Shown: positions 1 to 64,000 of the stretch, in pieces | Layout of the letters: every line of letters begins with the position of its first letter | Position numbering within the stretch: position 1 is the stretch's first letter | Assembly (NCBI GenBank): GCA_964016885.1 | Contig: OZ024740.1 | Coordinates: forward strand, 305,598,001 to 305,662,000 | Direction: 5' to 3' | DNA from: Eledone cirrhosa | Lineage: Eukaryota | DNA: 64,000 nucleotides | Position numbers and translations under genes: made by a program | The notes under the pieces: generated by a model | Database searches by the model: none | The model's input: only the letters and a program-made list of their open reading frames with translations | Told to the model about the DNA's origin: nothing

Positions 1-53
1 TAGATATAGATATTTATATGCATACATATGTATGTGTGGGTGTGGGTGTGTAA

Positions 54-93
<40 letters not shown>

Positions 94-659
94 ATGAGTG
101 AGTATGTGTACATACATATATGTATGCATAATTGTATGATTTCTGATATTACCTTCAAAGATTGATGTTTACTCAGTAATTTGCTGAATTTATCAAACTG
201 GTCTACTTATACATTATTAGACATCAATAGGAAGTAGAGAGAGAGAGATGGAGAGAGAGAGAGATGGAAAGAGAGAGAGAGAGAGAGAGAGAGAAAGAGG
301 GAGGGAGAGAGAGAAAGAGGGAGGGAGAGAGAGCAGAGGAACACCAGGAGAATTGTTGCTTTACCTTGTTGTCTTATTGTTATCGTTGAAGTAGTTAATG
401 ATTTCTAACATAGAGACAAGGCCTCAAACGATTCTGATTTATACGGGAAGGAAAGCAAAGGAATGAAGGAGCCTCTACAGGGTCGCTCGCCCCGCTAGAA
501 ATAGCAGCAATTACCCTGAAATAAAGTCTTGGAAAAATAGACGTTGGATAATGTGGTCATGGGGTCCCTTTATAGAGTAAAAACACGGGATAGCTATAGT
601 TAGAATGGCTTTTGTAATCAGTCTGCCCGACTAAGGTTCAAAACAACGACAATAACAAT

Positions 660-860
660 TATAACGGTTTCTGTTTTAGGTACAAGGCCAACAACTTTTG
701 GGGAAGGAGAAAGTCAAGAAATCGACTCCAGTGCCTTACTGGTACTTTATATTATCGACCCCCATAAGGTAAAATTAACCTCGGCGGGATTTTAAATCAG
801 AATGTTAAGGGCCGTAATTCTATGCTACTAAGCAATCTGCTGCCAATCTGCCGCCCTAGC
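660..860 (-). mobile_element. tRNA-derived SINE, family A (Nin-domain-like core)
   Basis: Reverse complement of the family at 44828: 'tactggtactttatattatcgaccc...aacctcggcgggatttt...ctgccaatctgccgcc'. Confidence 0.75.
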
Positions 861-1999
861 AATGACAATAATAATGATAACAAAGAGGAAAATATAGTTT
901 CATGTTGAAAGGCCACCTCAAGTTACTTGAAACCATAATTATATATTCGTAAAATCTACATTATTTTGTAAAAATCTAATTACTATGTACTAATTATCTA
1001 AAAACAAAAACAAAAAAAAAAACGAAAAGGAAAAACTTAATTTTAAAGCTAACTACCTTTTAATGACTTCGTTGTGACTGCTCGTTGTAGGAAAGCATTT
1101 TGATATTTGGTTGCAACATGGAGGCTTTTATGATCTACTATTTTTAAAAATTCTGACTGCCTGTCTGTGGATTATTTCATTGAGTTTTCTTTTACTCTTT
1201 CGTATTTAAAAAACGTTCGTCTTATGGTATAACTTAAAATAGTAAGAGATAGACAAAAACATATTAATAAAAATTGAAAATTTGTTAGAAATGTTTTACT
1301 ATTTCAAAAGGTCGCACAAAATAACATAGAAGGCCGCAGGTTCCCCATCTCTTCTTTAGAAGAATGTAATAAAAGCATGAGAATCCACGATTATACTAAA
1401 TAACCTGTTTTCTTTTCTAAGATGATAGTGTAATTTGAAAGAGAGTTAGTTACTATTTCAAGTATATCGAGCTACTACTTAGAGGCCCCTTCCTTGACTC
1501 AATACTCCCTATAAATATGCAGCCATGTTCAAAGGTCTTCAGGGATTGCATTGCTTCAGTTGTTTGTAAATGGTATGAAGAATTTAGTTGTGAGTTGCTT
1601 ATGATCAGAAATGGTGTACTTTCCTTATATATATATATAGTTACTATAATTTGGAGTTGTTGAAGGCAACCAGATCGTCATGTCTTCATTGGAAGATGTT
1701 TTCAATATTTGTGTTCATGGCCATAGGTTTGCAAATGGTTACAGATGATTAAGGGATGGTATGATATACATCCGTTTGGGTAGAAGTAACAGTGAATAGG
1801 TCGTTGATGTACTGAAAAACAAACAAACAAACAAAAATCAAAAGCATAAGAACATAACCAATTCCTGAAGTACACAAGAATTAATGAATATTAGCGATTC
1901 TTATGTCAGATGTCCCTCTCCTCGAAGGCTTTACCAATGTTAAGGTCATCAACATTTCTTTAACCGAGAGTAACTGTACGAAGGAGGCAGTAGGATTGA

Positions 2000-2315
2000 T
2001 AATACAGTCACACAGGGGCTGATTAAGCTTGCAATAGAGCCCTTGGTTGAACATTTAATCAGGGTTCTTGTATATTATTATACAGTCACACAGGGGCTGA
2101 TTAAGCTTGCAATAGAGCCCTTGGTTGAACATTTAATCAGGGTTCTTGTATATTATAATACTGTCACACAGGGACCGATTAACCTTGCAATAGAGCCCTT
2201 GGTTGAAAATTTAATCAGGGTTCTTGTATATTATAATACTGTCACACAGGGGCTGATTAAGCTTGCAATAGAGCCCTTGGTTGAACATTTAATCGGAGTT
2301 TTTGTGTATTATATA
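2000..2315. repeat. 78-bp tandem repeat, about 4 copies
   Basis: Unit 'tacagtcacacaggggctgattaagcttgcaatagagcccttggttgaacatttaatcagggttcttgtatattat'; gives the 26-aa periodicity of ORF 2043..2321. Confidence 0.95.
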
Positions 2316-2357
2316 TGGTAGCAAAAAATAAATTTAGGATCCAATTTATACATTATA

Positions 2358-2800
2358 CGTATATTTAAATATGACGAGAGAATTCCTTTAGTTTAGAAGA
2401 GGAGTATTTCAGTTGTTTGATCAACTGAACAGCCTGCTCATGAAAATAACGTGAGAATTTCACAGGCACGTGCATCCTTAACGTAAGTCTTAATGAGATT
2501 CAGCGTGACACAGTGTATGACAATGCAGGCTCTTTGAATTATATTTACAGTCATTCTGACGGGTTTCCAAACAGTTTCGTATATTTAAATATGACGAGAG
2601 AATTCCTTTAGTTTAGAAGAGGAGTATTTCAGTTGTTTGATCAACTGAACAGCCTGCTCATGAAAATAACGTGAGAATTTCACAGGCACGTGCATCCTTA
2701 ACGTAAGTCTTAATGAGATTCAGCGTGACACAGTGTATGACAATGCAGGCTCTTTGAATTATATTTACAGTCATTCTGACGGGTTTCCAAACAGTTTCGT
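2358..2800. repeat. 220-bp near-perfect tandem duplication covering a SINE 3' part and its flank
   Basis: 'cgtatatttaaatatgacgagag...ccaaacagttt' starts at 2358 and again at 2578. Confidence 0.95.
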
Positions 2801-2930
2801 CTACCCAATTTCACTCCCAAGACAGGGGTCGACTTGAGCCTATGGTTAATGGCACTTGCTCAAGGCGGTACACAAGTGGATCGAACCTGAGAGCTAATGA
2901 TTGCAAAGCAAACATTTTAATCATTTGGCA
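2625..2930 (-). mobile_element. tRNA-derived SINE, family B
   Basis: B-box-like 'ggttcgatcc' on the minus strand near 2880; similar to 37130-37440, 43825-44120, 57745-57880 and 63920-64000. Confidence 0.65.
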
Positions 2931-2989
2931 TATTACACATATAACATACATCACATGTTGGGCACACAACACACACTATACATTACATA

Positions 2990-3918
2990 CGAGGTGTGTC
3001 AGAAAAGTTCCAGGACTGATGTCACAAAAGATTTATTTCAAACCCAAACTTCACACTAAGAGTTTTCTGCTTCAAAGTAATCCCCCTGGAGTCTAATGCA
3101 CTTTTCCACCCTTTTCTGCCACGCTTGCATGCACTCCTGGAAGGATTCTTCCGGGATCCTCCGCAGTTCCGTCGTCACGGCCTTTTTATGTCGTCCACGT
3201 CTTCAAAACGGGTCCCCTCCGAGTCGTACTCGAAGATCCATGACTCATCACCGGTGATGACTGTCCCGTCCCTAGCAAGTCTTGTTCGGTTTCAAGACGC
3301 TCCGCTCGAGGATGTACTGGCACACTTGCATGCGGCGTCGACCCTTCTGGTCATCGTTCAGCAGTTTTGACACCATCTTCGCGCAGACTTTCCGCATGTC
3401 CAAATCTTCAGTGAGAATCTTCTAGACGCTGTCCCGATTCATGCCTAGTTCATTTGCCATCAGTCGAGCAGTCAGCCGGCGATCGCTACGCACCATCTGC
3501 CTGACGCGCTCAACGTTGACCTCAGTCCTGGTTGTTGAGGGCCTTCCGCTCCTGGGGTCATCTTCCACATTCTCGCGTCCTTCTTTAAACCTCTTGCACC
3601 ACTCAAAAACACGTGAGCGTGACATCGTCTCATCTCCATACACTTGCTGCAGCAATCCCAGTGCTTCTGACGGAGTTTTCCCCAACCGTACCAGAAACTT
3701 CAAGTTTGTTCGTTGCTCTGTGCTCATTGCTTGACGACCTGAAACAGAGGACATGTATATAAAATTATAAAGAAAAACGTTTTATCGCTGCAGAGAGCTA
3801 AGATTACAGTTACATACTCCAAGGGGATTACTTTGAAGGAGAAAACTCTTAGTGTGAAGTTTGGGTTTGAAATAAATCTTTTGTGACATCAGTCCTGGAA
3901 CTTTTCTGACACACCTCG
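2990..3918 (-). mobile_element. Mariner (DD34D-type) transposon, internally deleted
   Basis: TIRs 'cgaggtgtgtcagaaaagttccaggactg...' at both ends, TA target duplications, transposase remnants inside. Confidence 0.95.
3060..3754 (-). pseudogene. Mariner transposase pseudogene
   Basis: N-terminal HTH 'EQRTNLKFLVRLGKT...WCKRFKEGRENVEDDPRSGRP', then a stop, 'VITGDESWIFEYD' (first catalytic D) and 'GTRFEDVDDIK'; the middle of the catalytic domain is missing. Confidence 0.9.
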
Positions 3919-3929
3919 TATATCACATA

Positions 3930-4420
3930 CATCACACACATTATATAGACTGTACACATTACATTCTTGCACACCACATACATTATACACATTATATAGA
4001 CTGTACACATTACGCTCTTACACACCACATACATTATACATATTATATAGACTGTACAAATTACACTCTTACACACTACACACATTATATAGACTGTACA
4101 AATTACACTCTTACACACTACACACATTATATAGACTGTACACATTACACTCTTACACATCACACACATTATACACATTATACACATTATATAGACTGTA
4201 CACATTACACTCTTACACACCACATACATTATACACATTATATAGACTGTACACATTACATTCTTGCACACCACATACATTATACACATTATATAGACTG
4301 TACACATTACATTCTTGCACACCACATACATTATACACATTATATAGACTGTACACATTACATTCTTGCACACCACATACATTATACACATTATATAGAC
4401 TGTACACATTACATACATCA
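3930..4420. repeat. About 51-bp minisatellite with variable units
   Basis: Repeats of 'cacattatatagactgtacacattacattcttgcacaccacatacattata'. Confidence 0.9.
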
Positions 4421-4519
4421 CACATATACATAATACACCTACTACATACATTCCAAAAATTATACACATTACACATAACCCATATTACATACATTACCCA
4501 TATTACAAATATTATATGG

Positions 4520-4641
4520 AAGGCATGTGGCATAGTGGTTAGGGTGTTTGACTTACGATCACAATGTCGTGAGTTCGATACCTTGACTGTGTGGCATGTT
4601 GTGCTCTTGATCAAAACACTTCATTTCAGGTTGCTCTAGTA
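4520..4641 (+). mobile_element. tRNA-derived SINE, 5' half, split by a hAT insertion
   Basis: A-box 'tggcatagtggttag', B-box 'gagttcgatacc'; sequence resumes at 6929. Confidence 0.75.
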
Positions 4642-6928
4642 CACAGGTTCTCAACCCATTTAGGCCAAACGCCCCAACCTAAAGTCCAACCCCTCCTCAA
4701 CGTGGCAGGGCGGTGGCAACGGGTAGTGTCAGAGCTATGCCGTCGGGAACTTCGGTTCCTGGTAGAGCCACCCAAGGCAGATTGGTCTGGCACCCAGCGG
4801 TATTAGAGCCGCAACCCGTCAAAAGGGGTTCTGGTGAAAATCCAAGAGGCGTCTGCTCCGGTAACCGGCGGCTTCGGGTCGTTTCTGTCTCTGCGTCTGT
4901 GGAGAATCTGCGGCAAACAAGACGTTTTTTCCCCTCGTTCGGGATATACATGCGGGATTTTTGGGGACCGCTTGTGAATTCACTACTCCCATGACACTTC
5001 TTCCATGAATCCTACAAATACGAAACGCCCCCTTTTGTCCTTCGAAATCACGAAACGCCCCCTACCCTATTTTTCCATTTTTCAATATACTACTGATTTT
5101 GATGTCAGTAGATTACTAAAAAATTGATTAACAATATTCCAAAGATACCATTGCAGGCAGCTGAGAGTATAAATACATTCCTTGAAAGGAAATATATAAA
5201 TTTCAAAAAAAGGAACATAAATGTTCTTTTTTATGAATAAGGTCCAGTTGAATTTGTTATATTGCCACCAGGCGATACCAGCTATTTTGAACATTTATAC
5301 AAGAGCAACTCTGTCTATCCCAAGAGTGCTCTTATCTGGAAGAAAGTGGCAATTATATCATTTCAAAGCTTTCCAATTTTCCCTTTAATGAAACGGACAG
5401 GATAAATGTTGATAGCTAACTTGATGTCCCCTCCGCTTTGTGATCTTAGAGACCATGGAAGAGGATTTTCATGACCACGCGGGAGGGTATATTTATTAGT
5501 AAATGGTAAAATATATACAACAAATGAGTAAGTGAATTGTAGTAGATGGTTTCCAGTCCAGTCAGACTGCAACTACAAATAAAAAAAGAAATTGTTAGTT
5601 TGCTTTGTAACAATAGCATATCCAAGTTTTCGGATAAATCAACTTACTTTAACTTTGACCTCATTTCAATGGGACCCTTGAACTTTATGGAGTCTAGCTA
5701 ACTCTTTGACGTCAGGCTGTATTTTCGTAAGATGTAGCCAGAGATCTCCACGTGTAATTACATTGTAGCGGTTGCGAGACTTACTGTGCAGTCTGGAAAC
5801 AGCACCAAACCTCCTCTCGACTAAGTATGAGCTTGGACAAGACAGAGCAAATCTCTTAGCCTCTGCATGTAGATGTGGAAATCGACGCTGAATTTCCTCT
5901 TGCATCCAAAAAAGGGGTTCACCTCTTTTGGGAAATCTAATTTTGATCATGTCATCTGCTTGAAGTTCAATGAATTCTTCCTGAAATATAATCTCCAAAT
6001 CATCGACGTTAGCTATAAAGGGATCTGCTACCCACATTGGGATTTCCATCGACAAAAGGTCGACAAACCGTTCTCTCATATTATCTTGTAGCGCAAGGAG
6101 GTGAGCGGTATAAATTTGGAGTTGGTCATCGCTTACAATATTTTGAACATTGGCACACTAAGAAAATTATAGAATTCCCGTCAACAAAGATTCCTTTCGA
6201 TGACATTCAACTTGGCCAGGAATGTTTTCACAACATTCCTTGCTTTAAGCAAGGTGATCTTCTTCCCTTGCAAAGCCAAAATGCCGCTATTGCATTTGTC
6301 GAAGATGTCGGTGAGGTAGGCGTAATTTTGCCTCACATCGAGGGTTTTCTTGTACAGTTCTGTGTTGCCTCCTCGCAGAAACTCAATGATAGAGTCGAAC
6401 AGTTCAAAGAAGTGAGTAAGGCACTTGCCCTTTGAAAGCCACCTCATTTCTGTGTTTTTTAATTTTTTTTTATTTGTAATATTATTTATACAATAGGGAA
6501 TAAAATAGATCTACATAGGGTTAACTCGTTACGGTTGAGTCAATAATTTCAGACATGAAACATTGTTATCGGTGAAGGAAAGACAAGATTCTAATGCCCC
6601 CTTGCTCCTCTAATGCCCCCTTGCTCCTCTCAAAGTATCCTTGACCCAGTTGACTGTGGGTTTTTCCATTGTTAGGATCTCAATTGCCGGTTAATATCTA
6701 GACACGCCTGCACACCTGCTCACAGCTGCGATCAGACCATAGTTATGCTGTCTGCATGCTCATTCAAATGCATTCACACTGACATACAAATATGGCTTAT
6801 AAAACTTACCAAAGTAAAGAGCCTTCCAGTGCCCCTAAAGCTCCAAACGCCCCCTACTGCCCCCTTGCTCCTCCCCTGGAGTTCCGAAACGCTCCCCGGG
6901 GGTGCATGCCCCCCCGTTGACAACTTTG
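4642..6928 (-). mobile_element. hAT (Buster/Charlie-type) transposon, deleted derivative
   Basis: 8-bp TSD ctctagta at 4634-4641 and 6929-6936; imperfect TIRs cacaggttctcaac / gttgacaactttg; transposase remnants inside. Confidence 0.9.
5666..6447 (-). pseudogene. hAT transposase C-terminal fragment (ZBED8/SCAND3-like)
   Basis: 'RWLSKGKCL', 'AYLTDIFDK', 'PSSYLVERRFGAV' and terminal 'QGSH' match Buster-family transposases; frameshifted. Confidence 0.88.
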
Positions 6929-7104
6929 CTCTAGTACATTCAGCTGAACACGAGTACCAGCGGAAGCTGGCTTTTAAACTTGTGATGGACTGGCAGATCC
7001 TATCCACGGGCGGCTTGTCGTATCAGTCGCTTAACGCTGAGGAAACCGGGATAAGCTCCTGCCTGATGAACCTCCGGGCTAGCGACAGACTTGAACTAAC
7101 TTAA
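6929..7104 (+). mobile_element. SINE 3' half (V-domain-like block and L2-like tail)
   Basis: 'tgtgatggactggcagatcctatcca' and 'gaaaccgggataagctcctgcctgatgaacc' resemble V-SINE/L2-tail motifs (from memory). Confidence 0.55.
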
Positions 7105-7239
7105 CATATTATATGCACTACAACACGGTACACTCATCACACATTACATTATAGAATTTACATACGTTACACATGTAGGTATACGTTATACACCATTGGG
7201 TAAACCAACTGTAAATAGAAATAGTTGCATGAGAGACAG

Positions 7240-8262
7240 AATGGTAGTAGTGATAGTGGTGGTGGTGATTGTGTGTGTGTGTGGGGGGGGGGCGTGATGA
7301 TGATGTTGATGGTAGCGCTAGGTGGGAATGGTGGTGTTTGTAGAGGTGGTGATGTTAGTGTTGACAGTAGTGTCTGTAGTGGTGGTGGTGGTGGTGGTGG
7401 TGGTGGTGATGGTGTTTGTAGTGGCGTTGATGTAATGGTGATGATGTCGGCGTCAATAGTGGTAACTGTAGTGGGGGTTGTTGGTGATGGGAGGTGATAT
7501 AGTTATAGTGATGGTGGTGTTTATAGTGGCGGATATATAGCGGTGATGATGTTGGTGCTCATAGCGGTGACGGGTAGTGTGGGTGATGGTGGTGGTGTTT
7601 ATAGCGGTGACGGGTAGTGTGGGTGATGGTGATGGTGTTTATAGCGGTGACGGGTAGTGTGGGTGATGGTGGTGGTGTTTATAGCGGTGACGGGTAGTGT
7701 GGGTGATGGTGGTGGTGTTTATAGCGGTGACGGGTAGTGTGGGTGATGGTGATGGTGTTTATAGCGGTGACGGGTAGTGTGGGTGATGGTGATGGTGTTT
7801 ATAGCGGTGACGGGTAGTGTTGGTGATGGTGATGGTGTTGGTGATGGTGGTGGTGGCGGGTAGTGTTGGTGATGGTGATGATGGTGGTGTTTATAGCGGT
7901 GACGGGTAGTGTTGGTGATGGTGGTGGTGGTGGTGGTGGTGGTGGTGGTGGTGGTATTAATAGCGGTGATGGGTAGTGTTGGTGATGGTGGTGGTGATGG
8001 TGATGGTGGTGGGGGTGATGGTGATGGTGGTGGTGTTAGTGATGGTGATGGTTGTGGTGGTGACGAGTAGTGTTGGTGATGGTGGTGGTGTTAATAGAGG
8101 TGACGGGTAGGGTTGGTGATGGTGGTGGGGGTGATGGTGGTGGTGTTAGTGATGGTGATGGTTGTGGTGGTGACGAGTAGTGTTGGTGGTGGTGATGGTG
8201 GTGGTGGTGGTGTTAATAGTGGTGACGGGTAGTGTTGGTGTTGGTGATGGTGGTGGTGGTGC
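7240..8262. repeat. (GGT)n low-complexity tract containing a 40-bp minisatellite (7561-7830)
   Basis: Unit 'atagcggtgacgggtagtgtgggtgatggtggtggtgttt' recurs every 40 bp. Confidence 0.9.
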
Positions 8263-8771
8263 AGGGGAAGTGAGGACTAGTTCAGTTAATTGCTGGATCA
8301 GTCAAACACTAAATATCTCCAGTAAGGTCTGATCAAATAATTAACTGTCTGTTTAGTGGCCACCTGCAACCTCATCAGCTCTTCTCACTCTCTACTGGAT
8401 ATTGTCTTCCTTCCAATACTTACCTGTCAATATCTACCGACATATACATACTTACATACGAACCTACTTACCTACATACATACCTACCCACCTGCCTGCC
8501 TATCTACCTACATACCTACCTGTCTGCCTGTCTGCTTGCCTGCCTACCTACCGACGTACCTACCGACCTACCGACCTACCTACCTACATACCTACCGACC
8601 TACCTACCTACCTACCTACCTACCTACCTACCGACGTACCTACCGACCTACCTACCTACATACCTACCGACCTACCTACCTATCTATCTAATTACCTACC
8701 TATCTCTCTACTTACCTTTTTATCTATCTACGTACCTACGTATTTGCTTATCTAGCTACAGAACCCCCCCT

Positions 8772-8891
<120 letters not shown>

Positions 8892-9082
8892 GGTTTGTTG
8901 GTTCACCACTGGATAGAATTGGTCATTCCGTATGGTCAATCTTGATGTAATATTATGGAGAGTACTCAACGTAGTGCAGTTCACCCGTCTTCGTTTGTGT
9001 AGTTGGTGGTGCTAATACGGAGTTAATTATTACAAATAAAATAACAGGAGGCAGGACTGGTGTAAATCCTTGAAAAGTTTAT

Positions 9083-9142
9083 AACACCATGATCATTTCA
9101 ATGACCGGGTTCCGTATGAATCCGGTGATATCATCAGGTATT
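9083..9142 (-). ncRNA. Minimal type-I hammerhead ribozyme motif (G at position 17, probably inactive)
   Basis: Minus strand: aatac-CTGATGA-tatcaccgg..ccggtcatt-GAAA-t-gatc-a-T-G-gtgtt; stem I aatac/gtgtt, palindromic loop III. Confidence 0.65.
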
Positions 9143-9332
9143 CGAAATATAACAAAGGAATATATAAAAGCCATGGATCCGAAAATCAGAGACAGAGAGG
9201 ACGACTGACCAACTAGCTGCTTTCACCTCGGTCAGTCGCCCTCAAGTGATGGCAACTCGGTCTACTAATGACGATCTGGTGAGGGGGCGAAGGCTTATAA
9301 TGTACTACCACCTCGCCGCCAGAGAATAAAAA

Positions 9333-9420
<88 letters not shown>

Positions 9421-10208
9421 AAAGTCAGCGTAAGGGTCACACTACAATCATGCTAGAAGACGCCGCGAAAAATGTTATTCTAAAGAACCGATATTTTAAC
9501 AAAGGCATATATATGGGTGTCTGTAGGTCTAATGTGTGAACAGAAAATTGGAACGTTAACTTATGTTAAGAATTATAGGATGAAATTAAATTATTAGAAA
9601 ATTAATAGAAAATTAAAGGTTTGTGTTGCTAGATTTATTTAATGAAATTACAGCGAGAGTCTTATATGAAAAGGTTTAAGTGTATTATAGGGAATCTCGA
9701 TAAGTTATCAAGGTGGGATATAGAGTAAAGATAAAAGCCTTCGATTGTAAACCCCAGCCAGCACCTCCTAACCACGTGTCAGCCAGTTTCGAGTGGTATC
9801 GTCTAGCGAAATAAATAGAAATTAATTTTTCAGAGTGATGTGGTGGATTTCCTGGCTGTGCGCCGGGCGCTCGGAAAGTTCAGCCTTCTTTGAGTGCTTG
9901 GAAAAATAAATTTCCCCTCTTTCGGTAAACGAAACTACTCGGAGCGGATCGATTTGCCCCGGGGCCCGCCGCACCGCCTGTTTTGACCGCCACATTATAC
10001 TCATACCTATAAACTCTAGGCTTAGGCATAACTGTTAGCTGTATCATGCCTTCCTCTGCTGGCACGTAAATAAACCCCTCATGTGTGAATTAATAGTATT
10101 CGTTTGGTATAGACCAAAGGTTCTCAACGAAGAGGGCTCTACATAACGACGTAATTATCCTCGCTTTTTCCCGTTCATTGCCAGAGAAAACTTTAATCTG
10201 TTTTTTAA

Positions 10209-10270
<62 letters not shown>

Positions 10271-10276
<6 letters not shown>

Positions 10277-10465
10277 AACAAGTATGACACCGACGGCAGA
10301 GCTCAAGCGGTTCGACGGCTAATTCTGGACCAGAATTAGCCGTCGAAACGGCTTGAGCTATACCGTCGGGGTCATACTTGTTCCTATTACCCACTCTACT
10401 ACCCTAAGTATTGAGTACTTTGGTGCGTTATGGTCCATCTGGTTCCTTACCACATTTCCTTCGTT
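10271..10465. mobile_element. Fold-back Penelope-like insert in (TA)n carrying the 3' half of a hammerhead
   Basis: Palindrome 10271-10387 plus an ~80-nt extension; 'GAAACGGcttgagctataCCGTC'; same family at 41011 and 61872. Confidence 0.7.
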
Positions 10466-10598
10466 ATATATATATATATATTAATTAAACTTTAATCTGT
10501 TATTTTAATAAATATTTGCTCTACGGTTCTTATATATTTGATATATATTTATCCTTATCAAACCCTCTTTCTATTTTAATCTTCAAATTTATTATTAT

Positions 10599-10644
<46 letters not shown>

Positions 10645-10736
10645 ATTTACATATACATAAACTAGACTGGTTGATTATGCTGATTGGGAGAGGAAATAAT
10701 GTATATATTTTATCAAATGATTCTATGGACATACTT

Positions 10737-10782
<46 letters not shown>

Positions 10783-10958
10783 GTATATATATAATTATTG
10801 ATATATATAATTATTGATATGTTAGTTTATCACCAACACTTTGTATGCAGGGTAGAGCCCTCTACGAAGTACACAAGTGGGTCTCTTTACTCCGGAGTAT
10901 AATTATAATCCTGAAGTAAAAGTCACCAGCTTATAATTAACTTCATTTGTTCCTAATC

Positions 10959-11017
10959 GGTGTTATATATATTTCGGTGATAATCGTTATGCAACAGTTA
11001 TGACCTCATCAGACAGC
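10959..11017 (-). ncRNA. Minimal type-I hammerhead ribozyme motif
   Basis: Minus strand: gctgt-CTGATGA-ggt...acc-GAAA-t-atat-a-T-A-acacc. Confidence 0.7.
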
Positions 11018-11191
11018 TAAACATTGAACAGAAAAACCAGAAAAACACGTGTGTCCGTTATATCGTGCTGTGACGGTGTGTATGTTCCTGTACTGGTTTG
11101 TGTACGGGTTTTAGTGCAGAGGAGATGAATGTGCACAAGTGTTTTTGTTGTGTGTAAAGGTGAAGATGAAGTTTTAGAGGGACTGGGCTAG

Positions 11192-11249
<58 letters not shown>

Positions 11250-11285
11250 CATACGTACATACGTACATACGTACATACGCACACG

Positions 11286-11355
<70 letters not shown>

Positions 11356-12686
11356 GACACAGACACACACATATATATATGAAGGTGTTACTGTATAATG
11401 TGCATGTAACGATGCATGAAATTATGTAGCCATATGGGCGTCACTCGTGCATGAATCAGTGAATACCAGTGTTAACACTTGACGGTGTACCTATGTATGT
11501 ATGTATGTATGTATGTATGTATGAGGGAGCTTATAGATAGGACAACACACGCTGTCTCTTCGTGGGGTAAGTTTTTAATTAATTTTTGTATTCTGAAACA
11601 TCAAAATACAACAATTTGTTGGTTACTGGTCTCGGGAATGTCACGACAGAAGTTTGTGGAAGTTACACAAATATTTTAGTATATTTTAGCAGAGCAATCC
11701 TTATTTATATTTTACATTTACTTACATCTCAATATAACATGGCTAGAATTCAAATTTTGCTAAGAGAAGAAAACGGTCAAATGAACTAGATACATCTCAC
11801 TGTCCACACCACCACAATAACGTCTACACTCTCTCCCCACCATCACATGTCATTACCATACCATACCCTATCGAGACTAAAGTCATCGACCTGTTGTCAA
11901 ACTCTCTACTCTCTGATGAATGTATATATATATATGTGTGTGTATGTATATGTGTGTATATACATCACTCAGTCAAACAACCAGATTTCAACCCCAACAT
12001 CTACAACAACAACAACACCGGCACTAATGCTTACAGCAACAACAGCTTCAGAATGAACTGAAATGAACATTTACAACAATTACAACAACAACAACAACAG
12101 CGGCATCAAAACATAAAAAAAGGAAGGGAAAAGAAAAAAGAAAAGGGAAGGGGGGAAAAAAAAAAAAAAAAAGGAGAAAAAAAAGAAAGGAAAAAAAAAA
12201 AAAAAACTCAAAATAACAAAACACACACACACACACACACACACAACAGAACAACAACATCAACTGCCACCACCACCACCACCGCCACCGCCGTCGCCAT
12301 CACCATCACCAGCGACCTGGCCTTAAGAACAACTTTAATAATAATTTTTCTGCTTTTGGCACGGATCCAGCGACTGGCCAGCGCATCACTGGTACTCTCT
12401 TTTGTTGACTCCGTGGAGAGCCATAACTCTATGCTGTAAAGCAATTATAGTAATACTGGACTGTAATACGATCGGCTTCAACTATACAAACTCTTGAAAG
12501 TCAACAGTTGACATAATCTGGTAATCTTGTATCAGTAATGACGGTAATATATATATATATATGTGTGTGTGTGCGTGTAAGTGAGTAGAGTAGCGTGTGT
12601 GTGTGTTTGTTGTGTGTGTGAGTGTTGCTGTGTGCACGCATATGTATGCGTGTGTGTGTATGTCGTACGTATAAGTGTCAATAAGT

Positions 12687-12717
<31 letters not shown>

Positions 12718-12719
<2 letters not shown>

Positions 12720-13020
12720 GCGGGGACATAGAAATAATCGGGCTGGATGCCCGATCGCGCAGTTAAACCACTGGGAGTGAAGAACCCCTAGCCCATGTCA
12801 GGGTATTCTTCTAGGAGAAGGCATCTCAGGAAACTGGGTTAACTCCGATATAAAACCTGCGGCTCAGTAGTTACCGATGATGTTGATCTTTTCTTCTTTT
12901 CGGGTTATAGCTACTGTCGCTCAGAGAGTGGGATTGGTTCAGTGCACAGTCTTTCCTCACTTTAAAAATATTCGTCACGCACAGGCATTGCACGAGTGCA
13001 TTAATAATTATTAATAGTGT

Positions 13021-13055
<35 letters not shown>

Positions 13056-13060
13056 TATTA

Positions 13061-13096
<36 letters not shown>

Positions 13097-16000
13097 CCCA
13101 ATTCAATGATGTTCCAGAACAATGTAAACGAGATAATTGCCAATTTGGGTTCTGGAACAAAAAAGATCATTGGCAATAAGGGCAGGGGCCCCAAGTTATC
13201 ACAACCTGGGCCCGCCCGTCATCGTGCCATTGTAATAGAGCCAAACAGGGCATTTAGTCTTGGCTGCTGGAACGTACGGACGCTGCTTGACAGGGATTCT
13301 TTGGAGCGTCCTGAACGAAGGACCGCTCTTGTTGCGAAGGAGCTTCGACGTTACGATCTTGACATCGTGGCTTTGTCTGAGACGAGGTTAGCTGGAGATG
13401 GTCATCTTACGGAATTTTGTGGAGAATATACATTCTTCTGGAAAGGAAGAGATGAAGGAACCAGAAGAGAGGCTGGGGTAGGATTTGCTGTTAAGACTGT
13501 ACTGGTGAATAAATTGGAAGAATTCCCAGTGGGGATTAGTGAGCGTCTTATGTCCATGAGAGTTCCGCTGGACAAGGGAAGATATGCTACCCTGGTGAGT
13601 GTGTATGCTCCAACTATGAATTCTGTCGATGAAGAAAAACTGTCCTTTTACCATGCCTTGAAAGGTGTTTTAAGAAATATCCCTCAGGCAGACAAAGTCA
13701 TCGTGCTTGGTGACTTTAATGCTAGAGTGGGTAGGGATTTTAACACATGGAATGTAATCGGAAGGCATGGGGTGGGAAAGTGTAACAGCAATGGTATGCT
13801 CTTGCTGCAGATGTGTGAGGAGCTGGATCTGTGTGTTACCAACACCATGTTCCAACAAAAGAACAAATTCAAGACCACATGGATGCATCCTGCATCTAAG
13901 GAATGGCATCTTTTGGACTACGTCCTAGTCAGGATGCGTGACAGACAGGATGTGCGGTGTGTTCGTGTTCTTCGTGGAGCTGAGTGCTGGACGGACCACC
14001 GCCTGGTACGCGCAAAAGTGAATCTAATCACCAAACGTAAAATCCGGGCTCCTGGTGTTACCCTGCCCAAAAGATTGAATGCTGCTCGTCTTAAGGATAA
14101 AAATGTGAAGAGGACATTGGAAGAAGAGATGCAGGCTGCAGATCTTGGTGAGGATTGGCCGACCCTTAAAAAGTCGGTTTATGATGTAGGCAGACGTGTT
14201 CTGGGATTGGTGCAGAGAAAACATCAGGACTGGTTTAATGAGAAAGATGTGCATATAGATGACTTGTTGGCTGATAAGAGGCGCGCTCTGTCACGCTACT
14301 TGACGGCAAGACCACAGGAGAGGAATACGTTGCATGAGGAGCTCAGGGATGTAAAATCACGTGTTAGGCGGAGTCTTTCTCAGATGAAGGATCAGTGGTG
14401 GAGTGAGAAGGCTGGTGAGATACAAACTGCGTCTGATTGCAATAACACAAAGCTGTTGTACAGTCTCTTGCGTGAGGTTTATGGACCGTCTTCTTCTCTG
14501 GTGACACCGATTCGCAGCAAGGATGGCAAAGAACTTCTTCGTGACTCACAGGGAATTCTACGAAGGTGGCGGGAGCACTTTGATGATCTTTTGAATCAGC
14601 CGTCTGTCGTCAGTGAAGATTTCCTCAATCTCATTCCGGAAAGTCCTGTGAAAGTAGCTCTCGCAGAGCCTCCGACACTTGTGGAGGTTGCAGTGGCTAT
14701 TTCGAAGCTGAACAGTGGAAGATCTCCAGGTATGGATGGCATACATGCTGAGCTCCTACAATATGGTGGTGAGAGACTCCTGCAACATCTTCACTCTCTG
14801 TTTGGAGGGATATGGGCTAATGAATCCGTGCCTGAGGACTGGAGAGATGCAGTAATGGTGGTCTTGTACAAGGGAAAGGGTAACAGGAATGATTGTGGGA
14901 ACTACAGAGGTATATCATTGCTTTCTGTCGTGGGGAAAGTTTTATGTAGGGTGCTTCTGGACCGTCTGCTGACACACATTGCAGATTGTGTCCTTCCTGA
15001 AAGTCAATCTGGTTTTCGTGTTGGACGCGGCACTACTGATATGATCTTCTCAGCTAGACAGCTCCAGGAGAAGTGCATTGAACAGGGCTTGGATCTGTAT
15101 CAGGTTTTTGTCGATCTGACAAAGGCTTTCGATACTGTCAACAGAGATGCATTATGGAAGGTTCTCCAGAAACTTGGTTGCCCTGATAAGTTCCTTGCTT
15201 TAGTTAGGTCTTTCCATGACGACATGAAGGCTTGGGTTAATGTCGGAGGTAACATGTCGGAGCCTATCTCAGTAAAAAATGGAGTGAAACAGGGGGATAT
15301 TCCAGCACCGACCCTGTTTGCCATATACTTTGCAATGGTTTTCTGTATTGCATTCAGGAATTGCGAGCATGGTGTTTACATCCGATATCGAACCTCAGGC
15401 AGCATATTTAACATCAGGCGCTTTGCTGCGAAGACAAAAGTATTTACATCAGTCATAAGAGACCTCTTGTATGCAGATGATTGCGATCTTGTAGCGCACA
15501 CAGAGAGTGATATGCAGCACATTTTGAATGTATTTTCTGACGCTTGCACTGCCCTGGGTTTGACTGTCAGTCTCAAGAAAACCGTCGTCATGTACCAACC
15601 TGCACCTGGTAGGCAGTACACTGAACCAAACATCTATGTGTATGGCAAACGACTTGGAGTGGTTGATCAGTTTGTCTACCTGGGAAGCACTGTCAATCGA
15701 TACGGCAACCTTGACAGTGAAATCTCACTTAGGATTAGGAAAGCAAGTGATGCTTTCGGAAAGCTAGAAAGGCGACTCTGGGGTCGGCGAGACATATGCA
15801 GGAGGACAAAGGTAAAGGTGTACAGGGCATGTGTACTCTCTTGTCTTCTTTATGCCTGCGAGACCTGGGTCACATATCGACGCCACCTTAAGCAATTGGA
15901 GCGTTTCCATCAGATGTGTCTCAGACGGATACATGGCGTTCGCTGGAGGGACCACATCAGTGATGTCGAGATTTTGGAAAGCTCTATGTGTGACAGTATA

Positions 16001-16659
16001 GAAGCTCTTGTGCTTAAGCAGCGACTCCGTTGGAGTGGTCACCTTGCCAGGATGAAGGATTCTAGAATACCAAAACAACTCTTCTATGGAGAGTTGGTTA
16101 AAGGAAAACGACCGCCACATAAACCAAAAAAGAGGTATAAGGATTCCTTGAAGGCCTCTCTGAAAGACGCTAACATCTCTGCTGATACATGGGAAAATAT
16201 TGCTGCTGATCGTAATAAATGGAGAAAGACTGTATATGAGGGAAAAGTTGCCTTTGAGGCATCTCGAATCGCACACGAGAAAGTAAAGCGGGACGTGAGG
16301 AAGGGTATTGCTGTTGCACTTCCAGACGGCGAGGGTCCTCCTATGTTTCTGACATGCAGCGTCTGTGCGAGACTCTGCCTAAGCAAAGCTGGACTCGAAA
16401 GTCATCTTCGCAGTCATAAAGTAAGACCAGTGGTTGACTACCAGGCTGCTGTTGGAGATGCTACTCATCATGCTTGCCAAACATGTGGTAGAGAATGTAA
16501 ATCAGCAGGAGGACTCAAGCGACATGCAAAAGTACACGAACTCCAACCACAGCCGACTATTCCCAGTAAATGTTTTGGTTGCCGACTCTGTGCAAGACAT
16601 TTTGGATCATTGGCTGGGCTAAAAAGCCACATTCGATCGCAGCACTGTTAGTTGCTATC

Positions 16660-16697
<38 letters not shown>

Positions 16698-16776
16698 GCT
16701 TATGTGCGTGCGTGTGTGTGTATATATATATGAATATGTATATTATTATTGTTGTTGTCGTTATTATTATTATTGC

Positions 16777-16828
<52 letters not shown>

Positions 16829-16955
16829 TTTTTATTTATTTATTTATTTTTTTTTTTTTTTTATTGTGCAATGGCCATACTCGATAACGAAGGGGCAGCC
16901 ATCATGTATGTATGTATGTATGTATGTATGTATGTATGTATGTATGTATGTATGT
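12718..16955 (+). mobile_element. Apparently full-length RTE-clade LINE
   Basis: RTE-type 5' UTR ('tctaggagaagg'), intact ORF, 3' terminal stem 'ggccatactcgataacgaaggggcagcc' followed by an (ATGT)n tail; 5' boundary approximate. Confidence 0.9.
13106..16651 (+). CDS. RTE LINE polyprotein: APE endonuclease + reverse transcriptase + three C2H2 zinc fingers (1181 aa)
   Basis: WNVRTL, LSETR, GDFNARVG and TDHRLV (APE); NYRGISLL, FVDLTKAFD, GVKQG and YADD (RT); three CxxC...HxxxH at the C-terminus. Confidence 0.97.
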   Translation: MMFQNNVNEIIANLGSGTKKIIGNKGRGPKLSQPGPARHRAIVIEPNRAFSLGCWNVRTLLDRDSLERPERRTALVAKELRRYDLDIVALSETRLAGDGHLTEFCGEYTFFWKGRDEGTRREAGVGFAVKTVLVNKLEEFPVGISERLMSMRVPLDKGRYATLVSVYAPTMNSVDEEKLSFYHALKGVLRNIPQADKVIVLGDFNARVGRDFNTWNVIGRHGVGKCNSNGMLLLQMCEELDLCVTNTMFQQKNKFKTTWMHPASKEWHLLDYVLVRMRDRQDVRCVRVLRGAECWTDHRLVRAKVNLITKRKIRAPGVTLPKRLNAARLKDKNVKRTLEEEMQAADLGEDWPTLKKSVYDVGRRVLGLVQRKHQDWFNEKDVHIDDLLADKRRALSRYLTARPQERNTLHEELRDVKSRVRRSLSQMKDQWWSEKAGEIQTASDCNNTKLLYSLLREVYGPSSSLVTPIRSKDGKELLRDSQGILRRWREHFDDLLNQPSVVSEDFLNLIPESPVKVALAEPPTLVEVAVAISKLNSGRSPGMDGIHAELLQYGGERLLQHLHSLFGGIWANESVPEDWRDAVMVVLYKGKGNRNDCGNYRGISLLSVVGKVLCRVLLDRLLTHIADCVLPESQSGFRVGRGTTDMIFSARQLQEKCIEQGLDLYQVFVDLTKAFDTVNRDALWKVLQKLGCPDKFLALVRSFHDDMKAWVNVGGNMSEPISVKNGVKQGDIPAPTLFAIYFAMVFCIAFRNCEHGVYIRYRTSGSIFNIRRFAAKTKVFTSVIRDLLYADDCDLVAHTESDMQHILNVFSDACTALGLTVSLKKTVVMYQPAPGRQYTEPNIYVYGKRLGVVDQFVYLGSTVNRYGNLDSEISLRIRKASDAFGKLERRLWGRRDICRRTKVKVYRACVLSCLLYACETWVTYRRHLKQLERFHQMCLRRIHGVRWRDHISDVEILESSMCDSIEALVLKQRLRWSGHLARMKDSRIPKQLFYGELVKGKRPPHKPKKRYKDSLKASLKDANISADTWENIAADRNKWRKTVYEGKVAFEASRIAHEKVKRDVRKGIAVALPDGEGPPMFLTCSVCARLCLSKAGLESHLRSHKVRPVVDYQAAVGDATHHACQTCGRECKSAGGLKRHAKVHELQPQPTIPSKCFGCRLCARHFGSLAGLKSHIRSQHC

Positions 16956-16999
16956 ACGTGCGTATGCATGTATATGCAGTATGAATGTATATATGTATA

Positions 17000-17093
<94 letters not shown>

Positions 17094-17131
17094 ATATATA
17101 TATACGTATACATATATATATATATATATAC

Positions 17132-17212
<81 letters not shown>

Positions 17213-18133
17213 TATATATATGTGTGTGTGTGTGTCTGTGTGTGTGTATTTTAGCGTGTAGGTATACCTGCGTGTACAGAAATGTGAAAACTATTCTAGA
17301 AAACTCCTGTACACATACTTCCATCTATGTGTATTCACATACACATACCAATGCATACACGTACACATATATACACATCTACATGAACTCAACTACATAC
17401 ACATACGCATACACATACATACAGCTCAGCTACATACTGTTGGACACACATACATGAACCCAACTGCGTGGACTTACACATACACATACACACACATACA
17501 TACATACACCTACATAGTGTTGGACACATACATGAACCCAACTGAGTGCACATATAAATGCACATATATACGCATATACGCGTATACATATACCTACATA
17601 CTGTTGCACACAGCTTCATGAATCCAACTACATGCATATACACATGCACATACGCATATAAATATACCTACACGCTGTTGCATGAATCCAGCCACATGCA
17701 CACCTACACGTACGCATGCGCGTGGGTTTGCTCTGTAATACAATTTAGGCTATGGATACGGAAGTACTTTATAAATGTTTTCAAGTGAAAGGTGAAGCAG
17801 CACTTGAAGTGATGGTTGCAATTTAGTGAGTAGAACGTCCACCGTTTAATACACACTGGATTTTCATTAGATTCCAAGCGACTGTAAACTATATCACAAG
17901 CCAGGCATGCCATGTCTCGCTTGCACACACACACAGGCGAGCGCACACAGACACATATACGCACTCACGCACACACGCACCCTCACTCATACACATATAC
18001 ACATACTCACGCATCGCACACTCGCGTTGCACACACGCACCCGCACATCACACATACACATACACACGCATACACGCAAACATGCACAGATATACCCATT
18101 AACACACTCATACACACGCATGCACGTACGTAC

Positions 18134-18171
<38 letters not shown>

Positions 18172-18904
18172 ACGCACACATGCACACGCAGGCCTACACA
18201 CGCACCTATACACACACACGAACACACACAGACACACCATTAACACACACATACAGATGCACGCTTACACGCACCAGCACACACACATGCACACATAAAC
18301 ACACACGTACACACGCACACGTGTGTCTACACATACACCCATACACACATACGTAAACACACACATACACACACTAACACACACATACACACGCAAACGC
18401 AGGCCAACACATACACACGTATGTACACACACACACACACATACACGTATTTACTCACTTCTCTCAGTGTATGTCTACCCCCCTCTCTCTCTCCTCCTCC
18501 TCCTCCTCCTCCTCCTCCATATCTCTCTAGCACTCTCACGCTTCAATCTTATTTGGTGAGGCTTGAAGAGCGAACAGCAACCGTCAATGAAGTCAAACAA
18601 AGATGGAATGATTATCTTTACTTTTGCCTGAAGATAGCTGCCATCGTCAACAACACCACCTACTCCACTCCAGCGCAGCTTCTTCCTCTTAAATAAGTCT
18701 TCCAGCAAACGATGATAAACATATTAAAACGTTTTAGTTGGTGATTGGCATAACTGTTTTAATAACAGCAGTGACATGCTGGTGGTGTCAGTCTACGCTG
18801 TGTAAACAGCAACTTAATGACAAAATGATTTGGTCATCTCTGATCAGTAACAGTAATTTCAGAGGTGACATTAAAGTGGGAGCTCGGTAGATCATATGTC
18901 GAAT

Positions 18905-19037
<133 letters not shown>

Positions 19038-19074
19038 GCACGCACGCGCGCACGCGCGCGCACACACACACGCG

Positions 19075-19130
<56 letters not shown>

Positions 19131-20339
19131 TATAATGTATATACAGTGTATACGGTAACTGGAAGTGAGCAAACAAGATGACGTGAAGAGATCTTGTGTA
19201 AGATCTTCATTCTTATTTTCGCTGAACGCTACCGATTATTCGATTGATTCGACATAATCTTGTCTGTTTAATAAACTGGGGTACCTATCAATAAGTGAAT
19301 ATGCGAGTAATTTTCTTTGTGTCAAAAACTCTATCAAACGAAGCTATTGTCCAAATACCCTCATCTGACCGACACATCACTTCATTAACATCCCTTTAAT
19401 ATATTAATATCTGTCTAGTTTACTTAACCTCTTCTTCTTTCTTTCGAACCCTACTCTGTATTTTCGCTTGAATTCTTATTGTGACTGAATTGACTGTTTA
19501 GATTTCAATTTTCAACGAATCTAGGGGCCAGACGATCGAGTTTTATTGGTGTATTAACAAAGATGGTGCAGATTCAGGCGTGTTTGCCAATCATTTCCAT
19601 AACCTAATCACCTTAGATTGTTGTTAAATGCTGGCAAATTCATGGAATTAATCACATTTTCCGGTTAGAAAATATCGTCTTCTTTCACATTGACTCCACA
19701 CCAAGCAATAGGCTATTTTCCCCTTTGTACCGCGAAAGTATGGGAGTGTGCACAATTGTTTCGGGAAAAAATTTTCTCGTCTGAGAATAATCAAGGCGAC
19801 TAATATAATTAGCTTACCGACCAGCAAACTATCGGTCGTGACTATCTTTAATAGACCAGTTATGGCTTGTTTTGTTATCACTTACTCTCAGCAATTTCCT
19901 ACCGATTATTCATTAATTTTTCTATCATTTCCCTAATTTAAATACCTAATAGATATATTTTCCCCTAAATATTTTTTTCTCTTTACATGTTAATTATATG
20001 TTTATGCTATTTTTTGGTCTCTTTGTTACAGATATTTCTTAAACGTTCATGTAACAATCTGAAGTCAGTAAATGACCTTCTGACGACACAAACATGACCA
20101 AAAGAATAGAAGTTTTCATTAAATCTTTTTAGCAAAATTCTCGAACAGTTTTTACTAGGGAACTTTAGAATGATATTTTTTGAATGGTGAATCCCTGCTT
20201 AACTCACGATCACGGAGAGTATTAGGTTCATAGTAAAAGAGTGACTCCATTGGAAGAACTATGTTTTATAAACCAATTCTTGGCTTGAATCATAAAACTT
20301 TACAAAAGGGGACAGATAATTTTTTTAGCAGCTACGATA

Positions 20340-20897
20340 TTTCAATAAATGTCGGGCGGCAATTGCGTGACATTGCGTCATCTACTAATATAATAGCCTT
20401 GTATATTTGTTTGTAACGCAGTAGAGATGACTGAGGAAGGAAGGGGTGATGACGTCGACCGAGGAAGGAGAGGAGGCAGCGTCTAATATTCCCCACACCT
20501 GTGTGTATAGCGAATTGGCTACACACATTGGCTGTTATGATTGTGTGTGTTTGTGTGTGCGTATATAAGTGTTTCTATAAATTATATTTATATTATATAT
20601 ATACAATATTTGTGTGAGTGTATATGTGTTTGTGTGTGTTTATTTAGAAAGATACACAGGCAATAGAATTACAAGCACACACGAATCTACACATACATAT
20701 ATATAAACAGACACACTTAGAAAAAATAATTATTACATACACACACATCTATGTGATGACTGAGGAAGGAGGGGGATGAGAAACAGCGTTCTAAGATTCG
20801 TCACAGCTGTGTGTTTGTATGTTTGTATCACTTGTGCGAGTGAGCGCGAATGAACCAACCAGCCAAGAAACATCTCTTTTTTATATTATGTATAGAT
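20340..20897 (-). mobile_element. Possible non-autonomous Helitron
   Basis: Minus-strand start 'TCtatacataatataaaa' at 20897; a separate plus-strand 3' end (hairpin ccgtcattttttaacgg + ctagt) lies at 20909-20940. Confidence 0.4.
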
Positions 20898-21544
20898 ATT
20901 AAAATTAACCGTCATTTTTAACGGCACGAGGCCAGCTAGTTAGTTAATAGAAGCCGAGAAATGGTTTTAGTTCTAAATTGGAAATATTTCCAATATAATT
21001 TTAATAGAGGCGGGAAAAGCATTAAATAATAATATAGCCGCATATTGAATAATTTATAGATATTTACAGTTACTTCTTTATTGAGGAGTTGCCACCAGTA
21101 GATAGTATCAGCAATGGAAAGACCAATGGAAACATTGTTTCTTTGGTCCGATCTTACGAGTTCCACCACACTCGGTAAGCGAATGAGGTCTGGGACTTGT
21201 CGATAGATTTGATCGATCTTTATTGAGATTCTCAAAAGATGCAGAGGTATGTCTGTCTCACATGGCTTAGTATCCTTTAACACAGGGTGAAGTCGCTGGA
21301 AATGAAGTGGATAGTTCCCTTAATTGGGACTGAGTGGTTAGTTATGTGGGTAATCATTGGAAGACACCATCATCTACTTTATGTGTATACACTCCTGATA
21401 GATTTTGATTTATAAATTTAGTGCCCTTTATGTCTGAGGAGGCGAAACCTAAAGCATGAGCTATATGCCCTTATATTAGATCTAACTTTTATACCTATTT
21501 CAGTAGTTTAAGTTAACATGCTTCAGCATTCGGTATGGGAGGTA

Positions 21545-22126
21545 GGTGTAAAAGCCAAACTTGCTATCTTCAATTCGGTATTCGTGCTGACCGTTACCTA
21601 TGGTCATGGATATTGGGTAATGACCGATTGAATGCGATCGCGAATACAAGCGATAGAAATGGGGTTCCTCCGAATAGTTCTCGGAGTAACGTTACTCGAT
21701 AGGGTGCGTAGCTCGGAGATCAAAGTGTCGCTCCAGGTAGAGTCGCCACTTCTCTGAATTCAGAGATCACAGCTTCGATACAATGGGAATGTGGTGAGAA
21801 TGTTTCAGGAAAGAATTGCTGGACAGATTTTACGGGCAAAACTCATCAACAGGAAACCTGAGTGTAGACTCTGAGCAAGATGGTTGGATAACATCCATGA
21901 GCTTAACTGATCACGCTTGGGGATCCAGCCGGATCAGTTGGAAATGGTTGCTTCTACAGGATCCGCTGGAAGAAGTGTTTGAGGACTCTGCCCCCACGAC
22001 CATCTCAGGAATAAGTGGGCAAAGAAGAAGAAGAAGAAGAAGAAGATGAAGAAGAAGAAGAAGAAGAAGAAGAAGAAGAAGAAGAAGAAGAAGAAGAAGA
22101 AGAAGAAGAAGAAGATGAAGAAGAAG
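21545..22126 (+). mobile_element. 5'-truncated, decayed RTE/Expander-type LINE with (GAA)n tail
   Basis: Translates 'KAKLAIFNSVFVLTVTYGHGYWVMTD*MRSRIQAIEMGFLRIVLGVTLLDRVRSSEI...QRSQLR'; ends in (GAA)n. Confidence 0.85.
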
Positions 22127-22679
22127 TTAACAGTTCTTTAAGCTCAGGAAGTAAATGTTGAATGGATGGCAGTAGTACTTATTCTTTATAACAACAGAAA
22201 TTCAACGGAAGATTTATCTGGAAGTTCATAAAGAATCTTTCCTTCAACTACTGGAATGTACCACATTTAGAACATTTCTCATCCATCTTTCACACGTAAG
22301 TTATTTCAACTTCCATCTTTTTTTTAAAAATCGTCAACTCTCTGATGTTTGGAAATGTCTGGACAACATTGTTTAATATGTTTGAAGCAAATGTTGATCT
22401 TTTCCTCGTGAAAAACTGTTTTCTTCTGCCTCTTTCTCATCCTTTGTCCGTTTATATCTCTATTTTCCTGTTTTCTTGCAGAAATATTCTCTCACCATGT
22501 TGTATCTGTAATGTTTGCTCTCACTAGCAAGGAAGGGACTTAGCTCATTTAGTTTAATATAATTAGTATTAGTACCAAGCGTTGCTCGGGTATTAAATAG
22601 CAGTCGTGTGTATATATATATATATGTATATGTATAAGTGTATATATGCGTGTATATGTATATATATATATGTATATAA

Positions 22680-22786
<107 letters not shown>

Positions 22787-22912
22787 ATGTATATATGCAT
22801 ATGTACATATGTGTATTTATGTTTATGTATGCGTGTGTATATCTATATTATATATATACGTATTTTTATGGGTTTTTTTGGCGTATATGCATGCACGTGC
22901 GCGTGTATATGC

Positions 22913-22953
<41 letters not shown>

Positions 22954-23132
22954 TGTAGGTATATGTACGTGTGCGCGTGTTTATGCGTATCTGTGTGTAT
23001 GTGTATATGTATGTATGGTGTGCGTGTATATATGTGTATATGTATGTGTGTGTATATATGTATGTATATGAGTGTATTGTATGTATATGTGTATATAGTG
23101 TATGTATGTATATATGTGTATATATATATGTG

Positions 23133-23164
<32 letters not shown>

Positions 23165-23178
23165 TATATGTGTATATA

Positions 23179-23243
<65 letters not shown>

Positions 23244-23326
23244 ATGTGAGTATATATATGTATGTGTATGTAAATATATATATGCATGTGTATATATATA
23301 TGTAAATGTATGGGTATATATATGTG

Positions 23327-23391
<65 letters not shown>

Positions 23392-23874
23392 GTGTATATA
23401 TATGCATGTATGTGTATGCGTGCGTGTATATGTGTGTATATGTATGTATATTATATAAACTCCGGGCCAACAATCATCCGGTTATTCTAAGTAGAATATT
23501 AGTCTAATGACTCCATTTATACCATAAACGTGTTTTTTGTTTTTAGTATTAAATAGGTTTATTTACAATAGTTTATAACTTTGCCTATTAATCCGTATGA
23601 TGAGCAAATGGGGTCCCACGTGCTGGCCTCCCCCCAGCCCCGGCGCGTGAAATTCTTCTCATCGCTCAACATATTATCTTCGCTATTTCCCCGTTCATTG
23701 CCAGAGAAGATTTTCACGAACCAAAATATCGTCTTCCTGTTTTCCTTCGGTTCTAACGTTTTTCGAAATATTTACTTTTGCGTCCACAAATTGATTTAAA
23801 AAAATTTAGTTTCAGAAAATCCTGCTAAGGGTGAAAGCTACGATTCTTTGCTTAAACTTTAGTCTTTTCTTATA

Positions 23875-23907
<33 letters not shown>

Positions 23908-24223
23908 GTAAAATAAAACAAGGACGACTGGTTACTCCTTCATTACGTTTATTGGTTGGTGACGCGCGTTTTACCACTGATCAGCTCAAGGTTCGACCTG
24001 TATCGATCTAGCCCGACTCTGTAATCCGCGGCTCGTCAGAGCCCTTGTTTTACTATAATACACTTTGTCTAGCTCTACACCTCGACACAGAAGTGAACCT
24101 AAACATCGAGTGCTCACCCGGGTGAACCTACAGTAACTCCAAGTTACACTCCCTGGATATATATATATATATATATAGATGCGTGTTTGTGTTTGTGTGT
24201 GGCGGGCATTGTAACTTCCCCGG

Positions 24224-24258
<35 letters not shown>

Positions 24259-24512
24259 CACAGAGAAAAAGAGACGTAAGATTGAGGAAAGAGGAGAGGA
24301 ACAGTGTGTAAACAATAAATAAATAAAAGTTAGTCACTCTCTTTCTTTCTCAACCCCTCTCTCTCATACCCCCTCTCTCTCTCTCTGATACCCCCTCTCC
24401 CTCTTTCTCTACAGAATGGAGAACAATCAAGAACGCGCAGATCTCTCTCTGTCTCTGTCTTTATATATATATATATATAAATATATATTTATTAAAATAA
24501 CAGATTAAATAT

Positions 24513-24860
24513 ATTAGTTGACGTACCCAGCTTCGCCCGGGTAAACAGATGATAAGAGAAGACAGGTAAAAGAGAAAATGACTGTATTGGATGTTTGTCT
24601 GCTTACAGTATGAGGCGAGTCCGTGGTGTCTGTGTGATACCAAAAACAGTAAAAAAAATCTTCCAGATATATCAGATTCTTCGTTGTACCGCTTGTGCAT
24701 AGTATATGAACAATTCTAGGTGCTCCCATCTAGAATAGTGACATCTAGGAGATGGTTCATCTTCTGCCTGACTGTAAAACGTGTATCATTGCATAGACGT
24801 GGTTGTTCCACGTTTCTCAAAAGGATGATGGAAGTTCCAATCTTTTATATTATATGTAGA
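24513..24860 (-). mobile_element. Helitron termini (non-autonomous copy, or the 3' end of the large Helitron)
   Basis: Hairpin 'acccagcttcgcccgggt' near a degenerate CTAG at 24513; 'TCtacatataatataaaaga' on the minus strand at 24860. Confidence 0.5.
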
Positions 24861-25259
24861 TATAGATATAGATAATTAATATAAAAGATGTCCGTCAATG
24901 TAAAAAAGGTCCATATTTACTTGAAATGGTTTATACAAAAGCCAAATTAATATGGATATGGATAACATGCTTATCTATAAGTGGTCAGCTATAATAATAA
25001 AACAACAAATTATATGACACAAAAATTTATTCAGTAATTTCCAAGCTCTTAGCCACTGAGTAATAGACAGTCAATATTGCCCAGATTTCAACTTGGGGAG
25101 GTGGCCTGGTTTGAACTCCAAATGGCGGAACCTTCTACTTCGAAAATAAAATCGTTTTTCAATATTACTCTAGCCCTGGCCGGCCATAGGCACCAAACTT
25201 TTTGCCAGACTCAGCATATGATGAGGTTTTATTACCACCGCTATCAGAAGCGATAAATT

Positions 25260-28200
25260 TGAAGGCAATTTCTACCAATACTTGTTGGTTTTTATTGCTC
25301 ATTATCGACAATAAATGACATTAAACAGAAATGATAACTCTGTCAAAGCTCACAATACTGATCAAAGGACACCAATGTCTGAATCATTTACGCCGAATAT
25401 TCATAGCAGTGAAGGCAATTTCTACCAATACTTGTTGGTATTTATTGCGCAACATAGCAGTGAAAGCAATTTTTACCTATACTTGTTTGTTTTTATTGCT
25501 CATAACGACATTAAATGACATTGAACATAAATGATAATAACTGTCAAAGCTCACAATACTGATCAAAGGACACCAATGTCCGAATCATTTACGTCGCATT
25601 AAAGATATGCATACATCAGCTCAAAGCTTCATTATAGACAATATTCAGGGTTGTTCCTCTGTTAGTGGTATCAATTATAAATTTTACACCATCAGGATCG
25701 CACACTTGAGATGTAGCAACATACAGTTTCCCATGGCTGAATGCTGGATCATTCAAGTAGACACCGACTCGCTTGAAAGTCTGTCCTTGTGCCTTGTTGA
25801 CAGTCATGGAGAAGGCCAAATTGACGGGAAACTGTCTCCTTTGCCAAATAAATGGCAGCAGATCTTCACTTGGTCTCAGCATGATCCTCGGAATGAGAAC
25901 CGAGTCCTCTCTGCTTAGGAGTTTAGCTTCTAAAACTCTTCCGTTAATCAATCTCTCAACAACCAATCTGGTACCATTGCAAAGACCCATTTTATGATTG
26001 ATATTTCTAAGCAATATAATCGGCATACCCTCTTTCAACCTCAAAATAATATGGGGGGGGGGGATCCGGGTATTTGAAGTGAATTCAGATACTCAGTCGG
26101 AACATCCATATTGTTCTGCTGATTAGGCTCCATTGCATCCGCACTGACGGTCAACCATTCCTCTCCAGGAAACATTCCGGCTACTTGTGAATTTATTTCA
26201 TCGACCATTGCATGAGTTAGAATAACGCGTTCCGATATCCAGGAGATATTCTGCCAAAAAGCATTCAAATTAGGGAACACCCAGTCAATCAATGCTTGGC
26301 GGTCCAGTGGCATGACCAAATGGTCTGGGATCTTACAGTCCGATTATCACCAACGTGTGGCAATTCATCGTTTCCCAACTGCATCAACCATCGGCCGTAT
26401 GTCTCAGCCTCTTCGTTTTTGCCCGAACATACGAAGTCGCATATTATCGTGTAATCGTAAAACTCTGAAATGGCGCCACAACGGGGACTTTTTCAGACAT
26501 GCATCGACAATTTGCGCTCTTCCTAACAATTGGTAGCACCTGTCTGAAATCGCCACCAAGAACGACAGTCTTACCACCGAATGGCAGGTCACTACCGCAG
26601 ATATCTCTCAAAGCTCTGTCCAATGCCTCCAGCAAATATCTGTGTGCCATTGGAGCCTCGTCCCAAATAATCAGAGACGTATTGCGTATAAGGCCCGCGA
26701 GTTCACTTTGTCCTGTAATGTTACAGACGCTCAACTTATCCGGAGCCAATGGAGCCTTGAAGCATGAGTGGAAGGTCCTTCCACCACTCAGCAAAGTGGC
26801 AGCGATCCCACTGGTGGCCACAGGGAGAGCAATCTTCCTCTGAGCTCTGACTGCCGATAACATAGTGTTGAAACAGAATGTCTTCCCGGTGCCTGCTGGA
26901 GCATCTATGAAAGCACAAACTTGCTCATTAGTGGAAATTGAGTGGAGAACGCCATCGACCAATTCTCTCTGAGATTGGGTCAACATTGGCATACGTTCAT
27001 CCACAATACGTTGCTGTTCCAGTGGATGAAACTGGAATAGTTCCCTCCGATCGAGTGGCAACCGTCTAAGCTGCAATCTCATGTTCAATACTAAGACACG
27101 TTGCCGCATTTCTTCATCAGGAATTGGCAAATTGAAATCTGTTAAACATTTGAAATGAACTTCAAGCAGTTGCTCAATATTGAGCAAAACAATAGCTTTC
27201 ATCAACTTTTCATCATCGACCTCAAGCTAATGCCTAAAATCATCAGCCATAATTCCCCCATGGCGTTCAAATAACTCTCTTGGTTCGGCAGGATTGCAGA
27301 ATCCTAGAATTGTGACAAACAACTGCCTTATTTGAGCTGGCATCTGTGTTGTTCCTGCAGCTTCCATGGCGTTATTCCATTCAGCGTCATCTTGAAGGAG
27401 TCCCAGATGCTGACACACAGCCTGGTATGTTTCATATTCCACGCCATTGATTGTTTTCAAATCAGCGAAGTTCTGTTTACCTATCGAAAAATCATTATGC
27501 AACAGAATTCGGAGATAAAACACATCACCAGATGCTGGATGGACATTACAAACCCGTCCAATAGTCATGAATCTCAACTTTAGTTTTCTATCATTCCATT
27601 TCTTTCCCTTCTTATCCCACGTATAGTACGAAGGGAAATGGCAGTAGAGTTGCCTTTGATCCGAGTTCAAAGCATGTTCCCTATTATGCTTGAACCACTC
27701 AGTTAATTCCGTCTTAGGAGGTGGTGCGTTAGCAATTCTTTCGACACCTCTTCTAGTGTTCTAAAAACAGGCCTATTCTTTAAGTGAACCGTCAGTTTCT
27801 GAACGCTGGGTTTGCGTTCATTGAGATCAAAATCGAACAATCTCCAGCAAGCTTCGCTAGATCCAATCGAGCGAACATCCTGGAATCTGCCAACTTCAAC
27901 TCCTTGGTTCGCTTCCTCATTCCTGACATTGATCATTACCCGATCATGACCTTTGTAAACATATTTGAATAGATATTTGCAAGCTTTCACTGAGCTACAA
28001 ATTTCCACATTAATATGACAACGATATTTCATAATCAAATATGGATTGTATGGCACAACCCATTGATTTGTAACCTGTCGACTGTTTACATTTTTGACCA
28101 AACCGCCATCTGCAGGCGACCGTCTTCTGTATGAGGGATGAGCATCCCCATCGTTCCAGGAAGTGTTCGTGACAAAAGATTTCGGAAAGTGCTTACTGCA

Positions 28201-29220
28201 TTGGCCATTTTTCATGCAAAGCGCTTTCTGATTTGCCACTCCGCATTGGTTGTGCACCATTGACTTTGCCACCAAGTTGCGTAGTGCCTCATTCTCCGGC
28301 AGTTCAGCACATACAATGCTGTCGACATCCTCAGCACATCTCAATTTGCAATCTCTATGTAAAATGATCAGCAAATGTGCATGTGGCAATCCTCTTTTTT
28401 AGAATTCAATTACGTATGTAAAAGCATCTATTCCTCCAAAGATACCCTCTTTTTCCAGATCATCCATTATCTTTTTCAGATATCCTTTGAATACTCTTGC
28501 CACAATATCAGGACGGTCCTTTGGCTGTTGTCCTGGCAAAAGTACATCCTTAATATCAGTCCATTCAGGATTGCATGTAACCGTTATAAACAAATCTGGC
28601 TTTCCAAACTTTCTGACAATAGCATCCAGATAGCGAATGTTCATATATCTCGGGCCGCCGATGAACGACGATGGCAAAATGACGCGTCGACCAATTTGCT
28701 TGTAATTGGCATCATCGGCTGTTATCGCATCCTGTATATTATTATACAATTCAGCTCTGATATGTTGCTGATGTATAGCTATATAATTTAGCCTTTGATT
28801 TTCGATCTTCATAACTCCCTTCACAACTCTGTATATGTTAGACTGACAGACAGGCACACAGACAGATAAACTGCGTGGCGATTGTGGAACGCCACACACA
28901 TACACGCATGGAAACGCGCACACGCACGCAAACGTACACACGCACACACTCACACATGTTGATAGTTTTTACTTTCTGTGGAACGCTGCACGCACGCACA
29001 CACACATAAACATACGTGCACGTACATACACACGCACACATGTTAATAGTTATTGAACACAGCGTTCACACTCTCCCCTCTCACTCCCTTATTGGCATTA
29101 TGCATATTAATTTCAGTTTGGCGTCGTTGAGGTGGGCGGAGTCATTTGAAACCTGTGAACCAATGATAATCGAGAATTATGACACACGGAATACTGACGT
29201 TGTTCAAATTAATATATAGA
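25260..29220 (-). mobile_element. Helitron, decayed autonomous-type copy
   Basis: 5' 'TCtatatattaatttgaac' at 29220 on the minus strand; RepHel fragments inside; 3' boundary uncertain and may extend to 24513. Confidence 0.85.
25616..28830 (-). pseudogene. Helitron RepHel (HUH Rep + PIF1 helicase) pseudogene
   Basis: ILPSSFIGGPRYM, FGKPDLFITVTCNPEW, PHAHLLI (HUH), KYLFKYVYKG, APAGTGKT, WDEAPM, GGDFRQVLP and RRQFPVNLAFSMTVNKAQGQT across six broken frames. Confidence 0.95.
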
Positions 29221-29257
29221 TATGTATGTATGTGCGTGTGTAAACCAGCGTTCGTCG

Positions 29258-29344
<87 letters not shown>

Positions 29345-30363
29345 GAATATCTTGTACCTCTCTCTGTATAACTGCCTATCTCACCCTCTCTCTACCTCGC
29401 CATCTCTCTCTTTAGATGTATATGTATATGTGTGTGTGTGTAGTTTTCGTGCAACCAACCAACCAACCAACCAATATTTATCTAGGAGCCGCATTAGACA
29501 AAAACTTGAAAAACACTTCTGGGAACATAGTGAATGTTCCAAATTTGAAGAAAATCGGTTGCAAAATGTAGAAGTTACATGGGTACGGACATACGCACAC
29601 ACATCCTCAATGTTATCTGTTAGAACACGAAAAGTGTGAAACAACAGAATGTTCACTTTTCGTGTTCTAACATATATGCGTAGCTTCTTAAAAAATTTTT
29701 CGGGGATAGCCGTGGTGGTGGTGATCGTATGTCATTGGCTAATTTTCAACCAATCAGAGTACCTCTCTCTATATCTCTTCCACTGTTACTTACGCCTGTT
29801 TCTCTCTATCTGTTCCGTCTCTATATATATATCTCTTACTCTTTCGCTTTGCACTCCTCCCCTTCAATACCATCTCTCCCCCTCTCTATATATTTGTTAC
29901 TCTATCGCTGCACGCTCCTCTCCTTCAATATATCAATTACACACGCTTTACACTCCTTTATCCCCAGCGCCCCTATATATACACCCCCCCTCTCCCGCAT
30001 CTATATTTTAATGTACCGTTGCACCGTGAATATATGTGTCTATATATATATACATATATATTGTATATACACATTCATGTATGTGTATACACACTCATGT
30101 ATGTATATACACTGGTTTTATGTGTGTATTGTAAATTTGTACTGTTAAAACACGAAACTAACATTCGATTGACACTTTGATTACCTGTACAGGCAATAGT
30201 TATTAGAATGCTGTTGAAGTGTGTATATATTTTTGGGGGACATCCTGTATATACACACATTATATATAATACAATAAACAGATAAATACACACATATATA
30301 TATGAGCTTATTTAATTATAAATATTGTGAATTTTTAACTCAGTTCAATTATATATATAAATG

Positions 30364-30410
30364 GTTTCTACAGGACTAGAACTGTTTCATTCGAAAGAAA
30401 TCATCATAAT
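30364..30410 (-). ncRNA. Degenerate hammerhead motif
   Basis: Minus strand: aTGATGA-tttctttcgaat-GAAACAG-ttctagtc-CTGTA; C3 is mutated and stem I is poor. Confidence 0.4.
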
Positions 30411-31021
30411 ATTGAGAGGGGGGACTAGATAAAATATTTCAAATCAAATGTGTATAAGTTATAAGTTAAAATGTATAAATAGAGACGATAGTGGAGGTAT
30501 ATCTGTTTAGTGGAACAGTAGACGATAGAATTAAATACAGACGATAATCTCCCTTTAATGAAACAGCAGACTATAGAATTAAGGCAATTTAAATTTTAAG
30601 CATTTGCATTTTTGCCTTTCATCGTTACGGGGTTGATAAAATAAAGTACCAGTAATACACTGTCACTAGACGACTTTCAAATTGAATTGTTGGTTCCATT
30701 TCTTTAGTATTTTCAATTGTAGTTATCTACTTAAAAAGCGTTACACGGTTAGAGACATAATTCGTAAGTTATATCTTCCCTATTAAACCATTGCATTATT
30801 TCGCCTACAATAGAACAAAAATGAAATGTTCTTTAAAGAAATAGGAATATAACTTTATAAAAAAAAAAGTTGCATCCGCTTCTTTTATCATTGATAATTT
30901 TTTCGTTTTAATATTAATTGTTTTTTGTAGTTGTTTATATTAAAAATCTTACTGTAATATTTACTTAAACGAAGGCAAACATCTAAACTTATAGATTAAT
31001 CTTGAGCGAAGGACTAGATAA

Positions 31022-31088
<67 letters not shown>

Positions 31089-31469
31089 AACGAAGAATGA
31101 TAAAATTTCAAGCAAAGAGTTTAATTAGGTATATTTTGTAATATTATTAACTAATTATTATAATTAACGCGCATATTTTGCTATCCTCAAACACGTTTAC
31201 ACATGGCATGAAATATAACTAATCCGAGATGGCTAGGTTTCATCTTCTAACTGGATATACGAAATCCATTATGTCTTGACAACAACATGAGGTAACATTA
31301 TGTTATTCACAGACACACTTTGTACACTGTTCCATATCAGAATGTATTTCCTTCGTCACATTCACAAACAGTATTGAAAATATGTTCTTCGGCAAATAAA
31401 AATGTTTTGTTCATAATATTTCAACTAGCGATTGCTCTACTCCACGCACGACCACCATAAATTAATGAC

Positions 31470-31655
31470 CAGCTCAACACAAGTATTGGTAGAGCGTCAG
31501 ACACCATGCTTTGCAGTATTGTTATGGTCCTTTGCATTCTAAGTTCAAATCCTGCCGAGGTTAACTTCGACTTTCATACTTACTAATTCGATAAAATAAA
31601 GTACCAGTAATGGACTGCCGTAATGGATTTGTGCCGAAAAATAGAAACACTATTA
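31470..31655 (+). mobile_element. SINE family A copy
   Basis: 'aagttcaaatcctgccgaggttaacttc...cgataaaataaagtaccagt'. Confidence 0.7.
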
Positions 31656-32205
31656 ATGTGCAATAAGAGCAAAATATAACGACATTGCTCAATTATTTTA
31701 TCTAATGTTGTAATAACACAAGGAAATGTTGTTTGTGTATTTTTTTTTATATTTGCTCATAGGCTTTTACAATTTCGCTCAGCCAACAACTATTAAAAAG
31801 TGAGTTGCTTAAGATAACAATTTAATCACAAATTGTTGCTATCTTTTAATACACTCCAACAAGTCATCAAATTATGTACAATAAAAACAAATCTTATTAA
31901 TTTGCTCAGGGAATATAAAGAAAATGTATATACACTGATAATTGCAATTGTATGTAAATATTTTGTTTTTGTATTGTATATTTTATGTTTTCTATTATGT
32001 ATAATATATTGATTTAATATTGATTGTTTTTTGTAGTTGTTTATATTAAAAGTCTGAAAATATTTTTATACATCTTACACTAATATTTATAAGATAATTT
32101 ATAATAACAATTACATAATCTAATTACATTACAACGATAATTTATTATTAATATATATCCTGTTTAACTAGAGTTATTACAAGCGTTGCCTTAAAAAAAT
32201 ATTAA

Positions 32206-33163
32206 ACTAGACATGAAAAATGCGCAAGCTCAAAAGTGCCACAGAATGTTATAATAAACCTTCAAAAGTGTGGGACTAGAGTTGTTGCTAAAAAATATTG
32301 TAATCATTATATATCGTACATTCTGTGGCATCCTTTATAAAAATAGCTTAAACCAACGAAGCCTTTATTTTTACGCTATTTCACTTAGTTAATTCTTAGA
32401 GTGTAACATATAAAAATAAATACATCTATGTTTAATGTAATAACAGCTATAAATAATTACGTAATATTATTATCATATACTCATAGTAACAAAATAATTG
32501 TGTTGAAACTTAATATGATGCTTATATGAACGATCAAATCTATAATGATAATTTCTTAAATATACTAATAGTAAAATAATTTAGTTATCTATTGTTACAT
32601 TTTCATAGAACTATAATATTAACAATCGTATTGCATTATCAAATTTTTATCACTACAAACTTTCATATTGGAATTACCTTAAGCCACTTATTATTACTTC
32701 GCTTTCGTACTTTTACAGCTGTAGATATTGCGCTGTATCTTATATCTAATATCAATATCTCGTGGTAATTTGCATGAAGTGTAAAATAGGTTTATTAATA
32801 ACTTTAATATGAAATGTATTATACAGGGCTGCGGAGTCGGCCAAAAATTGACTGGCTCCAACTCAGGATCCGATACTCCATTATTTCCTAAATTTCAGCT
32901 CCGCAGCTCTGTTATTATATTAATTAATTTATTTTATAGTTGTAAATGATATTTTTATATGTTACACTCTAAGAATTAACTAAGTGAAATAGCGTAAAAA
33001 TAAAGGCTTCGTTGGTTTAAGCTATTTTTATAAAGGATGCCACAGAATGTACGATATATAATGATTACAATATTTTTTAGCAACAACTCTAGTCCCACAC
33101 TTTTGAAGGTTTATTATAACATTCTGTGGCACTTTTGAGCTTGCGCATTTTTCATGTCTAGTA
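32206..33163. repeat. Inverted repeat with ~210-bp near-perfect arms and an ~530-bp spacer
   Basis: 32206-32418 is the reverse complement of 32951-33163. Confidence 0.92.
32823..32911. mobile_element. Tiny hAT-type MITE
   Basis: TIRs cagggctgcggag / ctccgcagctctg. Confidence 0.65.
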
Positions 33164-33554
33164 TATATATAGATTAGTTTTTATATGGTCGTCGAATCTG
33201 TTAGAAATAGCAGCCAAATCACAATGTATTGTCTCAAATCGACACATTGAGAAAAGATACTCTGATTTGACTGCTATTTCTAACATATTCAGCAACCATA
33301 CATTCGATTTATGAAATATCAACCTTAAAGTACGTGTATTTTCTTGAATATTATTTGCTTTGTATTGCTCAAACGATATATGTCTCTTTCTCTCTCTACA
33401 TATATATTTTAACTTGAATTATTGATGCTCTGAACCAAAGCCCATTAAGCTTATTTATTGAGAAACATGATTGTTGCAAGAGCGGGAGGGATCGTCCTGA
33501 CGAGAATAGTTCGAAATGCTCATCGCCGATTACCCCCCTTGTTTATGCTGGACA

Positions 33555-33568
33555 CCACTAGGTGGCGA
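33555..33568 (+). promoter_or_regulatory. CTCF-consensus motif
   Basis: 'ccactaggtggcga' matches the CCASYAGRKGGCR consensus, in a locally GC-richer patch. Confidence 0.4.
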
Positions 33569-33778
33569 TAGCCACTGGTGTTTTTGCATAGCTACGGCTT
33601 TCTAAATGTTTATTTATAAGCATATCGTATTTCTTTAGAAATACGAAGTTCCAATACATCTGTGTATACAGCTATGCTCGAAGCTAAATTCTAATTCTAT
33701 TCTATTATAAGTTGAGCCGAATTATACAGCTTCATATGTTTATTTATAAACATACCGCATTTCTTTAGAAATACGAAA

Positions 33779-33851
<73 letters not shown>

Positions 33852-34069
33852 TTTCTGAATTTGTTTAGCAAGATTCTTTATCTGAAATCGTGTGTTGAAA
33901 CCGATATTGTTATACTTTGGGAGGGTCATGTTGCCAATAAGAAACACACGCACCAGTTGCTTTCACTTCAATTTATTATATATTTATAAATTTATAAATT
34001 TACAAATCTACAAATTTATAAATTTCTGGTTGGTTGGTTGGTTCCACAACCAGATAGTTGTTTATATAT

Positions 34070-34114
34070 AGTCATAGTCCTTTCGTCACACACTCTGTGA
34101 CCTCTTCAGTGACT
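34070..34114 (-). ncRNA. Hammerhead motif, inverted copy
   Basis: Reverse complement of 34229-34273. Confidence 0.75.
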
Positions 34115-34228
34115 GGGGATTCCTTCTTTGTTTCTGTGCCTTTCCTTTCTTCTGTCCTACGCCATTTTGTTTCAAAATGGCTTGGGAGAGAAGAAAGGAA
34201 AGGCACAGAAACAAAGAAAGGAATCCCC

Positions 34229-34273
34229 AGTCACTGAAGAGGTCACAGAGTGTGTGACGAAAGGACTATGACT
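34229..34273 (+). ncRNA. Minimal type-I hammerhead ribozyme motif
   Basis: agtca-CTGAAGA-g-gtcac-agagtgt-gtgac-GAAA-g-ga-c-T-A-tgact. Confidence 0.75.
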
Positions 34274-34431
34274 ATATATAAACAACTATCTGGTTGTGGA
34301 ACCAACCAACCAACCAGAAATTTATAAATTTGTAGATTTGTAAATTTATAAATTTATAAATATATAATAAATTGAAGTGAAAGCAACTGGTGCGTGTGTT
34401 TCTTATTGGCAACATGACCCTCCCAAAGTAT

Positions 34432-34509
<78 letters not shown>

Positions 34510-34803
34510 TTCAAAGGGTATATATATATATAATTAGACATAGTCACAGATACATATATGAGTTTGGCAACCTTTCACGGTGTGGCTCAATGAGGAATTA
34601 ATTAAGCAAATAATTATTAATCAGGGCTATATATAAAAATGTAAGTCCAAAGAACCATTAGATAAAATATATACAGTATTTCCTCTCCCAATCAGTATAA
34701 ATTAACCACATAAAAAATAATTTAAACGAGGCTATAAGTTTAAAATGTACTTATGAAGAAAAGCATTGTATATAATACATTATATAATGTGGAAAGTTAT
34801 ATA

Positions 34804-34838
<35 letters not shown>

Positions 34839-35209
34839 GCCCAATATAGGTCTGTTATTTTTCTTAATTTATTACTTAAAATTAAGTCTGACAAACCATA
34901 TTGCTGTAGTTAGTATTTTTTCACCCTAGCAAACTTGGTCCTTACGATTCGAACACGTGTATGTTTATATTAGTGTTCATCTCTCTTGTTTATTCAATTA
35001 TATTACACGGCTCGGAAAAGCTTTTTTCTTAGAGCTATTTAATTGTAAGAGACTACTCTGAGTTTCTAACTCACTATATATATATATATATATATTTCTT
35101 TTTGAAGAACTACTGGCTTTTCAAATTTAGCTGTCCTTTTAGCACTGACGGGGACCATCACTAATTTATTAATATCGATGTAGTTTTTTATATCGATATT
35201 GAATGGGCA

Positions 35210-35332
35210 TCCACTGATGAGTTATAAGGGCCCGCTTGTGTGTATATCTATGGATTATATACACGTTTCTACATAACCTGGACATTATTTATCCCAACTT
35301 GTAGAAATCTTGTAACGAAACGATCGTATGGA
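35210..35332 (+). ncRNA. Type-I hammerhead with a branched, extended stem II
   Basis: tcca-CTGATGA-gttataag...cttgtaac-GAAAC-gatc-GTA-tgga. Confidence 0.75.
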
Positions 35333-35512
35333 ACGAAAGAGAGATTTATTTAATAATGTCTCATATAAAATAATACAACCAGCTATCCACGAAATACTCA
35401 TTAGTTAGCACCCCAAACACTAAATTGTGATTATACTTAGGTATATCCTAATGTTTGTTGAGTGAGATGGAGTTGGTCAGAGTATCGCTTAAAGCTCTCT
35501 CTGTTAATGTAT

Positions 35513-35590
<78 letters not shown>

Positions 35591-35790
35591 CAATATGTTG
35601 AAAAGGTAACACACTAGAGAGAGATACAGTGCGCCATCAATAAAACGGAAAAACCACCAGTGTATGGAATCTATAACCTATAGATCTATAACCTTTTCAA
35701 CATATTGTATTTTAAAGTGCCGAGGATTTCCTCTCCTTCGAGCACATTATTTACAGGGAACGGCGAGAGTCTATGGCTCCGTTAATGTAT

Positions 35791-35888
<98 letters not shown>

Positions 35889-36046
35889 TTATTAAAATAA
35901 CAGATTAAAAGTTTAAGCAAAGAATCTGTTATTTTAATAAATATATTGCTTTGGGGTTCATATATATTTGATATATACTTATCCTTATCGAGCCCTCTTT
36001 TGATTTTAGTCTTCACATTTATTATTATTATTATCAGTAGTTCTAG

Positions 36047-36240
36047 GGCGGTGGATTGGCAGTATCGGTAGATAGTCGGGCGCTATGCTTTGAAGCAAAG
36101 AGTTAAGGCCCTTTATGGTCTGAGTTCAAATCCCGCCGAGGTTAACTTTGCCTTTCATCCTTACGGGGTCGATAAAATAAAGTACCAGTAATACACTGGG
36201 ATAATTGCTGGCCTTGTGCCAAAAGTAGAAACAATTATTA
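36047..36240 (+). mobile_element. SINE family A, full length
   Basis: 'ggcggtggattggcagtatcggtag', B-box 'gagttcaaatccc', core, and 'gtagaaacaattatta' tail. Confidence 0.85.
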
Positions 36241-36555
36241 TCAGTAGTTCTTAGTTGAAGAACTCACCAATATTTTTTACTAACTGCTGTGACATTCTTT
36301 ATCCTCATAATTTCTATGTTATCAAGTCAGACTTAATATAAACAGATAGTTCACGTAAAACAACAGATTGAAAGAGAACATGAAAGATATCAAACATGAT
36401 AACATAAACGATATTCTTTATTTGTTTAGTGATACAAAAACAACAAAAATTCAATGTGATATGACAATATTACATAGGCTCAGTAAAAAAGAAAATATGA
36501 AACAAAAGAAAAACAATGAACAACAAAAATATCAATGGTTTTCAGGCAGAAAGCC

Positions 36556-36760
36556 GTATGTATGTATGTATGTATGTATGTATGTATGTATGTATGTATG
36601 TATGTATGTATGTATGTATGTATGTATGTATGTATGTATGTATGTATGTATGTATGTATGTATGTATGTATGTATGTATGTATGTATGTAGGTAGGTAGG
36701 TAGGTAGGTAGGTAGGTAGGTAGGTAGGTAGGTAGGTAGGTAGGTAGGTATGTATGTATG
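36556..36760. repeat. (GTAT)n/(GTAG)n compound microsatellite
   Basis: Seen directly; one of many (TA)n, (CA)n and tetranucleotide tracts in the window. Confidence 0.95.
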
Positions 36761-37129
36761 CATGCATGCATGTATATATATGTGTGTGTGTGTGTGTAGA
36801 TATATATCTGTATATATATATATATATATATTTCTTAAGGGGTTGAATATATGTGAATTACTTAACCCTTGTATATTCAGTTCTAATATTGGCACCAGGC
36901 CACATATATGTAAAGAAACAACAGAGTTGATTGAATCCACTCAAATTTTATACTTATATTTATTTTATCAACTCCAAAGGAAGAGAGACAAAATGGACAC
37001 TGGTGAGATTTTCTCACAGAATGTAAAAATCAAACAAACAAACAAAACAAAGTCCCCCAAAACGTAACTAAATACCACAAGTACTTAGGCCGGTACTCTG
37101 TTTTCTACCACTGTACTGTTCACAACATG

Positions 37130-37440
37130 ACCGAGTGGTTGATCTCGCTATCAAGAGATCTAGAGTTCAATCTTACTACAGGAAATCTTGAGCCAGTGTT
37201 TTATTTTATTTTATTTTAACTTCGAGTTGACCCAAATATTGTGAATGAAATTGGTGGTGGTGGTGGGGGACCGTACAGAGATTCATTGAATGGATTGTGC
37301 CTGCAGTTCAAAAGTTCAGCCTTGTTACTTTATCAAGCCGATTCTGCTCGAGGGTTACGTTAAGGATACACTTGTCTGTGGAACACACAGCCACTTACAC
37401 ATTAATTCAGTGAGCATGTGGTTCAGCTCAATAATCATCG
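37130..37440 (+). mobile_element. SINE family B copy
   Basis: 'ccgagtggtt...gagttcaatc' head; body similar to 43825-44120. Confidence 0.55.
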
Positions 37441-38843
37441 CCGAAATCGATGGAGATTCATTTACTTTATTTACTTTCCCACTTACCACTGTTGGTCCAG
37501 GTATATACACTGGTATTATCTACCAAGTATGATGAATGGCAAAGTCGACCTTGTCCATGAGATTTGGATTTAGAATTATGAATTACAAGGAATGAATCTA
37601 TTAGAGCCGTTCTGTGCAAGCACTTTCTTCCTCAACAAAATATATATCTGTATGAATACGTCTTTCAAGTAAATCATCAGTTGCTAGCACCTAAATTATT
37701 ATGTTCTGTTACCATGGCAATTGTAACTGGAGCGAGATAGTGGTAGAAAAATGTTTAAAGTCCTGCTCGACACTGATCATTTTAAATCTGGCGGAACACA
37801 TCTCTCTCCAGGTCGTAACACAGCCGATAATTTCCAAAAAGAGAGTGGTGAAGAGAGATAGTGGAAGAATCGAATTGGTACTATATTTATTGACCTCGAA
37901 AGGATGAAAGGCAAAGTTGACCTTAGCGAGATTTAAACTCAGTGTGCCGTGAACCGGAACAAATTCTGAGGAATCTTTAATCAGACGTCTTTAACGACTC
38001 TTTCAATTCACTGTTTGTTATATAGTGACCGGTTATCATTTTGCAAGTGGAAACTTGCGGCCTTTAACTCGACATCGAAACCAAGTGGTGTTTTTCGATG
38101 GTTTGAAAGGAAATGAATCCCTCATTATTTTTTTCTCCCTTTCCTCAAATATGGACACTGAGGCATATAGAATAATCTAGTGTCCAAGAATACGCACATG
38201 CATACACATACACACACGCATGTACAAACACATACAAAGACACCGTCAATAGAATTTGAACATACGACCTAAGGTTTATGAGGCCAACAATTTTAACAAG
38301 GTTGCCTTTACTCTTTATATGTACAATTTTAATCACATAGCCTCCACTTTAGATTTACATGCTTACAAATTCAACACTGAATCGTCTTTCTTTTCTTATA
38401 TAAATACCTGCCCTCTTTTTTTGTTGTTGTTGGCGGGAACACACTTTGATGGAGGGTTCATGTTCAGAGTAGGTGACAAGAGATACAGGTATTTTCATGT
38501 AAAGTCAATGTTGGGGTTGTAGTGAATGAGAATAATGAAGAGAGGGAAAGAAAAACTGAAACAAAACAAAAGAAAATATTGAAACGCTGTTGCGTAGCTG
38601 AAGACTGTCTTCGGTTTTGTTTGTATGACAATCCAAGGAATGTGAAGAAGTTATTGCGGGTGACAAATGTCAACGATCTCAGTAAGCGATTGGTCATGAA
38701 ACTGTTCAATCAGTAAATTGAAACCGCATCGCCGAGCACAACTTTCCGGGGATTTTACCACCATTATTGAGTTGAATGACACGTTAAGTAATGCACGTAG
38801 ATATATATGACGACTGTGCGTGAGAGAGAGTGTGCATGCGCGC

Positions 38844-38875
<32 letters not shown>

Positions 38876-39105
38876 AAGTGTATATGTGTGTGTGTGTGTG
38901 TATGATAGAGCTCACGTAATGTGTATAGAATTGACGACTGTATGTGTGTGTGTGTGTATATGTATGTATGATAGAGCTCAAGTAATGTGTATAGAGTTGA
39001 CGAGTGTTTGTGTGTGTGTGTGTGTGCGTGTGTGTGTGTGAGAGAGAGAGAGTGCGTGAATGCGTGTATATGATAGAGTCCACAAAACGTGTATAGAATT
39101 GACGA

Positions 39106-39144
<39 letters not shown>

Positions 39145-39344
39145 TGTATATGTGTGTGTATGATAGAGTCCACGTAATGTGTATAGAATTGATGACTGTG
39201 TGTGTGTGAGAGAGAGTGTATGTGTGTGAGCGTGATTAATAGAGATCACGTAATTATTTAATGTGTGTTTTGCTGTCTATTGGCAGCGTATATCAACCAA
39301 TAAATCCACTCCACTATCCAGCTCTCCGTCTAACATCGAATAAA

Positions 39345-39437
39345 TGTCATGGAAATATCTGTCACATTTGAAAGCATCCATCCTTTATAATGAGTCTGGG
39401 CTAGGTGTTTATACTCGGATACGATGTGAGCCACAGT

Positions 39438-39476
<39 letters not shown>

Positions 39477-39885
39477 TCTCCACAGATCCTATAGAGCGGG
39501 CTAGCCTCCTCTTTGTTAATATGATATTTCATCTAGTTCGTTCTAAGGGCTTGCTCCTATGCAGCCAGTAGCATTCTCTCTGTAGCTTTCTTAAGGTCCC
39601 CTTATCTGACAGTCCCGTGTCTGCGGATCTCTGAATTTTGTTTTCTTCAAAAAGATGTTATGAAGGGCTTATTCATCTAGGTTGTTTTTCCTATTTGTTG
39701 TTACGTCTTTCTTGGACACCCCTTGATCTAATGTCTCCTTCTTCAATACAGACTTAAACATTGGCTCGTTACTCTCAGGCACATATTTGTGTACACAGCT
39801 CTTCTCCATCTGAACACAGTCCTCCACGCTAATAAGACCCTTCCATCTTCAGATCTCTTTAAGAAAAGTCTATAAACACCACCGT
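39345..39885 (-). pseudogene. R4/Dong/Rex6-type non-LTR retrotransposon fragment
   Basis: Minus-strand fragments 'YRLFLKRSEDG..GLISVEDCVQMEK', 'EQALRTN*MKYHINKEEASPLYRICGE' and 'TVAHIVSEYKHLAQTHYK' (zinc-knuckle region). Confidence 0.8.
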
Positions 39886-40930
39886 TCTTATGATATTGTT
39901 ATAATTATTACCTTACGAGGTCAATAAAATAAAATACCAGTAAACACTGGGTTCGATTTAATCGACTTTCCCCTTCCCTTCAAATTGCTGGCCTTGTGCC
40001 TAAAGTAGAAACAATTATTATTATTTCGTCGCTCGGGAGAATTTGCAGCCCTGTCGCTGTCATCCCTTCATATTTAAATTCAGAGAACGGATTTTGTTGA
40101 CATGATCTTCCTTAAAATAACAGGTTCTGATATTTGACTCTTAGTGAATCGATAGTGTTCCTTCACATTAATTATAATGCTTGCTAATGTAATAATACTG
40201 CTTGTTAATGGATTTTAAACATTTTATAATATATTGATGTACTTTTAGCTCATCGATAATCTTTGTAGAAATGTAAATATTCTAACAATGTTTGTTAATA
40301 TGACAATACTTTCCTAATAGTCTTTTTTCCGATGATAAATTCTTAATGGCCTATACATACATACATACATACACACAGACAAACACACACACATACATAC
40401 ATACATACATACATACATACATACACACAGACAAACACACACACATACATACATACATACATACAGACACACGTCCATCCATCCATCCATCCATCCATAC
40501 ATACATACACACAGACAAACACATACATACATAGACACACGTACGTACATACATACATACACACAGACACACATACATACACATACATACACATACATAC
40601 ACACAGATACACGTACATACATACATACATACACACAGACACACATACATACACACATACATACATACAGACACACAAACATATAGACAGACACACACCT
40701 AGATACATACACACATACATACGCATATACACATACATACACATATATATCGGCGTATAAACTGAAACTTCGAAGTCACTGTCACATTTCTAATCACAAG
40801 TAGACAAGTAGAGCTCTTTCCGCCAATGTTTGAATGTTTTAAGTATTGTAAACACTGACTCCATTCCAATATATATATCTATATATCTATATATCTATAT
40901 ATCTATATAAATTTATCTATATATCTATAT

Positions 40931-41010
<80 letters not shown>

Positions 41011-41016
<6 letters not shown>

Positions 41017-41234
41017 CGAAGGAAATGTGGTAAGGAACCAGGTGGACCATAACGCACCAAAGTACTCAATACTTAGGGTAGTAGAGTGGGTAATAGGAAC
41101 GAGTAGGACCCCGACGGCTGAGCTCAAGCCGTTTCGACGGCTAATTCTGGACTCAGTCCAGAATTAGCCGTCGAAACGGCTTGAGCTCAGCCGTCGGGGT
41201 CCTTCTCGTTCCTATATATATATATATTCTCGTT

Positions 41235-41240
<6 letters not shown>
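41011..41240. mobile_element. Fold-back Penelope-like insert, same family as 10271, opposite orientation
   Basis: Palindrome centred near 41152; 'GAAACGGC-ttgagctca-GCCGTC-ggggtc'. Confidence 0.75.
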
Positions 41241-41323
<83 letters not shown>

Positions 41324-41341
41324 ATATAGATATATAGATAA

Positions 41342-41396
<55 letters not shown>

Positions 41397-41556
41397 ATAT
41401 AAATTAGCGAGAATCGTATTTCAGCTCAGGAATTAACGAAAATCATATATATATATATATGGATATAGATATATAGATAAATTTATATATATACATATAT
41501 ATAAACGTGCGTCTGTCTATATTTGTATCCAATAGTGCAAGTATACATTCATGGTT

Positions 41557-41595
<39 letters not shown>

Positions 41596-41751
41596 GTTGT
41601 AATTGTTTGTTTTTATATTTTTTACACGACCGTATGTTAAATCCCCGGCATGTCTTTGTATTGTCCCCTTTTCTTGTGCGCTCTTGTGGCTAATAAAGAA
41701 ATATATCTATCTATCTATATCTATGTGTGTGTGTGTGTGTATGTATGTGTG

Positions 41752-41782
<31 letters not shown>

Positions 41783-41930
41783 ATGCGTGTGTGTGGGTGT
41801 GTGCGTGTGATTATGTGTTTGTGTGTGTGTGGTGTATGTATAAAACACACACACGCATATATTTCTGCCTGTAATCACACTCACACACCCACACACACGC
41901 ATACACCACCCACATATATATATATATATT

Positions 41931-41962
<32 letters not shown>

Positions 41963-43355
41963 ATATTATATATAAATATTATAATTGTATGACATGTCGT
42001 TGTTGACTTTATGTCAAATAATGACATAGTTATAATCCAGTGACCAATAAGAAAAGTATTATTAGTATTATTACTGTTGTTGTAAAGGTTGATGTAACGG
42101 TTGTTACATCAGCTATATAGATGTGTGTTACTGTTACTATTAATGATAATCATACGGGGTCGATAAAATAAAGTACCAGTAATGTAGTGGGTAATTGCTG
42201 GCCTTGTGCCTAAAGTAGAAACAATTATTTATACAGCCTTACTGTTGTTATATAGCTGTCGTGAAGCAGGCTTATGTCACAGAAGTAACAACCTACACAC
42301 ATTTATAGGGTGACCAATGGATCTGGTGTACCCCAGCCAATGTAACATCCATCATTAAGTTTGTTCTAGGACCACAGCATCATGTACTGTCCGGCTATTT
42401 TAGAGTGCAGCGTGTCATACTTGGGATGGTGGGAGACAGTTATGGAATAGAGTGCAGTCTAGCTATTTGGAAATACCGTGTCTGTTTACAGTTTGGTTGT
42501 CTGAGAATCATGCATTGGTTGTTTGCTGAGGTCGACTGGGCATACAGATATTAGGACAATGCCTAATGGGTCGGTGAGCCAGTAAGCCGGTGGGCTAAGT
42601 AAAAAAAAACGAAAAGAAAAGCTGAAAAAATGTCACGCAAAAAATGAAGTCTTAACCGCTGCACAAAGATTGAAAGGAAAATGGAACCCGCCTTAGCTGA
42701 GCAGTGAAAACACGCCTCTGGCTCTTAACAGTCAGTTGTCTGTTAGACAGTGTCGTTCGGATGCCGGGCTAATTTTAAGACCCAGTTTGCTTCTAGTCGA
42801 TACTCTGATAATGTTGTATATATGAAAATGCTGTTTGGAAATGGAATGTAAAAGATAAAGTATGTTGAGAACGAAGGTCCAATGTGTCAGTTAAGGTATG
42901 TCTTGTATGAAGGGGAAAATGTGGAATTTTGTATGTTGTATGACAATGAAATTTTGGAATTAAGATATGTGCTGTTTATGAGTGGAATCGAAATTAGGGC
43001 ACATTGTACGAGAATGCAGTGTGGAAATTAAAGTATTTTGTATGAAGGTGTAGCGTGGTAATCAAGGTATGTTGAATGAAAGAGGAAGATGGAAGTTAGG
43101 GACTGCTGTATGAAAGTGCAATGTGAAATTCAAGCTCTGTTGTATGGGGGTAAAATATGGAACCCAGGACATATTACTCCAAACGTTCTATCCAGTTTGC
43201 TTTTCCCAAACATTGTTGTTATTATTGTTACTGCTGTTATTGTTGCTCTGTTGTAGTTGTTGTTGTTGTTGCCGCTGATGCTGTTGATGCCGTAATTGCT
43301 ACTGTTGCTACTCCTATTACTGCTGCTCTCACTACTAGTGCTTCTGCCGCTCTGT

Positions 43356-43517
43356 TCAGTCTTGAGTATGGACATTCATATGGAATTTTAGTTCGTACGG
43401 TTGAGAAAACGTCTTTCCACATATAGTACACATACATATCTTTTCTTTGGCGTGCGTCCTTCGCACGTGACTATCATGTGCTGCGTGTGAGGCGAAAGCT
43501 TTTCCGCAATGTTTACA
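43356..43517 (-). CDS. PRDM14: PRDM14-like zinc-finger protein, terminal coding exon
   Basis: Acceptor 'ttctag' then CKHCGKAFASHAAHDSHVRRTHAKEKICMCTICGKTFSQPYELKFHMNVHTQD*; 'FASHAAHDSHVRR' is characteristic of PRDM14; this frame is absent from the ORF track. Confidence 0.9.
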   Translation of the reverse strand, partial: CKHCGKAFASHAAHDSHVRRTHAKEKICMCTICGKTFSQPYELKFHMNVHTQD

Positions 43518-43824
43518 CTAGAAGTAGAAATAGGGGGTATAAGGACTCGTGAGAAAGCGTGGAAGAAAATACATGAAATATAATAGACACAAAGGATACA
43601 AACACCCATGAGAACACATGACCCCAAACGACAAACGTATACAAAACACGTAATAGAAGGACATGTGGGAATGCGTAGGGTGTACAAGGATGTGAAAACA
43701 TATGGAATATTAAGACATTGATTGTAAGTATAGTTGACAACACATGGTATGTAAAGAAATGCGAGAACACATGGAGTATAATCACATGTGAGAATACATG
43801 GTATGTGATATCAAGATACAGTTG

Positions 43825-44373
<549 letters not shown>

Positions 44374-44619
44374 TCACTTGGCAATGAGTATCATGGTACT
44401 CTTTTGGATTTTTCAAACCTAAGGTATAAAGTTAATAGATTTTAAATATTTCCCACCTCAATAGCGATAACATTAAATTATACAAAGAAATTTGCTACAA
44501 TATTCTTTCAGACCCCCCCCCCCCCCCACCCACCGCCTATTAAATTTTGGTATATTAATTCATGTTAAAGGATTTGTTTTCTCTGTTTATTCTTGTTTAT
44601 TTTAGGTTGTCAAATTTTA

Positions 44620-44805
44620 AGATGGAAGAAAAAGCAAATTTGAGCAATTTATTTTATGAGTTCAGATTAGAATGTAAAATTTCTGCGATTAACAACGACC
44701 AATTGTGGGTTATTATTGAAGAGGGCCCACACAAAATAACACGAGAGATTACAGACGAACAAAACGCTGACCATTTGCGCCATATTGGAAAGTCCCAAAA
44801 GTATT
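44620..44805 (+). pseudogene. Mariner transposase remnant
   Basis: 'NNDQLWVIIEEGPHKITREITDEQNADHLRHIGK' resembles the Hsmar1-type HTH2 region. Confidence 0.55.
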
Positions 44806-44827
44806 ATTATTTTTGTTGTAATAAAAT

Positions 44828-45022
44828 GGCGGTGGATTGGCAGTATCGGTAGAGGGTCGGACGCCATGTTTTGACGCATAGAGTTACGGCCCTTGCCATT
44901 CTGAGTTCAAATCCAGCCGAGGTTAACTTCGCCTTTCATCCTTACAGGGTCGATAAAATAAAGTACCAGTCACGCACTGGGGTAATTGCTGACCTTGTGC
45001 CAAAAGTAGAAAGAATTATTAT
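44828..45022 (+). mobile_element. SINE family A, full length
   Basis: tRNA-like head, core 'gaggttaacttcgcctttcatccttacagggtcgataaaataaagtacc', (ATT)n tail. Confidence 0.85.
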
Positions 45023-45129
45023 TACTTTTGTTGTTATTATCAAGGTTGATATTGTTGTTGTTATCAGAGTTGATATTGATGTTATATCACTACTGCCATT
45101 GCTGACATTATTATATCTGTTGTTTTTAA

Positions 45130-46620
45130 TGTTATCATTGCTGTTATTACTGTTCCTATTGTTATTATTACCGTTGTTATCATTGCTGCTATTACTGTTC
45201 CTATTGTTATTATTACCGTTGTTATCATTGTTGTTATTACTGTTCCTATTGTTATTATTACCGTTGTTATCATTGCTGTTATTACTGTTCCTATTGTTAT
45301 TATTACCGTTGTTATCATTGTTGTTATTACTGTTCCTATTGTTATTATTACCGTTGTTATCATTGTTGTTATTACTGTTCCTATTGTTATTATTACCGTT
45401 GTTATCATTGTTGTTATTACTGTTCCTATTGTTATTATTACCGTTGTTATCATTGTTGTTATTACTGTTCCTATTGTTATTATTACCGTTGTTATCATTG
45501 CTGTTATTACTGTTCCTATTGTTATTATTACCGTTGTTATCATTGTTGTTATTACTGTTCCTATTGTTATTATTACCGTTGTTATCATTGTTGTTATTAC
45601 TGTTCCTATTGTTATTATTACCGTTGTTATCATTGTTGTTATTACTGTTCCTATTGTTATTATTACCGTTGTTATCATTGTTGTTATTACTGTTCCTATT
45701 GTTATTATTACCGTTGTTATCATTGTTGTTATTACTGTTCCTATTGTTATTATTACCGTTGTTATCATTGTTGTTATTACTGTTCCTATTGTTATTATTA
45801 CCGTTGTTATCATTGTTGTTATTACTGTTCCTATTGTTATTATTACCGTTGTTATCATTGTTGTTATTACTGTTCCTATTGTTATTATTACCGTTGTTAT
45901 CATTGTTGTTATTACTGTTCCTATTGTTATTATTACCGTTGTTATCATTGTTGTTATTACTGTTCCTATTGTTATTATTACCGTTGTTATCATTGTTGTT
46001 ATTACTGTTCCTATTGTTATTATTACCGTTGTTATCATTGTTGTTATTACTGTTCCTATTGTTATTATTACCGTTGTTATCATTGTTGTTATTACTGTTC
46101 CTGTTGTTATTATTACCGTTGTTATCATTGCTGTTATTACTGTTCCTATTGTTATTATTACCGTTGTTATCATTGTTGTTATTACTGTTCCTATTGTTAT
46201 TATTACCGTTGTTATCATTGTTGTTATTACTGTTCCTATTGTTATTATTACCGTTGTTATCATTGTTGTTATTACTGTTCCTATTGTTATTATTACCGTT
46301 GTTATCATTGTTGTTATTACTGTTCCTATTGTTATTATTACCGTTGTTATCATTGCTGTTATTACTGTTCCTATTGTTATTATTACCGTTGTTATCATTG
46401 TTGTTATTACTGTTCCTATTGTTATTATTACCGTTGTTATCATTGTTGTTATTACTGTTCATGTTGTAATTATTACCGTTGTTATCATTGTTGTTATTAC
46501 TGTTCCTATTGTTATTATTACCGTTGTTATCATTGTTGTTATTACTGTTCCTATTGTTATTATTACCGTTGTTATCATTGTTGTTATTACTGTTCCTATT
46601 GTTATTATTACCGTTGTTAC
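45130..46620. repeat. 39-bp minisatellite, about 38 copies
   Basis: Unit 'gttatcattgttgttattactgttcctattgttattattacc'; gives 13-aa periodic pseudo-ORFs. Confidence 0.97.
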
Positions 46621-47099
46621 CATTGCTGTTGTTACTATTGTTATTATTTTTATTGCTGTTGTTGTTATTACTGTTATCATTGTTTTGTTACCATTATTGT
46701 TGTTACTGTTGTTATTGTTGTCGTTACTGGTGTTATTGTTATTGATATTGTTACTGTTACTATTGTTATTGTTACTGTTGTTATTATTGCTCTTATTACT
46801 GTTGTTGTTACTGTTGTCATCATTGTTGTGGTTACTGTTGTTGGTGTTATTGTTACTGTTGTTATTATTGCAGTTATTACTGCTGTTATTACTTCTTATT
46901 ACTGTTCTTATTGCTTTTTATTACTCTCGTTATTGCTTTTTATTGCTGTTGTTATTACTGTTGTTATTACTGTCGTTATTACGGGGGGGGGTAGGAGTGG
47001 GGGGGGGGGGTTTAAAAGAAACTGGTTCAGCGCACATTTCGTGTCACTCTATATTAATTTTCTAACTGATTAAGCTTAAATTTCAAGATATAGCAGATA

Positions 47100-47562
47100 C
47101 ATGTCTGAGGAGACAACAAAACCCGAATAGGAGCTCGAACATCAGATTTTCTGTGTGAAACACTACTGTAAGTGTGGCTCATACAAGCAGGTCCACTGGC
47201 AATTTAATGCATTTTGGGGTATGGACAAATCTCCCTTCAAATACAAAATCTAAAACTGGGTAAATATGTTTGAAGTTCTGTAAGACTTGAAAAAGGAGCT
47301 ACAGAGCATCTATCCATCTCTAATGGATAAGTTCTGGTTCCAGCAAGACGGAACAAGCCTTCACACCTCCAAAGAGTAGAGAGAATGGCTGAAAAATATC
47401 TGTGGTGTAACTCTGGATAGAAACATCAAAAGATAAAGAATTTTTTATATGTCGTTTTTAATGGTTTGAACTAAATATATTCGGAGTTTCATCAGCTTCT
47501 GTAAAATAAATAAATAATGTAGACAAAAAAAAAATGGGGTCAGTTTTTTTAGTCACCTTGTA
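47100..47562 (+). mobile_element. Tc1/mariner remnant
   Basis: 'KFWFQQDGTSLHTSKE*REWL' and TIR-like end 'ttttttagtcaccttgTA'. Confidence 0.6.
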
Positions 47563-47674
47563 CTATTCTTATTTAAACATCACGCGATTTGAAGCCGGCG
47601 GTGGGATTTGAAAATTGAACTTCGCTGTATTTTTTTTACTACAGAAAATAATAATTATTAATATCGTTACTCAT

Positions 47675-47842
47675 ATAGTTACGGCCCTTTACGTTCCGAG
47701 TTTAAACCCGCCGGGGTTAACTTTGCCTTTCATCCTTACTGGGTCGATAAAATAAAGCACCAGTAACGTACTGGGGTCGATTTAATCGACTTTGTCCTCC
47801 CCCAAATTTTTGGCCTTGTGCCTATACTAGAAGACATTATTA
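47675..47842 (+). mobile_element. SINE family A copy
   Basis: Core 'ggttaactttgcctttcatccttactgggtcgataaaataaagcacc'. Confidence 0.75.
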
Positions 47843-49172
47843 CTGTTGTTATTGCTGTTACTACTACTGTTGCTACAAATGTTGTTATTGTTGTTATCAA
47901 TATTTTAACCATAGTTGATATTACTTTAGTTCAAATTTCTGGCCTTGTACCTATGTCAGAAATCGCCATTGCTTTTTTTTTTATCAATGTTATTTGTATA
48001 GTACTGAGGTCGATTATTCCTCTATATCTCTTTCTCACTTCTTTTCTCTCACCCTCTATCCTTCTATGGAAGAAATCTGTTGTATTCAGCCCTGGAGAGG
48101 AGAAGGGCTCTGTCTGGTTTTAAAATGCTCTAGAAACGCCGTATGTCAACATGGAAACCCTACGACTCCTTCAGGAGTTACATGTCTATACATACATTAG
48201 TATAGAGAGATTGATGGTCGAATCAGTAGCGTATCAGGTAAAGGTCTCACGCTTTTCATTGTTCAAGTCCGGTGGATTTCGACTCTAACTGGCATTATCC
48301 TCTTGCTCTATAATATAAGTAGCTGAGGTCTATTTAATTGACCGTTCCTTTCCTCAAAATGTTTAAACTTGTGCCTATCATAGAAATCAATATTATTATT
48401 ATTTTTGTTGTTTCTTGTTGATGTTGCTTGTTGTTTTATAACATTGTTTCTACGAAGATCCATTCTATACTACGTCCTCTCCTTCCACCAAACACACACT
48501 CTGTTTTCACTACGTTTTCACGTATTCACGCAAACATACACCACACACACACACACACTTATATATACACTTTACAGGCCCTTTCTTTCTCTTTTTTCCT
48601 CCTCCCTCATTGCTTCCTTTCGCTCTCTCAGTGACGCTCTTGCTTTATTCTTAAATCTTGCAGTTCCTTTCTGTTCGTTGTAATTGAAAAGTCCACTATA
48701 TATTACACGTTTATGTTTAGATATGCAATAGGTGGAAGAGAAACAGATCGGGCGGCAAGAAGGCCGAGCAGACGACAACGAAGTTAGCAGATGGAAGGGG
48801 AGGTACTAGCGAACGTCATCGAAGTTGAGTGAATAAGAAGGAAGGGGAGGAGGAGGTGGAGGAGAAAAAAAGAGAGCAAAACAGAAGAATAAGAAAGATT
48901 GAATGAAAAGAGGTGATATAATTATAATAATATTAATAATAATAAAGAAGGGGAAGAAGAGGATGTACTAAGAAGGTTTTGATTTTTTCAATGGAAAATC
49001 ATAAAAGAACACAAATATAAAATAATATTGGCTGGAGAGAGAAAAAAAAAGACTGGCAAAAATGATGATATGGGCGTTTGTTAAAGAGAAACCATATACT
49101 AGAAAGAAAAACAACCATACACACATACTCTCATATATATGCCTACATAGATAGATAAATACATACATATAC

Positions 49173-49277
<105 letters not shown>

Positions 49278-49666
49278 TATATATATATGCATCCATACGT
49301 ATATAAATATAACACATAAACATATACATATCGGCACACACACACACACACACACAGACACACACGCAGACACACGCACACACACACATATATATACATA
49401 CGTATATAAATATAACACATAAACAGATACATATTGACAAACATACACGCATATATATATTGCTTATACATACATATGTATGTATGTATGTATTATGTAA
49501 GTATTTAAGTATGTATGTATGTATGCGTGCGTGTATGTATATGTCTGTACATTTTTACTTTATATATGAAAATAAATACCTATATAAACTATAAGTATAT
49601 ACAAACAGATACACACATACACACACACTCACACACCATATATTCATATATATATTCATACATATA

Positions 49667-49725
<59 letters not shown>

Positions 49726-49769
49726 AGACAATTTCTAAGTCAATTTAAACGTATTTATTATACATATAC

Positions 49770-49832
<63 letters not shown>

Positions 49833-49833
49833 C

Positions 49834-49886
<53 letters not shown>

Positions 49887-49913
49887 GTGTGTGTGTGTGT
49901 GTGTGTGTGTATG

Positions 49914-50008
<95 letters not shown>

Positions 50009-50413
50009 ATACGTACGTGCATAAATATAAAGAATTATGTTTCAATGTTTATATAGTGTCTGAGTGAATATTATATGTTGTCCAAGTGTATATATGTGCA
50101 TAATATAATGCCTATCTTCATGTTTATATATCTAGTACACTTGCGCCTTTAAGTGAATGTGTATGAGTTCATTTATGAATGTGTATTTGCATGCATAATA
50201 ATGTAAGTATTTGTGAATGCACGGTTAACGTGTATGCGTGCTTGCGTGCACTGTTTCTTCATGTCCATGTGTGATGGTGTTTATTATATACATACATACA
50301 TAAATACATACATATATATATATATACATACATATATATATACATACATACATAAATACATACATATATATATATACATACATACATACATACATATATA
50401 TATATATACATAC

Positions 50414-50541
<128 letters not shown>

Positions 50542-51157
50542 TTATGTACATATGTATGTGTGTACGTGTGTATGTATGCATGTGTGTGTATGTATGTGTG
50601 TGTGTGTACGCGTGTGTGTTTGTGTGTGGGTGTGTAAGATATGTGTACGTGTGTATGTATGCATGTGTGTATGTATGTGTGTGTGTGTGTGTACGCGTGT
50701 GTGTTTGTGTGTGGGTGTGTAAGAAGTGTCGCTTTATCCTTGGGAAAGTTCGATACGAGATACAATGCTTGGAAATCTGCCGAATCCTTTGGTGAAGCGG
50801 GAGAGAAGGTTGATGGAGGGAGAGGCTGGCTGGGAGAAAAACCTAAGCTATGTCCATTGATCAGCAACACTGGCAAGCGAAGAAGTTGTCTGAGTGCGTC
50901 GTTTAATAATTGAAAATTGACGAGAAATATAGTATCGGTACTGTGTAAACAGTGCAATAGAGACAAGGGTTTGTGTGGTGGGATGGCAGCCCCTACACCA
51001 CTACACCACCACACTGCGCCGCCGCCATTTCCTTCACCTTCCTTTCTTTTCACACTCATTCCGCTTGTTTCGGCTCCAGAATACACTACTAACACTTTTG
51101 ATGCTTTACCAGTTAACCACCACTACCACCACCACCACCACCACCACCACCACTACG

Positions 51158-51224
<67 letters not shown>

Positions 51225-51285
51225 TGTGTATATATTATAAGTATATATTCATTTGTATGCATGTATATTTGCATATATATATAAG

Positions 51286-51397
<112 letters not shown>

Positions 51398-51969
51398 CAT
51401 TTTGTATTTGTTTTGCAAGATACTTGATGTGAAATCGTGTGTTGAAACGGATATTGTTATACTTTGGAAGGGTCACGCTGCCAATAAAATCACACATACC
51501 AGTTGAATTTCATTTTTAGGGGTAGATAAAATAAAGTACCAGTAATGCACTGGGGTAATTTCTGGCCTTGCGCCAAAAGTAGAAACAATTATTAATAAGG
51601 TAAATAATCTATTCATTGGTTCGTTTAGCAACTGGATGCTTGTTAAATCCATGTGTGGTTGTCAGCTGAGAGAAAGGAGTATTCATTGCCGAAGTAGAGT
51701 TTTAATATTCATTTTATGAAGGCTAAATAGTGAGTCTTGTTACTCTGGAGATTCGCCTGTTTATCACAGGGTCATCATATATATATTGTGAAGAATAAAT
51801 ATACAAAATTCTTCACTGCATATACTCCGCCTGGACCACCAGATGTAATCTGGGATGCTTCAGGATGTTGAGTGCCTACATCGGGATACTTCGAGATCTA
51901 CCAGTTACAATATCCTAACTGGTCATCTAATATAATATAATATAATATAATATAATATAATATAATAAT

Positions 51970-52358
51970 AATAATTGTTTCTACTTTAGGCACAAGGCCA
52001 GCAATTACCCAGTACATTACTGGTACTTTATTTTATCGACCCCGTAAGGATGAAAGGCAAAGTCAACCTCGGCGGGATTTGAACTCAGATCGTAAAGAGA
52101 CGTAACTATGCTAGAAAGCATGGTGTCTGACGCTCTACCGATTCTGCCAATCTACCACCCTATAATATAATAATAATAATTGTTTCTACTTTAGGCACAA
52201 GGCCAGCAATTACCCACTACATTACTGGTACTTTATTTTATCGACCCCATAAGGATGAAAGGCAAAGTTAACCTCGGCGGAATTTGAACTCAGATCATAA
52301 AGGGACGTAACTCTATGCTAGAAAGCATGGCGTCCAACCCTCTACCGATACTGCCAAT
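51970..52358 (-). mobile_element. Two tandem SINE family A copies
   Basis: 51970-52160 and 52178-52358, both reverse complements of the 36047 family. Confidence 0.85.
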
Positions 52359-52387
52359 CATATATATATTCGGAGTCCCCCTCTACG

Positions 52388-52504
52388 TTCCTGATGAAAG
52401 ACTTATGTGCGAAACGTCATAAGCTCCCCCATTCTCACCAATCGTGAAGCTAATAACACTATGTACCATTGATTCATACGTTTGTCTGGTTGTTTGTCAT
52501 TTTG

Positions 52505-52510
<6 letters not shown>
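52388..52510 (+). mobile_element. Penelope-like 3' end with hammerhead-core remnant
   Basis: CTGATGA-aagacttatgtgc-GAAACGTC; ends in (TA)n. Confidence 0.5.
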
Positions 52511-52566
<56 letters not shown>

Positions 52567-52814
52567 CAAAATGACAATATTTTCTCCGAACTTTACACAC
52601 CTTCCCACACTTTGTCTTTCCTTCCACGCATTACCTCTGTTTGATTTTGTTACCGTACCCCTTTTTTTTCCGTATATGATTCTTTGCCTATTTTGATCAT
52701 GCTTTATTTTTATTTATTATTTATTATATTTTTGTCTTTATTTGTTAATTTTTCATTCGCACCGTTTCCTTTCGCTATATGTCTCTCCACCACTCCCCTA
52801 CACACCTTTTGAAC

Positions 52815-52936
52815 TCTCACCTGAAGAAGGGCTTATGCCCGAAACGTCGTCCTCCACCTACCCCCCACTCTCCTGAGCGTGAATTTAATAAACATTTGTC
52901 GTACTGCCTCTCTGTTCTGTCCCTGTTCAATTTTTC

Positions 52937-52940
<4 letters not shown>
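52815..52940 (+). mobile_element. Penelope-like 3' end with hammerhead core
   Basis: CTGAAGA-a-gggc-ttat-gccc-GAAACGTC, then aataaa, then (TA)n; stems I and III pair poorly. Confidence 0.6.
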
Positions 52941-53001
<61 letters not shown>

Positions 53002-53091
53002 CATCCCGCCCGTCCCCTCAATCTATTTTATTTCTCATATATACCTTCCATATACTGTACCGATTGTGTTGTGTTGTTATTTCTGTTAACC

Positions 53092-53248
<157 letters not shown>

Positions 53249-53415
53249 AAGAATGTGCTCATGCGCAGAAATACTATAAAGATACCTTATAATACGAGAA
53301 GACCCTTAAAATACGGAAAAAGAATTTACCAATGACCGCTATATGAGGAATTGAACCCCATGGAAGATATGGGGCCCAATTCCTCATACATATACGTATA
53401 TATATAAATATTTGC

Positions 53416-53504
<89 letters not shown>

Positions 53505-55459
53505 GCACACATACATACATATAATTGTGTGTGTGTCTGTGAGTACATGCATATGTGTGCGTACATATGTGTGTGTCTGCGAGTATGAGTGTAAGCACGT
53601 ATGTCTGTATTTGTATCTATCGCTAACAAGAAACGAATATAGATTGTATAGAAAGACGCTGGACAGAATATCGACTGATGGTAGAGAGAGATAGAAAGGG
53701 AGGGGCGAAAGAGAGTGTATGAGGCGCCATAAATAAATACCCAAATATAAGTGCTATGCATTTTGTATGTGCTTATGTGACTATGTGTGAGAGAGAGAGA
53801 AAGAGAAAAAGAGCGAGCGAGTGAGTGAGAGAGAGAGAGAGAGGGGGGAAAGAGGGAGTGAAAGAGAGAGGGGGGAGGAGAGTGAGAGAGAAGAGAATAT
53901 GCAAGATTTATGGCTTTTTGTTTCCTCCATCTCAACCCTATTTCACTTTGTTCACTTTGATCGACAGAGGGCTTTTAGAAATCACAGAAGCTCACTTTTG
54001 CTTCTCTTCACAGTGAAATGTTATTTTTGTTATATTCATCCATTCAACGAGGACAGCGACCGTAATGGCTACAAGTTGTTGTTCAGTTATTTATTCATTC
54101 ATTTATTTATCAGGCATTCATCGCACCACCGTCTGCTTATCCTAGAATTCATTTTAACGAATCTCACCCGCTTTCAAATGCAGCCGATTACTCTCAATAA
54201 AACGTGATAGCTTTATTCGTTGAGTCGATAATTTGCACGCGCGGTATCTGTAAGTGTTTCTCAAGCACGCATCATGTCGACGCAGATCGACACAGTCTTC
54301 GCAATTTCTCAGATATTCTATATTTTTCTCTTAATCACATCATACTTTATGTTTTAACTTTCTTTTAGAAGCAATAACCTTTTATTTAATTTTTTCAATC
54401 CCTAATAAATACAAACTACAAACAAACAAAACAGCTTTTGTCCTTCCCACACCTGCTTTGCTTGGTTTGTTTTTGTTAGTTGCTGTTTTCTTCTCACTTT
54501 CAATGAAGTTTTTAACATTCTTTCTTAGCATTCATTCAATCAGTCAGTCATTCTGTCAAGAACTTTTATTTCAATAACTCGCTAAAATAGAAAATAAGGA
54601 AAAAACAATAAAAAAACAAATCAAATCAAAACAAAAACAAACATTAGTGTTGCTTTCTTTGTGTTGCCAAACAGGAAAAAATGGCTTTACTTCCGGTTTA
54701 TCATTCCACTCATTTTTCCTTTGCTCGCCCCACCCCACCACACACACACACAATTTTGCTTACATTATTAAGGATATTGATGGGAAAAATTATTTATACA
54801 ACTTTCAAATAGTTTTACAAAATAATTTGTAAAGGTTTATTCTGGATACAGTTTTATCACCATGTTTTTATTACCATATACAGAATAATGAAAAGTTGAT
54901 AACATTTTCAGGGAAAGATCTAAGAAGTTTCAGACATCTTATTGGAATTCTTATAGAGTTTATCAAGTTTTCTGATATGTAGTGTTGCAGTGTTGGGTGT
55001 TGTTATGAGATGTAGTTGCTGTTATCTTTTTGTTTTTACTCTGATCGATCAGAGATATAATCAGATGTATTCCAACCACAACACTCTACTCTCTCTAAAG
55101 GTTTGCAGGACTACATTGTATAATTTATTTCATTATTTTTAATTTAGGGCGTGATTTAAGTGATATTTAGTTGACATTTCTATCAGCCGATCGACAATGT
55201 AGAGGGTCTTTTCTTAGCCTTTTGTTGTAAGATGACGTTAGTCATTGTGACATGTGAAAAGTCATTAGTTGTGAAATGAGTTGATTTGCAAACAGTCCTT
55301 AGTCTTTGTGCAATGTGAGATGTAATAAAAGTCATGACATTATGAATAACTGAAAATGAAAACAGTTTATGATTTATGAACTGTTGTCAGTTTTAAGCTA
55401 TAGCGCGATTCAAACCAGATGATGTAGAGCGTTATGAGATGATAATAAGACTAGTTGTA

Positions 55460-55514
<55 letters not shown>

Positions 55515-55518
<4 letters not shown>

Positions 55519-56117
55519 TTTGAGTTTATGTTGGTTGTATACCAACACCTCAGTATGCAGGCTGGAGCACTCGACGAAGTGCGCAGGTTGGTTTGGTTAC
55601 TCCGGAGTAGTGTAAAATAAAGTTAAATAAAAGTCAAATGATTAAAATTTAGCTTCGTTTATTACTGCTATATATATTTCAGTGATAGAATTCTATAGAC
55701 TTCTGACTGAGGAATGCTCTCAGAACTGAACAATGGGAAGTTTGACACATTTTTTGATATTTTGTTCCTTCAACACCTTGTCCCTTCTACCATTTTATCA
55801 ATTTTTAAGCTAACTCCAACAATGACAACACTAATAACTGACCAATGAGAGGAGAAGGGGACCTGTGACACTAAAATTCGTTTGTTTGAATTCATATGAC
55901 TCCAGTTCCCCAGTGAATTAACAACCCAACAAGGAACTGGGCATATCAGAGTATTGACAATATCATACACCTAAACAACATATGTACTTGTCTATACCAT
56001 ACTAATTCAAACTGCCTGAAGAGGTCACAGCCAAAGATGGCTGTCACTGAAATATATATAGCAGTAATAAACGAAGCTAAATTTTAATCATTTGACTTTT
56101 ATTTAACTTTATTTTAT
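55515..56117 (+). mobile_element. Penelope-like insert with inverted, extended 5' pLTR, in (TA)n
   Basis: 55613-55685 is the reverse complement of 56044-56116; hammerhead at 56011; second copy at 58605-58803. Confidence 0.8.
56011..56065 (+). ncRNA. Minimal type-I hammerhead ribozyme
   Basis: actgc-CTGAAGA-ggt-c-acagcca-aaga-tggctgt-c-act-GAAA-t-atat-a-T-A-gcagt, followed by aataaa. Confidence 0.85.
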
Positions 56118-56474
56118 ATATTTATAAATATATATATATATATATATAAATATATATATATAGATATATATATGAATGTACGTATTGTATATTTAATAAT
56201 ATACGGGATGTTTATGAAAAACATTTAGAAGGCTTTTCACTATGAATTTTAAGGTTGGGACGATCATCACGTACCTAGCTTCAGCAAAAGCAGGAGCAAG
56301 TAATCGACGATGCCACCGCTTCTGACTTATTAGTGATTATCAAGACTACATATCTCCCTACATTTGTTGAAGCTAAACTAAGCTAGATTCTTATAGAATT
56401 CTGCTTATGCTTATAAGCTGATGAAACTCATTTGTATACGGAGCGGTAGTCAGCTCGGATATGTCTATCGCAGC

Positions 56475-56598
<124 letters not shown>

Positions 56599-57385
56599 AG
56601 CGTGGAACAGGGACGTTAAACGATGATGATGATGATGATGATATATATACTTGATCGATTCGAACTCAGTGGTACCCGCATCCACAATCCACATTCTCGA
56701 TGGGATGATATGCAAGATTTGAATTCAGAATGTAGATAGGCATGTAGTCTAGTAATTTATCATTTCTATCATTCTACCATCCTAGAAATATTAGAAAACG
56801 TTGCAGAGATGATGAGATATTTATTTTACAGAAAGACGTGAACTGAATATTCATAGAAATACTGTAATATTTGTCTATTACAGCTTATCCTTCACACTAA
56901 TAGTAAATAAATTAGACACCGCCTTATAGTTGAAGCTGTAATACATGTGGATACTAATAAAGAACATATATGCCAGCTCTCTTGTATAACAGGTTTCAAA
57001 TGTTTGCACATATCTCCACCATCACCACCACTATCGCCCCGCCATTCCACCTCCACCCAAACTTCCACCGCAACTCCACCATCACCCCCCCACCTCCAAT
57101 CACTACCAAACAATGGTGCTTCTCGAATGAAGTCCTTGGTAATATTATTTCTGTGTCGTGTTACACTGGTGCTCCCTTGTCACTCACACCGTTGGAAAAG
57201 CAGTGAACTAGTGTTTAGTTCATTAGAAACCTATAATCAACCTTTACTAAAAAGTGGACGAAAGGGTCTTCTGACTATTTTTTCGTCTCAGTGATCAACT
57301 ATTGTTACAGTAATTTATGTTGGGACGACTACAACGCCACCCCGTCCCCTGACAGACACACATACACATCATACACATACACATA

Positions 57386-57607
57386 CGAGGGGTGCTGAAA
57401 TGTTCCTGGCTTTGTATTAAAAGAAAATACAGGATACAGGAGGATCAGTTAATTATGATTTTATTCAACATATTCACCGCTCAGAGTCGCACACTTATTG
57501 CAGCGGCCTTTCAGGTTTACTAAGCCCTGTAAAAAGAACTCGGAAGGTTGGGCCTCCAACCAGCCCTCTGTGATACCCTTAAAGCCAGGAACTTTTCAGC
57601 ACCGCTC

Positions 57608-57608
<1 letters not shown>
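57386..57608. mobile_element. Mariner-derived MITE
   Basis: TIRs cgaggggtgctgaaatgttcctggcttt / aaagccaggaacttttcagcaccgctcg with TA duplications. Confidence 0.9.
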
Positions 57609-57669
<61 letters not shown>

Positions 57670-57670
57670 G

Positions 57671-57751
<81 letters not shown>

Positions 57752-57885
57752 CCCTGGTTAAGTCGTTCGCTCCACTATCACATGATTTCAGGTTCAGTCA
57801 CACTGCGTGGAGCCTCGGGAAAATGTTTTGCTACAGCCTTTGGGAGACCAATGCCTAGTGAATGGAATTTTTCAGGAAAGTTGGT

Positions 57886-57935
<50 letters not shown>

Positions 57936-58302
57936 TTTGAAACTTCGTCAGTTTCGATGAAAAGTGTTGAACAACGAAACAGTCTGTTTGACCATTCCAC
58001 CATTGACCATTCCACAAACACATGTACACCTAACGTAATTATCGAGGAAATGCAGGATAATACAATGATAGAGTGTGTGACAAAGCTCGCTCTATTGAAT
58101 TGCATATAAAACTCATTTTTGTCTCTTTTACTCTCTCTCCCTCCCTTTTTCTCTTTTTCTCTCCCTCCCTCCCTCTCTCTCTCTGTGACATCTACCGTAT
58201 CTATTTCGACAACAATTACAGCAAATATAAGTATTCTATCTAAATACAAAAATAAATAAACTGCATAATAAGATATGTTGTTACAAGTTCGTATCGTTTT
58301 GT

Positions 58303-58404
58303 CGCTACACAGCATCCTCCTAGAATAGAAGCTATAGAGCAGGCATGTCAATCATACGGCCCGCGGGCTGCATGATTGACATGCCTGCTCTATAGCTTCT
58401 ATTC
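58303..58404. repeat. ~100-bp palindrome containing a hAT terminus
   Basis: gctacacagcatcctcctagaatagaagctatagagCAGGCATGTCAATCAT followed by its reverse complement. Confidence 0.9.
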
Positions 58405-58696
58405 TAGGAGGATGCTGTGTAGCTAATTGCTTATTTTAACCTGTAATCCATGTTTCATTTCTGTCGCACTTCTTTTCTCCCCCTCTCCCTCTTCCTCTTT
58501 TTCTCTCTGTGATGAATCTATGTTTTGGGCTTACTTTATTCATATATATGTTTTTGTATGTCAGTTAATATTCAAACTTACAACGATTGGCATTATATAT
58601 GAAACAACAAACCAACCAGGAACTGGGCATATCAGAGTATTGACAAAGTTATACACCTCAACAACATGTGAACTCGTCCCTACCACACTAATTTGG

Positions 58697-58751
58697 ACTG
58701 CCTGAAGAGCTCACAGCCAAAGATGGCTGTCACCGAAATATATATAGCAGT
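58697..58751 (+). ncRNA. Minimal type-I hammerhead, second copy of the 56011 family
   Basis: actgc-CTGAAGA-gctcacagccaaagatggctgtcacc-GAAA-tatatata-gcagt-aataaa; element spans 58605-58803. Confidence 0.83.
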
Positions 58752-58797
58752 AATAAACGAAGCCAAATTTTAAATATTTGACTTATTTATTTTAATT

Positions 58798-58858
<61 letters not shown>

Positions 58859-58861
<3 letters not shown>

Positions 58862-59497
58862 TTAAGTCGTTTGGAAGCCTCGACAATGCAGATAGGTAAA
58901 TCTCCGGGTAACAGGATCCGGTGGTAGAGAGAGAGATGTAAGTGGGTGTACGTTGAGATGCGTGGCGTGTATAAGACGTGTAGAGGAATGAAGGATAAAG
59001 CGTAAAGGATAAAAATAAAAATAACAACACGAGAGAGAGAGAGTTACCTTGGGAGAGATTTAATTGTCCCTATATATTTCGGATTCACATCCATCAACTG
59101 GGGGTATTTTCCGGGGTGGGGGAAAGGTTGTCTGTTCAAAACAACGAACAGCGGAGGACACGTTTCGAACCTTTCCGACAGACAACCTTTCCCCCACCCC
59201 GGAAAATACCCCAGTTGATGGATGTGAATCCGAAATATATAAGGACAATTAAATCTCTCCCAAGGTAACTCTCTCTCGTGTTGTTATTTTTATTTTTATC
59301 CTTTACGCTCTATCCTTCATTCCTCTACACGTCTTATACACGCCACGCATCTCAACGTACACCCACTTACATCTCTCTCTCTACCACCGGATCTTGTTAC
59401 CCGGAGATTTACCCATCTGCATTGTCGAGGCTTCCAAACGACTTAAAGAAATTTACCTTATTATTCCACAATGCTTCAAGCAAACTTCAATACTCTC
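58859..59497. mobile_element. Fold-back insert (~275-bp arms) between (TA)n tracts with a hammerhead 3' half
   Basis: 58859-59134 mirrors 59178-59449; right arm extends ~50 nt; 'cGAAAtatataaggac-aattaaa'. Confidence 0.7.
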
Positions 59498-59530
<33 letters not shown>

Positions 59531-59626
59531 GGAGTTGCGACCGATAGATAGTACTAGCAACTGGAAAGACCGACGGAAACATTGTTTCCTCGGTCCGATT
59601 TGATGAAAGTCGATCGATCCTTTTAT

Positions 59627-60620
59627 ATATAATTTGTTTGTTAAAATAATTAAATTAAATTAATTCAACAGATAAACACACATAGGAATAATAAGGTTGT
59701 TACCAAAGAGCCAGAAGATTGACAAGTCGACCCTAAATATGACTAGTAGCTCTAGGAAAGCCATGAACAACACCACATCTTTTTAACTTTGATTTTGAAA
59801 GTAGGTTTATGATTATTAATTTTAATCATACTTTTGTAGCTGTCTCGGTAGCCTAGTTGGAGGGATCATAGAAGGTGCTAATCCTGGTCTGAAGTTCAAT
59901 CCCGGTCGGGGGTAGGGTTGGTTGTAAAGTTTTTCAGTTTTTTTCAATGGGATGTAAAATAAAAACTGAAAAAGATTACATGTACTTCTTGACCAGGATT
60001 GAACCCAAGACAAGGATCTCCACCGTCTCTAGTACATGCCCTGAGACAGCTACGAAAATCTTATGAAAATTCAAACTTATAAACCTACTTTCAAAATTTT
60101 CAATACAAAATGATGTGGTGTCGTTCATGTCTTTCTTAATGTTATTGCTCCTACTTAAGGTCGACTTCTAAATCATTTGGGTGTTCCTTAAACTACATCC
60201 TCGTTTTGTTTCTCATCTATCTAGACTATATTTTAATCTGTAATCCATGTTTCATTTCTGCCCCCCCCCTCTCTGTCTCTCTCTCTCCCTCTCTTTCTCT
60301 CTCTCTGTGATATTTGAATCTACTATGATTTGCATGTCAGTTTGATTAAAACTTACAATGATTGACATTATATATATAAATTATTTGTTTGTTAAAATAA
60401 TTAAATTAAATTAATTCAACAATTATACACACATAAGAATAATAAGCTTGTTACCAAAGAGCCAGAAGATTGACAAGTCGACCCTAAATATGACTAATAG
60501 CTCTAGGAAAGCCATAACGACATCACATCTTTTTAACTTTGATTTTGAAAGTAGGTTTATAATTATTCATTTTCATTATACTTTTGTAGATGTCTCGGTG
60601 GCCTAGTTGGAAGAATCATA
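59627..60620. repeat. Diverged inverted-repeat element with tRNA-like heads, plus a direct duplication of its left arm
   Basis: 59715-59910 vs 59985-60175 inverted; 59627-59870 duplicated at 60375-60620. Confidence 0.7.
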
Positions 60621-60647
60621 GATCTTTTCTCTGTCATCTATCTAGAC

Positions 60648-61082
60648 CAGGAATGCCATACATGCAGCTCAAAGGCCGCATGCGGCTCTTTGCAAGCACA
60701 CATGCGGCCCGCACAAAGTTTCTTACAGCGCGAGCATGTTTTATCTTCGTAATATAAAATAAACATTTTTCGATATGATTGTTTTTTTTGTGCGATTTTA
60801 GTCATCTACTTTTAACTTCCGACGAATCACGTGCAGCTCATTAAAAGTTGTAAACAGAAAACTTTCTTTCAAAATTTCAAAAGTTTTTCTTTTAAAATGG
60901 CTAGTGCTCCTCCAGCTAAGAGAAAGAGGAAATTGAACGAAGAAGGGCGAGTGTTTCAAGAAAAGTAGGAATTACAGTATTTTTGTACAACGGTGAACGA
61001 AAAGATACACTGTTTAATTTGCAACAACTGCATCGCCACGCCAAAAGAGTACAATTTGAAAAGGCATTATGAAACGAACCAT
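60648..61082 (+). mobile_element. hAT (SPIN/Charlie/GTF2IRD2-like) 5' fragment
   Basis: Starts 'caggaatgcc' after tctagac, with tgcggc subterminal repeats; 60897-61082 reads MASAPPAKRKRKLNEEGRVFQEK*ELQYF...CLICNNCIATPKEYNLKRHYETNH (BED finger). Confidence 0.88.
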
Positions 61083-61199
61083 CAATGTTCAATTTTGAAC
61101 TGATGTAATTTTTGTACAATGTATTTGTTGCTGTTGCAAGCTGCAAGTATATGTTGCCCTTTAAAATTTTAGTTTTGCTCTTGTGTTGGCATGTAAACA

Positions 61200-61249
61200 G
61201 AACTGCAGACACTAATGTTTCTGGGTATCGCCCTTCATCAGTACAGCTC
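61200..61249 (-). ncRNA. Type-I hammerhead ribozyme, left arm
   Basis: Minus strand: gagctgta-CTGATGA-a-ggg-cgata-ccc-a-GAAACA-ttag-TGTC-tgcagttc. Confidence 0.8.
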
Positions 61250-61536
61250 ACTGTTCACCTGCCAACTGTCAGAGCTAGTGAAAATATATATTTTCTAAAA
61301 TATACAGTTACTGATCGGCCTGATTTGCATATTAGCAGACTGGCTGATCAGTCAGATCTGCATATTAGCAGATCCAGTCTGCTGATATGCAAATCCGGCT
61401 GATCAGTGGATCTGCTAATATGCAGATCTGACTGATCAGCCAGTCAACTAATATGCAAATTAGGTCGATCAGTCACTGTATATTTTAGAAAATAGCATAT
61501 ATTTTCACTAGCTCTGACAGTTGGCAGGTGAACAGT

Positions 61537-61586
61537 GAACTGTACTGATGAAGAGTAATACCCAGAAACATTAGTGTCTGCAGTTC
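61537..61586 (+). ncRNA. Type-I hammerhead ribozyme, right arm
   Basis: gaactgta-CTGATGA-agagtaataccca-GAAACA-ttag-TGTC-tgcagttc; 8-bp stem I, GUC cleavage site. Confidence 0.8.
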
Positions 61587-61832
61587 TGTTTACAAGCCAA
61601 CACAATAGCAAGAATGAAGGTTTCATTCTACTGACTTGGCTTTAAAAATGAGGCTTGTTTGCATAATTGCAAACGAATCGAATGTTATTATTAATATTCG
61701 AAAAACTCAGATTACATTTATTTGTACTTTTTCAATTTTCAACGGAAACTTCAATACTTATATATATATATATATAAATATATATATGTATACCTACATA
61801 TATATCAGTGTATGCATATGTGTGTGTGTGTT

Positions 61833-61871
<39 letters not shown>

Positions 61872-61874
<3 letters not shown>

Positions 61875-61908
61875 TTGAGCTCAGCCGTCGGGGTCCTACT
61901 CGTTCCTA
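61872..61908 (+). mobile_element. Extreme 3' fragment of the 10271/41011 family, in (TA)n
   Basis: 'ggcttgagctcagccgtcggggtcctactcgttccta' flanked by (TA)n. Confidence 0.75.
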
Positions 61909-61950
<42 letters not shown>

Positions 61951-63634
61951 AAGAGTGGAAGGAAGAGAGAAGGCGATAAAAATAAAAATAGAGGAGATAA
62001 AAATTAGACGAACATTCCTTTTTAACGTTTTACTTTTCCATTCACCAGAACGAACCTGTACCTTTATTTTATGTTTTTGATGATTTAATAGGAAAATCTG
62101 CTACACTTGTTCATTATTTCTTTGCTACCGCATCATCTTTATCTAGTTCCCTGCCTTTATATAAACTACTATGAGGCTTTTAGATTTCCATATGATATGT
62201 CTTCTCTCTTAAATTGTCAAATATAGAGCGAAGAATGATATCTACATATAATTAAGGCAGTTTGGCCAGCAGGCGCTAGAGGCAATATCAGCTGTGGTTT
62301 GAGACAATATTGGTTTAGGAAACAAAAGCCAAATAACAGTCTTCATCTTCTGAGGGTAGGAGGAGGCGGATTTTTTCTTCTTCAATCTATTATATCGTCA
62401 GCCATCTTAATGTTAACTGCGCAGCGTTCAAACAACACCATTCTACACTAATTAAGACAGCCTTGCCAACACCTTCACGTGATTATGACGTGCAAATAAC
62501 GGTTGCAGCCACATGATATATTCCGATATCATGTCAGCTTTCCTGCTAGATCTGTTTTGAGTTAATTCCGCGTTGGCTGCTTAAGCAAATCTAACCTTTG
62601 CTTCTGCCTCCTTATCTTCAGTTGTTAGCTAGCCTTTTCACTTCTATTCCTCTCTCATTCCTTCTTGTTTTTCTTGTTTATCTGCTGTGACCATGATGAT
62701 GGACTTTCGCAACCATTGAGTCAAATTGAAACACCAACCCACATTTTATAAATTTGTTTTCGTTTGTGTTGATTTTGTTGTTGTTTATTATATCTTTTTA
62801 TGTAAAATAGAAGACACCGGACATTAATTTTTTTTCCCTTTCTTAAAGCAGATCGAGTTAGCAAACATTCATAACATTGTGTAAGGTAGAAGAGAGAAAG
62901 AATAGAAAAAGAAAAGAATGAAAAGACAATTCCTACCATCAGCAACGCCATTACTAACACGACCACTCCCAATAACCAAATACAAACCACAATAACAAGA
63001 TCTACAATAATGACAATAACAACAATAGTAGCAGCAAGATTGCATCATAATAATGATGATGATATCGAAGCTAATAATGATAATGGTGATGTTAATAGAT
63101 ACAAATGCTGTCCGAAGTAAATGCTAACTAACTACCGTGTGCTTATGTTTGGTTTCTAGAAAGCAGCCGACACACGTAGGGTGATGGAAAGCAACTAATA
63201 CAGCTTTGCAACCGCCGGACAAACAACCAAATAAATAAACAAATATGCTAATATCTAGAGAGGCAGAGGTCAAAGAGGACAAAGAAACCATACAAAAGCA
63301 TGAATGCAAGCAAACAGCTACAGTAACAGCAAACGTAAACCCCAAGTAACATATGACACAGATACACACACACGCGTGCGTACTGACACATATAAATAAA
63401 AACACACTCACTTATATACATAAATACACTCAGCCTTGCACTATTTCATGCAAATATATACACATAAACGCATTGTAATATGTAAATAAGGTGGTGGAGG
63501 AACATAATAAGTCCTTCGAAACATTGTTAATGTAAATCAGTAGAGGAGAGGGTTTCGTGGGGAGTCGTGGTTACAAATAATTAAATACTTAAGAAATATA
63601 TAAGAATATCATTTGTACACTGAAACATATTTGC

Positions 63635-63743
<109 letters not shown>

Positions 63744-64000
63744 TCTTTTTTTTCTTTCATAATTTTTAGTCATAAATGCCCCACTATGAAGGGTTTGTGT
63801 AGTTGTTCACATTAAGACCATTATATGGGTTTAGCTTTAGTACTTATTTTATCGATCTCTATTTATTGAATCTCAGAATCTAGAATTAAGTATAGAATGG
63901 ATTGGACCTCCGCCTGTTTCAACGATGAGTGATCAATGGAACAGCCTGCTCATGAAATTACCGTAAACGTGTACCCTTAATATAATTCTCAGGGGAATTC

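What the first reader, a model, noticed from the sequence alone, without database searches (positions are those of the whole stretch)
8958..8977. Conserved motif downstream of the hammerhead in otherwise divergent families
Seen on the ribozyme strand ~80-110 nt past the cleavage site: gcactacgttgagtactc (8960-8977), gtacttcgtagagggctc (10855-10872) and gcacttcgtcgagtgctc (55565-55582). Each is preceded by 'actccg' (tactccggagta near 10890 and 55600; taactccgta near 9020). Weaker matches lie at 10128-10142, 10408-10421 and 24104-24114. At 55565 the motif lies in the extended arm, beyond the fixed 3' end. Inference: an undescribed cis-element such as an internal promoter, an RT-binding site or a second RNA structure.
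Basis: partly seen in the sequence, partly recalled or inferred. Interest (0 to 1): 0.7.

Follow-up and report, generated by a model that had tools for sequence, protein, structure and literature searches.

The report
Twin bulged hairpins set retroelement ends
The motif is one strand of a small bulged hairpin that one group of Penelope-like jumping genes carries twice in front of its gene; inserted copies end a few bases before one hairpin or the other, so the pair likely tells the element's copying enzyme where to start on each DNA strand, which would explain the long-puzzling one-sided 'tail' of these insertions.

Summary
The motif is real at all three main sites. It and the upstream 'actccg' are the two strands of one hairpin, 5'-N-CUC-X...X'-UH-GAG-N', with a 2-nt U-led bulge, in the 5' UTR of Hydra-clade Penelope-like elements. 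In this genome 177 of 180 (TA)n-terminated element ends lie within -12..+2 nt of a hairpin start. All 52 two-armed insertions scored end once at each hairpin. Relatives from marine metagenomes (29-41% protein identity) keep both hairpins; the bulge-closing pair is Watson-Crick in 86 of 86 calls, with 6 double changes on a tree. The motif is non-coding, and two families without an RT gene keep it. Best reading (0.7, inferred): each hairpin binds the element's reverse transcriptase and sets an internal start site. Limits: no biochemistry, weak predicted folding in family C, and the tree sign test is not significant. I found no description in four paper searches. This scan reached the same twin-hairpin reading earlier on other DNA (unreviewed AI notes, not independent support).

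The parts
8961..9023 (-).
   Evidence: descriptor scan; the minimum-energy fold gives exactly this helix and bulge
9088..9137 (-). Minimal hammerhead motif of family A; this copy has G where other copies have A at the cleavage triplet
   Evidence: cleavage not tested
8877..9836 (-). Long-ended arm of a family A insertion (1.98-kb unit with no RT match), ending in (TA)n at about 8889
9833..10114 (+). Inverted second arm of the family A insertion; it does not reach the family's short end but runs into another family's sequence
9869..9898 (+). Third hairpin-like copy inside the family A body, with a GC-rich upstream side; copies run through it
   Evidence: pairing read by eye
10393..10419 (+). 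Hairpin 1 of family E (U-A at the bulge-closing pair) in the long arm of the two-armed insertion 10272-10470
10856..10898 (-). Hairpin 1 of family B; the outer pair is broken in this old copy and intact in most other copies
10964..11012 (-). Minimal hammerhead motif of family B
24072..24114 (+). Hairpin 1 of a further family (G.U outer pair, U-A bulge-closing pair), followed by about 40 nt and (TA)n
   Evidence: read by eye, missed by the strict descriptor
41061..41087 (-). Hairpin 1 of family E in the long arm of the two-armed insertion 41010-41215
55517..55688 (-). Long arm of a family C insertion, carrying the ~99-nt tail and ending 3 nt or so before the position of hairpin 2
55566..55608 (-). 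Hairpin 1 of family C; starts 4 nt after the short fixed end
   Evidence: predicted folding of this copy favours other helices
55684..56116 (+). Short arm of the same insertion, with the hammerhead motif at 56016-56060, ending in (TA)n just before hairpin 1
58600..58804 (+). Older family C relative with hammerhead, ending at the short end (no hairpin included)

Best explanation
The motif is the 3' strand of a U-bulged hairpin present twice in the 5' UTR of Hydra-clade Penelope-like elements, and each copy likely binds the element's reverse transcriptase and sets an internal start site a few bases upstream. Shown: the unit order is ORF, 3' UTR, hammerhead, short end, hairpin 1, long end, hairpin 2, AUG. 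Copies end 2-8 nt (mostly 3-5) before one hairpin or the other, at U/A-rich letters that merge with the (TA)n target. Two-armed insertions use each end once. Inferred: on a read-through transcript of tandem copies, two RT-endonuclease molecules bind the two hairpins and cut both strands of a (TA)n target. Each nicked 3' end pairs with 2-4 U/A letters just 5' of its hairpin and primes cDNA away from it. The two cDNAs are then joined head to head, often through 2-9 shared bases. The 'tail' is simply the distance between the hairpins. More speculative: the bulge (paired purine, U, H, then G-C and A-U pairs) has the layout of an arginine-sandwich site, and the conserved N-terminal R-x-R-W-K helix would read it.
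For: End position: 177 of 180 TA-terminated ends in 11 reference families lie within -12..+2 of a hairpin start, although hairpin spacing runs from 74 to 144 nt. Modes are -4/-5 (47 of 72 short ends) and -3 (51 of 108 long ends). The second hairpin was predicted for family E and then found 4 nt past its long end (318 matches, 0 control). 52 of 52 two-armed insertions have one short and one long end. In metagenome relatives 8 of 15 alignment ends lie at -4..0, five of them at -3. Structure: bulge-closing pair Watson-Crick in 79 of 89 calls with anchors blind to it (shuffled mean 52); next pair 55 of 89 (25.9); a control pair outside the helix 26 of 89 (33.9); first bulge letter U in 88 of 89, second never G. 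With the 5' anchor chosen by the outer pair, 86 of 86 (66 C-G, 20 U-A), and all 6 changes on the protein tree change both letters. Inner stems add 2.3 pairs against 0.59 shuffled in 47 hairpins. Cis action: families A (1.98 kb) and K (1.3 kb) have no RT match yet keep hammerhead and both hairpins. Literature: a Poseidon PLE starts RT internally at two sites that match its tail ends, and needs RNA up to +172, beyond the start site at +111-118 (PMC11167929). The model's first ~55 residues align with telomerase RTs, while most other RTs align only from about residue 54. R35, R37 and K39 are basic in at least 93% of rows.
Against: No binding or RT assay exists for this clade, so all function is inferred from position and covariation. 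Predicted folding is weak: outer four pairs above 0.5 in 55 of 86 calls, bulge-closing pair in 24 of 86, and about 0.01 for both family C hairpins, where other helices win. No z-score was below -1.9 in 6 folds. The tree-aware sign test is not significant (3 independent pairs on starred branches, all concordant, p 0.25), and the next-inner pair of hairpin 2 is often unpaired (U-U in 9 of 33). G.U against A.C counts (7 vs 3) are too few to tell RNA from antisense cDNA. A third hairpin-like copy in the family A body was read through in the copies seen. No second hairpin was found for family B (0 matches). 7 of 15 metagenome alignment ends are not near a hairpin; at least 4 of these are cross-family or microsatellite matches. 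Many loci were fetched with queries that contained an end, which biases which ends were sampled.
Confidence: 0.7

Rival explanations
1. The hairpin acts in the cDNA, not the RNA: cDNA starts further downstream, folds the antisense hairpin, and the GIY-YIG endonuclease trims it 3-5 nt away while resolving the intermediate.
For: Craig et al. ascribe the tail to EN-mediated resolution (PMC8557442, passage). Watson-Crick covariation holds on either strand, and the wobble count does not separate them.
Against: In the one PLE tested, both tail ends are RT start sites in vitro (PMC11167929). Ends merge with (TA)n through U/A-rich letters (A+T 0.72-0.91 at -2..-8 against 0.63 background), as expected for priming.
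Confidence: 0.12
2. The hairpin directs cutting of the RNA just upstream of itself, by a host nuclease, the element's protein or as an unknown ribozyme part, and ordinary end-primed TPRT then starts at these RNA 3' ends.
For: It gives the same fixed offsets. Frangieh et al. report RNA-seq read ends at the start sites (PMC11167929).
Against: In that paper unprocessed RNA was the main substrate and initiation was internal. One transcript cut before hairpin 1 cannot supply the long arm, so the strict one-short-one-long rule (52 of 52) needs an extra assumption. No Rfam family matches.
Confidence: 0.1
3. The hairpins are only RNA-selection or translation-control signals bound by the protein, or part of an internal promoter; ends are set by the nearest U/A-rich stretch that can pair with (TA)n.
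For: The hairpins lie in the 5' UTR, 31-78 nt (second copy) before the AUG. A PLE promoter is thought to lie in the pLTR (PMC11167929). The read-through third copy lacks U/A-rich letters upstream.
Against: The UTRs are A+T-rich throughout, yet ends cluster at the two hairpins. Compensatory changes and a free inner length of 4-48 nt do not fit a double-stranded promoter element.
Confidence: 0.07
4. The conservation reflects codons of an ORF N-terminus, or chance.
For: By eye the three first-named sites can be read as similar short peptides on either strand.
Against: Family C has no AUG between hammerhead and main start and an in-frame stop three codons before it. Distances to the AUG fall in all three frames (11/9/10 and 11/7/12). 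Non-coding families keep the motif. 1758 matches against 5 controls.
Confidence: 0.01

Closest known systems
Hydra clade of C-terminal-endonuclease Penelope-like elements (Craig et al. 2021, PMC8557442; passages, section 11 and supplement searches read)
   Same: RWK, DKT, CxCx5C linker, CxxC/CxH, hammerhead, (TA)n targets, tandem and inverted copies. The published consensus Hydra-1_Ajap carries both hairpins before its AUG, unannotated.
   Different: The paper describes no hairpin ('hairpin' and 'stem-loop' 0 times in the supplement), gives tails of 30-40 bp and ascribes them to endonuclease resolution. Here tails are 55-144 nt and equal the hairpin spacing. The family C unit (about 4.1 kb) is longer than the <3 kb typical of the clade.
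Poseidon element PAc of Anolis, internal RT initiation at two sites (Frangieh et al. 2024, PMC11167929; main text parts 1-2 of 4 read)
   Same: Two internal start sites bound the tail; both target strands are cut and extended; RNA downstream of the start site is needed.
   Different: Different clade; the PAc sites lie inside the ORF, one in an AC-rich stem-loop. No repeated, conserved signal was defined. I could not read the PAc sequence file, so whether it has a like pair is untested.
Arginine-sandwich bulges of HIV TAR and 7SK (Pham et al. 2018, PMC6189040; passages read)
   Same: Local layout: paired purine, bulged U, then a G pair and an A-U pair; 7SK has a 2-nt U40-U41 bulge whose U40 forms a triple with A43-U66, the same register as here.
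   Different: The loop closes the other side of the helix, there is no shared ancestry, and no triple or arginine binding was tested. It is a resemblance of layout only.
Other RT-positioning RNAs: hepadnaviral epsilon, DGR spacer, R2 3' UTR, telomerase RNA (recalled, not read)
   Same: A structured RNA element bound by the RT fixes where copying starts.
   Different: Each of those is single. Here two copies would each serve one target strand, and each lies 3' of its start site so that it is not copied from that start.

Membership tests
Hydra-clade PLE (host element) | Single ORF with RT and C-terminal GIY-YIG-type endonuclease | tested here: met
   892-aa ORF in family C; model closest to telomerase RTs, Z 17.9. 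The EN is read from sequence motifs; Pfam gave no significant hit. Families D, E, H, I, J encode relatives.
Hydra-clade PLE (host element) | RWK motif, DKT in place of DKG, CxCx5C linker, CxxC and CxH around the EN end | tested here: met
   All present in the family C protein (columns); definition from section 11 of PMC8557442.
Hydra-clade PLE (host element) | Hammerhead motif in the pLTR; insertion into (TA)n; tandem/inverted copies with tail | tested here: met
   The motifs match the descriptor only; Rfam found none at gathering score.
Hydra-clade PLE (host element) | Placement inside the Hydra clade on an RT tree with reference clades | not tested
   The tree holds no Neptune, Nematis or Poseidon references.
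Hydra-clade PLE (host element) | Own ORF in the family at the finding's coordinates (family A) and in family B | tested here: inconclusive
   Family A unit has no RT match and is filed as a likely non-autonomous partner; no full unit of family B was found, its tail is 73% like family C.
Arginine-sandwich motif (TAR/7SK type) | Bulged pyrimidine after a paired base, followed by a pair and an A-U pair | tested here: met
   U first in 88 of 89 bulges; the G-C and A-U pairs were search anchors, so their constancy is built in.
Arginine-sandwich motif (TAR/7SK type) | U.A-U base triple and intercalated arginine | not testable with these tools
   needs NMR, crystal or binding data
Known Rfam RNA family | Match to a covariance model | tested here: not met
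   0 matches in the window at gathering score; 2 weak unrelated matches at E<=1 in three UTR-bearing loci.

The most novel reading that the evidence does not exclude
Hydra elements use a duplicated arginine-sandwich-type RNA hairpin as a two-site start code: each copy docks one RT of a pair through a telomerase-like N-terminal RNA-binding helix and primes one strand of a double-cut (TA)n target, so hairpin spacing alone sets tail length and any RNA given the pair can be inserted.
Probability: 0.4. Interest if true: 0.82.

Novelty: new variant of a known kind. Interest (0 to 1): 0.66.

Why it matters
How Penelope-like elements, the closest relatives of telomerase RT, pick their internal start sites and why insertions carry a tail on one side only are open questions (PMC8557442, PMC11167929). 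A short, covarying, twice-repeated signal with a fixed offset to each end makes both directly testable with a few point mutants. It also gives a simple marker for finding element boundaries and non-autonomous partners, and a candidate minimal signal for RNA-templated insertion into (TA)n.

Tried and rejected
Coding origin: rejected. HDV-like or other known ribozyme: no fit by eye, no Rfam match. Pol III B box: no fit by eye (consensus recalled). Palindrome-driven RNA dimer: the 12-nt palindrome exists only in families B and C, and the 3' strand is not self-complementary in most metagenome relatives. The match at 10128 was rejected as antisense to its host element; the strict call at 51824-51876 was not examined and may be chance. 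Six other hammerhead-like sites in the window (34075, 52421, 52851, 61208, 61578, 33524) have no hairpin call in the next 260 nt; their clades were not determined. No second hairpin found for family B. Dimer prediction for residues 1-480: no answer, score 0.00, alignment not used. Frangieh supplement: file 2 held no text, file 3 is a run list, file 1 was not opened and the sequence file cannot be read, so a like signal in PAc may be shown there. My first refinement of end positions was distorted by reference polymorphisms and was replaced. Some window coordinates in 'parts' were read by hand and may be off by a base or two.

Full report
OBSERVATION. The three motifs are at the stated places on the minus strand, each with the hexamer 26-46 nt upstream and a minimal hammerhead motif about 87-111 nt upstream. 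The window comes from a 3.0-Gb genome rich in (TA)n; protein hits point to an octopus relative, which is inference. Each site belongs to a different repeat family (here A, B, C), with 1600-4200 first-look candidates each. Of the weaker matches, 10408 and 24104 hold and 10128 does not.

HOST ELEMENT. A long family C copy holds an 892-aa ORF with RT and a C-terminal endonuclease. It has the RWK, DKT, CxCx5C and CxxC/CxH marks that define the Hydra clade of Penelope-like elements (PMC8557442 section 11). Tandem junctions show the order hammerhead, motif, about 100 nt, AUG, with no earlier AUG and an in-frame stop three codons before the start. The motif is therefore in the 5' UTR. Family A, at the finding's coordinates, is a 1.98-kb unit with no RT match, and family K is a 1.3-kb tandem unit with none; both keep the hammerhead and the motifs.

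WHAT THE MOTIF IS. Comparing families showed that the hexamer pairs with the motif: N-CUC-X on the 5' side with X'-U-H-GAG-N' on the 3' side, leaving U-H bulged, followed by an unpaired RCU, around an inner stem-loop of 4-48 nt. A second copy follows 55-144 nt later. Its pattern has 1758 matches in the genome against 5 for the reversed control. For family E I predicted the second copy from the end position and found it (318 matches, 0 control); the same search failed twice for family B. One metagenome scan gave 78 loci at 29-41% protein identity; 66 ORF starts were located. With 12 own-genome references this made 78 UTRs, 57 after removing those at least 72% alike: 38 gave two calls, 13 one and 6 none; some of the misses are cut contigs or single mismatches in the anchor.

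COVARIATION. With anchors blind to the tested pairs, X:X' was Watson-Crick in 79 of 89 calls (shuffled mean 52), the next pair in 55 of 89 (25.9), the outer pair in 74 of 89 (62.7), and a control pair outside the helix in 26 of 89 (33.9); permutation p about 1e-4 for the three helix pairs, which ignores relatedness. With the 5' anchor chosen by the outer pair, X:X' paired in 86 of 86. On a FastTree of 51 proteins (33 with two calls) hairpin 1 changed between C-G and U-A six times, both letters each time. The independent-pairs test had only 3 pairs on starred branches, all concordant, p 0.25. The outer pair also swaps (G-C 77, A-U 5, U-A 4; pairing there is built into that call set). Against this, free-RNA folding is marginal: outer pairs above 0.5 in 55 of 86, X:X' in 24 of 86, family C near 0.01. 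Family A at 8950-9035 and one metagenome copy fold as drawn, family C and E window copies do not, and no z-score is below -1.9. If the hairpin forms in those families, protein likely has to stabilise it.

RELATION TO THE ENDS. Every family has two fixed 3' ends. Of 180 (TA)n-terminated ends in 11 reference families, 177 lie within -12..+2 nt of a hairpin start; family B was left out for lack of a second hairpin. Modes are -4/-5 for hairpin 1 and -3 for hairpin 2, blurred by U/A letters shared with the target. All 52 two-armed insertions that could be scored, over 8 family groups, have one short and one long end; insertions whose second arm lay outside a fetched locus or lacked an end were not scored, and the window's own family A insertion is such a case. 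In metagenome loci 8 of 15 alignment ends lie at -4..0; the other 7 include two cross-family and two microsatellite matches. Head-to-head junctions show 2-9 shared bases in 27 of 36 family C cases but mostly not in family E (3 of 17); BLAST extension inflates such overlaps. Sampling caveat: many loci were fetched with queries holding an end, but families D, E, I, J and K came largely from flanks and 40 blind 10-kb stretches.

MECHANISM. Shown: position, duplication, covariation, non-coding status, the one-short-one-long rule. Inferred (0.7): each hairpin binds the RT and fixes an internal start 3-5 nt upstream, one per target strand. This rests on the Poseidon element PAc, where RT starts at two internal sites that match the tail ends, both strands are cut and extended, and RNA beyond the start site is required (PMC11167929). 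Speculative: the bulge has the layout of the arginine-sandwich sites of TAR and 7SK (PMC6189040 passages). The protein's first 55 residues hold a conserved basic helix and align with telomerase RTs from residue 1, whereas most other RTs align from about residue 54; that this part of telomerase is its RNA-binding domain is recalled. Rivals are trimming of a cDNA hairpin by the endonuclease (0.12), RNA cutting before the hairpin (0.10), and a binding, translation or promoter role without control of the ends (0.07).

NOVELTY. The host elements are ordinary Hydra PLEs, and a published consensus (Hydra-1_Ajap) carries both hairpins unannotated. Four full-text searches and a supplement search showed no description. 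The library lacks most subscription journals and Repbase reports; of the retrozyme preprint 10.64898/2026.07.22.740005 I saw only abstract and outline, and of PMC4209133 only passages. After I had reached this reading, the scan's index showed several unreviewed agent reports with the same twin-hairpin idea on other windows; they are not independent evidence. Added here: tree-based counts, the strict arm rule, retention in families without an RT gene, the folding weakness and the arginine-sandwich lead.

VERDICT. A real, apparently undescribed, duplicated RNA signal of a known retroelement clade; new variant of a known kind; interest 0.66.

Noticed in passing
window 33904-34439: Two-armed hammerhead-bearing insertion of another family with a ~55-nt one-sided tail but no bulged hairpin; its tail ends look self-complementary. 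It may use a different start signal.
   Followed up: partly
window 55530-55550 and family B, D tails: A second, 7-8 bp hairpin sits 10-25 nt before the long end in families B, C and D (read by eye); not tested for covariation.
   Followed up: no
window 9869-9898: Third hairpin-like copy inside the family A body with G-C at the bulge-closing pair; read through in the copies seen.
   Followed up: partly
L307 (1.98-kb unit), L308 (1.3-kb tandem unit): Non-coding families with hammerhead and twin hairpins; family A has over 4000 first-look candidates, more than the coding family C.
   Followed up: partly
L031:2419-5094, residues 480-616 and 695-746: Family C protein has long low-confidence inserts between RT and endonuclease, making it about 190 aa longer than most relatives; many copies are 100% identical, so the family is young.
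   Followed up: no
L312; G000:C1:91476594-91487266: Family E forms perfect head-to-tail arrays of a 3.54-kb unit with an open ORF.
   Followed up: partly
L259, L292: In these two related metagenome elements both hairpins have switched the outer pair to U-A together, which hints at one shared binding protein.
   Followed up: partly
window 12911-16651 (+): Intact 1246-codon frame of an endonuclease-RT LINE with C-terminal zinc-finger-like motifs.
   Followed up: no
window 25616-28968 (-): Broken Helitron-like Rep/helicase frames, named from recalled motifs.
   Followed up: no
window 45130-46684: Array of 34.6 copies of a 45-bp unit at 97% match.
   Followed up: no

What the first reader, a model, noticed from the sequence alone, without database searches (positions are those of the whole stretch)
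10271..10465. Asymmetric palindromes share a fixed short-arm end, implying an insertion mechanism
Seen: in this family the short arm stops at '...gttccta|tata' at 10271 and 41214, as does the solo fragment at 61908, while the long arm runs ~80 nt further in both palindromic copies. The same geometry recurs in other families: 56117 and 58803 both end 'ttatttta|tata' with the inverted arm extended to ~55515; 34437 vs 33850; 58859 vs 59497. Inference: priming at a (TA)n nick starts at a defined RNA position, and a second inverted cDNA comes from a template extending past that end (tandem or circular RNA), like the 'tail' of Penelope inverted pLTRs.
Basis: partly seen in the sequence, partly recalled or inferred. 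Interest (0 to 1): 0.75.

Follow-up and report, generated by a model that had tools for sequence, protein, structure and literature searches.

The report
Penelope one-short-one-long run-off palindromes
These lopsided mirror-image inserts are stubs of a Penelope-type jumping gene, and 98% of about 10,000 copies pair one short arm with one arm that carries an 80-base extension, likely because both cut DNA strands copy the same RNA from two fixed start points until they run off its predicted start.

Summary
Real, not an artefact. The repeat at 10275-10464 is the end of the pseudo-LTR plus an 80-nt 'tail' of a 3.6-kb Hydra-clade Penelope-like element (PLE) that inserts in (TA)n. Arms end at two fixed sites, +58 (S) and +138 (L). 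Genome-wide exact-pattern counts: 10,060 S+extended, 75 S+S and 80 extended+extended palindromes; independent choice predicts about 2,550 of each symmetric class. The palindromes look built anew each time: 73 distinct centres in 90 copies. Both arms carry the same subfamily in 86 of 89 (65% mixed expected). The short arm reaches further 5' in 29 of 90, which argues against fold-back. Arms stop at a wall around an initiator-like TC|AGT inside the hammerhead loop, and a Poseidon-type family in the window shows the same kind of wall. Best reading: twin priming of one RNA from two sites, run-off at the transcript start, then end-joining. Tandem or circular RNA is needed only for long copies. Inverted pLTR, one-sided tail and two internal start sites are published; the near-strict one-short-one-long rule and the run-off class were not found in six literature searches. 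No RNA evidence was obtained.

The parts
10213..10274 (.). (TA)n target run, left flank
   Evidence: sequence
10275..10330 (-). Family A short arm: element positions +2 to +58, ending at site S
10330..10384 (+). Family A long arm, positions +4 to +58; holds the 3' half of a hammerhead (GAAAC, stem III, GUC at +41), uncut
10385..10464 (+). 80-nt tail, +59 to +138 (5' untranslated leader of the parent; ATG at +232), ending at site L
10465..10481 (.). (TA)n target run, right flank
41016..41153 (-). Second family A copy: long arm +1 to +138 (tail at 41016-41095)
41154..41154 (+). One extra base between two arms that both reach +1; a C on the long-arm cDNA strand, not templated in this subfamily (T at -1); cap-copy-like (inference)
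41155..41212 (+). Second copy: short arm +1 to +58
41227..41236 (+). 10-nt repeat of the S end inside the TA run (likely an abortive second start at S)
61872..61906 (+). Solo family A fragment +24 to +58 between TA runs
55516..56116 (.). Family B (Hydra-type PLE) palindrome: long arm with 97-nt tail 55516-55688 (-), short-ended arm 55689-56116 (+) with hammerhead core at 56016
58600..58804 (+). Family B relative, single arm ending at the short site; hammerhead core at 58702
33850..34436 (.). Family C palindrome, long end 33850, short end 34436, 57-nt extension; parent not found
58860..59497 (.). Family D (Penelope/Poseidon-type PLE) palindrome, short end 58860, long end 59497

Best explanation
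These are insertions of a Hydra-clade Penelope-like retrotransposon in (TA)n, likely made when the two nicked target strands each prime reverse transcription on the same RNA molecule, one at +58 and one at +138, and both copies run off the RNA's predicted capped 5' end and are joined head to head. Shown: the parent element, the two fixed ends, the one-short-one-long rule, the variable centres, the 5' wall, matching subfamily in both arms. Inferred: that +1 (TC|AGT, TATTTAAA at -29) is the transcription start; that one RNA serves both arms (the trailing enzyme would displace the first cDNA); that two active sites of one particle hold the two start sites, which would explain why S+S and L+L are rare; that host end-joining seals the centre. 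A transcript starting at +1 lacks the 5' half of the hammerhead, so its leader would stay uncut at +41. Long copies come from a template that continues upstream of +1 (uncut read-through or circular RNA).
For: Parent: ORF with RT and C-terminal GIY-YIG, 3,629-nt tandem unit, tail continuing into the next unit. Pairing: 10,060 S+extended vs 75 and 80 symmetric (expectation 2,551 and 2,556); 8 of 8 long inverted pairs with two terminal ends are S+L; all 12 partner arms seen in family B loci and 6 of 6 in D are short (the queries forced the long arm). De novo build: 73 centre strings in 90, the commonest in four subfamilies. Two independent cDNAs: S reaches further 5' in 29 of 90, both reach +2 or beyond in 19 of 90, A/T runs and short inserts at centres. 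One RNA: arms differ in subfamily in 3 of 89 (2 of them single-base differences) vs 65% expected; 4 of 15 in the extended+extended class, Fisher p 0.008. Wall: of 180 arms 168 have their 5' end between -8 and +9, none beyond -8; in the subfamily where templated and untemplated bases can be told apart, 3 of 35 pass +1; arms that pass -7 run on for a median of about 540 nt (29 of 30 measured). Family D: 13 of 18 arms stop within -2..+9 of TC|AGAT. Published biochemistry of another PLE: both strands nicked and extended, two internal start sites that bound the tail, ribozyme cleavage not needed, dimer predicted (PMC11167929); D. virilis transcript starts inside the upstream pLTR (PMC2377424).
Against: No transcript data: +1 as start site rests on motifs and on the wall. 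The cap signature is thin: 5 C among 12 informative bases after +1. The mini pattern only admits centres of limited length, so the wall is seen through a window of about 10-16 nt upstream of +1. Near-full-length copies almost never stop at +1; by eye nearly all of the 32 overlapping loci mapped run into an upstream pLTR, so the same wall does not hold for them. A strong-stop jump leaving a cap mismatch at -1 was tested and not seen (13 purines vs 4,481 pyrimidines). Same-subfamily arms could also come from two RNAs of one active locus, or from later conversion between arms. L reaches further 5' more often than S (50 vs 29). The wall lies inside hammerhead loop II next to an AG that resembles a splice acceptor.
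Confidence: 0.65

Rival explanations
1. Same twin priming from two sites, but the arms stop because the enzyme stalls in hammerhead stem/loop II or at an RNA processing end, not at a transcription start; the template is tandem or circular RNA throughout (closest to the first reader's version).
For: The wall lies in loop II of the predicted hammerhead. Full-length copies run past +1, and pLTR copies within one insertion share more variants than between insertions (1.7 vs 0.3 per pair; some pairs overlap), as a circle would give. Circular templates were proposed in PMC4209133.
Against: The stop is in a single-stranded loop after the stem's 3' strand is already copied; the ribozyme cut site (+41) is not a boundary; a splice end would fall at +3 but 61 of 180 arms reach +1 or beyond; family D has the same wall at an initiator-like motif with no hammerhead core found there.
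Confidence: 0.17
2. One cDNA starts at L, runs to the RNA end, folds back and copies itself as far as S, where it is cut and joined (self-priming, as suggested for head-to-head PLE palindromes in PMC3846280).
For: Gives strict asymmetry and same-subfamily arms at no extra cost; L reaches further in 50 of 90; 35 of 90 centres have 1-4 nt of overlap.
Against: A fold-back arm cannot hold sequence 5' of its own priming point, yet S reaches further in 29 of 90 and both arms reach +2 or beyond in 19 of 90; some pairs join arms of different subfamilies (L102, L176, L180, L186, L188), and one locus joins a family-A-like short arm to a family D arm (L277); S also ends long direct tandems.
Confidence: 0.12
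3. The 190-bp palindrome is a non-autonomous unit (MITE- or SINE-like) copied whole from a few masters.
For: The 40 best hits of a similarity search are near-identical 193-197-bp units; some centres recur (6 of 90).
Against: 73 centres in 90 unbiased copies; recurring centres cross subfamilies; both arms track the parent's subfamilies; the same ends bound kilobase insertions.
Confidence: 0.04
4. Fold-back chimeras from long-read sequencing or assembly.
For: Perfect palindromes next to (TA)n are a known trouble spot (recalled). No long reads were available to lay.
Against: Arms differ by point changes and lie in unique flanks. Illumina reads of three other samples (one study) show the S end in 1,688, 1,460 and 1,405 reads and one centre-spanning copy in 51, 61 and 78 reads; contigs of another organism show both TA-flanked ends and a centre junction (X5).
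Confidence: 0.01

Closest known systems
EN+ Penelope-like insertions with inverted 5'-truncated pLTR and one-sided tail (PMC8557442 Fig. 2 legend; PMC3846280; PMC2377424; passages read)
   Same: [quoted passage not shown]
   Different: Tail is 80 nt (A) and 97 nt (B) against 30-40 nt; one-sidedness is a near-strict rule (98.5%); the commonest product is a 190-bp stub with both arms ending at one 5' wall.
Hydra clade PLEs (PMC8557442 section 11 and supplement; includes Hydra-1_Obim)
   Same: RW(K/R), DKT, CxCX5C linker, CxxC and CxH around E and N, no CCHH, (TA)n target, hammerhead in the pLTR.
   Different: 3.6 kb with a 1.2-kb 3' region against 'generally <3 kb'; U3-A8 hammerhead core with a long stem III; four short family strings were absent from the supplement, so a family not listed there.
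PAc (Poseidon, Anolis) in vitro mechanism (PMC11167929, main text read)
   Same: Two internal reverse-transcription start sites bounding the tail, AT-rich target, both strands cut and extended, uncut RNA as template.
   Different: There no difference in start site between strands was noted and coupling within one insertion was not addressed; sites are non-homologous to the target and inside the ORF, here both are followed by UAU (3-nt match to the target) and lie in the 5' leader.
L1 twin priming (Ostertag and Kazazian 2001; recalled, only the citation seen)
   Same: Both target strands prime on one RNA; the cDNAs are joined by microhomology.
   Different: In L1 the second start is random and the two cDNAs cover different RNA parts; here both starts are fixed and the cDNAs overlap, which gives a palindrome.

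Membership tests
EN+ Penelope-like element | Single ORF with RT and GIY-YIG endonuclease | tested here: met
   RT motifs (FDIESYY, YRDD) and VIYQC..YIG in stored loci, longest open stretch 678 aa; 2,143 homologues at E<=1e-20, nearly all unnamed. Pfam and PDB sequence scans gave no hit, so this rests on motifs and on the published alignment. No fully intact ORF was seen in the loci read.
EN+ Penelope-like element | Partial tandems forming pLTRs, inverted 5'-truncated copy | tested here: met
EN+ Penelope-like element | Tail extension on one end, 30-40 bp | tested here: met
   Present and one-sided, but 80 nt; family D has the usual 40 nt
EN+ Penelope-like element | Hammerhead motif in the pLTR | tested here: inconclusive
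   Type I layout with UUGANAA core, GAAAC, GUC at +41; position 7 varies (T/G/C) among 76 long arms while the rest is held; the U3-A8 swap is described in PMC4209133. Rfam gave no hammerhead hit and the fold is not the lowest-energy one in 2 of 3. Cleavage not testable.
Hydra clade | RWK motif and DKT in place of DKG | tested here: met
   RLRWR and HSDKT in A, HADKT in B; 85 and 89 of 90 long homologues, DKG 0 of 90
Hydra clade | CxCX5C linker; CxxC and CxH around E and N; no CCHH | tested here: met
   CNCPDRSSC, CNLCSEE, CKH; criteria
Hydra clade | Insertion into (TA)n | tested here: met
Hydra clade | Placement in the clade by RT phylogeny | not tested
   Reference proteins were only seen as text in the supplement; similarity judged by eye
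Non-LTR retrozyme | Tandem head-to-tail units each with a whole type I hammerhead | tested here: not met
   Minis are head-to-head and hold only the 3' half of the ribozyme; definition
MITE | Terminal inverted repeats and a fixed unit copied whole | tested here: not met
   Ends are asymmetric; 73 centres in 90 copies

The most novel reading that the evidence does not exclude
A Penelope particle reads one RNA twice: two active sites sit at two fixed points of the same 5' leader, each serves one target strand, and the usual outcome is a double run-off at the cap. The tail is then the ruler between the two active sites, and the promoter sits inside the ribozyme so that the leader cannot cut itself. 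The rule would hold across clades (Hydra A and B, Poseidon-type D).
Probability: 0.45. Interest if true: 0.72.

Novelty: new variant of a known kind. Interest (0 to 1): 0.52.

Why it matters
How PLEs make inverted pLTRs and a one-sided tail is named as open in PMC8557442 and PMC11167929. Ten thousand natural products give a number any model must meet (98.5% one short plus one extended arm, arms from one subfamily) and turn it into a simple two-RNA mixing test in an existing in vitro system. The walls also predict transcription starts from DNA alone. In practice these hairpins are real repeat sequence, and should be annotated as PLE stubs, not as MITEs, microRNA precursors or assembly errors.

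Tried and rejected
Cap-mismatch signature of a retrovirus-like strong-stop jump: 13 long arms with a purine at -1 (8 G, 5 A) against 4,481 with a pyrimidine; not supported. RNA evidence: no RNA holder listed. Homodimer prediction for residues 1-424: no verdict. Rfam: only sub-threshold microRNA-type hits on hairpins and simple repeats in the window, no hammerhead family. Pfam and PDB sequence scans blank; protein atlas unavailable. Family C genome search returned nothing, not even the window itself, so it is uninformative; C was read from incidental copies only and its parent is unknown. My first junction scoring allowed mismatches near +1 and inflated a peak at -4; replaced. First clade guess, Neptune, dropped after reading the Hydra criteria. 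A GAAACGCGTC string on the opposite strand of family D has no CUGANGA partner and was not called a ribozyme. Target-site duplications cannot be read inside (TA)n. The RAD reads end at AATT next to the palindrome centre, so they cannot test most centres; X1/X2 may be the assembled sample and are not counted as independent.

Full report
Observation. A self-comparison of the window finds the family at 10275-10464, 41016-41212 and 61872-61906. All three short ends are GTTCC followed by TA repeats, and both long arms run exactly 80 nt further. Families B, C and D show the same layout with extensions of 97, 57 and 40-49 nt. The genome is about 3.0 Gb; a SINE in the window looks like an octopus SINE (recalled, not tested).

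Parent element. An internal 25-mer has 2,405 exact matches. [quoted passage not shown] Near-full-length loci give a 3,629-nt tandem unit. Numbering from the A of TC|AGTCC as +1: predicted hammerhead from about -47 to +45 with its cut at +41, short end S at +58, long end L at +138, ATG at +232. The protein carries every motif listed for the Hydra clade in PMC8557442 section 11, as do most long homologues. The supplement lists one octopus Hydra family, a different one. Family B is also Hydra-type (41% identical) and shares TATCTAGCTCC right after its long end with family A. Family D lies downstream of a Poseidon-type RT and endonuclease in three loci. No parent was found for C.

Two fixed ends. 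Among 112 arms from searches that did not demand an end, 50 stop at S and 40 at L, 9 more within 6 nt of S; the rest are scattered, run through, or are alignment breaks. Both sites are followed by TAT, a 3-nt match to the target, but the TAT at +83 and +103 is unused, so the match alone does not pick the site.

The pairing rule. A pattern for mini-palindromes has 11,233 matches. Stricter versions give 10,060 with one S arm and one arm entering the tail, 75 S+S and 80 with both arms entering the tail; independent choice predicts 2,551 and 2,556. All are exact-match lower bounds. Of the first 50 listed minis (all fetched), 46 are S plus L, 3 are S plus another tail end, 1 is S+S. Of 15 of the 80 double-extended loci, only 6 have both arms at L. 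Long inverted insertions follow the rule in 8 of 8 pairs with two terminal ends; 4 further pairs ran into another unit or were unclear.

Built anew, from two cDNAs, on one template. I scored 90 minis: those 50, plus 40 of the 57 further places listed. They have 73 distinct centres, and the commonest centre occurs in four subfamilies. The short arm reaches further 5' in 29, the long in 50, equal in 11; both reach +2 or beyond in 19; centres show 1-4 nt overlaps (35), blunt joins (16) or inserts (39), some of them A/T runs or copies of nearby sequence. That fits two separate first-strand cDNAs joined by repair, and does not fit fold-back. Arms carry the same subfamily in 86 of 89 against 35% expected at random; mixed arms are commoner in the double-extended class (4 of 15).

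The 5' wall. Of 180 arms, 168 end between -8 and +9 and none passes -8. Apparent ends at -1 to -4 come mostly from subfamilies with TTT upstream, where added A's mimic template; in the TTC subfamily 3 of 35 pass +1. Arms that do pass -7 (4,481 genome-wide) continue for hundreds of bases. The wall sits on an initiator-like TCAGT with TATTTAAA 29 nt upstream (motifs recalled; a TATA plus initiator in a pLTR is described in PMC3846280). The window's second copy has both arms at +1 with one extra base that reads C on the long cDNA, as copying a cap would give (recalled signature); across the sample only 5 of 12 informative bases are C. Family D arms stop at TCAGAT in 13 of 18. Contig depth in two runs steps up about tenfold at +1 and down some hundredfold after +138, in line with this though depth there is no copy number.

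Long copies. Near-full-length copies nearly always continue into an upstream pLTR rather than stopping at +1, and pLTR copies inside one insertion share more variants than copies from different insertions. They need a more-than-unit template or a jump. A jump that leaves a cap mismatch at -1 was looked for and not found. Circular against read-through RNA stays open.

Artefact check. Short reads from three other samples of the same species label (one study) show the S end and one centre-spanning copy; a second organism's contigs show both ends and a centre junction.

Literature. Read: PMC11167929 parts 1-2 of 4; PMC4209133 parts 1-2 of 4; PMC8557442 abstract, passages, section 11 and supplement searches; passages of PMC3846280 and PMC2377424; part 1 of 5 of bioRxiv 10.64898/2026.07.22.740005; only the citation of the L1 twin-priming paper. 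The inverted pLTR, the one-sided tail and two internal start sites are published. Six searches of an open-access library found no count of S/L pairing and no run-off class; subscription papers and the supplements of PMC11167929 were not seen and may bear on this. Earlier AI notes of this scan reach a similar twin-priming reading; I formed mine before seeing them, and they are not support.

Verdict. A new Hydra-clade PLE family showing a known insertion shape in an unusually countable form. The element class is ordinary; the near-strict coupling and the shared 5' wall are the useful part, and the mechanism drawn from them is inferred.

Noticed in passing
window 10810-11025 (-): Another PLE end related to family B (76%), with a canonical CUGAUGA hammerhead core at 11012 and a tail ending near a TA run.
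   Followed up: partly
window 61175-61611: 437-bp palindrome with a CUGAUGA hammerhead core on each strand (61241, 61545), not flanked by (TA)n; likely a PLE of another target type.
   Followed up: partly
L115 +139..+149 and L304 (families A and B): The same 11-mer TATCTAGCTCC follows the long end in two Hydra families with otherwise unlike leaders, and a TACT...AGTA stem follows the short end in both; candidate protein-binding sites.
   Followed up: partly
L277:1270-1320: A family-A-like short arm is joined head to head to a family D arm (Hydra-like with Poseidon-type), a possible cross-family pairing or nested insertion.
   Followed up: no
window 58804-58860, and loci L006, L026, L077, L118, L165: Different PLE families repeatedly share one TA run, so each insertion seems to leave targets for the next.
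   Followed up: no
window 59624-60622: Partial tandem (59624-59872 repeated at 60375-60622) around a diverged palindrome 59711-60180; PLE-like layout, not identified.
   Followed up: no
window 32199-33170 and 58304-58423: A 216-bp perfect inverted repeat with a 531-bp spacer, and a 120-bp palindrome near hAT-like sequence at about 60650-61100; probably DNA transposon derivatives.
   Followed up: no
window 45016-46981: About 2 kb tandem array of a 45-bp unit rich in (TTA/TTG)n.
   Followed up: no
C14 loci L108/L109 and L112/L113: The same complex tandem-plus-inverted insertion appears twice about 300 kb apart; segmental duplication or duplicated haplotype.
   Followed up: no
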